Assembly: GCA_008080735.1 (NCBI GenBank)
Contig: SHMW01000003.1
Span: 1-64,000, forward strand
Origin: Promethearchaeota archaeon
Lineage (GTDB): Archaea > Asgardarchaeota > Lokiarchaeia > Sigyniarchaeales > SOKP01
Direction: 5' to 3'
Length of the DNA stretch: 64,000 nt
The stretch's first letter is position 1. Every line of letters begins with the position of its first letter. The notes beneath the pieces were generated by a model. The model saw nothing but the letters and a program-made list of their open reading frames with translations. It did no database searches and was not told where the DNA came from. The translations under genes and the position numbers were made by a program. Positions 1 through 64,000 of this stretch are shown piece by piece.

Positions 1-248
1 TCTCGGAACATACCAATACCGGCAATAATCGCGAATATACCTAATGTGATTGTAATTAAACCTTGACTTCCAAGAATTGCTTGCAGTTGAGTACTTGCTG
101 CTCCTCCCGTTATCTCTGGTGGTAATGCAAGATCAATACCAGCCCAAGTTAAAAAGTCGACAACGGCTAAAAACACATAGAATGCACCTAACAGGATTAA
201 AATTATGTTTAGCAATTCATTTGAGTCTTTTACTTCTTCTTCACTCAT
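1..248 (-). CDS. Membrane protein, N-terminal part (runs off the window edge)
   Basis: Manual translation from ATG at 248: MSEEEVKDSNELLNIILILLGAFYVFLAVVDFLTWAG...GLITITLGIFAIIAGIGMFR. Open to position 1, two hydrophobic segments; not in the ORF track. Confidence 0.7.
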   Translation of the reverse strand, partial: MSEEEVKDSNELLNIILILLGAFYVFLAVVDFLTWAGIDLALPPEITGGAASTQLQAILGSQGLITITLGIFAIIAGIGMFR

Positions 249-839
249 TTTTTTGACACCATTTTTTATTGAATTGTCAAGTAAAAAAGTGTTTTCCCAC
301 CTATTTAAAGTTTATTTATTAAAAGACTCTATACACTATTTTCTATATAGTTTTTTCTCAGTATTTCGACAAATTGATATGTCTCTTCAGAACTCAAAGC
401 GGGATCTATTCATATAATCATGTGGATGTTATCAAAAAACGTATCGTGAGTATATTTTCTCCTATAAGATTTTTCAATAGACAATTGAGATTAATGAATC
501 TCTTATTCCCGTCTTATAATTTATCGATGATTTGAAAGCGACTATAAGGTTAATGAAAAACACTCAATATATAAAATCTGTTATCATCTCAAGTTCAGAG
601 GCTTAATTTTTGATTCACACCATTTATCTTTAAAAACGTCTTAAATAAAAGATTCAAACTTTTTAGCAATGACTGGCTCAAAATATGTTAGAGTAAGTAG
701 TACTGCCTAATACCGATTCAGGCAAGTGTTGAGGTCAAAAGAGATGTACACTCCAAATGCATTTCTGATTGAAAAATTATGTAAAGTTTTAGTAAAATAT
801 TTATAATCTCATCGTTATAACCTAACATAGGAGAATAAT

Positions 840-1247
840 ATGGTGCGTGCTGATGATTGGATAAGACAAGCGGAGAGAGATATATTACACGCAAAAGAAA
901 GTATAAATATTGAGCACTACGAATGGTCTGTATTAGCAGCACAGCAAGGTGCAGAAAAGGCAATTAAGGCATTATATTATGAGATTGGAGCGGATCCTTC
1001 GGGGCATTCTATTTTTAAATTTATGAAAAACCTTCCTAAAAGGATTAAAGTTCCAGAGGAAATAATTAATGCTGCAAAGACTTTGGATAAACATTACATA
1101 ACATCTCGGTATCCAAATGGATTCGCATCGGGGGCACCCAAAGATTATTATATTGAAAAAGATGCTAAAAAGGCAATTAATTATGGAGAAAAAATACTTA
1201 GATTCTGTAAGGATTCGATATCCTCCCTCAGAAAAGAAACTGAATGA
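840..1247 (+). CDS. HEPN domain protein (HEPN-MNT module 1)
   Basis: W..QAERD, QQGAEKAIKA, GHS and LDKHYITSRYP are typical of PF05168-type HEPN; adjacent to an MNT. Confidence 0.9.
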   Translation: MVRADDWIRQAERDILHAKESINIEHYEWSVLAAQQGAEKAIKALYYEIGADPSGHSIFKFMKNLPKRIKVPEEIINAAKTLDKHYITSRYPNGFASGAPKDYYIEKDAKKAINYGEKILRFCKDSISSLRKETE

Positions 1248-1548
1248 AATTCTGGAAGCAAGTGATAAAGTTTTAGTCCAATCTGTCCCAAACATACAAA
1301 AAATTATTTTATTCGGTTCATATGCTACAGGAAAACCACATTTTGGAAGCGATGTTGATTTAGTTTTTATTGTTTCAGAACGAACATCAAATGATTTTGA
1401 AAAAATATATGAGAAATTATTCGATTTATCTTCAGAATATGAATGGTCTCCATTAATTTATTCAGAGGAACAATTCGATAAATTGAAGCAAAAATCAAAT
1501 AGTTTTTACAGAGAAATTATGAAAACGGGTAGAATAATATTTCCCTAA
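1183..1548 (+). CDS. Minimal nucleotidyltransferase (MNT), module 1
   Basis: LFGSYATGKPHFGSDVDL matches GS-x10-DxD. Likely start ATG 1183 (ORF track gives 1117); overlaps the HEPN 3' end. Confidence 0.88.
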   Translation: MEKKYLDSVRIRYPPSEKKLNEILEASDKVLVQSVPNIQKIILFGSYATGKPHFGSDVDLVFIVSERTSNDFEKIYEKLFDLSSEYEWSPLIYSEEQFDKLKQKSNSFYREIMKTGRIIFP

Positions 1549-2170
1549 AAATTGGGATGTTTTACACTTAATTTGTGAGGATGGATTTTGGTTCAGCTAT
1601 TTATTTTCTTAGCACCTACGTTCTATTATGTATTTCCGATAGGGCTATTACTTTAATCACATTCACTAAATCTAAATTTTTATCAGCACTATAATTTTCT
1701 TATTAAAAATTTTCTAAAAAAACTTATTATGATATACTTCGCATGAAAAAAGAGATTTATCATCCCATAAAACGGAATTTTATTAAACATTTTTCAATAA
1801 AAGCTTAAAGTTTATAAAAGATGTTTTGAGATTTTTAACAATTTTCAGCCTATACTATATTTTCTGAATACTTTTAACTCTGAGAAAATATTTATTAAAC
1901 AAATATCATTAAAATAGATAATAGTTAAACAAATTATAGAATACTTAAAGAAATTCTCATACTTTCAAAAAACCTCATCTACAGTTTAAATAAGATAGTC
2001 TTGGAGAAATCAGATATTTCCCAAGAGAAAACTTAATATATGAATATCGAATATATATTCATAAAATACACACTCGATAGATGGAAGTGAAAAAATAGAA
2101 TTTCTTGAAATTTATCGAAAATACGATAAAGATTTAATTATAATAATTACTTAAAAACGACTGAATTAAT

Positions 2171-3493
2171 ATGGACAATAGAATAAGAATACTGGACGTC
2201 ACAAACCGAGACGGGGTACAAACCAGCCGTTTAGGATTGGCAAAAATAGAAAAAACCGTTATAAACATTCTCCTTAACCAAATGGGTGTATATCAGAGCG
2301 AATTCGGATTTCCGACTACTCTCCACGAGACAAATTATATTAATGCAAATCTTGAATTAGCCCGAATTGGGGTATTAGATCCCATTATTTTGGAAGGTTG
2401 GGTCAGAGCGGTTGCGTCTGACGTAGAAAAAGCTGTGGAGCTTACAAGAGTAGAGCATTTAAATGTATCAATCTCAACCTCCAATCAGATGATTCAAGGC
2501 AAATTTCAAGGGAAATATAACAGAGATGATGTGATAGATTTAATGACTGAAGCCGTATCTCGCGCGAAAGAGTTAGGGATTAAAACGATCGGTGTAAATG
2601 CCGAGGATGCCAGTAGAACCGATATGGATTTTTTAATAAAATTTGGAAACGCAGCTCGGAAAGCAGGTGCAGATCGGATTCGTTATTGTGACACCCTGGG
2701 TTATGAACGTGCGTTTCGAATTCATTTCCGATGTAAAGAATTAGCCAGTGCCTTAGAAATGCCCATCGAATTACATACGCATAATGATTTAGGGATGGCA
2801 GTTGCAACGGCGATTGAAGGTGCGAAAGGAGTTGTAGAAGAAGGTCAAGACGCCTATATTAATACTACTGTAAATGGAATGGGTGAAAGAGCGGGAAATT
2901 GTGATTTAGTAACCACTCTATTAGCATTAAAGCATGGAGCGGATTTTGATGAACTTGGATTACTTGATCCAAATTTAGACCTTAATAAAGCATGGCAAAT
3001 TTCAAAATATGCGGAGCACAGTTTTGGTGTTCCTATTCCTGTAAATCAAGTGGGTGTGGGAGAAAATATGTTTGCGCATGAATCTGGAATCCATGCGGAT
3101 GGAATGTTGAAAGACCATGATACATATGAGTTGTACGATTTTCATGAATTAGGAAGAGGAGAGAAGATCCTCGTTGAAACGGGGAGGAAAATTACTACAG
3201 GAGAATATAGCGGAATCTCCGCCATGAAACATGTCTACGGAAACTTCAATTTAGAATTCAAGAACGAAGAAGAAGCGAGACAGATCTTGGAATTATGTAG
3301 ATTTGCCAACGTTCAAAAGCAAAAACCACTGACGAAGGAAGAATTTATACTCTTAGCGCAGCATCCTAAGATCTGTCATACACTTCTCAAAATGGAGCCG
3401 CCTTCGATTTCGATCTTTAAGCCCTACATAAAATATAACGGTAAAGAAACTAAAACTGAAGAAGAATACCTTACGAAAGAGCAACAATCTTAA
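2171..3493 (+). CDS. DRE-TIM acetyl-CoA condensing enzyme (homocitrate synthase-like; probable Re-citrate synthase)
   Basis: LDVTNRDGVQ, EDASRT, YCDTLG, HTHNDLG, GERAGN and FAHESGIHADG motifs; no LeuA regulatory domain. Confidence 0.85.
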   Translation: MDNRIRILDVTNRDGVQTSRLGLAKIEKTVINILLNQMGVYQSEFGFPTTLHETNYINANLELARIGVLDPIILEGWVRAVASDVEKAVELTRVEHLNVSISTSNQMIQGKFQGKYNRDDVIDLMTEAVSRAKELGIKTIGVNAEDASRTDMDFLIKFGNAARKAGADRIRYCDTLGYERAFRIHFRCKELASALEMPIELHTHNDLGMAVATAIEGAKGVVEEGQDAYINTTVNGMGERAGNCDLVTTLLALKHGADFDELGLLDPNLDLNKAWQISKYAEHSFGVPIPVNQVGVGENMFAHESGIHADGMLKDHDTYELYDFHELGRGEKILVETGRKITTGEYSGISAMKHVYGNFNLEFKNEEEARQILELCRFANVQKQKPLTKEEFILLAQHPKICHTLLKMEPPSISIFKPYIKYNGKETKTEEEYLTKEQQS

Positions 3494-3699
3494 GATCAAC
3501 GCCCAATACCTTCAAAAATTTTAAATTTTTATAATTCTAACTTTTATCTTTTGTTAAAAAAACATCTTATTTTTTTGAAAAATCTTATTATTTATGTATT
3601 TAGATCACATGAATTCTTACAATAACCACATCTTATGGAAAAAAATTTAATAGATAGTAAGAATAATCCAATTCATTATAAAACGTATTACAAACTTGA

Positions 3700-4491
3700 T
3701 TGGTGAGCATAAAAATCTCAATTTTTCAGAATAGTCCAATACCCCTATTTGGATTGCCGCAAGCACCTACCATCATTATACTTTTCTTTCTAGCAATTTT
3801 GGGCTCTGTAATATCGGTCTTCATTTTTCCAAGACTATTTACCCCGCTGTTTTTAAAGCTTAAAGGTTTAATCAGACGGAAATATAAAGATGCCTATATC
3901 GAGATTCAACCACGATGCTTTTCGAGAAATATGTTGATCCGACGATGGATATATATTTTTTTACTGGAATTAGGGATTCTCGCATTTTTAGTACCTGCAA
4001 TTAATCCCGCATTATTTTTATCCTTAGAGTACGGACCATCTTATTATGAAAGCTTAGGAGTTCCCCCAGAATATACAATTGGAGTTTTAATAAGTCTTAC
4101 ATTCCTCACTTTGCCTTTTGTAAATGGTTTATGGTCCATCGGTTGGGTGATGGAAGATGCTGGATTAATGCATTATAAGTTCGAGAAAGAAGAGAGAAAT
4201 AGACTATATGAAATAGAGCCGGTTTATCGAAATTATAGTTATTATCTAAAAGGATATGCGGGAATCTCCTCTATATTATTCCTCTATAATGTGATAATAG
4301 CTTGGATTCAGGTGACTTCCGAATCTCGGATTGCTGATATAATTGCAAGCATCTTTCTTCCTGCGATTGCAATTTTACTGTCCATACCCTCTTACATAAT
4401 CTATGGAAAATTTGTTAATAAGAAATTCCTAATTCACCAAGATCTTAAACAACTTCAAATTCTGGATGAATCACAAATTCTAGAAGGATAG
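3700..4491 (+). CDS. Hypothetical multi-pass membrane protein
   Basis: 263 aa ORF with about 5 hydrophobic helices. Confidence 0.7.
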   Translation: MVSIKISIFQNSPIPLFGLPQAPTIIILFFLAILGSVISVFIFPRLFTPLFLKLKGLIRRKYKDAYIEIQPRCFSRNMLIRRWIYIFLLELGILAFLVPAINPALFLSLEYGPSYYESLGVPPEYTIGVLISLTFLTLPFVNGLWSIGWVMEDAGLMHYKFEKEERNRLYEIEPVYRNYSYYLKGYAGISSILFLYNVIIAWIQVTSESRIADIIASIFLPAIAILLSIPSYIIYGKFVNKKFLIHQDLKQLQILDESQILEG

Positions 4492-4743
4492 ATAATTCTA
4501 ATAGTCTATTCAATGAATTACTTACATTCTCAAATTATTTCGTTTTATTCAAATTGATTGTTATTTTAGTTGGGATCTTTCTAAACCCAATTAATTTCTG
4601 TGCAAATTCAAACGAACCTACTTAAAGGTGTTGAATTTTGATTCCGATAATAATTTCAATAATAATATTTAAATTCATAACAAAACATATAGATATTTAC
4701 GGTTTTTGAAAAAAATCAAACAAAATGAAGTTGAGATTACATA

Positions 4744-6471
4744 ATGCAAAGTGAAAAATCTCCATATTTAGCAAAGATTTGGCAGAAACACTACGATAAT
4801 TATATCGAGGAGGATTTAGAATTCGAAGTAAGATCACTCGCCGATACCCTCAGAGACTCGGTGAAGAATTATCCCGAGAGTCTGGTTTATGAATTTATGG
4901 GAACGACCGCAACATATCAAGAATTCGAAAAAAATGTCATTGCATTTGCCAATTTCCTCGTAGAAAATGGATTGAAGAAAGGTGATAAAATTGCTATCAA
5001 TTTGCCTAATTGCCCCCAGTTTCTTATCGCACTTTTCGGAGCATTTTATGCAGGTGTGGTTGTGTCTGGGCTCAATTTCCTCTTACAAGCTAATGAGATT
5101 ATTTACCAACTCTCGGATTGTGAGGCAAAAGCAATTGTGACAATGGATTCATTTTATGAAGAAAACGTGAGAAAAGCACTTGTCAGCGGAAAAACGCAGG
5201 TTGAATTAGTTATCACTACCAATATTGCTGATCTGATGAATATTAGCGGAATTAAAAAAACTCTTGGGAAACTTCTCAAGAAAATTCCTACGGGCAAAAT
5301 TGAGCCCATCGATGGAATGAAATTCTTCAAATTCCCTGAGATATTATCCAGTTATCCCAATAGCACAGCGCCTGATGTAAAGTTGAATCCCAAAGAAGAT
5401 TTAGCATTTCTTCAGTATACGGGAGGGACAACGGGCCCCCCCAAGGGGGCTATGCTGACTCATTTTAATGAAGTGGCTAATATTGACCAAGTGACTCATT
5501 GGTGGGAAGTCGATGCACGAAGGGGAAAAGATGTATTCATCTCTGGGTTTCCCTTTTTCCATCTTGCCGGAATGTTTATGAATCTCGGAGCAATTGCTTA
5601 TGCTGGAACACAGCTATTAATACCAAACCCACGCGACACCACACATATTGTCAAATTGTTGAAAGAATGGAAACCAGATATCATGGTGAATGTACCCACC
5701 TTGTATTTGATGTTATTAAATGAATCTGAATTTAAGGAAATGGATCTGAGTAGCATTCGTGTCTATGTTTCAGGCGCCGCGCCTTTTCCCGCTGAAAGTA
5801 TCAATAAATTTGAACAGATTGTCGGAGAACATAAACTACTCGAAGTCTATGGAATGACAGAAGCCTCACCTATCGTGACGATGAATCCCTATCAAGGAAA
5901 ACGAAAGATTGGAAAAGTCGGTCTTCCTGTATCAAATACTTTAGTAAAAATCGTTAACGTGGAGCAAAAAGAGCAAGAAGTTCCCCTCGGAGAGGCTGGA
6001 GAGATCGCAATTAAAGGCCCCCAGATCTTTCAAGGGTACTGGAACAAACCGAAGGAAACTAAGCATGCTCTCAGAGATGGCTGGTTTTATACTGGTGATG
6101 TAGGCATCATGGATGAAGAGGGTCATCTAAAAATAGTAGATAGAACGAAAGATATGATTAATGTGTCAGGGTTCAAAGTTTTTAGTGTGGAAGTGGATAA
6201 CAAGATGGTTAAACACCCTGCAATCCAATTGGCATCCAGTATTGGTGTTTCAGATCCTGATCGGCCTGGTTCTGAAATGGTAAAATTATATGTGCTATTA
6301 GAGGAAGGTTATTCTTCAAATGAACAACTTAAAGAGGAAATTCGTATTTTTGCTGAGGAAAATTTAGCACGTTATAAAGTTCCAAAGATTATTGAAATCG
6401 TCGAAGAAATTCCTCTAACCACAGTTGGTAAAATAGATAAGAAAGCACTGAGAGCGATAGAGCAAAAATAA
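4744..6471 (+). CDS. Long-chain fatty acid-CoA ligase
   Basis: AMP-binding motif YTGGTTGPPKG, plus YGMTE, TGD and GKIDKK. Confidence 0.92.
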   Translation: MQSEKSPYLAKIWQKHYDNYIEEDLEFEVRSLADTLRDSVKNYPESLVYEFMGTTATYQEFEKNVIAFANFLVENGLKKGDKIAINLPNCPQFLIALFGAFYAGVVVSGLNFLLQANEIIYQLSDCEAKAIVTMDSFYEENVRKALVSGKTQVELVITTNIADLMNISGIKKTLGKLLKKIPTGKIEPIDGMKFFKFPEILSSYPNSTAPDVKLNPKEDLAFLQYTGGTTGPPKGAMLTHFNEVANIDQVTHWWEVDARRGKDVFISGFPFFHLAGMFMNLGAIAYAGTQLLIPNPRDTTHIVKLLKEWKPDIMVNVPTLYLMLLNESEFKEMDLSSIRVYVSGAAPFPAESINKFEQIVGEHKLLEVYGMTEASPIVTMNPYQGKRKIGKVGLPVSNTLVKIVNVEQKEQEVPLGEAGEIAIKGPQIFQGYWNKPKETKHALRDGWFYTGDVGIMDEEGHLKIVDRTKDMINVSGFKVFSVEVDNKMVKHPAIQLASSIGVSDPDRPGSEMVKLYVLLEEGYSSNEQLKEEIRIFAEENLARYKVPKIIEIVEEIPLTTVGKIDKKALRAIEQK

Positions 6472-6602
6472 AATTAATTATTTATTCTTATATTCATTCA
6501 TTTTTTTTTATGTGTTTTATTTTAGGTAATAAAACTATTTTAAGACTTTTATTCAATTATTAGATATATGATTCAAAAAAATGTATTCACAAGTGATAGA
6601 TA

Positions 6603-7886
6603 ATGGTAGGAAAGGATGAATTTGTTCAGTGTATTAAGGATGAAATTTTAGAAAAATTAAGTTTGAGAAACCGCTATAATTTTCTCAATATCAATTTGAT
6701 GAGTATCTTAAAACCGAAATATATGAATTTTCTTAGAGAGGCCCAAAATTTCTACGTAAAATTTGAGAAACGGAATAATATTACCCATACGGAAGACTTT
6801 TATCAATGGATTCCAGAAATAGGAGAGCAAGGATTAATTACGCGTGTAAATCCTTTCGTTGATGCGGGATTAAACCTCCAACCTAATGGGATGGTGGCTG
6901 AATTCATGCGAGTGCTCGCAACGGACTTTTTTGACCCCCAACTCGCGATGGGAATGGGTGCGACTGTGTTGGCTGTGAATCCTTTAGTCCTCCATCATGA
7001 AAATATTGACATTCGTTTACAAGCGCTTAAAGAATTAATCACGGGAGAAAAAATTGGGTGTATATGTATCACAGAACCAGAAAGAGGATCTGATGCGGTT
7101 CATATGCTCACTACGGCTGATGAGCAGGAGGATGGAAGCTATATCTTAAATGGGGAAAAGATCTATCAAACAAACGGTACGAAGGCTGATTGGGCCGTTA
7201 TTTATGCCGTGACTGAAAAGAATAACGGAAATACGATGGGACAATTTCTAGTCGATACATCATGGGCCGGATGGCAAGCTGAACGTGTTAATATTCCTTG
7301 GACCCCTCGGATGCATGTAGGGAAAGAGACATTCACCAATCTTCGGGTTCCGAAAGAATATGTATTGGGTGGACCTGGAAAGGGACGAGAACATCTATTT
7401 GAAGGCTTAAATTTAGAACGATTAGGGATCGTAATCCTCAATATTGCCGAAGCATGGAACGCACTTTCACATGCTGTGATTTATTGTAATATGCGCGAGC
7501 AATTTGACCAAGCGATTTTAAAGTATCAAGGTGTTGGATTTCCCCTCGGCGATCAATGGGCAAAAACAATGAATCTGACCTTAGCTGCCCTCCACATTTG
7601 CCAAATTGTGGATGAAAAATTGGAACAACATAATGGAACTCTCCCTAAACAATTAAACCTCGCCCTTGGAGCGAATGCATCTCAATTGAAATCTCAGAGT
7701 GCAAAATTATCCGAACGGGTATGCTATGAATGTGCAAATCTAATGGGTGGAGCTGGTGCATGTGATAACACTCTAATGCATGATTTATTAGGAATCTCGC
7801 GAATACAAGAGATGGGAGGAGGCACACGGCAAATCCAGCAATATATTATGTCTTTAGCTTTACGAAAAATCTTTAAAATGATTTAG
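6603..7886 (+). CDS. Acyl-CoA dehydrogenase
   Basis: CITEPERGSD, LNGEKIYQTNG, R.QF and GGAG motifs. Confidence 0.9.
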   Translation: MVGKDEFVQCIKDEILEKLSLRNRYNFLNINLMSILKPKYMNFLREAQNFYVKFEKRNNITHTEDFYQWIPEIGEQGLITRVNPFVDAGLNLQPNGMVAEFMRVLATDFFDPQLAMGMGATVLAVNPLVLHHENIDIRLQALKELITGEKIGCICITEPERGSDAVHMLTTADEQEDGSYILNGEKIYQTNGTKADWAVIYAVTEKNNGNTMGQFLVDTSWAGWQAERVNIPWTPRMHVGKETFTNLRVPKEYVLGGPGKGREHLFEGLNLERLGIVILNIAEAWNALSHAVIYCNMREQFDQAILKYQGVGFPLGDQWAKTMNLTLAALHICQIVDEKLEQHNGTLPKQLNLALGANASQLKSQSAKLSERVCYECANLMGGAGACDNTLMHDLLGISRIQEMGGGTRQIQQYIMSLALRKIFKMI

Positions 7887-7932
7887 ATTTCCCTATAAAA
7901 AAATTTGAATTCTCTGGTAAATTTATATTGTT

Positions 7933-8277
7933 ATGATAAAGAAAAAAATTGATGATGTAGAAAATGAGGTCGTCACTAAAGCAAATTCAACTCAGACCAG
8001 AGTTCGATGGTTAATTACCAAAGATGATGGATCGACGCATTTTGCGACGCGGAGATTTGAGATCCAATCCGGTGGTGAGGTTGGACTTCATGAGCACCCC
8101 GAAGAGCATCATATCTATGTCTTAGAGGGAGAAGCGGGGTTTTATGATGAAGCTGGTTTCAAATTTACCGCTAAGAGAGATGAGGTGATCTTTATCCCTC
8201 CTAATGAACTTCACAGCATAAAAAATGATAATGATAAGCCATTTTCCTTTATTTGCATTATACCTTACTTAAAATAG
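7933..8277 (+). CDS. Cupin domain protein
   Basis: HEHPEEH...G and FIPPNELH cupin metal motifs. Confidence 0.88.
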   Translation: MIKKKIDDVENEVVTKANSTQTRVRWLITKDDGSTHFATRRFEIQSGGEVGLHEHPEEHHIYVLEGEAGFYDEAGFKFTAKRDEVIFIPPNELHSIKNDNDKPFSFICIIPYLK

Positions 8278-8463
8278 TACTAAATCTTTTTCTTTTAATT
8301 TTGTAATGTAAAAAAATGAAAAAAAGTTATTTTTTTCATTTTTAGTTTCCTTTCTGCGCAGATATATTTTATAGCCCAAATAGCTTGCGGTTAATGCCTT
8401 AACAAATAAGAGTATTATAGTCAAAATAAGCGACGTAGAATATTCAAATGGTGTTATACTCAT
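8269..8463 (-). pseudogene. Short or truncated membrane protein fragment
   Basis: MSITPFEYSTSLILTIILLFVKALTASYLGYKIY..., one TM then low-complexity sequence overlapping the cupin stop. Confidence 0.3.
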
Positions 8464-8603
8464 ACTAAATACACGTGGTTTTTTCAATAAAAATCTTTTT
8501 GGTCTCCAATTCTTGTGTGAGAAATAGTTATATAGATTAAGAACTAATCAAACATTATAATGTTATTAAATATCTCAATTAAAATGATTTATCTTATTAT
8601 ATT

Positions 8604-9425
8604 ATGAAAATCTCTGAAATTGAAGATCTTGTGTATGAGAAGGAAGAAAACGGGATATGTACCATCACGCTTAATCAGCCAAAGCGTAAAAATGCGATGT
8701 CATTTGTCACATTCCTTGAGATAGAGACTGTTTTAGAAGATATGGAAGCTGATAAAAATGCTAAAGTGTTAATAATTACGGGTACTAAAGATGCAAATGC
8801 TTTTTCTTCAGGGGGGTATTTTAATATGAATATGTACACCTCAGTACCTAAACATATTATGGAAGAATTAGACCTACAAGATATAGCTGTAAAACGCCTA
8901 TGTATGAAGTTATGGGATTTTTCAAAACCTGTGATCTTCGCAATCAACGGGCTTGCGGTAGGAGCTGGGTTCACGATGGCGTTAGCGGGAGGAGATTTGA
9001 TATATATGTCTGAAGATGCCTATATTGGATTTTATTTTATTCGACGGGCGGTAATGGCAGAATTTGGCGCTGATTTTCTCCTACCATTTTACGTGGGATT
9101 TCAAAAAGCGAAGGAATTGCTGTATTTTGGTAAGAAAATATCCCCTCAAGATGCATTAGAGTTAGGATTGGTAAATAAAGTCTTACCTCACAGCGAATTA
9201 ATATCTTACACGCGGGAGCAAGCCAAAAAGTTGATTCCTCCACACGGACCAAGCCTTTCCATTAAATTAATGAAAAAAACCATGCATAGCTATTTCAAAG
9301 ACATCCTCTCCAAGACATTAGATCTCGAAAATCGAGGGCTTCGGGAATTAATGAAAACTCACGACTTTAGAGAATCGATGAAATCACTAATTAAAAAAAC
9401 AGATCCCAGATTTAAAGGAAAATAA
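8604..9425 (+). CDS. Enoyl-CoA hydratase/isomerase family protein
   Basis: LNQPKRKNA, AFSSGG, KPVIFAINGLAVGAG and ALELGLVNKV. Confidence 0.9.
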   Translation: MKISEIEDLVYEKEENGICTITLNQPKRKNAMSFVTFLEIETVLEDMEADKNAKVLIITGTKDANAFSSGGYFNMNMYTSVPKHIMEELDLQDIAVKRLCMKLWDFSKPVIFAINGLAVGAGFTMALAGGDLIYMSEDAYIGFYFIRRAVMAEFGADFLLPFYVGFQKAKELLYFGKKISPQDALELGLVNKVLPHSELISYTREQAKKLIPPHGPSLSIKLMKKTMHSYFKDILSKTLDLENRGLRELMKTHDFRESMKSLIKKTDPRFKGK

Positions 9426-9473
9426 CTCAATTCAATTTGTTTGTAGTAAACGATTGTTTAGGATATCAAAACT

Positions 9474-10007
9474 TCAAATATGTGTTGGTCGCTTGTGAGA
9501 ACTTGATAGAGTACCTTGTGAATACACTACTTGCCCAAGCACAAATATTGCTTCAAATAGGCTAAATAAGAGTGCAGTAGTATAGAAGGCAGCCTCAAAA
9601 TTAGGGAATATCCCGATGATTGTTAGGATCAACGGAATCTGAAGAGGGATTTCAAGTAAGATCCAGAAAAGTAGGGATACAACTTTGCTAGACTTAATTT
9701 GATTAATCGCGGCTTCTCTATTTTCAGGATTCCGTAGAGAAACGATGATCAATGCCCAATTGAGACAAAGAAATATAAGGCTACACAAGAACCAAAAAAT
9801 ATGACCTTCGAGACCATAACGATCAAGACCAATTGGTATGAGCGACGCAACAATCACTAAGAGTCCTGATGTGACGACACTGCGGATCCGTCCAAGCTGA
9901 GAGACTTCAATCTCATCTCTCCCAGTTAAGCTGATGAGTGCTCCAAATCCAACAAAAATACCCGCAATATGGGCTATTCCGATAAATAACTCGATGTCTT
10001 CAAACAT
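9474..10007 (-). CDS. Hypothetical membrane protein
   Basis: 177 aa, about 5 TM helices. Confidence 0.7.
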   Translation of the reverse strand: MFEDIELFIGIAHIAGIFVGFGALISLTGRDEIEVSQLGRIRSVVTSGLLVIVASLIPIGLDRYGLEGHIFWFLCSLIFLCLNWALIIVSLRNPENREAAINQIKSSKVVSLLFWILLEIPLQIPLILTIIGIFPNFEAAFYTTALLFSLFEAIFVLGQVVYSQGTLSSSHKRPTHI

Positions 10008-10180
10008 TTTTTAACCATTAAAATTTTTATGGTATATTTATGAAAACATCTATTTAAAGATGTTGTAGATCGAGATAGCTCTGCGTAGTTTTACCAATGA
10101 ATTCGAAAAATATACAAAGTTTATTAAATCTCTAATGAGTTAATTTTTAAATTCTCTTATTATTATTATCAATTATTATA

Positions 10181-11899
10181 ATGAATAATAATTTAGAAAA
10201 AATGGAGAATAGCGCCAAATTTATTTTTGTAACTGGCGGAGTAATGAGTGCCATTGGAAAGGGCGTTGTTACGGCCAGCTTGGGAAAGATCCTTCAATTC
10301 CGTGGATTTAATATCTCAGTGGTCAAAATTGATCCTTATCTCAACGTCGACCCTGGAACCTTAAATCCTATCGAGCATGGAGAATGTTTTATCACAGAAG
10401 AGGTTTGGGATTTCAAACCCGTACCCGATTCTGATGAACGGATCTATAAGATTAGCGAAATTGATCAAGATTTTGGGACTTATGAACGCTTTTTGGGAAT
10501 CACAATTCATCCTTCTAATAATATTACATCTGGACAAATCTATTTATCCACCATTCTCAGGGAACGTAAAGGACGCTTTCTGGGCAGAACCGTCCAACTT
10601 ATTCCCCATGTAACTGATATGATTAAACAACGGTTATTTGAGATTGCCAAAAAGGATGATTTAGATGTCTTATTAGTGGAATGCGGAGGTACTGTGGGCG
10701 ATTTAGAATCAAGTATCTTTTTAGAAAGCTTTCGACAATTACGATTAGAACTTCCCAAAAAGAATACTGTCTTTGTCCATGTCACACTTGTTCCATACTC
10801 CAAAGCTGTGGGACAGCAAAAATCGAAACCAACACAGCATTCTGTAAAGCAATTACAAAGCGCGGGACTTCAACCAGATATTATAATTGGAAGAAGCGAA
10901 GAGCCGCTTGAGGAAGATATACGGAATAAAATCTCACTCTTCTCCAACATACCCAAAAAAGCAGTTGTATCTAATCCCGATTTAGATAATATTTATGAGC
11001 TACCTTTACTATTTGAAAAACATAAATTGGGTGATTTGCTCTGCGAAACCCTCGATTTAAAAGCAAAATTAGTATCCTATAGTGAAATTACCAATTTTTC
11101 TGAATGGAAAAAAACCGTAGAAATATTTCGAAATGCTGATAAAAAAATAAAGATCGGGATGCCTGGCAAATATTTCAATATCACCGATTCCTATATTTCC
11201 ATTAATGACGCATTAGAGCATGCCGCTGCCCATCAAGGCTATAAAACGGACTTGAAAATGATTAATATTGATTCAGATACAGAAATAGAAGCTCAATTAG
11301 GAGATTGCGACGGTATCCTTCTAACTCCGGGATTCGGGGAGAGGGCGGTTGAGGGGATGATAGAGAGTGCCCTTTACGCGATGGAACACAAGGTGCCCTT
11401 TCTGGGGATTTGTTTTGGAGCGCAGCTCTTTTTTGTCGCCTTTTGTAGGAAATATCTCGGTTTGAACGGAGCTAACTCGACAGAAATTGATCCCGATACG
11501 CCCCATCCTGTAGTAGATCTTTTAGAAAGTCAAAAAAATGTCTCAGAAAAGGGTGGGACCATGCGATTGGGGGGATTAAAAGTATTCATTAAAGAAGGCA
11601 CTAAATTATATGATGCTTATAAAACATATGAAGTCGTAGAACGATTTCGACATAGATATCACATTAATAAAAACTATATTACTGAAGAAGCAAAACAAAA
11701 AGGCATTCGAATATCAAGCACGGATGAGTCGGGGAGGATTATTAATAGTATTGAAATGGATAGAACAGACCATTGGATGGTGGGAACCCAATTCCACCCA
11801 GAATTTAACTCGCGACCATGGGAAGATGGAGTATCACCTGTCTATGCAGCCTTTCTTAAAAAAGCCATCGAATATAAAAATAAAAAAGAGAAAGATTAA
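10181..11899 (+). CDS. pyrG: CTP synthase
   Basis: VTGGVMSAIGKG, KIDPYLNVDPG, GGTVGD, KSKPTQ; GATase triad GICFG and FHPE intact. Confidence 0.97.
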   Translation: MNNNLEKMENSAKFIFVTGGVMSAIGKGVVTASLGKILQFRGFNISVVKIDPYLNVDPGTLNPIEHGECFITEEVWDFKPVPDSDERIYKISEIDQDFGTYERFLGITIHPSNNITSGQIYLSTILRERKGRFLGRTVQLIPHVTDMIKQRLFEIAKKDDLDVLLVECGGTVGDLESSIFLESFRQLRLELPKKNTVFVHVTLVPYSKAVGQQKSKPTQHSVKQLQSAGLQPDIIIGRSEEPLEEDIRNKISLFSNIPKKAVVSNPDLDNIYELPLLFEKHKLGDLLCETLDLKAKLVSYSEITNFSEWKKTVEIFRNADKKIKIGMPGKYFNITDSYISINDALEHAAAHQGYKTDLKMINIDSDTEIEAQLGDCDGILLTPGFGERAVEGMIESALYAMEHKVPFLGICFGAQLFFVAFCRKYLGLNGANSTEIDPDTPHPVVDLLESQKNVSEKGGTMRLGGLKVFIKEGTKLYDAYKTYEVVERFRHRYHINKNYITEEAKQKGIRISSTDESGRIINSIEMDRTDHWMVGTQFHPEFNSRPWEDGVSPVYAAFLKKAIEYKNKKEKD

Positions 11900-12306
11900 A
11901 AATCTTTCAAGGATTTAAACTTCAATCCATTCAGAATAAAAGAATATTCCTTTCCATTTACCTTTTTTAGATGCGTTATAAATCGCAAATTTAAAAATCC
12001 ACGGCACCCTTTTTCCTTTTAAATATTTGGAATCCGTTCTGTTCAATATTGATAACCTAATCGGGTTTTATCAAATGCATTCTACATTACAGCTTACGGA
12101 CATAGGAAAGGATTCACCCCGAATATTTGCCTTAAGAGTAAATATCTATGATGAATTTATAGTAACTAATCTCCTAAAGTATGGTCTATAATAGGAAAAT
12201 AATTGCATTAAAAGTAAATATATAGATGAATTTATATTTATTGAGAGGAAAAAACTTATAGTTCAAATTTTTTATAAATATTAAGAAATGTGATCATATC
12301 TTTAAT

Positions 12307-12765
12307 ATGAAAAGATATAAAGATTGGCTGGAGCAAGCAGATAAAGACCTTGAAGCTGCCAAGGATAGTAAAAAAACAGAACATTTTGAATGGGCTTGCT
12401 TTCAAGCAGAACAATCTGCGGAAAAAGCTCTAAAATCATTTCTTCTATATTTCAATATTGATACGTCGAAACGATTAGTTCTTTTGTTGTCCCAATTAAA
12501 GAAAATATTAGAGGATTTTTGTGAAGAATCTAAAAATGAAAATTTAATGAGCCAATTTGATTTATTAAAAGAGAAATGTCAAGAATTAGATATGCATTAT
12601 ATCCAATCAAGATATCCAAATCGTTTTGTGAGTGGTCATCCAGCAGAATATTATAATAAAAAAATAGCAACAAAGTGTATAAATTATGCAGAGTCAATCA
12701 ATCAATACATTAAAAAAGAAATTGAAAAGATATCCTCATCTGAATGTATTGGAGGATTTTCTTGA
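12307..12765 (+). CDS. HEPN domain protein (module 2)
   Basis: WLEQA, WACFQAEQSAEKALK and YIQSRYP. Confidence 0.88.
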   Translation: MKRYKDWLEQADKDLEAAKDSKKTEHFEWACFQAEQSAEKALKSFLLYFNIDTSKRLVLLLSQLKKILEDFCEESKNENLMSQFDLLKEKCQELDMHYIQSRYPNRFVSGHPAEYYNKKIATKCINYAESINQYIKKEIEKISSSECIGGFS

Positions 12766-13060
12766 AAAAATTGATAAAAAAGATTTGAAATTAATCATGC
12801 TATTTGGTTCATTAGCGAAAGGTACTTTTACTCAACATAGCGATATAGATCTTCTCTGTGTATACGAAAAAGAGTTTACAGATCAAAGAGAAAGATTTAT
12901 GCATACGTATCAATTTAGTAAGGGGATAGTACAACCTAAAACGATATCGTGGAGTGAATTAAAAGAGAATTTATTGAATGATAATTCTTTTATGCACCAC
13001 ATATTCAAAGAGGGGATAAAACTCTATAATAAAATACCAGAAAATAAATTAAACTCATAG
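12686..13060 (+). CDS. Minimal nucleotidyltransferase (module 2)
   Basis: LFGSLAKGTFTQHSDIDLL matches GS-x10-DxD. Confidence 0.88.
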   Translation: MQSQSINTLKKKLKRYPHLNVLEDFLEKIDKKDLKLIMLFGSLAKGTFTQHSDIDLLCVYEKEFTDQRERFMHTYQFSKGIVQPKTISWSELKENLLNDNSFMHHIFKEGIKLYNKIPENKLNS

Positions 13061-13214
13061 TTTTTTTTGAATTTTAATCTTCAAAAGTCTTTTTTTAAAA
13101 ATTGTGAATTATAATCCAAAATAGGGTTTTTTACCGAGTTAATAATAAAAATTAATAAAAAATTTTAGAAATCAATAACTATCCAATAAAATAGATATTA
13201 CAAAGACGACTAAT

Positions 13215-14348
13215 ATGGAATATAAAGACAAGCGCCTCGCAATATTAATGTTAAAAGACGGTCGTTATTTTGAGGGGTTAGGATTTGGCGCAAGTAAGAT
13301 TGTCACAGGCGAATTAGTGTTTAACACAATTACGGGAGCAGGTTATAATGAAACTCTGACCGATCCTTCATATCAAGGGCAAATAGTAACTATGACCCAT
13401 CCTTTAGTGGGAAATTATGGCGTGCCTCCGTGGGAGAAAGATGTGAATGGATTAATTAAATATTTCGAGTCTGATTCAATAAAAGTAAGTGGATTCGTAG
13501 TAAATGAATGTTGTAAACATCCTCACCATTACGAGAGTGCGAAAACATTAGATGAGTTTTTAAGAGAACAAGATGTTCCTGGGATTGAATGGATAGATAC
13601 TCGCTCTGTCACTAAAATCTTACGTGAAGAAGGGGTCCAAGTCGGATTAATAGCGGTATATGATGCTGGAGAAAAACCAGATTTAGAGGAACTAAAACAG
13701 ATTGTAGAAGAAGCTAAGGATCCCAACCTCCGCCATTTAGCACGCGAAGTTTCAACTAAAGAAGTAAAGAAATTCTGTCCTGCAAATCCTGTTGGCAAAG
13801 CAGTGATACTGGATCTTGGAGTGAAATATAGTATTATCCGCAATTTGTTGCAGCGTAATATTAAAGTAATATTAGTCCCTCATGATTGTTCTTATTCACA
13901 GATAATGGATTACAAACCTGATGGTGTCCTTATTTCTAATGGTCCTGGCGATCCAAAATTATATACAAAGGCAGTTGAAGTTGGAAAAGAATTAATTGCT
14001 AATGACATTCCCACATTCGGAATATGTTTAGGGAATCAAATCCTTGGCATAGCGGCGGGGGGAGATTCCTATAAATTAAAATATGGACATCGGGGAGGAA
14101 ACAAAACGGTTATTAATCCCGATACAGAGCAGTGTTATATTACTTCCCAAAATCACGGATATTGTATACAAAAATTTGAAAAGAGTGGATTTATTGAATT
14201 TCTTAGAAATATCGATGACAATTCTAATGAAGGGATAGTGCATGAAACTAAACCCATTTTTGCTGTTCAATTCCATCCCGAAGCTTCACCTGGACCGCTC
14301 GATTCGACCTATTTATTTGATAAATTTACTAAACTTATGGGGATATAA
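13215..14348 (+). CDS. carA: Carbamoyl-phosphate synthase small subunit, copy 1 (catalytically intact)
   Basis: LTDPSY, SNGPGDP, GICLGNQ (Cys271), SQNHG and FHPE. Confidence 0.96.
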   Translation: MEYKDKRLAILMLKDGRYFEGLGFGASKIVTGELVFNTITGAGYNETLTDPSYQGQIVTMTHPLVGNYGVPPWEKDVNGLIKYFESDSIKVSGFVVNECCKHPHHYESAKTLDEFLREQDVPGIEWIDTRSVTKILREEGVQVGLIAVYDAGEKPDLEELKQIVEEAKDPNLRHLAREVSTKEVKKFCPANPVGKAVILDLGVKYSIIRNLLQRNIKVILVPHDCSYSQIMDYKPDGVLISNGPGDPKLYTKAVEVGKELIANDIPTFGICLGNQILGIAAGGDSYKLKYGHRGGNKTVINPDTEQCYITSQNHGYCIQKFEKSGFIEFLRNIDDNSNEGIVHETKPIFAVQFHPEASPGPLDSTYLFDKFTKLMGI

Positions 14349-14350
14349 CA

Positions 14351-17300
14351 ATGCCGTTAGACAAAACCATTAAAAAAGCACTGGTGGTGGGATCTGGAGG
14401 GATACGTATTGGACAAGCCGGAGAGTTTGACTATTCGGGCTCCCAGGTTCTAAAAGCACTTCAAGAAGAAGGGATAGAAACTATTCTTATTAATCCTAAT
14501 ATTGCAACAATCCAAACAGATCCAGAACTTTCTGATAAAGTCTATTTACTCCCAATCAATGTACAATATGTAGAAGAGGTAATTAAGAAGGAAAAGCCAG
14601 ACGGTATTCTCTTATCTTTTGGGGGTCAAACAGCATTAAACGTAGGTGTCGAGTTAAAAGAATTGGGAATATTGGAGAAATATAATGTTAGGGTATTAGG
14701 GACACCCATAGGAGCGATACAGAAGACGGAAGATAGAGACCTATTTGTTAAGGCAATGGAACAATCGAATGCTCCCGTATGTAAAAGCAAGGCTGTGAAT
14801 AGCTTTCCTGAGGCTAAAAAAGCAGCAGCAGAATTTGGCTTTCCACTAATGATTCGAGTTGCATATACCTTGGGAGGCAGGGGTTCGGGCATTGCTTCCA
14901 ATATGAGTGAATTCGAAAAAATGGCTCGCCGAGGCTTGGCCCAATCACGTATAAACCAGATTCTAATTGAAGAGAGTGTCTGGGGGTGGAAAGAAGTCGA
15001 GTATGAAGTTGTTCGAGATGCGGCTGATAATTGCTTTATTAACTGTAATATGGAAAATTTTGACCCAGTAGGTATTCATACAGGAGAGAGTATCGTTGTA
15101 GCTCCTTCGCAAACACTTACAAATGAAGAATATCACATGCTTCGATCTGCTTCGATCCGTATTATTCGGAATTTAGGAATTATTGGTGAATGCAATATTC
15201 AATACGCATTAAATCCGAAATCAAAAGAGTTTCGAGTAATCGAAGTAAATGCGCGGTTATCCCGCTCTTCAGCTCTAGCTTCAAAAGCAACAGGTTATCC
15301 TCTTGCATATATCGCTGCGAAATTAGGAATAGGTTATAATCTTCCAGAACTTAAAAATAAAATAACGGGGATCACCACCGCCTGTTTTGAACCTGCTTTA
15401 GATTATCTTGTTTTGAAAATCCCACGCTGGGATCTGACTAAATTTCATAGAGTCGACAGGCATATCGGAAGTCAAATGAAAAGTGTGGGTGAAGTGATGG
15501 CGATCGGGCGAACATTTGAAGAGGTCTTACAGAAAGCAATACGTATGTTAGATATCGGAATGAAAGGGGTTGTCGCAAACGATTTAGCGCCCATCGAAGA
15601 CATCAATGAATTAAAATATAATCTACAAAATCCCACGGATCTGCGAGTTTTCAGGTTGGTAGAGGCACTTAAACGGGGCTTAAGTATTGATGAGATATAT
15701 CAGATTTCGCGAGTAGACAAATGGTTTCTATATAAAATTAAAAATATTATAGATATCGAGAACAATCTCAAAACACTGAAAATATTAGAGTCAAGTGATG
15801 AACAAAAAAGCTATATCTTAAGATGTGCCAAGCGATTCGGCTTTTCTGATGGACAAATTGGAAAAATTATGGGTGTAGATTCCATAAAAATACGTAATCT
15901 TCGTAAAAAATATAATATTGAACCTTATGTAAAGCGCATCGATACCCTTGCCGCTGAATGGCCCGCAATTACAAATTACCTTTATCTAACCTATAGTGCC
16001 TCTGAGCACGATATCGACTTTAATAAAGAGAGAGAAAAAAATCTTAAGAAGATAATAGTGTTAGGGAGTGGCACCTATAGAATAGGGGCTTCTGTGGAAT
16101 TCGATTGGGGGTCAGTAAATTGTTTGTGGGGGCTTAAAAATCAAGGGATCGACCAATCAATCATTATTAACTATAATCCCGAGACGGTTTCCACAGATTT
16201 TGATGTATCAGACAAATTATACTTCGAAGAACTTTCTGGGGAACGTGTGTTAGATATTGCGGAGTTAGAAATGGCAGATGGGGTCGTTGTTTCAGTTGGA
16301 GGTCAGATTGCCAACAATCTTGCTACAAAGTTTTCGAAATATAGTGAATTCTTCCGTAAAACCGGTATTAATATTTTAGGGACACACGGATCCCGTATTG
16401 ATATGGCGGAAGATCGGAGTAAATTCAGCTCATTGTTGGATCAACTCGATATTAAACAACCGGAATGGAGAGCCCTTACCACAAAATCAGAAGCACTTAA
16501 ATTTGCTGAGACAGTTGGCTATCCAGTATTGGTCCGTCCATCATATGTTCTCAGCGGTGCTGCGATGCGTGTGTGTTATGACGAAAAGACATTGAAAGAT
16601 ACACTCGACTTGGCAGCATCCGTATCCCAAGAATATCCTGTTGTAATTACCAAGTTTTTTACAAACGCACGAGAGGTGGAATGCGACGGAGTGTGTGATG
16701 GAAAAAATGTGTTTATCGGGGCAATAGTCGAACATATCGAGAATGCGGGAATTCATTCCGGAGATGCTACTATGAGCATACCGCCCTTCACAATCCATCA
16801 AAAAGTACTTAACATTATTAAAGATTATACCAGACGGATTGCTTTGGCACTAAAAATTCGGGGACCCTTTAATGTACAATATTTAGTAAAGAATGGTGAT
16901 GTTTTTGTAATCGAATGTAACTTGCGTTCGAGTCGAAGTATGCCTTATGTATCGAAAACCCGCGGTATCAACCTTATGAGGCTTGCCGCGGAAGTTATAA
17001 TGGGTAAAGAAATTCCAGAACGTTTATTGGATTTGCCTTATGGAAATTATGTGTCGATTAAAGCACCAATGTTCTCTTTCATTCGGTTGGATAAAGCTGA
17101 CCCGATACTTTCTGTTGAGATGGCGAGCACAGGAGAAGTAGCATGTATGGGAGATGATTTCTCCGACGCGCTAGTAAAAGCATTAGAAGCTACAGACCGG
17201 AACATACCTGTTCATGGAGGTAACGTATTAATATCCGTAGCGGGAGATCAATTAAAGAAAGAGATCATCCCAATAGCTAAAAAGCTTAAAACTATGGGTT

Positions 17301-17662
17301 TTACATTATTCGCTACAGAAGATACGGCTCAAGCATTACGGAATAATGATCTTTATTCAGTGAAATTATATAAAGTCCATGAATACGGAAAAGAGCCTAA
17401 TATAATTGGGTGTCTACAAAACGGCGCGATTGATTTGGTCATAAATATTCCACTTCCTACCGACCAAGAGGACAAATTTCGACAGATAATAGAGGATGAA
17501 TACACTATACGGAGAATGGCAGTGGACTATAACGTTCCGGTAATTATTAATATTGAATTAGCCCGAGCATTAGTAGATGCTATAGAAGATGTAAGAAGAA
17601 GAAAACCTCAAATAAAAGCTTTAAATGAATATCATGAAACTTTAAAAGAAGTATATTGGTAA
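14351..17662 (+). CDS. carB: Carbamoyl-phosphate synthase large subunit, copy 1
   Basis: GQAGEFDYSG, two ATP-grasp domains, RSSALASKATG, MGS-like C-terminal domain; 1103 aa. Confidence 0.97.
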   Translation: MPLDKTIKKALVVGSGGIRIGQAGEFDYSGSQVLKALQEEGIETILINPNIATIQTDPELSDKVYLLPINVQYVEEVIKKEKPDGILLSFGGQTALNVGVELKELGILEKYNVRVLGTPIGAIQKTEDRDLFVKAMEQSNAPVCKSKAVNSFPEAKKAAAEFGFPLMIRVAYTLGGRGSGIASNMSEFEKMARRGLAQSRINQILIEESVWGWKEVEYEVVRDAADNCFINCNMENFDPVGIHTGESIVVAPSQTLTNEEYHMLRSASIRIIRNLGIIGECNIQYALNPKSKEFRVIEVNARLSRSSALASKATGYPLAYIAAKLGIGYNLPELKNKITGITTACFEPALDYLVLKIPRWDLTKFHRVDRHIGSQMKSVGEVMAIGRTFEEVLQKAIRMLDIGMKGVVANDLAPIEDINELKYNLQNPTDLRVFRLVEALKRGLSIDEIYQISRVDKWFLYKIKNIIDIENNLKTLKILESSDEQKSYILRCAKRFGFSDGQIGKIMGVDSIKIRNLRKKYNIEPYVKRIDTLAAEWPAITNYLYLTYSASEHDIDFNKEREKNLKKIIVLGSGTYRIGASVEFDWGSVNCLWGLKNQGIDQSIIINYNPETVSTDFDVSDKLYFEELSGERVLDIAELEMADGVVVSVGGQIANNLATKFSKYSEFFRKTGINILGTHGSRIDMAEDRSKFSSLLDQLDIKQPEWRALTTKSEALKFAETVGYPVLVRPSYVLSGAAMRVCYDEKTLKDTLDLAASVSQEYPVVITKFFTNAREVECDGVCDGKNVFIGAIVEHIENAGIHSGDATMSIPPFTIHQKVLNIIKDYTRRIALALKIRGPFNVQYLVKNGDVFVIECNLRSSRSMPYVSKTRGINLMRLAAEVIMGKEIPERLLDLPYGNYVSIKAPMFSFIRLDKADPILSVEMASTGEVACMGDDFSDALVKALEATDRNIPVHGGNVLISVAGDQLKKEIIPIAKKLKTMGFTLFATEDTAQALRNNDLYSVKLYKVHEYGKEPNIIGCLQNGAIDLVINIPLPTDQEDKFRQIIEDEYTIRRMAVDYNVPVIINIELARALVDAIEDVRRRKPQIKALNEYHETLKEVYW

Positions 17663-17805
17663 TATAACTATATTTATCAAATTTTTAGCCTATTTTTTAT
17701 CCATACTCCTGATTTACTTCTTATTTAATCCCTATTATCATTACTAAGATATCTTAATTAGTTATATTAAATTATATTAAGAAAAATAAGATATCGCCTT
17801 TTAAT

Positions 17806-18939
17806 ATGATTTATAAAGAAGAAAAGCCCGCAATTTTAATGTTAGAAGATGGTTCCTATTTTGAGGGAATCGGTGTTGGTGCGAGTAAGCAGATAATGGG
17901 AGAAATAACTTTTTCAACTGTTCCAGGATCGGGTTACATTGAAGCTTTAACAGATTTTGTGTATACAGATAAAATTTTAGTATTCACGTATCCTTCAATC
18001 GGAAATTACGGAGTTCCGAAAAAGGAGAAGGATGACCACGGCATACTTAAACATTTTGAATCTGATACCATAAAGGTGAGTGGTGTAGTATTGAATGAGT
18101 ACTGTGCAACCCCGAGTCATTATGAAAGTGTAAAAACTTTGGAAGACTGGTTAATAGAAGAAAACATTCCGGGAATTCAATGGGTTGATACACGGAGGCT
18201 TGTCCAACGGCTTGTTAAGGAACAGCATACTTTTGGTTTGTTAAAAGTATTTGAAACCGAACAAAAACCAGATTTAGAACAAATGAGGGAAGATTTAACC
18301 AACTTTCCCCAAGTATCTAATGGCCTTCCTGTTTCTAAAATTTCAACACCTCAGACTCAAAAATTTACTCCTTTAAATCCAAAGGCAACTGTTATAATTT
18401 TGGATCTAGGAACCAAGAATGGCATTATTCGGACGTTATTGTCTAAGAATCTTGAGATAATAAAAGTACCTTATTCATTTGATTATAAGCGGTTAGTTTC
18501 TCTTAATCCCGCTGGTATTATAATTTCAAATGGTCCGGGGAATCCCGCCTATATGGATGGTCCAATACAACTTGCCCGGGAATTGATTAAAAATAATATT
18601 CCTACGATGGGGATAGGATTAGGAAATATGGTACTAGGGTTAGCTGCTGGGATGGATATTTATAAGATGGAAGCAGAACATAGAGGCGGTAGAACAACCG
18701 TAGAAAAGGCCACCGATCAATGCTATATAACGTCCCAAAACCATGGATATTGTCTTAAATATAACAATTTAAATGGATTTAAGGAACTATATTATGATAA
18801 AGATGATAAGTCAAATGAGGGATTGATCCATGAAAATAAACCGATTTTTTCAGTGGTTTTTAATCCTGAAGGCTCGCCTGGACCCTTGGATATGAAAGAA
18901 AAGATATTTAATCAATTTATCGAATTATTGGAGGTCTAA
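17806..18939 (+). CDS. carA: Carbamoyl-phosphate synthase small subunit, copy 2 (glutaminase triad degenerate)
   Basis: Colinear 377 aa paralog of copy 1, but GIGLGNM replaces GICLGNQ and FNPE replaces FHPE. Confidence 0.92.
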   Translation: MIYKEEKPAILMLEDGSYFEGIGVGASKQIMGEITFSTVPGSGYIEALTDFVYTDKILVFTYPSIGNYGVPKKEKDDHGILKHFESDTIKVSGVVLNEYCATPSHYESVKTLEDWLIEENIPGIQWVDTRRLVQRLVKEQHTFGLLKVFETEQKPDLEQMREDLTNFPQVSNGLPVSKISTPQTQKFTPLNPKATVIILDLGTKNGIIRTLLSKNLEIIKVPYSFDYKRLVSLNPAGIIISNGPGNPAYMDGPIQLARELIKNNIPTMGIGLGNMVLGLAAGMDIYKMEAEHRGGRTTVEKATDQCYITSQNHGYCLKYNNLNGFKELYYDKDDKSNEGLIHENKPIFSVVFNPEGSPGPLDMKEKIFNQFIELLEV

Positions 18940-18942
18940 AAA

Positions 18943-21900
18943 ATGCCCTTAGATAAAAGTCTTAAAAAGGTTCTAATTTTAGGATCTGGTGCTGTAAGAA
19001 TTGGACAAGCGGGAGAGTTTGATTATAGTGGGAGTCAAGTTCTTAAAGCTCTTAACGAAGAAGGGATTGAAACCATTTTGGTTAATCCAAATATCGCCAC
19101 AATTCAAACAGACCCTCAAATGAGCTCTAAAGTGTACTTATTACCTATTAATATAAAATATGTTGAAGAGATAATTAAAAAGGAACGTCCAGATGGAATT
19201 TGTCTTTCATTTGGTGGTCAAACAGGATTAAATGTAGGAGTTGAACTCTATGAAGCAGGTGTTCTGGATAAATATAACGTTCGGGTTCTCGGAACACCCA
19301 TAGAAGCCATTCAAGATACAGAAGATAGGGATTTATTTGTGAAAGCGATGAACAGAGCAGATTGTCCTGTCTGCAGAAGTAGAGCAGTTAATTCTTATGC
19401 TGAAGCAAAGAAGGTTGCTGAGGAATTTGGATTTCCATTAATGTTAAGAGTAGCGTATGTGCTTGGAGGGAAAGGTTCTGGAATAATACGTGATTGGGAC
19501 CAGTTTGAACGTATGGCGAAAAGAGGACTCGCGCAATCACGTATTAACCAAATCTTGATTGAGGAAAGCGTTTGGGGCTGGAAAGAAATAGAATTTGAAA
19601 TTCTACGTGATGCTGAGGATAATTGTTTTATTAATTGTAGCATGGAAAATGTAGATCCGTGTGGTATTCATACTGGAGATTCAATTGTGGTGGCACCCGC
19701 TCAAACTTTATCAGATGAAGAGTTGCAAATGCTCCGAAGTGCATCTATTAGAGCCACGAAAGCGGTCGGTGTCTGCGGTGAGTGTAACATCCAATGGGCC
19801 TTAGATCCTTTTTCAAAGAAATTTAGAGCCATAGAAATTAATGCTCGATTATCTCGTTCTTCTGCTTTGGCATCAAAGGCTACTGGATATCCTCTAGCTT
19901 ATATCGCTGCTAAGATTGCGATTGGTTATTCCTTACCAGAACTTAAAAATCAAATAACTCTCAAAACTACTGCTAATTTTGAGCCTGCAACAGATTATAT
20001 GGTTCTAAAATATCCACGCTGGGACTTAACGAAATTTGAAAAAGTTGACAGAAGAATTGGCCCTCAGATGAAAGGCGTAGGAGAATGTATGAGTATTGGG
20101 AGGAATTTTGAAGAAGTTTGCCAAAAAGCCTTGCGAATGCTTGATATTGGATTAAAGGGCTTTGTAGCAAACGATTTAAATCCTATAGAGGATGTCAATG
20201 AATTAAAATATGAATTGCGTAATCCGACTGATTTGCGCTTTCTTAGAATCGCTGATGCGATGAAGAAGGGACTCTCAATCGATGAAATATATGATCGCTC
20301 TCGTATCGACAAATGGTTTCTTTATAAACTAAAAAATATTGTTGATATAGAAGGTGAACTTAAGAGTTTAGATTTTCTTGAATCAAGTGATAAAGAGAAG
20401 GAATATTTACTCACAAAAGCAAAAAGATATGGATTTTCTGATGGCCAAATTGCAAAAATAATAGGTGTAACTACCCCAATGATACGGAGATTGAGGAAAC
20501 GATATAATATTATCCCTTGTGTAAAGCAAATTGATACATTAGCAGGTCAATGCGTTCCAGAAAGAAATTATCTCTATTTAACCTATTGGGCTGACAAACA
20601 CGATATAGATTATTCTGAGGAAGAAAATTCTGATGAGAAGAAAGTAATCGTCTTAGGGAGTGGAACATATCGGATAGGAGCTTCCGTTGAGTTTGATTGG
20701 GGCTCTGTCAATTGCCTCTGGGGACTGCAAGAATTGGGCGTCGATAAAGCAATTATTATCAATTATAATCCGGAAACCGTAAGCACAGATTATGACATCT
20801 CTGATAGATTATATTTTGAAGAGCTTTCTGGAGAGCGTGTATTGGATATTTGTGAATTTGAAAGTCCATATGGAATAGTTCTCAATGCTGGCGGACAGAT
20901 TGCTCAAAACCTTGCGGCAAAGTTTTCTAAATATTCGGAATTTTTCCGAAAAACAGGTATAAATATATTGGGAACACACGGCTCTCGCATTGATATGGCG
21001 GAAGATAGATCAAAGTTTAGTGCATTACTGGATCAGCTTAATATAAAGCAACCCAAATGGGCGATGCTGACGACAACAGAAGAAGCAATTGAATTTGCAG
21101 ATGAGGTAGGTTATCCCGTCTTAGTTCGACCTTCATATGTCCTGAGTGGTGCGGCAATGCGGGTTTCATACGATGAAAAAACTTTACATGATACATTAGA
21201 TCTAGCCGCGTCCGTATCTCAAGAATATCCCGTTGTGATGACCAAGTTCTTCACCGATTCTCGCGAAGTTGAATGTGATGGTGTATGTGACGGGAAAAAT
21301 GTCTTAATCGGAGCCATTGTAGAACACATTGAAAACGCGGGGGTACATAGCGGTGATGCGACAATGGCTATCCCCCCGCAGACAATATCGAAGGAAACTT
21401 GTCAGCAAATTGAGGATTATACAAAGAAGATCGCATTAGCGCTTAAAATAATAGGACCTTTTAATGTTCAATTTTTAGTCAAAAATGGTAAGGTCTATGT
21501 TATCGAGTGTAATCTGCGCTCAAGTCGAAGTATGCCCTATGTTTCAAAAACAAAAGGGATTAATTTGATGAAATTGGCTGCTGAAGTAATTATGGGGAAT
21601 GAAATTCCCGAACGATTGTTGGATTTGCCTTATGGAAATTATGTTGCGGTAAAAGCACCGATGTTTTCATTTATGCGTTTGGATAATGCTGACCCTATAT
21701 TAGGAGTAGAAATGAATTCGACAGGAGAGGTTGCCGTAATTGGTGAGGACTTGCCAGATGCTCTCTTGAAAGCTTTAGAAGCTACCGAACAATACATACC
21801 TATTCATGAGGGAAACGTGTTAATTTCAGTAGGTGGAGAGGATCTGAAGCGTAAAATTATACCGCTTGCTAAAAAATTAAAGGATCTCGATTTTACTATA

Positions 21901-22254
21901 TTTGCCACGGAAGATACTGCCCGCACGCTGAAAGAAAATGGAATCACAGCAGTACGACTCTATAAGGTTCATGAATATGGAAAAGAACCTAACATAATGC
22001 GCTGTCTCCAAGATGGTCGTATTGATATGGTCATCAATATTCCACTTCCTACTACAAAGGAGGAAAAATTCCGCCGTATTATTAAAGATGAGTATGAGAT
22101 TCGAAGGATGGCGGTTGATTACAACATCCCCGTAATAATAAACTTACAACTCGCAGAAGCCATCATTGATGCTATTGATAAAGTGCGTACAAAAGAATTA
22201 ACGGTAAAATCTTTGGACGAGTACCACGAGAATTTGGATGAAATTTATTGGTAG
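18943..22254 (+). CDS. carB: Carbamoyl-phosphate synthase large subunit, copy 2
   Basis: 1103 aa paralog of copy 1 with the ATP-grasp motifs retained. Confidence 0.96.
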   Translation: [1103 protein letters not shown]

Positions 22255-22453
22255 AATTCTTTTATAATTCTTAATTTTATGCACCTATTTTATTTTAACA
22301 TAAATTCTGTTTCTGTATCTCAAACTGAAAACTTTAACTAAATCTTGAATCAATGAATTCACAATCGAGTCAAATTTTAAATACCACAAAAATTAAAATT
22401 ATATTATCTAATCTAAACAACAACGAACTTATTAAAAAAAACAGTGGGAAAAG

Positions 22454-22918
22454 ATGGTTGATCTTAACGAAAAGGCTTGGTTAGTAGCATTAATCGGAGG
22501 AGTATTGACATTAGTCGCTATATTAACCCCTTTCTCTTAGGGAATTGTTCCTGAAGGCTTCATTGGATGGTGGATGCTCGGTTTTGTAATATCTACTACT
22601 GATGGTTTTGAACTTGGTTTTACAAGCAACATAGAAATAATTATTGGTGGTGTAATTTTTGCTATCATATTACTTGTATTCGGAATTCTAATAATAATTG
22701 CCAGCATTCGAGCTAAATCAAGTTTTAATAAAACCAATGCTTATATATGGATGATAAGCGGAATTGTATTATTCTTCTTTACGACAGTCTTAATAATAGT
22801 CATTTTAGTTTTAGTTGATTATTATATTCTAGGATATATGATTGGACCGGCACTCATAATTCCATATATTGGAGCTATTCTTGCTTTATTGCCAGGAATT
22901 GTTAAAATTCGGGAATAA
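22454..22918 (+). pseudogene. Membrane protein interrupted by an in-frame TAG at 22538-22540
   Basis: ATG 22454 reads MVDLNEKAWLVALIGGVLTLVAILTPFS*GIVPEGFIGWWM, in frame with the 22574-22918 ORF. Confidence 0.6.
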
Positions 22919-22941
22919 TTAGAATTCAAAATTATTTTTTT

Positions 22942-24177
22942 TTATCCCCTAAATTGGAATCTATAAAGGAACATAACCACATAATTAATATACAGCAAAA
23001 AGATGAGAGAAATACCAATATAAACTAATCTTTTGTAAATTTTGTATTCGAGAAGCTTTTTAAGACCTTTACGATTACTTTTACGTAGATTTACAACTAA
23101 ATAAAAGGAATTATATGTCCAGAATCCAAAAAATAAAGAGATTGGGAAGATATGATTCAGAGGTAATCCAATAATTCCTACAGTAACTCCTGTTTCATAA
23201 TCTAAAATCACCATAGGACCGCCCATCGCATTTCCAGAGATCACCCGACCATCATCGAGCAAGTCGGCTTCATATGGATTTAAAAACCATGGAGATCTAA
23301 TTTCTTTTATAAAGCTTTGGGAAATCATATCATATACTAATAGTCTATTATTTTCGGAATCTGTGATTAATCTACGGTCCCCATCTATTTCATCGCAATC
23401 TCGAACATTTCTAAATTTTCCATTAGGAAAGTTCAGCCTTAATTCCCAAACTATCTCTTTGGTGGAAGTATTAATTTCTATGATTCTATCATTTCCAGAA
23501 TCACATATCACAGTATTTCCACTGTTATATCTATCAGGGTTATGTTGATGTCTCAGTATATTTGGGTTTTCTGGATCTCCATACCACCAGAGGATTTCTT
23601 TCGTGTCAGTGTAGTTTACTTCTAACACCATATTAAATCGATTCAAGGAAATTAGAAGTGAATCATAATCACGACCAAATTTAGTTCCATTGATAAAATC
23701 CACATCATTCAAATGAGTCCAAACAAACGGAGTATAGCGATCTTTCAGATAAGAAAGGTCTTTTCCGAGCTTTTCTTGACCAAATTTAGTCCAATTTATA
23801 TCATTCTCGTTAAGAGCATCCCAAGACCATACAATATTGGAAGGATCATTTATATCTATCTCTATGACTCTATCTTGGGTAGTATCTGCTATGAGAACAT
23901 TCCCGTTGGGTAAGAGGTCGCTATCATGGGCAAATATGCCATTTTTATTAGTTTCCCATTTTATCTCTCCTTGTTCCGAGACTATTTTTACATTATGGGA
24001 AACGCTTGTGATTAAAAAACAGTTTTCAAATTCTCCACTCTCAATATAATCCACATCCAGAGGGTCATAGACCGACACAAAATTGGGTAAAATAAAATAT
24101 GTGAATATAAATATCAGTAGATATAAGCTTATCACTAGTTCTATTAAATTTATTTTTTTTATCTTCAAGATAATCAT
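22942..24177 (-). CDS. Membrane-anchored arylsulfotransferase-like beta-propeller protein
   Basis: HDSDLLPNGN, THLNDVD, HQHNPDR and repeated 'I.DS.N.R..E' blades; N- and C-terminal TM segments. Confidence 0.72.
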   Translation of the reverse strand: MIILKIKKINLIELVISLYLLIFIFTYFILPNFVSVYDPLDVDYIESGEFENCFLITSVSHNVKIVSEQGEIKWETNKNGIFAHDSDLLPNGNVLIADTTQDRVIEIDINDPSNIVWSWDALNENDINWTKFGQEKLGKDLSYLKDRYTPFVWTHLNDVDFINGTKFGRDYDSLLISLNRFNMVLEVNYTDTKEILWWYGDPENPNILRHQHNPDRYNSGNTVICDSGNDRIIEINTSTKEIVWELRLNFPNGKFRNVRDCDEIDGDRRLITDSENNRLLVYDMISQSFIKEIRSPWFLNPYEADLLDDGRVISGNAMGGPMVILDYETGVTVGIIGLPLNHIFPISLFFGFWTYNSFYLVVNLRKSNRKGLKKLLEYKIYKRLVYIGISLIFLLYINYVVMFLYRFQFRG

Positions 24178-24186
24178 TTTTCTCCG

Positions 24187-24531
24187 TTATATATTTAGAT
24201 AATAAAGAATTGAAGAACTAAGAATAAAAACAACAAAAAAGAGTAAAAAATGTTCTAAACTGTATTTCCATAAAGATTTATTGGAAAAAAGTTCATTTTC
24301 CAATCTATTTTTTATTAAAATGAGGATAAAATTGATAAGCAAATGAGAAATGAGAAAATATCCGAGAATCAGAAAAGGTATCGACAAAGCTAATAATAAT
24401 ATATTACCTATGCGATTGAAAAATGAAAACCAAAATCTCATGTAGAAATAGTATAGGATACCCAAAAAAATTCCAAATACGATTTTAATCCAAAATACAA
24501 TTTCTAATTCTATCCTCTCACATTTTTTCAT
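24187..24531 (-). CDS. Small hypothetical membrane protein
   Basis: 114 aa, 3 TM helices, co-oriented between nadE and the ASST-like gene. Confidence 0.6.
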   Translation of the reverse strand: MKKCERIELEIVFWIKIVFGIFLGILYYFYMRFWFSFFNRIGNILLLALSIPFLILGYFLISHLLINFILILIKNRLENELFSNKSLWKYSLEHFLLFFVVFILSSSILYYLNI

Positions 24532-24585
24532 ATAATCAATTAGCCATTCTACTTTAAATGTATTAATAAATGGAATGAAATTCTA

Positions 24586-26235
24586 TTAAAATTTTATTCT
24601 CTTCAGTACGGGATACCTACGTCCAATCCCGAACGCACTCGGACTAACTTTAATTGTTTGAACTAATTGCCGCCGCTTAAACTCAGAATTCAAATATAAA
24701 CGTCTTACTTTTAAAATTGTCTCTGGCTTAATTCCTTCTTTTTGTAAATGCTCTAATTCTGCGCCAATCCCATATTCAATGATCTCTCTTAGAATTGTAT
24801 CCAAAATCTCATAAGGGGGTAACGAGTCACTGTCCTTCTGATCCTCTCTTAATTCTGCTGTAGGAGGTCGTGTAATTATGTTTTCCGGAATAATTTCTTT
24901 CTTCCTATTAATCCACGTACAGATATCATAAATCTGAACTTTTAATAAATCCCCGGGGACATTTTTCCCCCCATTCGTGTCGCCATAGAGGGTACAATAG
25001 CCTACCCCTATTTCAGATTTATTTCCTGTAGACACTAATAACCAATTAAACTTATTAGAATAATACATTAGTATCGTGGCACGTATGCGGGCTTGAAGAT
25101 TTTCATCAGCAATATCAAAAGGTAGATCTCCCAAATTTTTGTTAATGGAAATCTCGTATGATTGAAATAAATCATCAATTGGATGGATATAATAATTCAT
25201 GCTTAAATTTTCGCATAATTCTTTGGCATTATCGAGACTTTGTTGAGATGTATATCTTGTGGGAAGCATGATACAATTGACTTTTTCTGCTCCCAATGCT
25301 TCAGCACAGATATACGCAGTGAATGCGGAATCTATGCCCCCGCTTAGTCCTAAGACAACGCCATCAAATATATTGCTTTTGTGAAAATAATCAAATAAGT
25401 TGAGTTTTAAGGCTTCAACAACCTCCTCTTTCCAATTAATTTCACTAGATGTAATCCCTTGTCCATTGGAATGTTCAAAATCTAAAAAATATTCTGCAAT
25501 CTCTTCTTGGAACGCTTTTGCTTTGAACATAATTTTTCCAGCAGTATTTACAATAAAACTTTGCCCATCATAAACGATTTCGTCAAGTCCACCAACCATA
25601 TTTACGTAGATTATTGGAACGGACAACTTCTGAGCTTTTTCCCCAAGTAGGTTTTTTCTTAATTCAAACTTACCTATATGATAAGGAGAGGCGTTAATTA
25701 CTATAAGGAATTCTGCACCGTTTTCAACAAGCTTATTGGCAACTTTATCTTCATAATAATTATCCCAGATATCCTCACAAATTAAGATCCCAACCTGTTT
25801 ATCTTTAATTTCAATCGGTTGATATTTATCATCAAATGAAAAATATCTCCGTTCATCAAATACATCATAATTGGGCAAGAGACGCTTGTTTTCTATATAT
25901 ACAATATTTTTATTTTCCATAATAATCGCAGAATTGTAAAAGTGTTGTATTTTACCCTTTAATCCCTCTGGTTCTGTGAAAGTTCCTAATATTACAGTTG
26001 GTTGAGATGTTGTTTCCATTATTTCATTGATCGCTTCTTTATTTCGTTTCCGGATTATTGGATCTAATATATGATCCATAAGGGGGTAGCCGACCAAAGC
26101 CATTTCTGGGAAAATAATAATATCTGTTTCTCTATTTTCTCTTATTATATTTAGGATTTTCTCTTTGTTATAGCCTATATCACCTACAATGGGATTAATT
26201 TGACATAGAAGCAATTTTAGTTTCTTTTCGTACAT
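24586..26235 (-). CDS. nadE: Glutamine-dependent NAD+ synthetase
   Basis: Nitrilase domain (FPEM, K..LPNY, ICEDIW) plus GLSGGIDS, NLQARIR and TGNKSE. Confidence 0.95.
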   Translation of the reverse strand: MYEKKLKLLLCQINPIVGDIGYNKEKILNIIRENRETDIIIFPEMALVGYPLMDHILDPIIRKRNKEAINEIMETTSQPTVILGTFTEPEGLKGKIQHFYNSAIIMENKNIVYIENKRLLPNYDVFDERRYFSFDDKYQPIEIKDKQVGILICEDIWDNYYEDKVANKLVENGAEFLIVINASPYHIGKFELRKNLLGEKAQKLSVPIIYVNMVGGLDEIVYDGQSFIVNTAGKIMFKAKAFQEEIAEYFLDFEHSNGQGITSSEINWKEEVVEALKLNLFDYFHKSNIFDGVVLGLSGGIDSAFTAYICAEALGAEKVNCIMLPTRYTSQQSLDNAKELCENLSMNYYIHPIDDLFQSYEISINKNLGDLPFDIADENLQARIRATILMYYSNKFNWLLVSTGNKSEIGVGYCTLYGDTNGGKNVPGDLLKVQIYDICTWINRKKEIIPENIITRPPTAELREDQKDSDSLPPYEILDTILREIIEYGIGAELEHLQKEGIKPETILKVRRLYLNSEFKRRQLVQTIKVSPSAFGIGRRYPVLKRIKF

Positions 26236-26330
26236 CTTGCGGGGTCCTTCTTCATTATTTTCTACTCTCGTATTTATGCTTTAATTTCTTCTCTAATTAA
26301 ATCTTCCTTTTTTTTAGCATAATTTTTTGT

Positions 26331-26370
26331 AAAATATCATAAAATATCATAAACTTTCATAAAATTTCTA
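26331..26370. repeat. Four phased 10-bp direct repeats in the nadE / kaiC-amt-glnK divergent region
   Basis: AAAATATCAT AAAATATCAT AAACTTTCAT AAAATTTCTA. Confidence 0.55.
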
Positions 26371-26510
26371 AATATTCTCCTAAGGTTGATTTAAAAGTAA
26401 GAAATAGTATTAATCTTTCTCAATTTCCCTTTTATATCATTTTACTCTACATAACTCAAATTTAAACAAAAAAATTGAATAGAAATTAAGCAAAAATAAA
26501 AAATGAAAAA

Positions 26511-27296
26511 ATGAAAAAATCAAAAAGAATACATGAACTGGAACCTGAATATGAAAAAGCTCTGAGATCTAAAAATATAGAATGGGTCGACATCGGAGTA
26601 AAAGGGTTAGACTCTTTCATCCCAGGATTGCCAAAAGGAGATGCGATCTTAGTAAGAGGAGAGCCGGGAACTGGTAAAACGATTATGTGCCTACAGTTTA
26701 TGTACAAGGGAATAGAAAATGGAGAAACAGTAGTATATATTACCACAGAAGAGACTCCTCAGACTATTATGCGTACGGGTGCTGAGTTATGGGAAGACTT
26801 CCCCCAACTAGTTGAACAAAAACGCTTCGTGATAATCAACCTTTCTATTGATGCGAGTTATGCTAGTGAATATAGTTTAATAAACAAAGGAGAGGCGATG
26901 GCAATAATTTTGAAAGTTCTCGAAACCCTTCCAGATGTCTCGAGAATTGTAGTTGATTCCTTATCAGCATTAGAACGTAGATTGGCAGATCAATCCGAAT
27001 TTCGAGAAGTATTTATGAAATTGCTACTGGAAACCAAAAAACGAGGAGCTACAACGATTCTTACAGCAGAAGGAATACCTCCAAGACCTGACATTACAGA
27101 ATATCTAGTAGACCACTTAATTTATCTTGATTATCAGAAACATGATGTTATCTGGACCAGAGTATTTGTTTTACGTAAATCCAGAAGTGTTCCTTTAAAA
27201 CCTCAGATATTGAAATTGAACATCGAAACAGAAGGGCTTTCAGTTGAGGAAATTCCGATTTCATTAAAACCCGTGTGGTTTGCAAGTAAATTATGA
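26511..27296 (+). CDS. Single-domain KaiC/RAD55-like RecA-fold ATPase
   Basis: Walker A GEPGTGKT, YITTEE, Walker B VVDSLS and KSR arginine-finger region. Confidence 0.88.
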   Translation: MKKSKRIHELEPEYEKALRSKNIEWVDIGVKGLDSFIPGLPKGDAILVRGEPGTGKTIMCLQFMYKGIENGETVVYITTEETPQTIMRTGAELWEDFPQLVEQKRFVIINLSIDASYASEYSLINKGEAMAIILKVLETLPDVSRIVVDSLSALERRLADQSEFREVFMKLLLETKKRGATTILTAEGIPPRPDITEYLVDHLIYLDYQKHDVIWTRVFVLRKSRSVPLKPQILKLNIETEGLSVEEIPISLKPVWFASKL

Positions 27297-27309
27297 GGTG
27301 TTGTTAAAA

Positions 27310-28614
27310 ATGGGAGACGAAGATTATTTTGGAGCGTTCCAACAAGCATTTCTTGTAGGATGGGCTCCAGTGGCAATCTTTATAATGGCGACTGCTGGTT
27401 TCGGATTTCTTTACGCTGGAATGGTCCGTAAAAAAAATGTGACTCATACGATTATAATGATCAACGTGGGATGGACATTGGCATTTTTTATCTATTTCCT
27501 CATTGGATATCCTTTAGCTTATTATTCAGATCATCCGATTCTGGGTTTACCGCAATGGATACCTACCATTAGCAATCCCTTGCCTCCGATTCTTTCAGAT
27601 GGGGCTTATGGAATTGATGGCAGCCCAAGTGGTTTAGGAGATATGGCTTTATGGTTTAAAATGTCGATGTTTATGATCACATGTCTGGCTATTGTTCCTG
27701 GAGGGACTGCAGAACGAGATAAACTATTAGGCTGGGTCATCGCAGCTGCTGTAATAGCTGCATTCATTTACCCCCTAATCGAGCACTGGGTATGGGGCGG
27801 AGGATGGCTTTCTACGTTAGGCTATATTGACTATGCGGGATCTAGTGTGGTACATCTGACGGGCGGGATGCTGGGTTTAATGGCATCATATGTGATTGGC
27901 CCCCGTATTGGCAAATTCGTTGGAAGTGATAAATCGCCACGTACATTTTTTGGACATAGCATTCCATGGTCAGTTTTAGGAGCTTGGTTGCTAGTTTTTG
28001 GATGGTTTGGATTTAATATTGGTTCAAGTACAGCAGCAGACCCAGAGACCATCAACATCGAATTAGCATGGGTTTCGATTACGACTGCGATGTGTATGGC
28101 TGGAGGATTATTTGGTGCCGCGCTAACCTCGAGAGGCCACGTGTTGACAAGTATGATGGGTTTACTATCTGGAGCAGTTGCTATTTGTTCAGGTGCTCAT
28201 ATCGTACATCCGATCTGGGCGTTTATTATTGGTATAGTAGCGGGTATTATAACGACTTTTGCCTATGGATTCCTAGAGCATGTGCTAAAAGTTGATGATG
28301 CGCTTGCCGTATTTCCTGTACATGGAGCTTGCGGCGTTTGGGGTGTAATAGCGACTGGAATTTTCGGACCAAAAGTTCTATTTGCCCATCCTATCTATGG
28401 ATTTGAACTCAGTGAATGGGGCTCAATTTTTCTCATTCAATTAATTGGAGTTGGTACCATCCTTGCCACCGTGGCAGGATTAGGTTTTGTATTATTTTTC
28501 CTACTAAACAAAGCTAATCTAATGAGAGTTTCAAAAGATCAAGAACTTTTTGGACTGGATATCTCGGTGCATAAAACCTATGCCTATCCCGAAGATATGA
28601 TGGACAAAGACTAA
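27310..28614 (+). CDS. amt: Ammonium transporter (Amt)
   Basis: DYAGSSVVH, WFGFN, DDAL..FPVHG (twin His) and GLD. Likely start ATG 27310, preceded by GAGGTG. Confidence 0.95.
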   Translation: MGDEDYFGAFQQAFLVGWAPVAIFIMATAGFGFLYAGMVRKKNVTHTIIMINVGWTLAFFIYFLIGYPLAYYSDHPILGLPQWIPTISNPLPPILSDGAYGIDGSPSGLGDMALWFKMSMFMITCLAIVPGGTAERDKLLGWVIAAAVIAAFIYPLIEHWVWGGGWLSTLGYIDYAGSSVVHLTGGMLGLMASYVIGPRIGKFVGSDKSPRTFFGHSIPWSVLGAWLLVFGWFGFNIGSSTAADPETINIELAWVSITTAMCMAGGLFGAALTSRGHVLTSMMGLLSGAVAICSGAHIVHPIWAFIIGIVAGIITTFAYGFLEHVLKVDDALAVFPVHGACGVWGVIATGIFGPKVLFAHPIYGFELSEWGSIFLIQLIGVGTILATVAGLGFVLFFLLNKANLMRVSKDQELFGLDISVHKTYAYPEDMMDKD

Positions 28615-28631
28615 TAATTGGAGGAGTTTAT

Positions 28632-28970
28632 ATGAAAAAAATTGAAGCCATAATCAGAAATGAGAAATTGAATTTTGTCAAGAAAGCTTTAGCTGAAGCT
28701 GGATTTTCTGCATTGACAACATATGAAGTGAAAGGACGAGGTAAACAAACTGGTATTATACAAGTATTAAATGGTACAAAAGTATATGCTGATCTTCTCC
28801 CTAAAACCAAAATCGATATAGTGATTCCAACAAAAGATACGGAAAAAGTTATTTCAATAATAATGGAAAACTCGAGGACAGGAAATATTGGTGACGGGAA
28901 GATATTTATCTCAAATGTGGAAAGTGTGGTAAGAGTTCGGGATGGAGAAAGGGGTAAAGAAATCGTTTAA
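28632..28970 (+). CDS. glnK: PII nitrogen regulatory protein
   Basis: MKKIEAIIR, VKGRGKQ, TGNIGDGKIF and RVRDGE; directly downstream of amt with a GGAGG RBS. Confidence 0.93.
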   Translation: MKKIEAIIRNEKLNFVKKALAEAGFSALTTYEVKGRGKQTGIIQVLNGTKVYADLLPKTKIDIVIPTKDTEKVISIIMENSRTGNIGDGKIFISNVESVVRVRDGERGKEIV

Positions 28971-29036
28971 GAAATTATAAATCTTTTTTTTCTTTTAAAG
29001 ACGAAAATGTCTATGGAATTAGAATCTTGATAAAAT

Positions 29037-29609
29037 TTATAAGAATTCTGCACCATCGCTAATGCTAATTCTAAGTTTTGAAAAATCTTCTTTTATTTCA
29101 ATATCTATTCCAATTCCATCGAAAACTTCTTCTAAAAAAATTTTTATAAACTGTTTTGGAATATTTGAGCCGAGCAGTAAAGTATATCTTGTGGGAGATT
29201 CTTTTATCATTTTAAAAAAATTACATGATTCTAATCTGAATAAAATTTCTTCAAGATTTGATATTTTATGAATAAATTCTTCAGCATGGGCTTTAGCAAT
29301 TTCCCGATGAGATAACCAAAATTTCTCCTTTTCAGGTGAATTGTTAATGAAGTCTAGAAATGAAAGATAATGATCTAGATCTAAAATAAGGTGCTCTCCT
29401 TTTGCTAGCATATCTAAGTAAATACTAATTCTATTATTGAACTGCTCATTTAAAGTTCCTTTTCCAATGACTTGCCTATTTTTATGAAAAAATTTAAGAG
29501 ATTGTCTCAATATGTCAGATTGGGAAATCTTTAGTTCCTCTTTCAATTTTTGCAGAACTTGATATGTTTCCTCATCCAAGGCGACAGTTACTCTGTGAAT
29601 CTTTTTCAT
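29037..29609 (-). CDS. Ribbon-helix-helix (CopG-like) transcriptional regulator with C-terminal domain
   Basis: N-terminal RVTVALDEE...ISQSDILRQSL RHH pattern. Confidence 0.8.
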   Translation of the reverse strand: MKKIHRVTVALDEETYQVLQKLKEELKISQSDILRQSLKFFHKNRQVIGKGTLNEQFNNRISIYLDMLAKGEHLILDLDHYLSFLDFINNSPEKEKFWLSHREIAKAHAEEFIHKISNLEEILFRLESCNFFKMIKESPTRYTLLLGSNIPKQFIKIFLEEVFDGIGIDIEIKEDFSKLRISISDGAEFL

Positions 29610-30120
29610 TTTATTGAAATTGCTGGGATCATACTTAATAATCTTTATAATTATATTATAGATTGATTATTATATCTTAAAGCTTTTGCTATATTAGTTA
29701 TATTCCTTTTTATTATAGTCTATATCTCCCAAAATAGGATTTGATTATGCTAAAAATAATTCTTATTTTCTTCCCGCCATTTTCTTAACATCTACCAATT
29801 CATTGAGACTAGTTTGATAATTAATCTTAATTAATTCTATTAATTCTTGAATTTCTTCTTTTATAAAATCTCTTTTGGTTAAAAGAGTTAGGATTTCTAG
29901 GAAAAAATTTATAATAAAAAATAAGTACCTAAACATAATTAAAATCCTGAAATAGATTAAAGAAAAAAGTAAAGAAAATGTACTCATATTTTTTTTTATA
30001 TTTTGTAAGTAAAAGTAGCCAAATATTTCATTAATCTATATAAATACCTTTAAAATTCAATATGAATAACTTAAAACTATAAGCAAACTATATTTATAAA
30101 GTAAATTTCTTTCATAAAGG

Positions 30121-30336
30121 GTGGGAAACATGAAGGATCATTCTGTAAAAAATCTGAAGCATAGGTTAGAGATGAATATATTGTTCAATTCCGAACGAGA
30201 TTATTTTGATGAAGTGGAGCATAATATCGAATTTGATACTTTCCAACAAGATAAAGAATGGGATAAAAAAATTTCCGAGGATGAATTAAGAGGATTCAAC
30301 CAAGAAAACTGGTTTGAAGGAGATTACGAGATTTAA
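30121..30336 (+). CDS. Small acidic hypothetical protein
   Basis: 71 aa ORF after a TATA-like TTTATAAA at about 30093. Confidence 0.5.
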   Translation: MGNMKDHSVKNLKHRLEMNILFNSERDYFDEVEHNIEFDTFQQDKEWDKKISEDELRGFNQENWFEGDYEI

Positions 30337-30550
30337 CCATTAAAAGTGCGATTTTGGAAGGATTATATAAATTCTCTCCTTTCTTTTTATTCGAAAAAGC
30401 ATAAAGAATAACTAATTGTTAGCTTATGCTCTACTTTAACAAATGATGCCCTTGTAAGAAAAACTCAGCAGTCCATGGTTTTTCTAATAGTTGAGAGAAA
30501 CAAATTATATAAATTCAAACACAATATCCACACTAAATAATCATTATTAG

Positions 30551-30844
30551 GTGCTAAAACTGATGGATTTAAAGCAAATAATCTCTAAAGTACATAATGC
30601 CATATTTTCAAGCGAAAACTCTGTTATATTAGAAGGAGAAGAATATCCTATCGAGAAAACATCTCAAAAGGGATTGAGATGCGTGTATCACGATGAGTAT
30701 TTTTTTGTGGAGCAGAATCCTAATACAGACTCCCATTGGGCAGAAAAAGCAAGAAAAGGGGATCAAATAACATGGGCAATCAAGGGAGATGATTATATTG
30801 CCAATATTCATGATGGAAAATACCATAATTTTAAAGATAAATAG
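30551..30844 (+). CDS. Hypothetical protein
   Basis: 97 aa ORF with natural-looking composition (FVEQNP..S.WA). Confidence 0.65.
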   Translation: MLKLMDLKQIISKVHNAIFSSENSVILEGEEYPIEKTSQKGLRCVYHDEYFFVEQNPNTDSHWAEKARKGDQITWAIKGDDYIANIHDGKYHNFKDK

Positions 30845-30915
30845 TGAAAAAATGGTTCGGTAATAAATGTGAAATATAAGAACTCGTGTAAATAAAAATG
30901 ATTAACTGGTTTGAT

Positions 30916-31167
30916 TTAGGTTGGAACGATGAAATGAGTCGATGTACGTTCTACCCCATCAATCTTGTGGATTCTTGACAATATAACATTGGATATTGTC
31001 TGAATATCTTTACCCTTCACCTTTGCGATAATATCTACCGTTCCTGTTACAACGTTCGCCTCTTCAACTTCATCCATTTCTCTTAATCGTAACACAATTT
31101 CATCGACAAATCCCGCATGACCTTTTATGAAAATATAACACTGGGTTTCACTCATGTTTTTTCTCAC
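30916..31167 (-). CDS. Stand-alone Lrp/AsnC ligand-binding (RAM) domain protein
   Basis: VTGTVDIIAKV and I..IDGVERTSTHF. Confidence 0.85.
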   Translation of the reverse strand: MRKNMSETQCYIFIKGHAGFVDEIVLRLREMDEVEEANVVTGTVDIIAKVKGKDIQTISNVILSRIHKIDGVERTSTHFIVPT

Positions 31168-31294
31168 TTTGTTAGAAATTACTCTTATACATTATTATGA
31201 TATATAAATAATTTTTGGTTAAATTTTGAAGAATATACTTTATCAAATCTGCATTAATTAATTATATCCTCCTTATTATATTTAAACTATTAAC

Positions 31295-31681
31295 GTGAAT
31301 ATTTCACAGAGAAACATGAAAAAAATAGAATCTAATGAAAAGGAAAATAGTAGGCTTATTAAAGATATGATCACATTTCTTAAGTTTCTCTCAAATCAAC
31401 TCAGATTAAAGATTCTCAATCTTCTCCAAAATAGGAAATTGAGTTTAGAAGAACTCTCCTCCAGATTAGATACAAAGGACTCAAGACTTAAAGAAAATTT
31501 GGACGCTTTACTAAAATTAGGAATCCTTACAACTAAAAAAAAGAATAATGAAGTACATTATATGATAGGGCGTAAAAAAATATTTCAAATACTCACTATA
31601 ATTAATAGTTATTGCTCTGAACTTACAGAAGATCAGAAAAAATACTTTGAAAATTTAAGCGTTTTAGATACCTTACTCTAA
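31295..31681 (+). CDS. ArsR-like winged-helix transcriptional regulator
   Basis: LKFLSNQLRLKILNLL...L..L.K.GIL...K....Y. Confidence 0.8.
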   Translation: MNISQRNMKKIESNEKENSRLIKDMITFLKFLSNQLRLKILNLLQNRKLSLEELSSRLDTKDSRLKENLDALLKLGILTTKKKNNEVHYMIGRKKIFQILTIINSYCSELTEDQKKYFENLSVLDTLL

Positions 31682-31714
31682 GCATAATTTTTAATTAACC
31701 CTTAGGAATATATT

Positions 31715-32269
31715 ATGTCGAAAGATGAATTAAGAAATTTTAAGAATTTTAATTTGCTTAAATGTCTTAAATGTGGCAAAAGAGAAAATATTTCTCGCCA
31801 GAAACTAGACCATCCTTTTTCACTCAAGCAGAGTCTTATAAAAGCAGTTATCAAGAATTCGATGGATCAAGTAGATATAATCATCCCGATGTGCAAGGAC
31901 TGCCGTAAAGCTTTTTCTAGATGGAATAGCGCAAAAATTATTTCTGAATTATTTGTATGGATATTTATCTCCTTAAGTTTAGTAAGCGTGTTTTTAACTA
32001 TTTTTAGCTTAATTTTACAAATTCCTTTTCCGTTTTATATGTTTATATTACTCCTAATTGGTCTTCTATCTATTATTTTGGGTATAATTCTCCATTTCAT
32101 TTTAAAGAATTCAAAAAACAATCCCTCTAACTATATAAAAATAGAAAAAAGTAATGGTAATTCCATAATTTTAGTTAGATCACCATCGCAATCAAAATGG
32201 ATACCCTACAATGTCTTTTTAGGAAATGCTTATCTTGAAGGTATGGAAATTAATGGAGATACCATTTAA
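31715..32269 (+). CDS. Zinc-finger membrane protein
   Basis: CLKC...CKDC followed by 2 TM helices. Confidence 0.65.
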   Translation: MSKDELRNFKNFNLLKCLKCGKRENISRQKLDHPFSLKQSLIKAVIKNSMDQVDIIIPMCKDCRKAFSRWNSAKIISELFVWIFISLSLVSVFLTIFSLILQIPFPFYMFILLLIGLLSIILGIILHFILKNSKNNPSNYIKIEKSNGNSIILVRSPSQSKWIPYNVFLGNAYLEGMEINGDTI

Positions 32270-32282
32270 ACAGACTTATTAA

Positions 32283-33089
32283 TTATTTCGTAAATCCAGT
32301 TATCGCGTTTAGAAATTCCTCTGGATTTTCCATGAATGGAAGATGCCCAGTGTTTTTTATATCCACTAATTTTGAATTAGGGATGAGATTATGGATTGCC
32401 AAAGTAGCTTTTCTGAGATCTTTTTGGTCATGTTCAGAGGAGATCACCAGTGTGGGAGTACTAATTTTATGCAATTCAGGTTCTAAATTTCTTTCATAAA
32501 AATATTTAATCGCACTTAATCCCGCGTGTTTAGCTGTTTTTAGTGAACTTTTTACGAAGAAATCTATTTCTTCCTCATTGGGCGGATTTAAGAAAAATCG
32601 AGGCACCATTTTTCGCATTAATTTTTCTGGATTCTTTCGATACATTCTAATTGTCATTTTCCACACGATCTTGGAAAAAAGATTTCTTGCAAGATACGCT
32701 GAGGTGTTTGAACTAATAAGGTGAGTCAGAGTTTCTGGATATCGAAGAGCATAATCAAGTACGATGTATCCTCCCATACTCTGTCCTAAGATAATGAAAC
32801 CTTTATCCCAATTTAGGTGTTTTGCCAAATTATAGAGATCATTCGAAAAGACTTCGTGTGTATAATCCATCTCGGGTTTTGATGAGTCCCCATGTCCGCG
32901 CAAGTCAGGCACCACGACATCATAGTCGTTTTTAACTAAGTCCGGAGTAAAACTATCCCACAACTCTTTGAAACCCGTCCAGCCATGAACAAGCATCATT
33001 TTCTGTGAATTGCCTTCTCCCCAGCGTTTATATGCAAGATCTAAGTTGCTTTCTATAGAATATTTGTTTACAATACCATTACTACTCAT
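32283..33089 (-). CDS. Alpha/beta hydrolase
   Basis: VHGW, DLRGHGDS, GQSMGG nucleophile elbow and GHL. Confidence 0.92.
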   Translation of the reverse strand: MSSNGIVNKYSIESNLDLAYKRWGEGNSQKMMLVHGWTGFKELWDSFTPDLVKNDYDVVVPDLRGHGDSSKPEMDYTHEVFSNDLYNLAKHLNWDKGFIILGQSMGGYIVLDYALRYPETLTHLISSNTSAYLARNLFSKIVWKMTIRMYRKNPEKLMRKMVPRFFLNPPNEEEIDFFVKSSLKTAKHAGLSAIKYFYERNLEPELHKISTPTLVISSEHDQKDLRKATLAIHNLIPNSKLVDIKNTGHLPFMENPEEFLNAITGFTK

Positions 33090-33215
33090 ATTGATAGCTC
33101 TTATTATAATTTTAATTCTTGAAAATCATAATGAAGGGTTTTCATAATAAGTTATGGGACTCTCTACCCATTCCCAATAAATAATTTTAAATACGAATTA
33201 TGATAAAAAAGTATA

Positions 33216-33302
33216 ATGATCTCATGTAATGCTAATGCGGAAGAGTCTATAGGTTTTGTGTGGGCTATAGCTCTGGCTATCGCCGCTGCAGTAGCATTAT
33301 AA
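33216..33302 (+). CDS. Putative leader peptide (uORF) of ilvE, MISCNANAEESIGFVWAIALAIAAAVAL
   Basis: 28-codon ORF 22 nt downstream of TTTAAATA (33186-33193); last 12 residues are only A/I/L/V; 135 nt upstream of ilvE. Confidence 0.55.
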   Translation: MISCNANAEESIGFVWAIALAIAAAVAL

Positions 33303-33370
33303 AGCAAGATAGCTTTTCTTGACTTCTTTTAGGTATTATATTCTTTTGAAGGGCATCTTGCTTTTGTGGT
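33227..33370 (+). promoter_or_regulatory. Structured 5' leader RNA of ilvE (three-way junction plus long hairpin)
   Basis: Pairings read by eye: 33227-33240/33286-33299, 33242-33252/33265-33274, 33275-77/33282-84 and 33301-33318/33348-33364. Confidence 0.6.
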
Positions 33371-33437
33371 ATTCTTATCTAAATGAGGTCAGTCATAAAG
33401 CGCTTGTGGGAGATCTAAACAAAAAAAGTGAAAAAAT

Positions 33438-34472
33438 ATGCAAGCGACAAGAAAAGAAATAGATTTTAATAATCTTGGGTTTGATTTTATTCAAACTGAT
33501 TGGATGTTCCTTTCCGATTTCAAAAATTGCGAATGGGATGATGGTGAGCTCCTTCCTTACGGATCCATCGAATTATCTCCCTCGGCATGTATATTGAATT
33601 ACGGACAAGGAATTTTTGAAGGAATGAAAGCCTTAAAATCTAAGGATGGAAGAACGACATTATTTCGTCCCTCTGAAAATGCAAAGAGATTTATAAAAAG
33701 CGCAGAACGGTTAGTTATGCCCCCATTTGATGAATCAGAATTTTTAAATGCCGTGAAAAAAGTCGTGCGGGCAAATGAGCACTTCGTTCCTCCATATGAG
33801 ACGGGAGGGTCACTCTATATTCGTCCTTTGATGATCGGAACTGAGCCTTTATTAGGGATAAAGCCTGCTAAAGAGTACAAATTCATCATATTTTGCTCTC
33901 CTGTGGGACCCTATTTTCCAGAAGGATTTAGTAGCATTAATCTTCTTATATCTAAAAAATTCACTCGTGCCAGTCTTGGAGGGACAGGATTTTCAAAAAC
34001 GTGTTCGAATTATGCGGGGACCATGAAACCTGCAACCGAAGCCAAAAAAGACGGATATGACCAAATCCTTTATCTAGATTCAGTGTTTATGAAATACATC
34101 AGTGAAGTGGGATCCGCTAACTTTTGCGCGATAATAAATGATACATTAGTCACTCCGCGTTTAGATGGTACCATTCTTGAAGGTATCACATTGAAGTCTG
34201 TTCTGACCATCGCAGAAAAGAAATTTGGAATTAAGACCGAACAGAGAGATATATCATATCTGGAACTTTTCGAAGATAGTTGTACTGAAACTTTTTGTAC
34301 AGGCACAGCGGCGGTTATTACACCAATCGGTTCAATAACATATCAACACAAAACCAAGACCTTCAATAATCAAGAGCCCGGAGTTATTACCAAAAAATTA
34401 TATGATACTTTGGTTGGTATCCAGAGATTAGATATTGAAGATGAATTCGGATGGGTTCAAATTCTTGAGTAA
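33438..34472 (+). CDS. ilvE: Branched-chain amino acid aminotransferase (fold IV PLP)
   Basis: LNYGQGIFEGMKA, LYIRP, K..SNY (PLP lysine), ILEGIT and GTAAVITP. Confidence 0.93.
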   Translation: MQATRKEIDFNNLGFDFIQTDWMFLSDFKNCEWDDGELLPYGSIELSPSACILNYGQGIFEGMKALKSKDGRTTLFRPSENAKRFIKSAERLVMPPFDESEFLNAVKKVVRANEHFVPPYETGGSLYIRPLMIGTEPLLGIKPAKEYKFIIFCSPVGPYFPEGFSSINLLISKKFTRASLGGTGFSKTCSNYAGTMKPATEAKKDGYDQILYLDSVFMKYISEVGSANFCAIINDTLVTPRLDGTILEGITLKSVLTIAEKKFGIKTEQRDISYLELFEDSCTETFCTGTAAVITPIGSITYQHKTKTFNNQEPGVITKKLYDTLVGIQRLDIEDEFGWVQILE

Positions 34473-34555
34473 TATTATTTCCTCTCTTTTTTTTTCTTAA
34501 TTTTTACTTTTCTTTCTTTGATTTTAACTATTCAAAGGTTATTTTCATATCAATT

Positions 34556-35587
34556 TTACATTTGGAAAAACAGAAATTTAAAAATTGTATATCCTATAAA
34601 AATACTCACCATTACTCCTGCTTCATATCTATTTAAAATTTCACTAGTCCAGAAGAATAAGAAGATGAAACCGATAGCAATAAATAACAATGGAATTTCG
34701 TAAATCAATAATACATTTGGGACCTTAAAACTTACAATTATAGCACCAGATCCTGTGGCTAATAAGATATCACAAATATTCGAGCCTAATATATCACCAA
34801 CCGCTATTCCAAATGAATCTCTCCGTATTGCTACAATACTCGCTATTAATTCGGGTAGACTGGTTTCCAACCCAAGGATAAAAATACCAACGATGTTTTC
34901 TGGGATACCGAATTCTCTTGCTAACTCATGACCCGATAATAAGGTAATTTCGGCACCAATGATTAAAGCTAATAATCCGAAAACCGTATATGCTAGATCT
35001 TTTGATATTGAACAATCTGGTGTCTCTTTCTTCTCACAATCAGGTTTAATCTCTTCAAACTCAATTCCATCTCTTTGTCTCAAAAATTCTTGGATCTCCC
35101 TTTGCTTTCTGGTTACGCGGCGCTCACTGTAGATTATAAGTATTAAATAGATTATATATGAAATGATGAGAATTAAAGCTTCAATTTGAGTGATTATTCC
35201 ATCCAATGCAATAATGAAGAAAATAAATAGTGCTATTGCCATACTCACACCCTCTCTCTTAAGTTTCCATCGACTAATAAAAATTGGCTGAATTATACCA
35301 AGAATTCCAATTATTAAGGTAATTTGGGTAAGGAATGAACCCACTTTATTCCCGATCACAATAGCGTCTATGCCATGGTTTAAGCCAAATATTTTATCGA
35401 TTCCTCCCATTATACTAACAGCGATTTCCGGAAGACTTGTCCCAATCGACAGAATCGTCAACCCAATTAAAAGTTGGCTAATTCCAAACCTTAAGGCCAA
35501 ATTTTCTAATCCAATGACTACTAATTTCGACCCAAAGTACAACCCAAGAAATCCTAAACAGAGACCAATGATTATTGCCCATAGCAT
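34556..35587 (-). CDS. Ca2+/cation antiporter (CaCA, YrbG-like)
   Basis: Two alpha repeats: GTSLPE...GNKVGS and ETSLPE...GDILGSN. Confidence 0.9.
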   Translation of the reverse strand: MLWAIIIGLCLGFLGLYFGSKLVVIGLENLALRFGISQLLIGLTILSIGTSLPEIAVSIMGGIDKIFGLNHGIDAIVIGNKVGSFLTQITLIIGILGIIQPIFISRWKLKREGVSMAIALFIFFIIALDGIITQIEALILIISYIIYLILIIYSERRVTRKQREIQEFLRQRDGIEFEEIKPDCEKKETPDCSISKDLAYTVFGLLALIIGAEITLLSGHELAREFGIPENIVGIFILGLETSLPELIASIVAIRRDSFGIAVGDILGSNICDILLATGSGAIIVSFKVPNVLLIYEIPLLFIAIGFIFLFFWTSEILNRYEAGVMVSIFIGYTIFKFLFFQM

Positions 35588-35795
35588 TTGAAAAATTAAT
35601 ATGCTAATTCTATAAAAAATTAAGGAAAAGCAAAATCAGAATCACCAAAATTATGAATAATTATTGGATATTTTTTCCAATGAATTAATTTGACGATTTA
35701 ACAAAATAAAATAATAAGATTGTGGTTATCAGACGACCTCCATCATTGCTTTAACTTGTCCTTAGGTTAAAATATTTTTTTTTAAAAAAGGAAGG

Positions 35796-36629
35796 TTAAA
35801 TTAAATTTCCGCAATAATTCCCGCCAAAGGGTCGCTTAGAGATTGGCTTAATCACTTGAAAGGGTTTATGCCCTATCATTTCATAGGGAATACTGAAAAT
35901 CTCACAAAACTCTTTGATAAAAGGAGTTATTGTCCTTTCTGTTTCTTTTTTTAGCTCATAAACCTTAGCTCCTACACCTAACCTTGTTTCTAAATCCTCA
36001 TCGGTTCTGAGCACTATTTTGCCTCTATGGATACCTGTACCTAATTCTCCTCCGCAGATCGGATATTCACTTTCAACAACCGTTCCATCATCTCGAATGT
36101 CCAATCCCAATACAATGATCAATCCTCCCGCCATATATTCTCCCAAAAAATCTTTTGCGGTTCCTCCGATAAGCACTACGGGAAATTTTTGTTTATATTC
36201 CTTGATATGAATCCCAACTCTGTATCCTACATCTTCTTTAATATAAATTTTCCCCCCTCGCGCCGAAAGCCCTATTACATCTCCACCATCACCGTGTATA
36301 ATCAATGTTCCATCATTCATCGTATTCCCTGCTTGATCTTCACAATTTCCATTCACAACGATTCGTGGACCATCCATAAAAATTCCAAGATCATTTCCAG
36401 GAAGGCCGTTAATTTCAAGTTTTAAGTCTCCTTGTAGGGACGCACCGATGAATCGTTGACCGCACACATCATTTAACACAACTTTTGAATACCCATTTCT
36501 AAGTGCACCATGAATTTTTTCGTTTAAATCTTTATAATTGAGAGGCCGACCGTTTGGAGCAGCATCAATCTGAATCGATCCTTTCTTTTTCATTTCATAT
36601 TCTAATTTCTGATTTTTGTTTTCAATCAT
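35796..36629 (-). CDS. Glutamate synthase GXGXG (domain 3) subunit
   Basis: GQRFIG, GNDLG.FMDG, AGNTM..G and FLGEYMAGG beta-helix repeats. Confidence 0.9.
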   Translation of the reverse strand: MIENKNQKLEYEMKKKGSIQIDAAPNGRPLNYKDLNEKIHGALRNGYSKVVLNDVCGQRFIGASLQGDLKLEINGLPGNDLGIFMDGPRIVVNGNCEDQAGNTMNDGTLIIHGDGGDVIGLSARGGKIYIKEDVGYRVGIHIKEYKQKFPVVLIGGTAKDFLGEYMAGGLIIVLGLDIRDDGTVVESEYPICGGELGTGIHRGKIVLRTDEDLETRLGVGAKVYELKKETERTITPFIKEFCEIFSIPYEMIGHKPFQVIKPISKRPFGGNYCGNLI

Positions 36630-36647
36630 ATTTTGTTCTCCATCTTT

Positions 36648-38168
36648 TTATTCGCCCGCATGTTTTACACCCAATATATCGGCGATTTTAGGGTTTGGTC
36701 CTATATAACGCAACCGATCTCGATTTGATCGGAGTGATTCCACCGAATCAATTCCCATCGCTCCTAAAACTTCTTTCAATTCCTCATTCCAGCTATGAAA
36801 CAAGTTAATTATACGATTTCGAGCGACATCTATATCTAATCGCTTTACTAAATATTCTTGTTGAGTTGCTATCCCCCACGAGCAGAGCCCTCTGAAGCAT
36901 TGCTGACAGACCCTACATCCCATCGCAATTAACACGGGCATACTACACATTCCAACATCTGCCCCCAAGGCGATTGCTTTAATTAAATCCGCAGAATATC
37001 GGATAGACCCGCCCGCAACTAATGTAACTTCATCCCGAAGGTTTTCCTCACGGAGTCGCGAATCAACCGCGGCGATCGCTAATTCAATCGGTATTCCTGC
37101 ATGATCTCTAATAATTCTGGGTGCCGCGCCTGTACCACCCCGAAATCCGTCGATAGTCAGAAAATCTGCACCGCCCCTGACAATACCAACAGCGATAGGT
37201 GCTGAATTGTGAACTGCGGCGATTTTGACACCTATAGGAACTTTATAACGTGTTGCCTCTTTTAACGCTGAAATTAACTGTGCGAGATCTTCGATGGAGT
37301 AAATATCATGATGAGGATAGGGTGAAAGTGCGTCAGATCCTTTAGGTATCATCCTCGTCTCTGAGATAAGAGAGTTTACCTTTTCTCCCGGCAGATGGCC
37401 TCCGTGTCCTGGCTTAGCTCCTTGCCCAATTTTAATTTCGATGCCAGCAGCATTTTGTAAATAATTAATATCGACTCCGAAACGTCCAGAAGCAATCTCG
37501 GTGATGATATTAGGGCCATATTCGTAAAAGTCTTTATGCAGACCTCCTTCACCTGAACCAGCTAATATCTTGAGTTCTTTTACTGCCTGATAAATAGCCA
37601 TGCAAGCATTATAGCTGATAGATCCTAAACTCATATGTCCGACCATAATCGGGGAATCAATTTCAAAATTAGGCATAAATTCAGTTTTCAGTGAAATCTC
37701 GTTCGGATTTTCAGCATTTTCTGAAAACACAATTTGTTTAGGTTTTCTACCAAAAAACACTTTCGTTTCAATTGTCTCTCGTAGAGGATCGATACTCGGA
37801 TTAGTAACTTGACATGCATCAAGAAGTAAATCGTCAAATATCGTTCTTATTGGGCGATCATTTCCCGTCGCAGAGAGTAAAACTCCTCCATCACCTGACT
37901 GAGACCAGATTACGTTCCTTATTCTTCGAGTATAGTTTCCATGGGGTGGTAGATATGAGTCGTTTTTCTCAATTCTTATAGCCCCCGCTGGACACATCGC
38001 GACGCATCTTTGACAAGCAACGCATTTCGGATCGTCAGATACGATACGTTCCCCATTGAAAGATAAAGCCTCATAACTACAGTGATTCGTGCACCTTTTG
38101 CATTTTTTACATAGCTCTCTATCCACTTTCACATGGAAATATGAGGGAACGCTGTGTTGTAAAGACAT
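36648..38168 (-). CDS. Glutamate synthase FMN-binding subunit with N-terminal 2x[4Fe-4S] domain
   Basis: Two CxxCxxCxxxC motifs, MSLGS, SGEGG, EIKIGQGAKPG.GGHLPG.KV and a C-terminal Cys cluster (CRVCQQCFRGLC). Confidence 0.93.
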   Translation of the reverse strand: MSLQHSVPSYFHVKVDRELCKKCKRCTNHCSYEALSFNGERIVSDDPKCVACQRCVAMCPAGAIRIEKNDSYLPPHGNYTRRIRNVIWSQSGDGGVLLSATGNDRPIRTIFDDLLLDACQVTNPSIDPLRETIETKVFFGRKPKQIVFSENAENPNEISLKTEFMPNFEIDSPIMVGHMSLGSISYNACMAIYQAVKELKILAGSGEGGLHKDFYEYGPNIITEIASGRFGVDINYLQNAAGIEIKIGQGAKPGHGGHLPGEKVNSLISETRMIPKGSDALSPYPHHDIYSIEDLAQLISALKEATRYKVPIGVKIAAVHNSAPIAVGIVRGGADFLTIDGFRGGTGAAPRIIRDHAGIPIELAIAAVDSRLREENLRDEVTLVAGGSIRYSADLIKAIALGADVGMCSMPVLIAMGCRVCQQCFRGLCSWGIATQQEYLVKRLDIDVARNRIINLFHSWNEELKEVLGAMGIDSVESLRSNRDRLRYIGPNPKIADILGVKHAGE

Positions 38169-38317
38169 TTTTTACTTTTTTACTCTTAAATGATGGTTAT
38201 AATATATTTATTATTAAGTATATATATTATTTATGATTATCTTATATGAAATATAGTCTAGATATATCAGATATATTCTATAATAATAAAGAATTTGGGT
38301 TTTATCATTTGATATGC

Positions 38318-38354
38318 GAGAAAACTCACTCCTTTTAAGGGGTGCGTAATTCTC
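38318..38354. repeat. Isolated GC-richer hairpin resembling an IS200/IS605-type end
   Basis: GAGAA-AACT-CACTCCTT-TT-AAGGGGTG-CGTAA-TTCTC. Confidence 0.3.
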
Positions 38355-38683
38355 TTTTAGTCACGAGTATTTTCTAAGGATTTTTAGTTAGATATATGAA
38401 TTTTTTCCAATATCTTAAATTAATTTCCTTTAAACATGAAATATTTTAGGATTTGGAGCCGATCAACATAGGATTATTAAAATGAATAAGGAGTTGTGCT
38501 CATTTAAAATTTATGTTAGATGCTAATTTCGTAAATTCTTTTAGAAAGTTTTTTAAAGATGGATTCTCCAGTTTTACATTCTTTAGATATGCATTAGATA
38601 ATAGTTTAAAGGCAGCTTGAATAGTATGAATTGAAATCATAAAAATATCTGAACAAAGCTAACTCCACCAATAAAAGATTTTT

Positions 38684-39880
38684 TCAACTTCGAATTGCTC
38701 CCTCGACTTTGAGATTAATTTTTTCGAAAGGTTTTTCTAAACCGTCTCTCAGTATTCCCTCTCCTATCCTTGCGACTATCGCAGTACCGCTCTTTGGGTG
38801 CCATACATTCTTAAAATTATATTCCTCGATTAGTTTTAGGCGCTTAAATGAAGCTTCCTCACTGCTTAAAAAAAGCGAATCATCATTCTCAGAAATAGCT
38901 GCAACTAATGGGCGTAATTTTTTTCTATCTGAGAGCCCTACCAAAGTTGGTTTTGGATCGGTCAGACCAACCACTATCGAAAATGGTCCATTGAGCATCG
39001 CAGACCTATATGTTGCACGGACATTTTTCAGAGCTATTTGATAATTTTGTTCCATTGTTTCGATATTACTAAATAATGGCGGAGCCAATGCCATGGTCGC
39101 AATTGGAACGGGCATTTTATGTTTACGGATTAATAGATCAAATAAATAGGCGATTACTTCAGTGTCGGTAAATAGAGTACATTTATATCCAAATGATTCT
39201 AAATACCTCATATTTGTTCCATAAGAAGTTATTTCCCCGTTATGTACAACGCTTGTGCCTAATAAATTAAAAGGATGCGCGCCCCCCCACCATCCTGGAG
39301 TATTCGTAGGAAATCGGGAATGAGCTAACCACATATACGCCTTATAATCTTTAATTTTGTAAAAATCGGCTATTTCGTGGGACCATCCATTTCCTTTAAA
39401 CACTCCCATATTTTTACCGGAGGATATAACAAACACACCCTTGAACTTTTCATTTATATGCATAACCAATTGAACAACTTGCTCATCTTCTGAGATGCTT
39501 TTTTTTTTTTTAGGTTCATAAAAAACTCTCCAGGTAATAGGAGGATTATCTATATTATGCGGTGCTAAGGTTGGGATTGGTTCTGATTGAATAATGTATC
39601 CCACTTCATCCAAATAGTGCAATAATTTCTCCTTACATTCTTCGGTATCTATGAGAAAATGAAGAGCATAATAATCTTTATAATTGGGATATATTCCATA
39701 GCCCGCAAATCCCGCGCCTAATCCATTTTCTCTTTCGCTTAAAATACACAACATATCGATGATTTGGTCACCACTATCACGTTTTCCATCAATATTAATA
39801 TATCCAGAGATTCCACAACCATCAAACACACGTTGATTGCGAAATTTCTCGGGTAAACTTGTATAATTATTCCAATTCAT
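38684..39880 (-). CDS. Class II glutamine amidotransferase subunit of glutamate synthase (domain 1)
   Basis: GCGISG, RENGLG.G, HSRFPTNT, AHPF, HNGEI, DTEV and DR.KLRP. Confidence 0.9.
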   Translation of the reverse strand: MNWNNYTSLPEKFRNQRVFDGCGISGYINIDGKRDSGDQIIDMLCILSERENGLGAGFAGYGIYPNYKDYYALHFLIDTEECKEKLLHYLDEVGYIIQSEPIPTLAPHNIDNPPITWRVFYEPKKKKSISEDEQVVQLVMHINEKFKGVFVISSGKNMGVFKGNGWSHEIADFYKIKDYKAYMWLAHSRFPTNTPGWWGGAHPFNLLGTSVVHNGEITSYGTNMRYLESFGYKCTLFTDTEVIAYLFDLLIRKHKMPVPIATMALAPPLFSNIETMEQNYQIALKNVRATYRSAMLNGPFSIVVGLTDPKPTLVGLSDRKKLRPLVAAISENDDSLFLSSEEASFKRLKLIEEYNFKNVWHPKSGTAIVARIGEGILRDGLEKPFEKINLKVEGAIRS

Positions 39881-39886
39881 TTTTTT

Positions 39887-41227
39887 TCAGTACGGTTCTC
39901 TAACTTTTTTTTCTAATTTATTTATTAATATTTTTAAATCTTCTAATTCGGGTTTCTTAGATTTTAATCCTACCCTTTTTCGTGCGGATTTTGAAAACAT
40001 TGCCACGGTTCCCATTTTTTTAAATGCTTCTATCTCTTGTGAGAATCCATCAGTACTATTCCCCTTATTTTGGGCCAAATTACGTAGAGTAGTAAAAATT
40101 TCCACCAACCCAACCCGCATCGGACATAATTCATAACACACATAGCAATCGAGACATAGCCATATGGACGAGTCTGTAAGCACTTGCTCTAATCGGCCAT
40201 TTAAGATTTTTTTAACAATTTCTTGCGGATTAAATGTCTGGGGCATATATTTTGCGACAGGACAATCGCTGTTACATGCGCCACATGAGTAACATTCTTT
40301 CAAGAATTCCACATCAAAATATTTTTTAATTTCTTTGTTCTTTTCGTGAATTGAATCGATTTTAGCAAATATTTTCTCTACTGGAGTTCGATGGTATTTC
40401 TTGATAATGTCTCTGATATCAATCCCTAATGCAATACAGAGCAATTCAGAATAGTAAAATACAGGAATATCGAATTCATAGTCTAATCTTTTCAGCTCTC
40501 TTTGAAGATGATCGAACTGCATAAAACATTGAGGACACCCCACCACGATCGCATCTGCGCCTACTTCCTTTATGCTTTCTAGCTTTGAATGGATCATTTC
40601 TAATCCCGCATCAGAATTCCCCGCCCTCTCTAAACTTCCTCCGCAACAGTCCATTTTGTGGATATAATCAACACTTTTTGCTCCTAAATCTTCGATTAGC
40701 TTGTCAAAAATATGCGGTTCCATCGGATCGTCCATTTGTATCTTATTACTTGGTCGGAGAAAATGACACCCATAATGAACCGCAACTTTTAGAGATGTTA
40801 AGGGATATTTTATCTTTTCTTTAATGGTATCGCTTCCTAACTGATGAAAAAATTCAACGAGGTGGAATACATCGCTGTCTCCTTCAACTTTTAGGTTTAT
40901 TTCACTCAAATGGTTATTCATTTTTTCACGAAAATGGCTATCCACTCTGAGTTCACTCCGAATTCCTTTTAATGTCTCAAAACACCCGTTACAAGGAGTT
41001 AAAATATCTTTTTCTTGGGTTTCAGCTAATGCAAGATTTCTTGATGCGGTGATGGAATATAAGACGGAATCCGTATTTTTAATTCCATTTGGTTCTGGAC
41101 AACATGAAAATTTCTCATTCTCCCAATAATTAATCTCAAAATGCTCTAAAGCTTTTTTCACTGATACTTCGATGAAGGGTAATCGATAACTAATCATGCA
41201 ACCTGGGAAAAGTACTATATCATCCAT
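39887..41227 (-). CDS. Heterodisulfide reductase HdrB-HdrC fusion protein
   Basis: Two CCG-type domains (GC..CCP..CNGC; YGCH..CCGG..CPQC) followed by two CxxCxxCxxxCP motifs. Confidence 0.88.
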   Translation of the reverse strand: MDDIVLFPGCMISYRLPFIEVSVKKALEHFEINYWENEKFSCCPEPNGIKNTDSVLYSITASRNLALAETQEKDILTPCNGCFETLKGIRSELRVDSHFREKMNNHLSEINLKVEGDSDVFHLVEFFHQLGSDTIKEKIKYPLTSLKVAVHYGCHFLRPSNKIQMDDPMEPHIFDKLIEDLGAKSVDYIHKMDCCGGSLERAGNSDAGLEMIHSKLESIKEVGADAIVVGCPQCFMQFDHLQRELKRLDYEFDIPVFYYSELLCIALGIDIRDIIKKYHRTPVEKIFAKIDSIHEKNKEIKKYFDVEFLKECYSCGACNSDCPVAKYMPQTFNPQEIVKKILNGRLEQVLTDSSIWLCLDCYVCYELCPMRVGLVEIFTTLRNLAQNKGNSTDGFSQEIEAFKKMGTVAMFSKSARKRVGLKSKKPELEDLKILINKLEKKVREPY

Positions 41228-41548
41228 TCGAAACGGCCTAAAGATAGTCTATTTTTTTTAATAAATAATTATATCTGACCTATATAATATATACTAACTT
41301 AATTTATAAAAATTTCTGTGAGATACAGAAGTTTTATTATTCTTCATTTAGGGTCCTATAAATATCTCAGTATTATAGTTAACAAGCTATATTGGATATA
41401 TCAGATGAATTTAGATATATTTCCCGAGATGATTCACACTCATAAATTGAATTATTGGATATAGACTTATATCGAAATATTTAACTCATTCTTTTTAAGC
41501 GAGGGGTGATTCTTTACATTTAGAAAATTCAAAATAAAGGCGTCTCTA

Positions 41549-42955
41549 ATGGGAAAAATAAAAGAATTTCTAAACAAGAATTTTTACAAGATTTTTAATG
41601 ATTCGCATATTTTCTATACATTAATTTTCTTCGTATCCGCACTTCTGGTAGCGTTATTAAGCCTAATACCCTTAGCTAATGTGGGAAATGTGGTGTTATT
41701 TCTCTCTACTTCAATCTCCCTTACATTTATCTTGCTGATGTTCATCGCGCTCATCCCCGCTTTACGAGACTTTTTGTTTTCTGAAGAGAAAAGATTTGAA
41801 AGAAATAAAATTATTGGATTTTTTGGAACCTATTTGATAAGTTTTATTATCACTCTTATCTATTTTCTTTTGGGTAGTAGTACAAATTTAACGGTGGAAT
41901 TTTTTGGCTGGGACGTGTTGCTTCCGATTTTATTTATTGTCATCTTTTTTGGATGGAATTTATTACAAATTCTTTTCCTCAGAAGCGGAATCGAGACTCT
42001 CTCAGAAAAGATTGAGGGAAAAATACTTCCAGATTATGAATCGCTGGAAAAGAAGGAAAAAGTCTCCGTAATAATCGTAATATGTGCTGTAATTATCCCT
42101 ATATTGTTACAGATCGCTCTATTGTTTGCTTTCAGTCCTTCATTTTCTACTCTTGGAGGAGAAGTGTATACGTGGTTTATTATTATAAATATAGTAATGT
42201 TCATCATTATTGGCATCACATCATGGAGACTCATATCTCTATATATCAAGAGTAAAGCAAATAATACTCCAAACATATTTTCTCCGTTTTTTTACACATT
42301 CATCTGGCTCTATCTCAGTTACCGCACATTTAGTTTCCTTAATTCGCTTCAAGGGGCGGGAAATGTTGGAGCAGATATATTTACAGCATTTATGGACATA
42401 TTGCTTATGATTTTAACTGCAATATTAGTTCTAAGAAGTTTAGGAGGAAAACTCTTTGGCGCGACCATTTTCAACGAAAACAATATGCCGTTCTTTCTGT
42501 ATGCATTTACAATGCTCTATATCCAAGGGCAGATCATCATGATCACTGGAGCGGGTAATTTGATTGGAGTCTTTAGCGATCAGAATCAAGTGGACATGGT
42601 AAATAACTTCTTAATTATCGTTATCACTGTGGGCTTTTATCTTTGGTACTCTTCATTTATGCTTCAGAGGAAAGGGTTGATTGAAAGAACCTTATTTACC
42701 CGTGATGAAATAATTGGAATTTTAAAGGATTATAGAGAACATTTAGATAATTTAGGATATATTAAAACACAGGACTTGGGTAAAGCAGAATTAAAAACAT
42801 TTTTAGACAAACAGAAAATAAGTTCTGAAGAAATATTTGAAAAACCTATTCAGAGCGAAAAGGAAAGCGATATTACCGAGAAATCGATGCAATCATCTAT
42901 AGAAGAAACTGAGACTGAGAAATCATCACCAAATGAGGAAAATCCTGACTATTGA
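41549..42955 (+). CDS. Hypothetical polytopic membrane protein with acidic tail
   Basis: 468 aa, about 10 TM helices. Confidence 0.75.
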   Translation: MGKIKEFLNKNFYKIFNDSHIFYTLIFFVSALLVALLSLIPLANVGNVVLFLSTSISLTFILLMFIALIPALRDFLFSEEKRFERNKIIGFFGTYLISFIITLIYFLLGSSTNLTVEFFGWDVLLPILFIVIFFGWNLLQILFLRSGIETLSEKIEGKILPDYESLEKKEKVSVIIVICAVIIPILLQIALLFAFSPSFSTLGGEVYTWFIIINIVMFIIIGITSWRLISLYIKSKANNTPNIFSPFFYTFIWLYLSYRTFSFLNSLQGAGNVGADIFTAFMDILLMILTAILVLRSLGGKLFGATIFNENNMPFFLYAFTMLYIQGQIIMITGAGNLIGVFSDQNQVDMVNNFLIIVITVGFYLWYSSFMLQRKGLIERTLFTRDEIIGILKDYREHLDNLGYIKTQDLGKAELKTFLDKQKISSEEIFEKPIQSEKESDITEKSMQSSIEETETEKSSPNEENPDY

Positions 42956-43165
42956 ACACTTTTAATTTACTTTTTTCTTACTTTTTTCTTATACTCTAAT
43001 ATCATCCTATTGAAATTTCTATTAATAGAACTTTTCTTGTATTTTTAATGAGTACATCTTTCCAATCAAAATTATAAAAAATAGATAAAAAATATAAAAA
43101 AAAGGTTAAATTGAAATCACTAACAATCTTATTTTCAAACAAAAATAATTAATACTTCTTTTAAT

Positions 43166-44992
43166 ATGCGTAGTGAGTCATCCGAATATACGGCATTACA
43201 ATCTGAATTCTCTCCAGAACACGATCCTTTTAAAAAGGTAAGACAGAAAAGCTCAAACCGATGGATAATTTCTCATCTTTTCCATGGTACTAACAAAATA
43301 ATCATTTTTATTGTTTTTTTTAGTACCATCCTTTCTGCAAACCTCCAATCATTGAATATGGTTATAATAGGAAATGCGATCTCTGAGTTCCTTGTTGGAA
43401 ATGGATCTAATTTATTATTATATACCATATCGATCTTATTTGTCGGAATTGGGGGTTCTTTAGTTCGGCTTTTTAATTTTATGCTAAGAGAAATACTTGC
43501 CCAAAGAATGGAAAGAGACACACGTAAAGAATTTTTTATGATTTTATTAGGAAAGAGTCAATCCTTCCATGATCGTCAGAAAGTAGGCGATATAATGGCA
43601 AGGGCCACTGACGATGTGCGGAATCTGAATTTTCTTGTAAGCCCCGCTATTTCTCTTATTTTCGAATCTTTTACCAATTTGATTATACCTATAATATATA
43701 TCTTCCTATTTTATCCTCCCGAATTAATAATCACTCCAATTGGATTTACTATCGTGTTTTTGTGTGCACTTCGAAGTTACAGTAGAAATATTGGTCCCGT
43801 CTCTCGAGATTTAAGGTCTCAATATGGAAGGATGGGTGCTGTGCTCAATGAAGCGCTTTCTGGGATAGAAACTATCAAGGGAACCGCCCAAGAATCGAGT
43901 GAGGTGCTGAAATATTATAGAAGTGCTAAGAAGTACAGGGATTTTTATATAGAGCAAGGACGTGTCCAAGCTAAATATTTACCAATACTTTTCTATGCAT
44001 TATCTATAACAATTGGACTAGGGCATAGTATTTTCCTATATATTAATGGACTTGTGGATATTGGACAAATAGTCGGATATGTGGGATTATTAACTTTATA
44101 TAGATTTCCGACAAATATCTCAATCTTCGTTTTCTCCTACATTAAATTAGCAACGGCAGGGGCTGAAAGATTGCTGGAGTTGATGAATCAAGAGACAGAA
44201 ATTGATGAGAATATTGAAGGGATATCGAAAGACATTAGCGGTAAAATTGAATTCAAGAAAGTGTCTTTTACATATCCAGATGGAGAAACTCCAGTATTAA
44301 AAAACATTTCATTTAAAGTTGATCAAGGAATGACTGTGGCAATCGTGGGAACCACGGGTGCCGGGAAAACAACTTTAACCAAATTGATCTCAAGACTTTA
44401 TGATATTGAAAGAGGAAAAATCTTAATTGATGATATTGACGTTAAGAACTATTCGTTAAAATCTCTTCGGAATCAAATTTCCTATATAGAACAAGATCTG
44501 TTCCTCTTTTCAGATACGATATTTCAGAATATCTCGTTTGGAAGGGTAAGCTCTAAGGAGGAGGTGATTTATGCCGCCAAGCAAGCACAAGCAAATGATT
44601 TTATTATGAATTTTCCCGATGGCTATGAAACAAAGGTGGGGGAGAGGGGAGTGACCTTGAGCGGTGGAGAAAAACAGAGGATTGCGATAGCAAGAGCCTT
44701 TTTGACTGATCCAAGGATCTTGATACTAGATGATTCTACATCTGCAATTGATTCTGAGACCGAAGACAAAATTCAGAAGGCAATACGAAACATCCTTAAG
44801 GATAGAACAACCTTCCTCATTACTCACAGATTAAGTCAAATCAGATGGGCTGATCTAATAATTGTCCTTAAGAAAGGTGAGATTGTCGCAAAAGGAAGAC
44901 ATGAGGAATTGATCTTAACATCGGAAGAATATCGGAAAATTTTTGTTAAAAAGTTTGATGTAAAAGTAGAAGAATTACTGGATGGTGAATAG
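43166..44992 (+). CDS. ABC exporter half-transporter (degenerate Walker B)
   Basis: TMD plus GTTGAGKT, LSGGEKQR and LDDSTS. Confidence 0.92.
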   Translation: MRSESSEYTALQSEFSPEHDPFKKVRQKSSNRWIISHLFHGTNKIIIFIVFFSTILSANLQSLNMVIIGNAISEFLVGNGSNLLLYTISILFVGIGGSLVRLFNFMLREILAQRMERDTRKEFFMILLGKSQSFHDRQKVGDIMARATDDVRNLNFLVSPAISLIFESFTNLIIPIIYIFLFYPPELIITPIGFTIVFLCALRSYSRNIGPVSRDLRSQYGRMGAVLNEALSGIETIKGTAQESSEVLKYYRSAKKYRDFYIEQGRVQAKYLPILFYALSITIGLGHSIFLYINGLVDIGQIVGYVGLLTLYRFPTNISIFVFSYIKLATAGAERLLELMNQETEIDENIEGISKDISGKIEFKKVSFTYPDGETPVLKNISFKVDQGMTVAIVGTTGAGKTTLTKLISRLYDIERGKILIDDIDVKNYSLKSLRNQISYIEQDLFLFSDTIFQNISFGRVSSKEEVIYAAKQAQANDFIMNFPDGYETKVGERGVTLSGGEKQRIAIARAFLTDPRILILDDSTSAIDSETEDKIQKAIRNILKDRTTFLITHRLSQIRWADLIIVLKKGEIVAKGRHEELILTSEEYRKIFVKKFDVKVEELLDGE

Positions 44993-46799
44993 AATGTCGG
45001 GAATTGGATTAGAAGCAGAAAAATATGACAGAAAATATTCTGATATAAATTTATTGAAACGAATTTCTTCATATTTCAAACCCTATTCTCGAAACTTGGT
45101 TGTAGTAGTCTTCTTTTTAGCATTATATTCTTTAACTAGTTCTTTTGTTCCTATTCTCTCCAGACTTATTATTAATGAATTATCTGCTAACCAAAATGTG
45201 TTTTATCTAAGCTTTGTCTTGGCGGTTATTTTAGGGTTTAATCTTTTAAATTGGATATTTAATTATTTCCGTCAGATCAATTCTGCTAAAATGATCGGTG
45301 GAGTTGTGTTAGACCTTAGAAGAGATGCTACGCGTGCTACATTGAACCATGATCTCTCATTTTTTGATAAAAATCCTACGGGAAAAATCGTTAGCCGAAT
45401 CAATTCTGATGGTAAAGATTTTGCCCAAACCGTCGAACTCTCAATCCAATTACTCTCTTCCCTCCTTATTATTGTAATTCTTCTTGTGTTCATGATATTT
45501 ATAAATTTAATTCTAACTGTTGCATTTATTATCTCTGTGCCACTTTTTTTCATTATTGCATTCTCATTTAGAAAAATTGCCCGAGAAAAGACCTTAAAAG
45601 GCCAAAGAGCTCGAGCAAATGTAAATTCATTTATAAAAGAAAGTTTTTCAGGGATCCAAATCGCAAAAACATTCCGTCGTGAGGAGAAATTATTTAAAAA
45701 ATTTAATCAAATCAATCAATCATCATACGACGTCAATCTGAAACGCGCGTGGGTTTTGAACGCTATCTTTCCAAGCTTAGGAATCATACAGGGAGTATTA
45801 ATAGCTTTATTGGTATATTTTGGGGGCTTTGGTGTATTAAATGGTATAATAAGCGGTGGAGATCTATACCTGTTTTTACAAAGTATTTGGTTATTGTTTT
45901 TTCCCATATTTACAATTGCCTCTTTTTGGCCCCAATTCCAAGCTGGTTTAGCAGCAGCTGAGCGGAGCTTTTCATTAATAGATGCTGAACCTAAGGTTAA
46001 ACAAACCAATAATATAATACCAAAAAATTTGAGAGGGAAAATCGAATTTAAAAATTTAGTGTTTCGATACGAAGAAGGCAAGAATGTGTTCGAGAATTTC
46101 AATCTCACCATCGCACCGGGAGAAACCGTCGCATTAGTTGGTCATACAGGCGCAGGTAAATCGAGCATTGCTAATCTTATCGCACGGTTTTATGAATTTC
46201 AAGGGGGAAAAATTTTAATTGATGGGAAGGATATTAGAGAGTTCGATTTGGATGCATATAGACGAGAATTAGGAATTATTCCTCAGACCCCATTTCTCTG
46301 GGCTGATACTGTGGAGAATAATATCAAATACTGTTGTTTATCTGCAACCAGCGACGACGTTATAGATACATTAGATAAGGTGGGTGGATATGATTGGATT
46401 GATGATCTTTCCGAAGGTTTAGATACAAATATACGGGAAAGGGGAAGTCTCCTTTCGATGGGACAGAGACAATTGGTAGTTTTTGCTCGCGTACTTCTTG
46501 AAGATCCCTCGATATTGATTCTGGATGAGGCAACCGCGTCTGTTGACCCATTTACCGAAACACGTATCCAAGAGGCTGTTGAACGTATAATTCAAGGCAG
46601 AACTTCGATTATAATCGCCCATCGGCTATGGACCGTTAGACATGTGGACAGAATAATCGTAATTGATCATGGAGAGATTATTGAACAAGGAGACCATGAT
46701 GAACTAATGGAAATGGGAGGTAAATATGCGGAACTCTATAATACATACTTCAGACATCAATCATTTGAATATATTGAAAAAATGAAAGAAAATAAATAA
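44982..46799 (+). CDS. ABC exporter half-transporter (heterodimer partner)
   Basis: TMD plus GHTGAGKS, LSMGQRQ, LDEAT and AHRL. Confidence 0.92.
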   Translation: MVNRMSGIGLEAEKYDRKYSDINLLKRISSYFKPYSRNLVVVVFFLALYSLTSSFVPILSRLIINELSANQNVFYLSFVLAVILGFNLLNWIFNYFRQINSAKMIGGVVLDLRRDATRATLNHDLSFFDKNPTGKIVSRINSDGKDFAQTVELSIQLLSSLLIIVILLVFMIFINLILTVAFIISVPLFFIIAFSFRKIAREKTLKGQRARANVNSFIKESFSGIQIAKTFRREEKLFKKFNQINQSSYDVNLKRAWVLNAIFPSLGIIQGVLIALLVYFGGFGVLNGIISGGDLYLFLQSIWLLFFPIFTIASFWPQFQAGLAAAERSFSLIDAEPKVKQTNNIIPKNLRGKIEFKNLVFRYEEGKNVFENFNLTIAPGETVALVGHTGAGKSSIANLIARFYEFQGGKILIDGKDIREFDLDAYRRELGIIPQTPFLWADTVENNIKYCCLSATSDDVIDTLDKVGGYDWIDDLSEGLDTNIRERGSLLSMGQRQLVVFARVLLEDPSILILDEATASVDPFTETRIQEAVERIIQGRTSIIIAHRLWTVRHVDRIIVIDHGEIIEQGDHDELMEMGGKYAELYNTYFRHQSFEYIEKMKENK

Positions 46800-46837
46800 T
46801 GGGAACTTGAATTCAATATTACTGTTCCCAATTATTT
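46794..46837. terminator. Inverted repeat spanning two convergent stop codons
   Basis: AAATAAT-GGGAAC...GTTCCC-A-ATTATTT. Confidence 0.35.
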
Positions 46838-47203
46838 GAGCTCTTGATAATATTCAAGTACCTTGAGAGCAAATCGACTACTCACTGTCGCGGGTCCACC
46901 GCCCATCTCGACTGCAACTTCAATTGTTTCTATTATCTGACTTTTTGAAGCTCCTGCTTTGAGTGCCTCATGTATATGCCATTCCATACATGACTCACAG
47001 TTAATTGCTATGGATATTCCAAGTGCAATCAGTTCCTTATAGATTTTTTTGAGATTTCTGTTTGAAAATGCCTCTTTTTCCATTTGTAAAAAGGCATCAT
47101 ATACTTTTGATTTTAATTCTATAAGTGTCTGGTGGGCCTTATTTCGATCAGAGATTATTTTTTGGATTTTTTCTTTATCTTCTTTATCCATTCCAATTTT
47201 CAC
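46832..47203 (-). CDS. Carboxymuconolactone decarboxylase/AhpD-like protein
   Basis: KELIALGISIAINCESCMEWH...A...GA and MGGGP. Confidence 0.88.
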   Translation of the reverse strand: MKIGMDKEDKEKIQKIISDRNKAHQTLIELKSKVYDAFLQMEKEAFSNRNLKKIYKELIALGISIAINCESCMEWHIHEALKAGASKSQIIETIEVAVEMGGGPATVSSRFALKVLEYYQELK

Positions 47204-47385
47204 CTTTAATTAAGGATTTTATGAATTGAAACATCTAATAACATCTCACAATAAATTAAATAGCAGAAAAATTAAAGATATATAAAAATTCCTAGGAATC
47301 AATTGGCAATTTTATGTTTGCTTTGGGCAATATAAAAAGGTTTGCTTAGATGAAATAATGAATCCTAATTTGCTTTATGCTCATT

Positions 47386-47976
47386 TCAAAATTCAATGAA
47401 CAAGTCCTCCAACTTTTTACTCTTATCTCGTTTCATAAAAAATACTGCTAATCCGATGATTATCGCAATCGATCCTATTGTCGAGGGAATAATTATGTTG
47501 AGATAAATGGGTGGATTGTGATCATCTGATTTGGAGGAAACTTTCTTATGTATCTGGATGCTAATACCTGGTGTATTGGGAAAAAAGTTATTGATATTGA
47601 ACGGTTCTTCAAGATAAAAGATATAGGATGTAATGTAAAAATCAGCCGCACCAGCGCTCAAATTCAGATTTAGTGAGGAAATTGGTATGGTGAGTAAAAC
47701 CGAAATATAACCCTTTTGTGTAAATAATTCACTCATCCAGACCAAATTGCCTGTTTCAAATGTGGTGCTATTGTAGATACGAACACTAACTTGGTTATCA
47801 ACCGCCGTTTCTGGAATATACCAAGAGCCATTTAAGATTATAGTCTCGTCCTCATAAAAACTATCCTTGTTTACATCTATCTCATAAGAAAAGGTTGCGT
47901 TTGCATTTTGAAATCCTTCAAGAACAAGTATTCCAAATAATGAGAGGAGTATAAATGCAATATACCTTTTTTTCAT
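47386..47976 (-). CDS. Exported protein with C-terminal membrane anchor
   Basis: N-terminal signal peptide; C-terminal TM followed by basic residues. Confidence 0.7.
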   Translation of the reverse strand: MKKRYIAFILLSLFGILVLEGFQNANATFSYEIDVNKDSFYEDETIILNGSWYIPETAVDNQVSVRIYNSTTFETGNLVWMSELFTQKGYISVLLTIPISSLNLNLSAGAADFYITSYIFYLEEPFNINNFFPNTPGISIQIHKKVSSKSDDHNPPIYLNIIIPSTIGSIAIIIGLAVFFMKRDKSKKLEDLFIEF

Positions 47977-48096
47977 ATCAACAATTTTGACAAAAACTAT
48001 AAAAAATCCACATTAATTGATTTGTTCCCCTTTCGTATGCCCATTGATTTGATTATTGAGTGATAAAATAAAAAATAAAAAAAATTGGAATTGAAA

Positions 48097-49452
48097 TTAT
48101 AATCTTTGGATATATCTATCGCGTTCCCACTCAGATACAACCGTTCTATATGCATCATATTCTTCCAGTTTTGCGTAATAATAGTTTTTAAACATCTGTT
48201 CTCCGAAAATCTCTTTCATCATTTCTGATTCTTTAAATTCGTTTAAGGCAGCTCTGAGACTACCTGGAAGGGAAATAATACCCGCTTTTTCGAGGTCTTT
48301 GGTAGAGAAATGATAGACATTTTTATCTGTGGGTTCAGGAATTTCAATATCATTTGAGGTTATGCCTTCTAATCCAGTCCCTAACAGCACGGCAAATTGA
48401 AGATATGGGTTCCCGGATGGATCCGGACACCTGATTTCACATCGTGCTGAATTGGGTTTTTCATGGAAATCGGGTACTCTTATCAAAGGAGAGCGATTTC
48501 GGAAGCCCCAAGCGACATATACAGGAGCTTCATAGCCAGGTACTAATCGTTTATACGAGTTTGGCCAGCTCGATAATACGGGACACATAGCTTTAGCATA
48601 TTTTAATTGCCCCGCAATCCATTTTTTCATCTGCATTGAGATAAAAGCTTCATCGGTCTCATCATAAAATACATTTTTCCCATCTTTCCATAAACTCTGG
48701 TGGACGTGCATACCCGAACCGTTTATCCCTTGAAAAGGCTTGGGCATAAAGGTAGCAGTCATATCATTCTGGGCGGCCACAGTTTTAATGATGGTTTTGA
48801 TAGTAATTGTATTATCTGCCGAGTTGACCGCCTCATCATACCGGAAATCAACCTCGTGTTGTCCATATGCGACTTCGTGATGGAGTGCCTCAATTTCAAT
48901 ACCCATTCGATCACAATATTGAGCTATACGATATCTCATCATCTCGTTAATATCATACGGGTCATAATCGAAATATCCCCTGAGATCGCTTGGTTTGAAT
49001 TTCTCTTTTTGCGCTTCTTTGCTCAATATGAAAAACTCCATTTCAGGGGCGCAATAATATGTATATCCTAAATCTTTTGCTTTTTTCACGGTTTTTTGAA
49101 GGATGTATCTCGGATCACCTTCGTATCGGTCTCCGTCGGGCTTATAAATGTCGCAAATAACTCTCGCAACCTTATTTTCCTTTCTCCAGGGAAGGATATA
49201 AAATGTGCTGGGATCAGGAATCGCTACTTTATCGCTTTCCTCAATCGCTCCATAACCAGTAATGCTGGAGCCGTCAAAATTCTCTCCCACCTCCATAAAA
49301 TCTTCAATCCGCTTTGAATTGATTTCGAAAGATTTTATGAGACCGTGGATGTCTGTGAATTGAAGGTATATGAACTTGATATCTAGTTCTTTTACAGTTT
49401 CTATGACCTTTTCACAGACTTCCTTTCGCTGTGGGTCGTCTTTTTCAATCAT
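48097..49452 (-). CDS. glnA: Glutamine synthetase type I
   Basis: FDGSSI, EMEFF, HHEVA.GQHE, MPKP..G.NGSGMHVHQS, YKRLVPGYEAP and NRS..IRVP. Confidence 0.97.
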   Translation of the reverse strand: MIEKDDPQRKEVCEKVIETVKELDIKFIYLQFTDIHGLIKSFEINSKRIEDFMEVGENFDGSSITGYGAIEESDKVAIPDPSTFYILPWRKENKVARVICDIYKPDGDRYEGDPRYILQKTVKKAKDLGYTYYCAPEMEFFILSKEAQKEKFKPSDLRGYFDYDPYDINEMMRYRIAQYCDRMGIEIEALHHEVAYGQHEVDFRYDEAVNSADNTITIKTIIKTVAAQNDMTATFMPKPFQGINGSGMHVHQSLWKDGKNVFYDETDEAFISMQMKKWIAGQLKYAKAMCPVLSSWPNSYKRLVPGYEAPVYVAWGFRNRSPLIRVPDFHEKPNSARCEIRCPDPSGNPYLQFAVLLGTGLEGITSNDIEIPEPTDKNVYHFSTKDLEKAGIISLPGSLRAALNEFKESEMMKEIFGEQMFKNYYYAKLEEYDAYRTVVSEWERDRYIQRL

Positions 49453-49695
49453 TTTTTTGATGTACTTATATATATTTTTCTTAGTCTGGTTATATACTAC
49501 CTACTAAGTTATATTACTAAATGTTTTATTATTTAAAAAGTTTCCACTCTATTTTATTATTAATAAAAATATGTGGTATGATAAACTAATTTGCATGAAA
49601 ACAATTACACGTAATGAACCTAAAAATATAAATAATATCAAAGTCTTCTAATTATACCAGAAATTTAAAAAATGAAAATATAAAAAAAAATTGAA

Positions 49696-50187
49696 ATGGA
49701 CCTTTCTGAAGACGATTTGGATATTCTTACCAAATTGAGCCGAGATGGGCGGAAGACATATAATAAATTAGCCGAGGAGTTAAAAAAGTCTCCTGTAACC
49801 ATTAAGAAATACGTAGAGGAGCTCGAGAATAAGGGAATAATAGAGGGTTATGGAGTTACGATCAATTATGAACAATTAGGATTTGAAATTATCGCCTTAA
49901 TCGAACTGACGATTTCCAAAGGCAAGATGCTCGAAGTAGAGCGGGACATTGCCAAAAATCCGCACGTCTTCGGAGTATATGATATCACAGGGGAGTATGA
50001 TGCCCTTATTTTTGCTCGATTTAAGCGACGGGATGAATTGAGCCAGTTAGTCAAGGATATTAACTCGTATGAATATGTGATTCGAACGAATACTCATATT
50101 GTGTTGAATGTTATAAAGGAGGGGAGCTCATTTTCCGAATTAATGAAAGAGGAAGCAGCTAAAAATAAAGAAAAGAAATCATCCTAA
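49696..50187 (+). CDS. Lrp/AsnC family transcriptional regulator, divergent from glnA
   Basis: D..IL..L..DGR....LA HTH plus ITGEYD RAM domain. Confidence 0.92.
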   Translation: MDLSEDDLDILTKLSRDGRKTYNKLAEELKKSPVTIKKYVEELENKGIIEGYGVTINYEQLGFEIIALIELTISKGKMLEVERDIAKNPHVFGVYDITGEYDALIFARFKRRDELSQLVKDINSYEYVIRTNTHIVLNVIKEGSSFSELMKEEAAKNKEKKSS

Positions 50188-50339
50188 GTATAATGAAATC
50201 TGAAATTTAAAATAAAAGTGGCAGTTAGATGCTACAACAATTAAAAATCTGGAAAAGATTCAAGAACTCGAATTTCTATATAAAAGAGATTTTGAAAATT
50301 GTTGAAAACCTTATTCTTCAACAAAAGAGGTAATTGATC

Positions 50340-50545
50340 CGAGCGCGGCTACGATGGCATCTAGGAAGGCTATGGCCGCGTATATAGCATTAAAGGATGG
50401 TGATTGCGGTCTTGCTCCCTTTTATTTAGGAGAGATGATTCACTACATAGCAGATGTTTCATCTTATTGTCATACTCTGAAACACGACGAACTTGGTTAT
50501 ACGAACCATCAAATAGAAGGTGCCATTTTATTAAGAACAGGTTGA
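50340..50545 (+). pseudogene. Fragment of a zinc-dependent phospholipase C / S1-P1-like protein
   Basis: FYLGEMIHYIADVSSYCH resembles the LG..H...D....H Zn motif; truncated at both ends. Confidence 0.5.
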
Positions 50546-50551
50546 ACAACA

Positions 50552-50885
50552 TCCCCTTTTTTTAAAGTACTTGGAGGAGCTCGAGAATAATAGAGTAATA
50601 GAAGATTATGGAATCACAATCAATTCTGAATAATTAGGGTATAAATTCATCCCAGTCATTGAGCTTACACTCTTCGAGGGTAAGATGTTCGAAATTGAGC
50701 ATGACAATACCAATAAACCGCACGTTTTCGGATTTTATTATATTATAGGTGAATAAGATCCCCTTATTTACATCGGATTTAAGAAATGTAACGAATTGAG
50801 CCAGCTGGTCAAGGAAACTAACTCGTACGAACATAGGGTTCGAAGAAATACTTATATTGGTTTGAATGGTATAAAGCATAGGATC
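50552..50885 (+). pseudogene. Decayed second copy of the Lrp/AsnC regulator
   Basis: From 50565: KYLEELENNRVIEDYGITINSE*LGYKFIPVIELTLFEGKMFEIEHDNTNKPHVFGFYYIIGE*DPLIYIGFKKCNELSQLVKETNSYEHRVRRNTYIGLNGIK, colinear with 49696-50187. Confidence 0.85.
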
Positions 50886-51031
50886 AGAAAAACTGAGAAA
50901 AAGGGCATTCAACAGTAACTACTAAAGAGATTGAGATTCCTGATTATATTTGATAAAATATGTCTATCGTGTATTTCTATTTGATTGCATTTATTAGTCT
51001 CTAAATCGAATATATATTAATAATTCTAAAT

Positions 51032-52192
51032 GTGATTATTTTGACTCAAACTCATATTATACCAAATATAGAAGAAATAGATAGAGACCAACTTTATGAG
51101 GACTTACGTAAATTTTTAAGTCCCGAGAAGAGTTTAAAACTTCCGAAAAATGATACGACAAAAAAGCTTTTAACCAATATGTACACCGAGACGGAGGCAT
51201 ATCTTATCGTAAATGGCTTTAAGAAACCTTTAGGTCCGAGACTTGGATGGAGTATGAGAAGAAAAACTAAGATTTCCAAAGAAAAGCTCCAAGAAATCTT
51301 AGACGATATGATCTATAAGGGTAAATTAATTAAAAAAGGCCCTTTTTACCTCATCTTCCCCTATATTCCTGGAGGTTTTGAGTTTTATTTTACCACCAAT
51401 AGAGATGATCCTACTCGTATGAAAAAAGCTGCAGAGGCACATGATGCTCTCTTTTATGAAGGCTATCCTTTGGGTCTCGGGAAAATGGATCCGACCGTCT
51501 ATCGCGTGATTCCAACCATAGAACCTACCAAAAAAACGTATGAAATAAATAAATCTATGGAAATTGAGCATCAAATCCTTACTTATGAGTTAATGGAAGA
51601 TTATCTCGCGGAAAAAGATATATTTGCAGTGGTTCCATGCAGCTGTAGGACTGCCGCTGCTTTAGCAGGTAATCCATGTAAAAGGACGGATGAAAATTAT
51701 TGTATCACCGCAGGAGCATTAGCAAAAAATAGTATAGAATCTGGCGTTGGAAGAGAGGTCACCTTGGAAGAGTTAATAGAGGTTATGAAAAAGGCAGAAA
51801 AAGAAGGATTAGTTCATGAGACATTTAACGTACAAGAAGCCTCCCTATTTATCTGTAATTGCTGTCCTTGTTGCTGTGGGTTTTTAAAAAGTGTAAAAGA
51901 ATTGGGAAATTACGCTGCGATCACCAAATCAAATTTTGAGCCGCTTGTTGATGAAGAAAAATGCACATTATGTAATATATGTGTAGAAATATGTCCCATG
52001 GAAGCAATGAGCTTGGAAGACACTTCAAATGGCGAAGCATCGGTAAAAATAGATATTAACTATCAGTTATGCATTGGTTGCGGGGTTTGTGCTTCAAATT
52101 GCCCCCAAGAAGCTATAAAACTCAACAAAGTAAGAAATGAAACACCTGTAAAGAATTTGAGAAAATATTACAAAAAATTGGAGCGACATTGA
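51032..52192 (+). CDS. Iron-sulfur protein with C-terminal 2x[4Fe-4S] ferredoxin domain
   Basis: CSCR, C....ENYC, CNCCPCCCG and two CxxCxxCxxxCP motifs. Confidence 0.85.
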   Translation: MIILTQTHIIPNIEEIDRDQLYEDLRKFLSPEKSLKLPKNDTTKKLLTNMYTETEAYLIVNGFKKPLGPRLGWSMRRKTKISKEKLQEILDDMIYKGKLIKKGPFYLIFPYIPGGFEFYFTTNRDDPTRMKKAAEAHDALFYEGYPLGLGKMDPTVYRVIPTIEPTKKTYEINKSMEIEHQILTYELMEDYLAEKDIFAVVPCSCRTAAALAGNPCKRTDENYCITAGALAKNSIESGVGREVTLEELIEVMKKAEKEGLVHETFNVQEASLFICNCCPCCCGFLKSVKELGNYAAITKSNFEPLVDEEKCTLCNICVEICPMEAMSLEDTSNGEASVKIDINYQLCIGCGVCASNCPQEAIKLNKVRNETPVKNLRKYYKKLERH

Positions 52193-52528
52193 ATAATCGG
52201 ATTAATTGGATTTTTTTACTTCTCCTTTTTTGGCTATCTCTCTGAAAAATTAATAAATTTCTTTGAAATAATCATTTGATTAATTCCTTAAATTTATCGA
52301 GGACTGAAATGGATTTTGTTTTCCAGACCCAATCTGCTTGTATATGAAATTTAGAGATAAACTTCGATTTAACCCATTCTGGTTTTTTAATTAGTTTAAA
52401 AAACATCCTCCCAATAATGAAAACTTAAACTATTGAACTTAGAATCTTTAATCCTAAAGAAATTATTTTAAAGGAAATTTGTTCTGATTTTTTTATAATT
52501 TAATATGGAAATCTTTATATATTCCAGA

Positions 52529-52565
52529 TTACGAATGATCGTAAATTGATTACGAACTTTCGTAA
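52529..52565. promoter_or_regulatory. Tandem palindromic operator (2 x TTACGA-N4-TCGTAA) just downstream of the TATA box of metal ABC operon 1
   Basis: TTACGAATGATCGTAA (52529-52544) and TTACGAACTTTCGTAA (52550-52565); TTTATATA at 52514-52521. Confidence 0.75.
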
Positions 52566-52576
52566 ATGATCTAAAA

Positions 52577-53677
52577 ATGAAAAAAAAGATACAGATAGCG
52601 AGTATTATTCTCCTAAGCCTATTTATTCTGAATGGATTCCCGGTACTCCACGCCAAAGCTGAATTCGAAATAAGAACCTCATCAAATAAGCCCAAAATCG
52701 TTACTTATATGTCGATCACTGAGGATTGGACTCGACAGTTATTACGTAATATAGAAGCCGATATATATGTACTAGTAAGCGGAAGTCAGGATGTTCATTC
52801 TTATGATCCAACCTCGGATGCGCTCTTGAAGATGGACGGGGCTGATTTATTCGTAAAACTCAATATACCGATAGAAGCTTATGCAGATGATATTGAAGAT
52901 TCATTTCCAGGAGTGCCAACAGTCAATTTATGGGTCAATTCAACTGAGGATTCTCAATGGGGATTTGATCCAAGAAAAGATCCTAAATGGGAACATCCTG
53001 CGCAACCTCCTAATATGCATATGTGGACAAGCCCTGTTATCGCGAGGAATTTTGTTCATAGATTAGCTGATGGATTAAAATCTGAGATAGGTTCAACCAC
53101 TCTAATCAATGATACGATAGATGCCAATTTACAAGCATATGATTTGCAATTAAATAATACAATCAATTGGTTAAATGCGCTTAAGGAAACTTCGGAATAT
53201 AAAAGTCTTAACTTAATTCCATTCCATCCGGCATTTTTCTATTATTTAGAAGATGATCTTAACTTGACTCGTGTAGCTGTGATTGAAGAAAAACCTGGTG
53301 TTGAGGTCTCTGGCTCTCATTTAGATTATATCAGAAGTGTTCTAAATGACTCTTGTACAATTATTTGGCATCCACAAGAAGCTATTAGCCAAGAATATGC
53401 GAATGATTTATCGATCGAAACAGGTGCAAATACAACAATGCTGACTCCATTATTACCTATAACAACACCTTCAGAATGGGTTCCCAAATTTGGGAGTCAA
53501 ATAGATACATTCCTCGAAATGGTCGAGTTTAATACATATCAATTGGTGAATGGTGAGCCTTACGAACCAGAAGGGGGATTCATTCCTGGATTTGATATCT
53601 TAATAACACTAATGTCGATAATTGGAATAAGCGGATTAATAGTAATAATATACCGAAGGAGGATATTTCACCAATAA
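52577..53677 (+). CDS. Cluster A-I (ZnuA/TroA-like) metal-binding protein with IPGF C-terminal sorting/anchor segment
   Basis: DVHSYDP, MHMWTSP, FHPAFFY; C-terminal IPGFD, TM and RRR. Confidence 0.88.
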   Translation: MKKKIQIASIILLSLFILNGFPVLHAKAEFEIRTSSNKPKIVTYMSITEDWTRQLLRNIEADIYVLVSGSQDVHSYDPTSDALLKMDGADLFVKLNIPIEAYADDIEDSFPGVPTVNLWVNSTEDSQWGFDPRKDPKWEHPAQPPNMHMWTSPVIARNFVHRLADGLKSEIGSTTLINDTIDANLQAYDLQLNNTINWLNALKETSEYKSLNLIPFHPAFFYYLEDDLNLTRVAVIEEKPGVEVSGSHLDYIRSVLNDSCTIIWHPQEAISQEYANDLSIETGANTTMLTPLLPITTPSEWVPKFGSQIDTFLEMVEFNTYQLVNGEPYEPEGGFIPGFDILITLMSIIGISGLIVIIYRRRIFHQ

Positions 53678-53757
53678 ATAAAATTTAAACATTTTTTTTC
53701 TATAAATTTTTTTTTCTGTAAAATCTATTAAATAATAATTTCATTTGTGAGAATGTT

Positions 53758-54822
53758 ATGATAAATATTACAATATTCGAATTTTTTGAATTGTTTGATA
53801 GAATCTGGATGCAGCGTATTTTAATCGCAGCAATCCTTATTGGGATTGTGGGAGGCATTATAGGGACGTTCATAATCCTTTACAAAATCATCTTTTTAGG
53901 AGAAGCTATCGCACATTCAGCATTTGCAGGAGTTGCTTTAGCTTTAGTAATCGGTGTTCAACCGATATATATGATCTTTTTATTTTCGGAACTCAGTGCA
54001 ATTTCAGTCGGGTACGTCAACCAAAAAAAAATTATGAATGAAAATATTATTCTCGCGATAATCTTTTCCGGAATGATGGCGTTAGGTATTATTTTCATTA
54101 ATCTTCTAACTGAGGTTTCTGCAAGTGTGAGCAGTATACTTTTTGGAGCGCTCTTTTACATAAATCAAGAACAGGTAATAATATTAATTGTGGTTAGTGT
54201 GATAGTAATAGCGATTCTTGTTTATCTTCGAAAGGAATTGTTTTTTATGGTATTTGATAAGGAAATGGCAAAATTATCTGGGATTCCAATAAAAATTCTG
54301 GATTATCTTTTCTTAATGCTTTTAGCCGCATTAATCGGTGTCTCTATTCAATCTATTGGTGCAATATTAGTATTCGCAATATTTATAATGCCCGCTGCTA
54401 CAGCCTACATGCTTACTTATAATTACCGCCTAATGATTATCTTGTCTGCTCTTTTCGGAGCTGTATCGGGATTTTTGGGTGTAATGATTTCATTTTTATA
54501 TAATCTTCCCGGAGGACCTTCTATAGTCATTATTGCCACAGGATTTTTTTTGGTTGCTTTTATCTTTTCTCCAAAACGTTTATCAAAATTTATCAATAAA
54601 TTCAAATTCAAATATTCGGAAGGATATAAAAAATTACAAGAGCAATTTGACCATCCACTTGGGATTGATGTCCCCCATGCTCATATTGATACAGAAAAAA
54701 TTATATTACAGGTCAAACCAAAAAAATTCCCTCCTGAACATAAATGGAAGGGTCATAAACCAATAAAGAAAGAAAAGAGTGAAACCAACAATACCAAGAA
54801 GGAGGAGAAAGATGAGAAGTAA
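53758..54822 (+). CDS. Metal ABC transporter permease (ZnuB/ABC-3) with His-containing C-terminal tail
   Basis: GEAIAHSAFAGVA, ILFG, FD...A...G, GAILV and PAATA. Confidence 0.9.
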   Translation: MINITIFEFFELFDRIWMQRILIAAILIGIVGGIIGTFIILYKIIFLGEAIAHSAFAGVALALVIGVQPIYMIFLFSELSAISVGYVNQKKIMNENIILAIIFSGMMALGIIFINLLTEVSASVSSILFGALFYINQEQVIILIVVSVIVIAILVYLRKELFFMVFDKEMAKLSGIPIKILDYLFLMLLAALIGVSIQSIGAILVFAIFIMPAATAYMLTYNYRLMIILSALFGAVSGFLGVMISFLYNLPGGPSIVIIATGFFLVAFIFSPKRLSKFINKFKFKYSEGYKKLQEQFDHPLGIDVPHAHIDTEKIILQVKPKKFPPEHKWKGHKPIKKEKSETNNTKKEEKDEK

Positions 54823-55555
54823 ACAAATGTGTGAAGAGGGAGATGCGATCTGTGTTAATGGAGTAACCGTAACCTATGGAGATGTGGTTGCATTATGGCA
54901 AATAAATTTAGATGTTTCCCACGGAGATTATATTGGGATTGCGGGACCTAACGCTTCGGGGAAAACAACATTATTTAAAACGATCTTAGGTCTAAAAAAC
55001 CCGGTTGAAGGAGAAGTAAGTATTTATGGAAAACCTGTTGGAAATTTACCCAAAAAAACACTCAATAAAATCGCGTATGTTCCCCAAGCTCATCAAATTG
55101 ATCAATTTTTTCCCGCAAAAGTGAAAGATGTAGTCTTAATGGGGAGATATGGTATAAACTTTTTAGGTAGCCCATTGAAGAAAGAGGATTATGAAAAAAT
55201 GGAAGAGGAACTAAAATTTGTTGGGATGTATGAACAGAAAAGCCGCCCGATAGGACATTTAAGCGGTGGACAACAGCAAAAGGTTCTTATCGCGAGATCT
55301 TTAGTAAGAGAACCGGAAATTTTATTGCTGGATGAACCTACAAGTAATCTTGATTTTAAAATTACGAAAGAAATAACGGAATTGATAACAAAACTGCATG
55401 ATGAGCGAAATCTTACTGTCTTGACGATAAATCATAATTTAGATTTGTTGCGTGAAGATATTGATCGATTAATTATATTAAATAAACGAATTATCTATGA
55501 TGGACCTCCCCATGGAGAGAAAGTCGATGAGATCTTATATAGTACATTCTTCTAA
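54812..55555 (+). CDS. Metal ABC transporter ATPase (ZnuC-like)
   Basis: GPNASGKTT, YVPQ, LSGGQQQK and LDEP; likely start ATG 54812. Confidence 0.92.
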   Translation: MRSKQMCEEGDAICVNGVTVTYGDVVALWQINLDVSHGDYIGIAGPNASGKTTLFKTILGLKNPVEGEVSIYGKPVGNLPKKTLNKIAYVPQAHQIDQFFPAKVKDVVLMGRYGINFLGSPLKKEDYEKMEEELKFVGMYEQKSRPIGHLSGGQQQKVLIARSLVREPEILLLDEPTSNLDFKITKEITELITKLHDERNLTVLTINHNLDLLREDIDRLIILNKRIIYDGPPHGEKVDEILYSTFF

Positions 55556-55629
55556 AAAATCATAAAAATGATTTTAAGTAACATAAAATTGTTTAGAGTT
55601 GGAAAGCAAGATAGGAGGTAATTTCAAAT

Positions 55630-56070
55630 ATGAATGATATTGACTATAAAGTACTAAAAATTATTTATCGGAATGATAGTAAAGCCAAGATCAAGCTTAT
55701 CCAGCAAAAGCTAAATCAGTATGGCTATGAGAACGTACCTTACTCCACAATTGATAGTTGTATTGAACGGCTAAATGAACAAAATTTGGTGGTTTGGGAG
55801 AAATATCACCCAATAGAATTAACAGCTAAAGGGGAAAATTATGCAAAAGAACTAATACGACACACACAATTATTAGAAGTTCTTTTATATAAAGAACTCG
55901 ATTTAACCACCGAAGAAGCACACAATGAAAGCGAAAAGTTCAATTTACTTTTTTCATGTAAAACGATAAATAAGATTTGTGAAAAATATGACCACCCTGA
56001 GCAATGTCCATGCGGGGAAGAAATTCTCAACTCCTCTAATTGCTTTTGCCAAAAAGAATTTTCAGAGTAG
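55630..56070 (+). CDS. DtxR/MntR-family metal-dependent repressor (divergent)
   Basis: wHTH, LT.KG...A..L.RH..LLE.LL...L and HPEQCPCG. Confidence 0.82.
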   Translation: MNDIDYKVLKIIYRNDSKAKIKLIQQKLNQYGYENVPYSTIDSCIERLNEQNLVVWEKYHPIELTAKGENYAKELIRHTQLLEVLLYKELDLTTEEAHNESEKFNLLFSCKTINKICEKYDHPEQCPCGEEILNSSNCFCQKEFSE

Positions 56071-56122
56071 AGTTCGATCATTCTTTTTAATTTGTTAATT
56101 GTAAGATAAAGAAAGAAGAATT

Positions 56123-56875
56123 ATGAATGAATTGAATTTCACGAAAGGGCTGCGAAAGTATATTGAGTATTATAAAGGATTAGACGATTTTTACCTTCCA
56201 TTTTTTTATTGGCTAAAAAATAATTATCCCATCAAAAAGGTATTATATCCTGGAAGTTATACCCATATTACAACCTCTCTCGTATTTCCAGAAGTAGTCT
56301 ATGTTGATAACACAAACTCATCCGAGATTACTTTTAAAGATAAAAATACGAGGAAATTTATTAACCGCTATAAGCTTTATGATAAAATATCAGAAATTAG
56401 GTTTTATTTAACCGATTATCGAAAAATACCTAATGAAAAGCCTTTAAGTTTCGATCTTCTTATCTCTATAAGTGCGGGCTTTATATCGACCACCTGTGGA
56501 AAATATTTAAGGAAAGGGGGCCTTTTTTTGTCCGACAACGATCATAATGATGCTGCACGAGGTTATGTTTCAAATAGTTATGAATTGATAGGAGTTTTGA
56601 ATAACATTAAATCTTCCAGACATGACCATCATTCTAAAAATATACAAGAAAACGTTCTTTTTGATGAAAAATATTTTAAAAGAAAAAGAAAAGAGATAGA
56701 AAGTTCATCGGAAATTCAGTTTATCTCAACAGATTTACAAGAATTCTTTCAACCGAAAATTGAGCCAGAGTTAACATTAGATATGGTTGAAGAAATCATG
56801 GAAAAATCTCCATCAAAACTCTCTTATAAATTGAAAAAGAAGGCTGATTTGTATTTATTTAGAAAATTAGATTAA
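56123..56875 (+). CDS. Hypothetical protein, possible SAM-dependent methyltransferase fold
   Basis: VLYPGS, VYVD, FDLLIS and YLRKGGLFL. Confidence 0.6.
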   Translation: MNELNFTKGLRKYIEYYKGLDDFYLPFFYWLKNNYPIKKVLYPGSYTHITTSLVFPEVVYVDNTNSSEITFKDKNTRKFINRYKLYDKISEIRFYLTDYRKIPNEKPLSFDLLISISAGFISTTCGKYLRKGGLFLSDNDHNDAARGYVSNSYELIGVLNNIKSSRHDHHSKNIQENVLFDEKYFKRKRKEIESSSEIQFISTDLQEFFQPKIEPELTLDMVEEIMEKSPSKLSYKLKKKADLYLFRKLD

Positions 56876-57298
56876 TATCCAATTAAATATATTGTTTTTT
56901 TCTAATAACACAAATTCGTTCTTAATAATTCAATGTTTTGATCCATAGTCAAGACTTTTAGAATGATATTAACACAAATTATAATCCGAAATATCCATGT
57001 GGATAGTATATAGATGCCCAATAAATTATATACAGGTTAAATGGGCTTTTAAGCCCAGACTTCATACCGGGTTTGAAAAAAGTAATACTTATATATAATT
57101 CTATATTTTATTAATTGAAAAACTCATAACAGCGCCTTTTTTATGACATAGAGGGGATATTTTATCCCCGATATTCATAATTTTTTATATTTTCTACATA
57201 AATCATTTTAATATTTATATATATTAATTTCAATTGAGTTTTGAATAGATCCTCAATTTCACTGATTGCTTCTCTCAAAAAAAAAAATTTAAGTTATA

Positions 57299-58864
57299 TT
57301 ATTGTTTTTTTCCAATAACATAGAACATTTTACTATTATCCAAAGATTTAGATATTTTTAATCCCGCTAATCTTAATATTTTTTTCAGTTTTCGCATAGA
57401 TGGTAGACGATCCTCAGAAACAATTCCATCCACATTTTTATGAAGACTATTTATCTCAGCTCGAGATTGGGAGTGAGATACCATTAATTTCCCACCTTTT
57501 TTAAGCAATCCAACCATATTCTTCACGGTTTGTTTTTGATTTAGGAAATGTGGAAAGCAAGAATAACAAAGAATAGTATCAAATCTATGCTTTTCCTCGA
57601 TTTTATTTATATCTTCCATTCTAAATTCTACATTTGGATATTTTTTTGCATATTTTTCTGATGCTTTTGTAATCATATTTTCAGAAATATCAATTGCAAG
57701 AATCTTTCCGTTTGCTCCCACTTTACCATATAAAAGCGGAATCATAACGCCTGTGCCAGTTCCAACATCAAGAATAGTTTCTCCTTTTGACAAATCAAGA
57801 GCTTTAAGTATCTTTTCTAATTTTTCAGAATCATGGTATACTTCCTCATCCCAATTTTTAGCTCGATCGTTGAAAAAATCTCGTATATTTTCAATGTTTT
57901 TTTCCGGAGAAGTCATAGTGTCGTACTTTTTTTTCGCTTTTTTATGTTTGGGTGAAATTAAAACTGAAAGAGCAAAAAAGGTCGCTGAAAAGATTATGAT
58001 GGAAGAGGATATAGGAAAATCTAACCATAAAGATAAGAAAACGCCCCCTATTATTGTAAATACTCCTACAATTGGGGAAAATATAAATAATTTTTTTGTA
58101 TCATATACATACTGATACACAGTGGATGTGGGATTTACTATCATTGCATACACTAAAAATGCACCCACGATATTAATAGAAAAGGAAACAGCAATTGCGG
58201 TTGCGAGTAAGATTATAAATTTGAAAAAGGCGACATTAATTCCTGCGGCCAATGCCATTTTTTTATTAAGCATTATACTCATGAATTCTTTAAAGAATAT
58301 CAAAAGCAACAATATTATGCTAATGTTTAATAATATTAATATAATCAATTCTTCTTGACTTAGACCAAATAAACTTCCCCAAATTATTCCCATTGAACTA
58401 GCTCCCGTGACTCCTTCTGGCATCATACTGATGAAAATAAACCCTAGTGCTATCATTAATGAAAAAAGAATGCCGAGAATGATATTTGAATCTAACTTGG
58501 TCTTATCAGACAATGGACCTAAGAGAAATGCAACCAGAATAGTAAAAATAGCTGCCATATATACAGGATTAAATCCACTTCCATAAGATTCCAATAATAA
58601 CCCAAGAGCAGCACCTGCAAAGGCAGCATGACTCATAGCGAAACCCACTGTGGTTATTTTCATGTGAACAACAAAAGTTCCTACAAGGCTCAAAGCAAAC
58701 CCTGCCAATATGGAACTTATAAGTATTTTTTTCATTATTTTCTCGGGCAATAAAACAAAAGAAATATTATTATAGTGCGCATAAATTCCCAATACACTGC
58801 CTATGACTACACAGATTAAAATAACAGATATTATATTTTTCCATCGTATATTATAGTTGGCCAT
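57299..58864 (-). CDS. Metal ABC permease (ABC-3) fused to a class I SAM-dependent methyltransferase
   Basis: N-terminal MSHAAFAGAALG...GAFLV; C-terminal FFNDRAKNWD, ILDVGTGTG, IDIS..M and LKKGGKL, in one ORF. Confidence 0.88.
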   Translation of the reverse strand: MANYNIRWKNIISVILICVVIGSVLGIYAHYNNISFVLLPEKIMKKILISSILAGFALSLVGTFVVHMKITTVGFAMSHAAFAGAALGLLLESYGSGFNPVYMAAIFTILVAFLLGPLSDKTKLDSNIILGILFSLMIALGFIFISMMPEGVTGASSMGIIWGSLFGLSQEELIILILLNISIILLLLIFFKEFMSIMLNKKMALAAGINVAFFKFIILLATAIAVSFSINIVGAFLVYAMIVNPTSTVYQYVYDTKKLFIFSPIVGVFTIIGGVFLSLWLDFPISSSIIIFSATFFALSVLISPKHKKAKKKYDTMTSPEKNIENIRDFFNDRAKNWDEEVYHDSEKLEKILKALDLSKGETILDVGTGTGVMIPLLYGKVGANGKILAIDISENMITKASEKYAKKYPNVEFRMEDINKIEEKHRFDTILCYSCFPHFLNQKQTVKNMVGLLKKGGKLMVSHSQSRAEINSLHKNVDGIVSEDRLPSMRKLKKILRLAGLKISKSLDNSKMFYVIGKKQ

Positions 58865-58920
58865 TATTCCTGTTCCATCTCATAAAGTAATTTAATTAAT
58901 TTTTATTTAACCTTATTTAA

Positions 58921-59757
58921 TTATAATAATTGGCAATATGCCCTATATTTATTAGATTTTAACGCTTTTTCAGGTTCAGTGTCTAAGACAACTCTCCCTT
59001 TTTGAATCATCACGACTCTATCAACTCCTTTTGGAATTTCACTTTTATGAGAAACACACAGAGTAGTTATATTGGCCAATCGGTTAAGCCTTAAAAATAG
59101 CTTAAACATCTTTTGACGGGCATTTACATCTAGATTCGCAAATGGCTCGTCTAATAACAAAATTTCGGGTTCAGCAGCCAATATATTTGCGATTCGGGCT
59201 TTTTGTTGCATTCCTCCCGATAATTTTCCAATTGGTCTTTCCCAATAATCCTCCACCTCCTCCTTATTACGGACTACATCAAAACAGAATCGAGCAATTG
59301 TTCTATCTTCCTTTTTAGGAAACTTAAAAAGACCTAATCTCCCAGATCGTGCGGTCATTACTGCTGTTTTCACCAAGAAAGGTGTTTGGGCATCAAATTC
59401 CACTCCCTGAATGAGATATCCTATTTTCCTTCTCAGTTGACGAGAATGTTTGAATACTGACTTTTGATTGATTCTTACTGAGCCCTTTTCGACGGGTAAC
59501 ATCCCAAGTACGGTTTCTAATAGAGTTGTTTTTCCCGATCCGTTGGGTCCGACAATCAGAACAAATTCTCCTTTATATATCTTTAAATTGATATCATGAA
59601 GCGTTGGATACCGTTCTCCCTCGTAAACCGTATTAACATTTTGTAAAATTATTTGTGGATTAAAATATTTTATTTTTTTTTCAGTGTTTAATCCTTTGTC
59701 TTGTTTATCTTCAATAGCATCTAAAAATTGCGGATTGTAGCTTTTCTCAAATCTCAT
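58921..59757 (-). CDS. Metal ABC transporter ATPase
   Basis: GPNGSGKTT, LSGGMQQK, LDEPF and VSH. Confidence 0.92.
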   Translation of the reverse strand: MRFEKSYNPQFLDAIEDKQDKGLNTEKKIKYFNPQIILQNVNTVYEGERYPTLHDINLKIYKGEFVLIVGPNGSGKTTLLETVLGMLPVEKGSVRINQKSVFKHSRQLRRKIGYLIQGVEFDAQTPFLVKTAVMTARSGRLGLFKFPKKEDRTIARFCFDVVRNKEEVEDYWERPIGKLSGGMQQKARIANILAAEPEILLLDEPFANLDVNARQKMFKLFLRLNRLANITTLCVSHKSEIPKGVDRVVMIQKGRVVLDTEPEKALKSNKYRAYCQLL

Positions 59758-59810
59758 ATTATTAAAAAAAAATGATTTAATTCTTTTTTAGAATTATTCA
59801 ATATTCACCT

Positions 59811-60848
59811 TCATTGAAATAATGATTCTTTTTTTTTGTAAATAATCAATCCTATACATGCGATAAAAGAAATTACAAGAGGAATCAAGAGATTCACACC
59901 AATAAATCCTCCATCTTCGGAAGGTCTTGGATCTGGGCCACCATTTAACACGTGATTTAATAACGCTACATTGAATTCCAACTGCTCTATATAGGTTTTC
60001 ACTCCATATACCCCTGGAAAGTTTAGTAAAAACGCACTTTCAATACCAAGGTCATCAGCAATTTCTTTTCCAATATCTGTTCCAGAATGATAATTTCCCA
60101 CCATAATCTCAGCGTTCCAATCGCTAGCATTGCCAGATATGTGTTGAATATCTGATGGAGTCATACTATTATCGTCCATTGTCCAAACGGAGGGACCAGA
60201 AACATTAAACCCAATCCAATTCATGAAAGCTTTTTGATGTTTCATGACATATGCTTTTGTATTATTCCATTGGTAGGTTGTATTGATTTTCATCTCAAAG
60301 TAGGTTTTATATCCTTCCAACTTCGCTAAATATCCATCCTTATTATCATTAAAGGTTTCAGTGAGTGATGGATATGTCTCATTTAAGTGTGAACAGATTA
60401 CTTCCACAAACTTTGGTGCGTTTTCAGGTGAACCCCATTGGTCAGGCCACCCTATACTGCTATTCTGAATCATTCCAAATGCAGCATCTGAATTACCCGC
60501 TGATTGGAGAAGTGGCATCAAGCCAGATCCCTCAAATCCGTGATAAAACACGATATCCGCATCTTGAACGATATTTATATCACTAGGAGGATAATCATAA
60601 TGTCCCGGACAAGATCCACTTTCGATGATTACTGAAACAATTCCCTCATCTCCGATAACTTCTTGAGCAAAATCTCTTAAAACATGAGTCGTAGCGACAA
60701 CTTTCACTTCACTATTAGAAGGTTCAATATCATTTTTATTTGTAATTATTGTCCTATCGCTGAATATTTTCAGATTTGCCAAACCAAATAAAAATATCAA
60801 CGATAATGCAATAAATGCCATTTTAAACTTTTTTTTCATAAAATCCAT
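59811..60848 (-). CDS. Cluster A-I-type metal-binding protein (CPGHYD variant) with C-terminal TM anchor
   Basis: VVATT, SCPGHYD..P.D, YHGFE, WGSP.N and C-terminal TM plus KKK. Confidence 0.85.
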   Translation of the reverse strand: MDFMKKKFKMAFIALSLIFLFGLANLKIFSDRTIITNKNDIEPSNSEVKVVATTHVLRDFAQEVIGDEGIVSVIIESGSCPGHYDYPPSDINIVQDADIVFYHGFEGSGLMPLLQSAGNSDAAFGMIQNSSIGWPDQWGSPENAPKFVEVICSHLNETYPSLTETFNDNKDGYLAKLEGYKTYFEMKINTTYQWNNTKAYVMKHQKAFMNWIGFNVSGPSVWTMDDNSMTPSDIQHISGNASDWNAEIMVGNYHSGTDIGKEIADDLGIESAFLLNFPGVYGVKTYIEQLEFNVALLNHVLNGGPDPRPSEDGGFIGVNLLIPLVISFIACIGLIIYKKKESLFQ

Positions 60849-60860
60849 CTCTAATTTAGG

Positions 60861-60890
60861 AGTATTACTCTCTTCTAGTCTAGTATTACT
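60861..60890. promoter_or_regulatory. NikR-like 28-bp operator upstream of metal ABC operon 2
   Basis: GTATTA (60862-67) N16 TATTAC (60884-89), between a TATA-like element and the ATG at 60848. Confidence 0.6.
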
Positions 60891-61057
60891 TAAAAATATT
60901 ACTAGTTTTGAAGACCGTATGAAAGGGAAACAGAACTATAGCTTGGATTCACAAAATACATTTTAAGTTTTTGGGATTTAAAAATAAAAGAAGATGAATT
61001 CCAATTTTTCAAAAACTAATCTTAAAAATTAAAAATAAGATCTTTTTTAACATAAAT

Positions 61058-61936
61058 ATGGAAATTTCTATTTTTTACTTTTCGGGGACTGGGAACACCT
61101 GGTGGGTGTCTAAGAAGCTAAAATCTATTTTTAATCAGAAAGGGCATCACGCGGAAATTTATTCTATTGAAAAGAATAAAACCAATTTAGAGAATGACTT
61201 TTTAAAAATTGTGGATAAATCGGATTTAGTAGGAATTGGATATCCAGTATATGGTTCCAGCGTTCCGAAGATTATGAAAGATTGGGTGAATGAATATTTA
61301 TGTAATTATACTAAATCTAATCAAAAGAAAAAGAGCGCATTCGTGTTTGATACGATGGCTCTCTTTAGCGGTGATACGCCATTAAAAATGAGAAAATTGC
61401 TTGAAAAATGTAATTTTAAGGTAAAACAAGCAATTAATATCCGCATGCTTTCAAATCTGCCTCAAATGCCTCGTATTATGACTTGGGAAGTGGATAAACA
61501 GCAAGAAGTTTTTGAAAAGGCAGAAGCGAAATGTAATAAGTTAGTCAATAAAATATTAGAAGAAAAAAAATGGGTAATGCGGAGAGATCCGTTTAGCAGA
61601 TTACTGGGTTGGATACAGAGAGTGGGACTTCGCTTGGAAGGAAAAAAAATAAAGGAATGGTATGAAATCGATGAAGAACGATGTACTTTATGCAAAAAAT
61701 GCGTGAATTATTGTCCTGTAGATAATTTATCGATTGAAGGGAATAATGGAGATGTTCAGGTTGTGTTTGGAGATGATTGTATATATTGTATGCGCTGCTT
61801 CAATTTTTGTCCTGAAAATGCGATAATAATAATGGAGCGAACAAGAGATACAGACCGATATCGTCGATTCAGAGGGCAAATACCAGATTTCAAACTCTCA
61901 AAAATCCGAAAAACAAAAGAGCAAAACAATAAGTAA
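61058..61936 (+). CDS. Flavodoxin-ferredoxin fusion (EFR1-like)
   Basis: YFSGTGNT, G.PVY and two CxxCxxCxxxCP motifs. Confidence 0.88.
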   Translation: MEISIFYFSGTGNTWWVSKKLKSIFNQKGHHAEIYSIEKNKTNLENDFLKIVDKSDLVGIGYPVYGSSVPKIMKDWVNEYLCNYTKSNQKKKSAFVFDTMALFSGDTPLKMRKLLEKCNFKVKQAINIRMLSNLPQMPRIMTWEVDKQQEVFEKAEAKCNKLVNKILEEKKWVMRRDPFSRLLGWIQRVGLRLEGKKIKEWYEIDEERCTLCKKCVNYCPVDNLSIEGNNGDVQVVFGDDCIYCMRCFNFCPENAIIIMERTRDTDRYRRFRGQIPDFKLSKIRKTKEQNNK

Positions 61937-62082
61937 AAGATTAGATGATTTTTTCTATAAGAATAAAACAATTATTTATTATCTAAAGCGTGAATCTTTT
62001 TAGAAAAAAACTTAAAGGTAAATAGAAATAGAAACTGTTATAGATTATAGGAAATCTAAAATCTGTTAAAGATCTAATAATA

Positions 62083-62481
62083 ATGGGAAATCTCGAAGAA
62101 GCTATAAGATGGTTGAGACAATCTAAATTTGATTATCAAACTGCATCCAATAATTAGGATTTTAAATCATATGAATTGGTCTGCTTTTTATCACATCAAG
62201 TAGCTGAAAAATCACTGAAAGCTCTTTTATACTATATTGGATTACGCCCTTTCGGTCATTCATTAAAAGATCTTGTTGAGGATATAAATAAAAACAAGGA
62301 TCAGCCAGATCTAAATATACCTACTAAATGCGTTTTAGAATTGGATAAACACTACATTCCGACGAGATATCCTACGCTTTTGTATCAGGAATCCCCACAT
62401 GAATAATATTCTAAAAAAAATGCGGAAGATTGTTTAAAATGGAGCAAGATGATATTAGACTCAGCAGACGTGTTCTTATAA
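62083..62481 (+). pseudogene. HEPN pseudogene (module 3)
   Basis: MGNLEEAIRWLRQSKFDYQTASNN*DFKSYELVCFLSHQVAEKSLKA...HYIPTRYP...PHE*YSKKNAEDCLKW; two in-frame stops. Confidence 0.85.
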
Positions 62482-62621
62482 AACATAAAAAAGAAATAGA
62501 AGTTCTGAAACAGTTTATGGATGAAATTAAGAATAAAATAAGAAATAAGCTAATTTAAGTCATTTTTATTGGGTCAAATGCAAAAATTAAAAACTACATT
62601 TCTCAAGGAAAATTATCTTAA
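62439..62621 (+). pseudogene. MNT remnant (module 3)
   Basis: MEQDDIRL...LKQFMDEIKNKIRNKLI*VIFIGSNAK, truncated after the GS motif. Confidence 0.55.
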
Positions 62622-62662
62622 AAGGAAAAATTATGGAGAATTAGTTGAATACACTTTTAAGT

Positions 62663-62857
62663 TCATTCAACTTTACCTTTGAATTCAAGATTCTTCTGCT
62701 TTAAAGCTTCAGATCTAAAGCATCCACAACATAAAAACTCAACCGCAGGATGATCCCACAATGTTATCAGATATTCACGACTAAGATGATAATTCTGCCG
62801 TATAAATTCACCTAAATTAAGCTCTTCTCCACAATAGTAACAATAATTTTCTCTCAT
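62663..62857 (-). CDS. Small zinc-binding protein
   Basis: CYYC...W....EFLCCGCF in 64 aa; TATA-like element upstream. Confidence 0.65.
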   Translation of the reverse strand: MRENYCYYCGEELNLGEFIRQNYHLSREYLITLWDHPAVEFLCCGCFRSEALKQKNLEFKGKVE

Positions 62858-63158
62858 CTTGATATAAAAGATATAATTATTATATATTATATATCTTTCT
62901 GGTAGGTTTGATTTACCTCATATATTGAGTATATTGATACATCTTGATCACGGACAGTCTTCAGTTTTCAGAAAAGCTTTAAAAAATGGGAGTGGATGTT
63001 TGAATTTCGAAAAAAAATGCTCTCATCAAGAAAGATATAAACTATGGTCACATTCTAGAAAGGAGAATTAATACTAAAAAGGATAAAATACTTAATCGAG
63101 TTATTATTTTACACACCAAATTGTTTCCAAACGAAAGCTATACATATTAAATTTCTTT

Positions 63159-64000
63159 ATGACTGATTTTATCCAGCCTATTTTTGAGGATCACGATGAT
63201 ATATTTTTCATTGAAGGGAAATATGGCGGTAAAGTGCCCTTCTCTAATTGTCTCTTAATTGCCGACCATATCATAGATACGGGGATCTCAGCATTATATT
63301 TGAAGAGGTTAAGACATAAATTTACTATTAGGAAAGTTCTATTTAGCCATTGGCATGATGATCATATTAGGGATAATAGAATCCTTGAAGATATTCCCTT
63401 TTATTGTCATCCGAAATGTAAACCCATTATTGAAGATATAGATAAACTGCTTGATTTATACGCTATTCGAGGAACGCCCGTTGAGATTAAATTTAAGGAA
63501 TATCTCTCGGATGTAATTGATGTGTATAATACTAAAATTAAGGGATCGTTTAGTCCAGGGGATGTTTTTCAAATAGGAAGCTATGAAATGCAGATTATAT
63601 CTACACCAGGGCATTCTGTGGGCCATTGCGCATTTCATATCCCAGAGCTTAAATTTGCTTTTATCGGAGATATAGATCTCTCAAAATTTGGGCCCTGGTA
63701 TGGTGGGACTGATTCTAATATTTCTGAGTTCATCGAATCCATCGAAAAAATCCGTAAAATGGATCTTGAAGTCGTTGCCACGGGTCATCGGGGAATCGTT
63801 CGGGGAAAAGAACTCATAAATCAACAGTTAATAAATTATAAAGAAATTTTTAATGCTCGAGAGGAAAAAATTTTGTCATTCTTGACAAAAGAGCACCCGA
63901 CAAGTCCCGAAGATCTGCTTGAAAAAAGTATTATTTATAAAGATTACCGCTTTCTTAAACCATTTTTGCTGGTAATGGAAAAAACAATGATCGATAAGCA
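63159..64000 (+). CDS. Metallo-beta-lactamase fold hydrolase (partial, runs off the window edge)
   Basis: Manual translation from ATG 63159: IDTG, SHWHDDH, TPGHSVGH, FIGDID and ATGH. Confidence 0.88.
   Translation, partial: MTDFIQPIFEDHDDIFFIEGKYGGKVPFSNCLLIADHIIDTGISALYLKRLRHKFTIRKVLFSHWHDDHIRDNRILEDIPFYCHPKCKPIIEDIDKLLDLYAIRGTPVEIKFKEYLSDVIDVYNTKIKGSFSPGDVFQIGSYEMQIISTPGHSVGHCAFHIPELKFAFIGDIDLSKFGPWYGGTDSNISEFIESIEKIRKMDLEVVATGHRGIVRGKELINQQLINYKEIFNAREEKILSFLTKEHPTSPEDLLEKSIIYKDYRFLKPFLLVMEKTMIDK

Follow-up and report, generated by a model that had tools for sequence, protein, structure and literature searches.

A candidate ribosome-sensed leader upstream of an ilvE paralogue in a Promethearchaeota archaeon

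Can a ribosome that translates a short leader ORF govern the gene downstream of it in an archaeon? Leader-peptide attenuation is textbook knowledge for bacteria. To our knowledge, archaea have no Rho, and hairpin terminators are mostly absent from them; a working case would therefore show the ribosome gating archaeal termination, processing or initiation. A literature search on attenuation in archaea revealed no description of such attenuators; uORFs are mentioned in archaeal Ribo-seq papers, without a mechanism. The question is raised by a short ORF upstream of an ilvE gene in the window analysed here, a stretch of 64,000 nt (contig SHMW01000003.1, assembly GCA_008080735.1) from a Promethearchaeota archaeon. 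Its nearest relatives with a name are Promethearchaeota (Lokiarchaeota) genomes. Features of the locus, and of other leaders in the same genome, are listed in Table 1.

Table 1. Coordinates of the leader, of the downstream gene and of further leader ORFs in the source genome (G000). Positions are those of the window unless a contig is named.
Feature	Position	Strand	Remarks
TATA box TTTAAATA	33186..33193	+	seen in the sequence
Leader ORF, 28 codons	33216..33302	+	ATG 33216, stop 33300-33302; homologues 26–37 codons
S1, start-codon segment	33217..33225	+	partner S6 (fold A) or S8 (fold B)
P2, ORF-closing helix	33227..33299	+	33227-33234 : 33292-33299; inner stems variable
Codon run, putatively regulatory	33264..33299	+	last 12 codons: 7 Ala, 2 Ile, 2 Leu, 1 Val
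Post-stop hairpin S4:S5	33301..33364	+	S4 33301-33318, S5 33348-33364; pyrimidine/U-tract loop 33319-33347
S6, switch segment	33383..33392	+	partner S1 (fold A) or loop 33319-33326 (fold B)
S7	33397..33407	+	in fold B pairs with S4, displacing S5
S8, second anti-start box copy	33410..33415	+	takes S1 in fold B
Weak Shine-Dalgarno remnant GTGA	33428..33431	+	in A-rich stretch; seen in the sequence
ilvE paralogue, bacterial-type branched-chain aminotransferase	33438..34472	+	344 aa; TIGR01123 348 bits vs cut-off 250
Trp leader ORF before trpB2	G000 C74:18404-18460		
Leu leader ORF before leuA	G000 C4:16918-16808		
Ile leader ORF before cimA	G000 C12:46911-46855		
Phe leader ORF before pheS	G000 C55:4846-4739		

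The leader ORF and its conservation at ilvE

A preliminary description of this DNA was accurate in every coordinate and count given for the TATA box, the ATG, the 28 codons, the residues (9 Ala, 4 Ile, 2 Leu and 2 Val in the whole ORF, with exclusively A/I/L/V in the last 12 codons) and the 135 nt between the uORF stop and the ilvE ATG. It also rightly called the ORF GC-rich: the GC content is 43.7% vs 22.4% in the upstream and 32.6% in the downstream flank. The leader is 220 nt long. As a TATA-like box lies 28–31 nt 5' of the ATG in 16 of 20 ilvE leaders, we infer a leaderless transcript whose predicted start site coincides with the uORF ATG or lies slightly 5' of it. The 126-bp intergenic promoter region is shared with a divergent gene for an alpha/beta hydrolase (32283-33089, minus strand). 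Compared with 1,600 short intergenic ORFs of the genome located 30–300 nt 5' of a same-strand gene, the uORF has the strongest bias towards a single residue (Ala at 7 of the last 12 codons, p 3.7e-9); runs of Trp 5' of trpB2 and of Leu 5' of leuA come second and third.

Within this Promethearchaeota family, the leader is present in all 18 members of one clade of ilvE paralogues, compared with none of 92 other ilvE genes. A quick tree built from 113 proteins supports this clade with an SH-aLRT value of 99. The source genome has two ilvE copies, the second of which lacks a leader, and none was detected 5' of its ilvC, two ilvD-like genes, valS, leuS and ald. Seven of eight metagenome pattern matches proved to be such leaders; where the contig extended far enough in the 3' direction, ilvE was the next gene, apart from one case with an unrelated gene. 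A close tidal-flat relative has 62 differences in 801 bp; among the differences listed, one falls within 33180-33339, and three affect stems, all preserving pairing. ilvE-type leaders were also seen at four other places: 5' of an ABC transporter gene, with matched S1 and S8 changes; 5' of a gene for a PLP decarboxylase; 5' of an RpiR-like gene, on a possibly chimeric contig; and as a truncated copy without a gene. At five loci a tRNA-like gene on the opposite strand was noticed 5' of the leaderless ilvE paralogue, with an apparent insert in some (by eye).

Comparison of the homologues shows that selection maintains both the reading frame of the candidate leader ORF and its Ala run. Every homologue has an uninterrupted frame of 26–37 codons, bounded by start and stop motifs that are conserved, while a shuffled ORF of the same make-up remains open in only 7–20% of cases. 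Indels are always multiples of three. In 17 of the 18 ilvE leaders the last 12 codons encode Ala more often than any other residue, all four Ala codons are in use, and GC dinucleotides occur at codon positions 1–2 in 113 of 114 instances. The synonymous codon usage and the phase of GC argue for selection on the codons of the run, not on a GC-rich RNA. The proposal that relatives would share the uORF and its structure was thus borne out, with an in-frame uORF in all clade members and covarying helices (see below); of the expected A/I/L/V-rich character the rich run was kept, and the dominant codon is Ala instead of a branched-chain codon.

The alanine-dominated run is unusual. Its Val/Ile/Leu part matches ilvE; the dominant Ala is not a textbook product of the enzyme. 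Residues K187, Y192 and R84 and the GTA motif are kept in the leader-associated IlvE. Two changes near the cofactor site, F230C and R252L, are specific for the leader clade, and both positions presumably belong to the class IV aminotransferase signature. The Arg following the GIT motif is replaced by Leu, Val or Ile in 18 of 18 clade members vs Arg in 95 of 95 others, and the clade has longer branches in the quick tree. Residues of the side-chain pocket revealed no difference between leader-clade and leaderless IlvE. Hauser and Hatfield are said to have described, in 1984, Ala/Thr control of E. coli ilvB. The enzyme may, as a less well supported suggestion, link alanine/pyruvate with the branched-chain amino acids, which would account for the mixed Ala/Val/Ile/Leu run. 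Characterized archaeal branched-chain aminotransferases show weak use of pyruvate (PMC6353796). An alanine dehydrogenase is also encoded in the source genome, without such a leader. By eye from translations, ilvE lies in a nitrogen-assimilation neighbourhood (27280-28970 and 35796-41227) with amtB-glnK-like genes (ammonium transporter, PII), a split glutamate synthase cluster and a heterodisulfide-reductase-like gene.

Two exclusive RNA folds

The leader region folds with z = −4.1, none of 200 shuffled sequences being as good. Covariation shows that five helices make up two exclusive folds, of which fold A is predicted to expose a U-tract and fold B to bury it. Fold A (S1:S6 and S4:S5) is 96.5% paired over the homologues with four two-sided pairs, a level reached by none of 500 shuffles; S1:S6 by itself is 97% paired with three two-sided pairs. 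Fold B (S1:S8, S4:S7 and loop:S6) is 80% paired with nine two-sided pairs, and S1:S8 88% paired. In all ilvE leaders examined, S8 is located 25–32 nt 3' of S6.

Pairing specificity was assessed by comparing duplexes of fixed windows with those obtained by permuting partners within the ilvE class. P2 (−12.5 kcal/mol with its own vs −9.5 with permuted partners, p < 0.001), loop:S6 (−11.0 vs −9.1, p 0.001), S1:S6 (−10.6 vs −8.6, p 0.001), S4:S7 (p 0.017) and S4:S5 are each better with their own partner, at p 0.017 or lower. As relatives are not independent and kinship inflates the significance, these values were interpreted alongside two negative-control pairings, neither of which revealed covariation in the permutation test; one of the two is the competition proposed in the preliminary description.

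The stems named in the preliminary description do occur in predicted folds of this sequence, its inner three-way junction being different in every homologue. This proposed competition, between the second stem and the 3' strand of the first, does not covary (p 0.10 in ilvE leaders, 0.84 overall); the competing strands are instead segments at 33383-33415. Its suggestion to check Rfam for a T-box or other known motifs led to no curated family matching the leader: the scan returned chance matches only, the best at E 3.1, and all of them fell far short of the gathering scores.

Of 130 family leaders, 126 have one or more U4 tracts 10–48 nt past the stop codon (starting at a median of 22 nt past it), compared with 31 of 130 having one inside the ORF. 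Apart from this tract, few unpaired bases are conserved. A GC-rich hairpin followed by a U-run, as in an intrinsic terminator, was not found: the conserved U-tract lies within the hairpin loop, and the region 3' of S5 contains no conserved U-run. When folding of the growing chain was modelled, fold A formed right after synthesis of S6 (S1:S6 0.85), giving way to fold B after a further 25 nt. In the folding model, fold B comes earlier when a ribosome occupies the last codon or the start. Under equilibrium folding, a ribosome stalled 4–8 codons before the stop did not cause a switch, so a simple stall model needs queuing of ribosomes or a kinetic effect.

A leader family with exchanged codon runs

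Comparison of the family leaders shows that one predicted RNA frame is reused with other codon runs before other genes. A broader search model gave matches in 126 of 135 family genomes at about 250 places. Model R2 relies on sequence only. Held-out family matches contained an ATG ORF in 79 of 80 cases and a TTG ORF in the remaining one. Outside the family, the broad model yielded seven weak matches, six by chance and one corresponding to a valS leader, and the ilvE-type model had no real match when some 125 further genomes of the phylum were searched, its single match lying within a coding gene. A loose DNA pattern was rejected as a search tool, as outside true loci its match rate equalled that of the reversed control. 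A BLASTN search of the source genome with the leader as query detected no copy; a second copy of the module, on contig C50 (G000:C50:27622-27834), was found only with the RNA model. It has a six-Val run and precedes an unannotated 45-aa protein with an LDxxxFxxPAE-like motif, for which neither Pfam (no match) nor a protein atlas (hypothetical clusters only) offers an assignment; related proteins of 52 and 68 aa are common targets of the module.

The dominant residue varies with the target. Leu is the top residue in all 52 leuS leaders, 42 of which had been held out from the model, and these leaders precede both bacterial- and archaeal-type LeuRS genes. Val leads in four of four leaders before acyl-CoA dehydrogenase/ETF genes, and Ile in 14 of 17 before a FrhB-TrmB fusion. 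In this FrhB-like protein a ferredoxin is located at the N-terminus and a TrmB-type domain at the C-terminus. Val or Leu runs precede unknown small proteins. Val and Leu codons form P2, and because of this pairing a Val/Leu tail is the default of the family. Leu also tops 24 of 43 small-protein leaders, which weakens the leuS match. The codon runs may serve as hints to function for the unknown targets, namely three small-protein families and the FrhB-TrmB fusion. In a subgroup of 11 leaders the RNA frame is kept without a clear run; the ORF is shifted, with its stop inside S4, and the gene on the 3' side encodes an acidic protein of 50–60 aa.

Further leaders differ in architecture. In one genus of a sister family, Val is the top residue in four of four valS leaders, each from another genome and with its own Shine-Dalgarno sequence (SD). 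One genome has Leu/Val leaders with a simple hairpin before an ORF resembling the gamma subunit of 2-oxoacid:ferredoxin oxidoreductase and before a methylmalonyl-CoA-mutase-like gene; together with acyl-CoA dehydrogenase/ETF, these targets suggest a branched-chain acid route. The source genome itself has Trp-trpB2, Leu-leuA, Ile-cimA and Phe-pheS leaders (genes named from translations), each with its own RNA architecture. The organism evidently uses cognate-codon leaders, so that the most plausible reading of the ilvE leader is a sensor of charged tRNA-Ala that also receives branched-chain input. The leader scan also brought up a 39-aa ORF (G000:C75:5454, minus strand) with three CKCGGGC-like modules, which is metallothionein-like.

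Proposed mechanism, alternatives and known systems

From these comparisons we consider it probable that the leader is a ribosome-sensed attenuator which gauges charged tRNA-Ala, and secondarily Val/Ile/Leu charging, and thereby sets the expression of the extra ilvE copy. The preliminary idea of a leader peptide combined with an amino-acid-sensing RNA switch is strongly supported in this respect by conservation, covariation and target-linked runs. When amino acids are plentiful, the ribosome would finish the ORF and depart, fold A (S1:S6, P2, S4:S5) would expose the U-tract loop, and the transcript would be cut or terminated, most likely by aCPSF1/FttA. Upon starvation, ribosomes would dwell on the run and reach over S4, or queue onto the start, blocking P2, S4 or S1; fold B could then form, S6 pairing to the U-loop and S7 to S4, so that the tract would be buried and ilvE expressed. 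This direction, starved being the on state, is assumed from leuS, and the catabolic-looking targets would fit it less clearly.

aCPSF1 is encoded in the genome (TIGR03675 over cut-off). It recognizes U-tracts, as does the Lokiarchaeota orthologue (PMC8716108). Cleavage by FttA has been proposed to occur 15–25 nt from the growing 3' end (PMC11616081). At the loop U-tract this would precede the synthesis of S6, which poses a timing problem for the cleavage step. Readthrough control, as originally suggested, would be one of three possible outputs, namely termination via aCPSF1, translation or decay. Given a ribosome sensor, a rough split assigns one half to termination or cleavage, one quarter to initiation and one quarter to decay or a mixed output.

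Among the alternatives, a translational attenuator in which the leader sequesters the downstream SD fares best, and is still unlikely here. This is the mode of the mycobacterial leaderless poly-Cys attenuators (10.1101/834739). Within the family, loop:SD duplexes are strong before bacterial-type leuS (−9 to −16 kcal/mol) and S7:SD pairing is specific in the small-protein class, so that occlusion may apply to these members. It is unsupported for ilvE: S7:SD gave p 0.80 in the ilvE leaders, loop:SD amounts to −5.4 in this copy and is weaker than with foreign SDs, SD accessibility is nearly equal in the two folds (0.61 vs 0.68), and no specific pairing partner was found for the SD remnant.

We regard it as improbable that general ribosome speed or load, or arrest of a hydrophobic nascent peptide at the stop, is sensed in place of cognate tRNA. 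Such sensing would agree with the restriction of all runs in this RNA family to A/V/I/L, with a folding model that flips only with the ribosome at stop or start, with the subgroup that has no run and with the catabolic look of several targets (acyl-CoA dehydrogenase/ETF, 2-oxoacid oxidoreductase, mutase). However, the residue switches cognately with the target for leuS and valS, and arrest is difficult to reconcile with leader peptides that share 24–46% identity and whose runs are interrupted by D, K, R, E or P.

A riboswitch, a T-box-like element or a protein-binding RNA with an incidental ORF has very little probability, although the large conserved two-state structure would suit it and codon mutants of the actinomycete leuA and ilvB leaders did not behave as classical attenuation predicts (PMC1262725); the missing Rfam match, the indels in threes, the nearly strict codon phase of GC dinucleotides and the scarcity of conserved unpaired bases apart from the U-tract speak against it. 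Least probable of all is a functional small membrane peptide with RNA structure as a secondary matter, since in spite of the 17 hydrophobic C-terminal residues of this copy only Met1 is invariant, the length varies between 26 and 37 codons, charged residues interrupt the run in homologues, the N-terminal residues are set by RNA pairing and there is no Pfam or NCBIfam match.

Returning to the ribosome-sensed attenuator, we offer a wider reading as a tentative suggestion, itself rather doubtful: this Asgard family could run a programmable RNA regulon, with one module in about 250 copies and 126 genomes that is retuned by its codon run (Ala, Leu, Val, Ile) and couples ribosome dwell to cleavage by aCPSF1, which is CPSF73-like. 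This copy would then be a dedicated alanine gauge for an ilvE paralogue with pyruvate/alanine activity.

In E. coli tnaC/Rho-dependent attenuation (mentioned in PMC1262725), a ribosome near the leader stop denies the termination factor its RNA site, as would be the case in our leader. Here the factor would be aCPSF1/FttA; in contrast to tnaC there is no conserved arrest peptide, and sensing would be by the codon run. The enterobacterial and coryneform ilv/leu attenuators (ilvL, ivbL, leuL; Corynebacterium glutamicum ilvBNC, PMC11857589) resemble our leader in having a short upstream ORF with a pathway codon run and alternative folds before a branched-chain gene. They differ in that the archaeal leader has a TATA promoter, is predicted to be leaderless, places its U-tract in a hairpin loop, uses the start codon as a switch strand, is dominated by Ala and has no Rfam match; without a GC hairpin and U-run it also lacks the intrinsic terminator that defines a classical attenuator of the trpL/ilvL/leuL type. 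Attenuators of aminoacyl-tRNA synthetase genes (E. coli pheST; predicted for Streptomyces leuS and trpS, PMC1262725) are similar to the family in that it puts a Leu run before leuS, whereas the family reuses one RNA module over at least six target classes and has no classical terminator.

The closest match in layout is provided by the leaderless mycobacterial poly-Cys sORFs of the 'ribulon' (10.1101/834739), which share the short ORF (leaderless by prediction in our case), the run near the stop and the occurrence at several operons. Those loci are of independent origin, and the one tested acts by SD occlusion, whereas the Asgard loci are homologous copies, differ in the sensed residue and, for ilvE, give no support to SD occlusion. 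A working switch of this kind would bear on transcription–translation coupling and on the question of FttA exclusion (PMC11616081). Its setting is the lineage nearest to eukaryotes, and eukaryotic uORF control is a possible relative. The new elements are a run dominated by Ala, its association with just one of the ilvE paralogues, and the reuse of one RNA module with exchanged codons.
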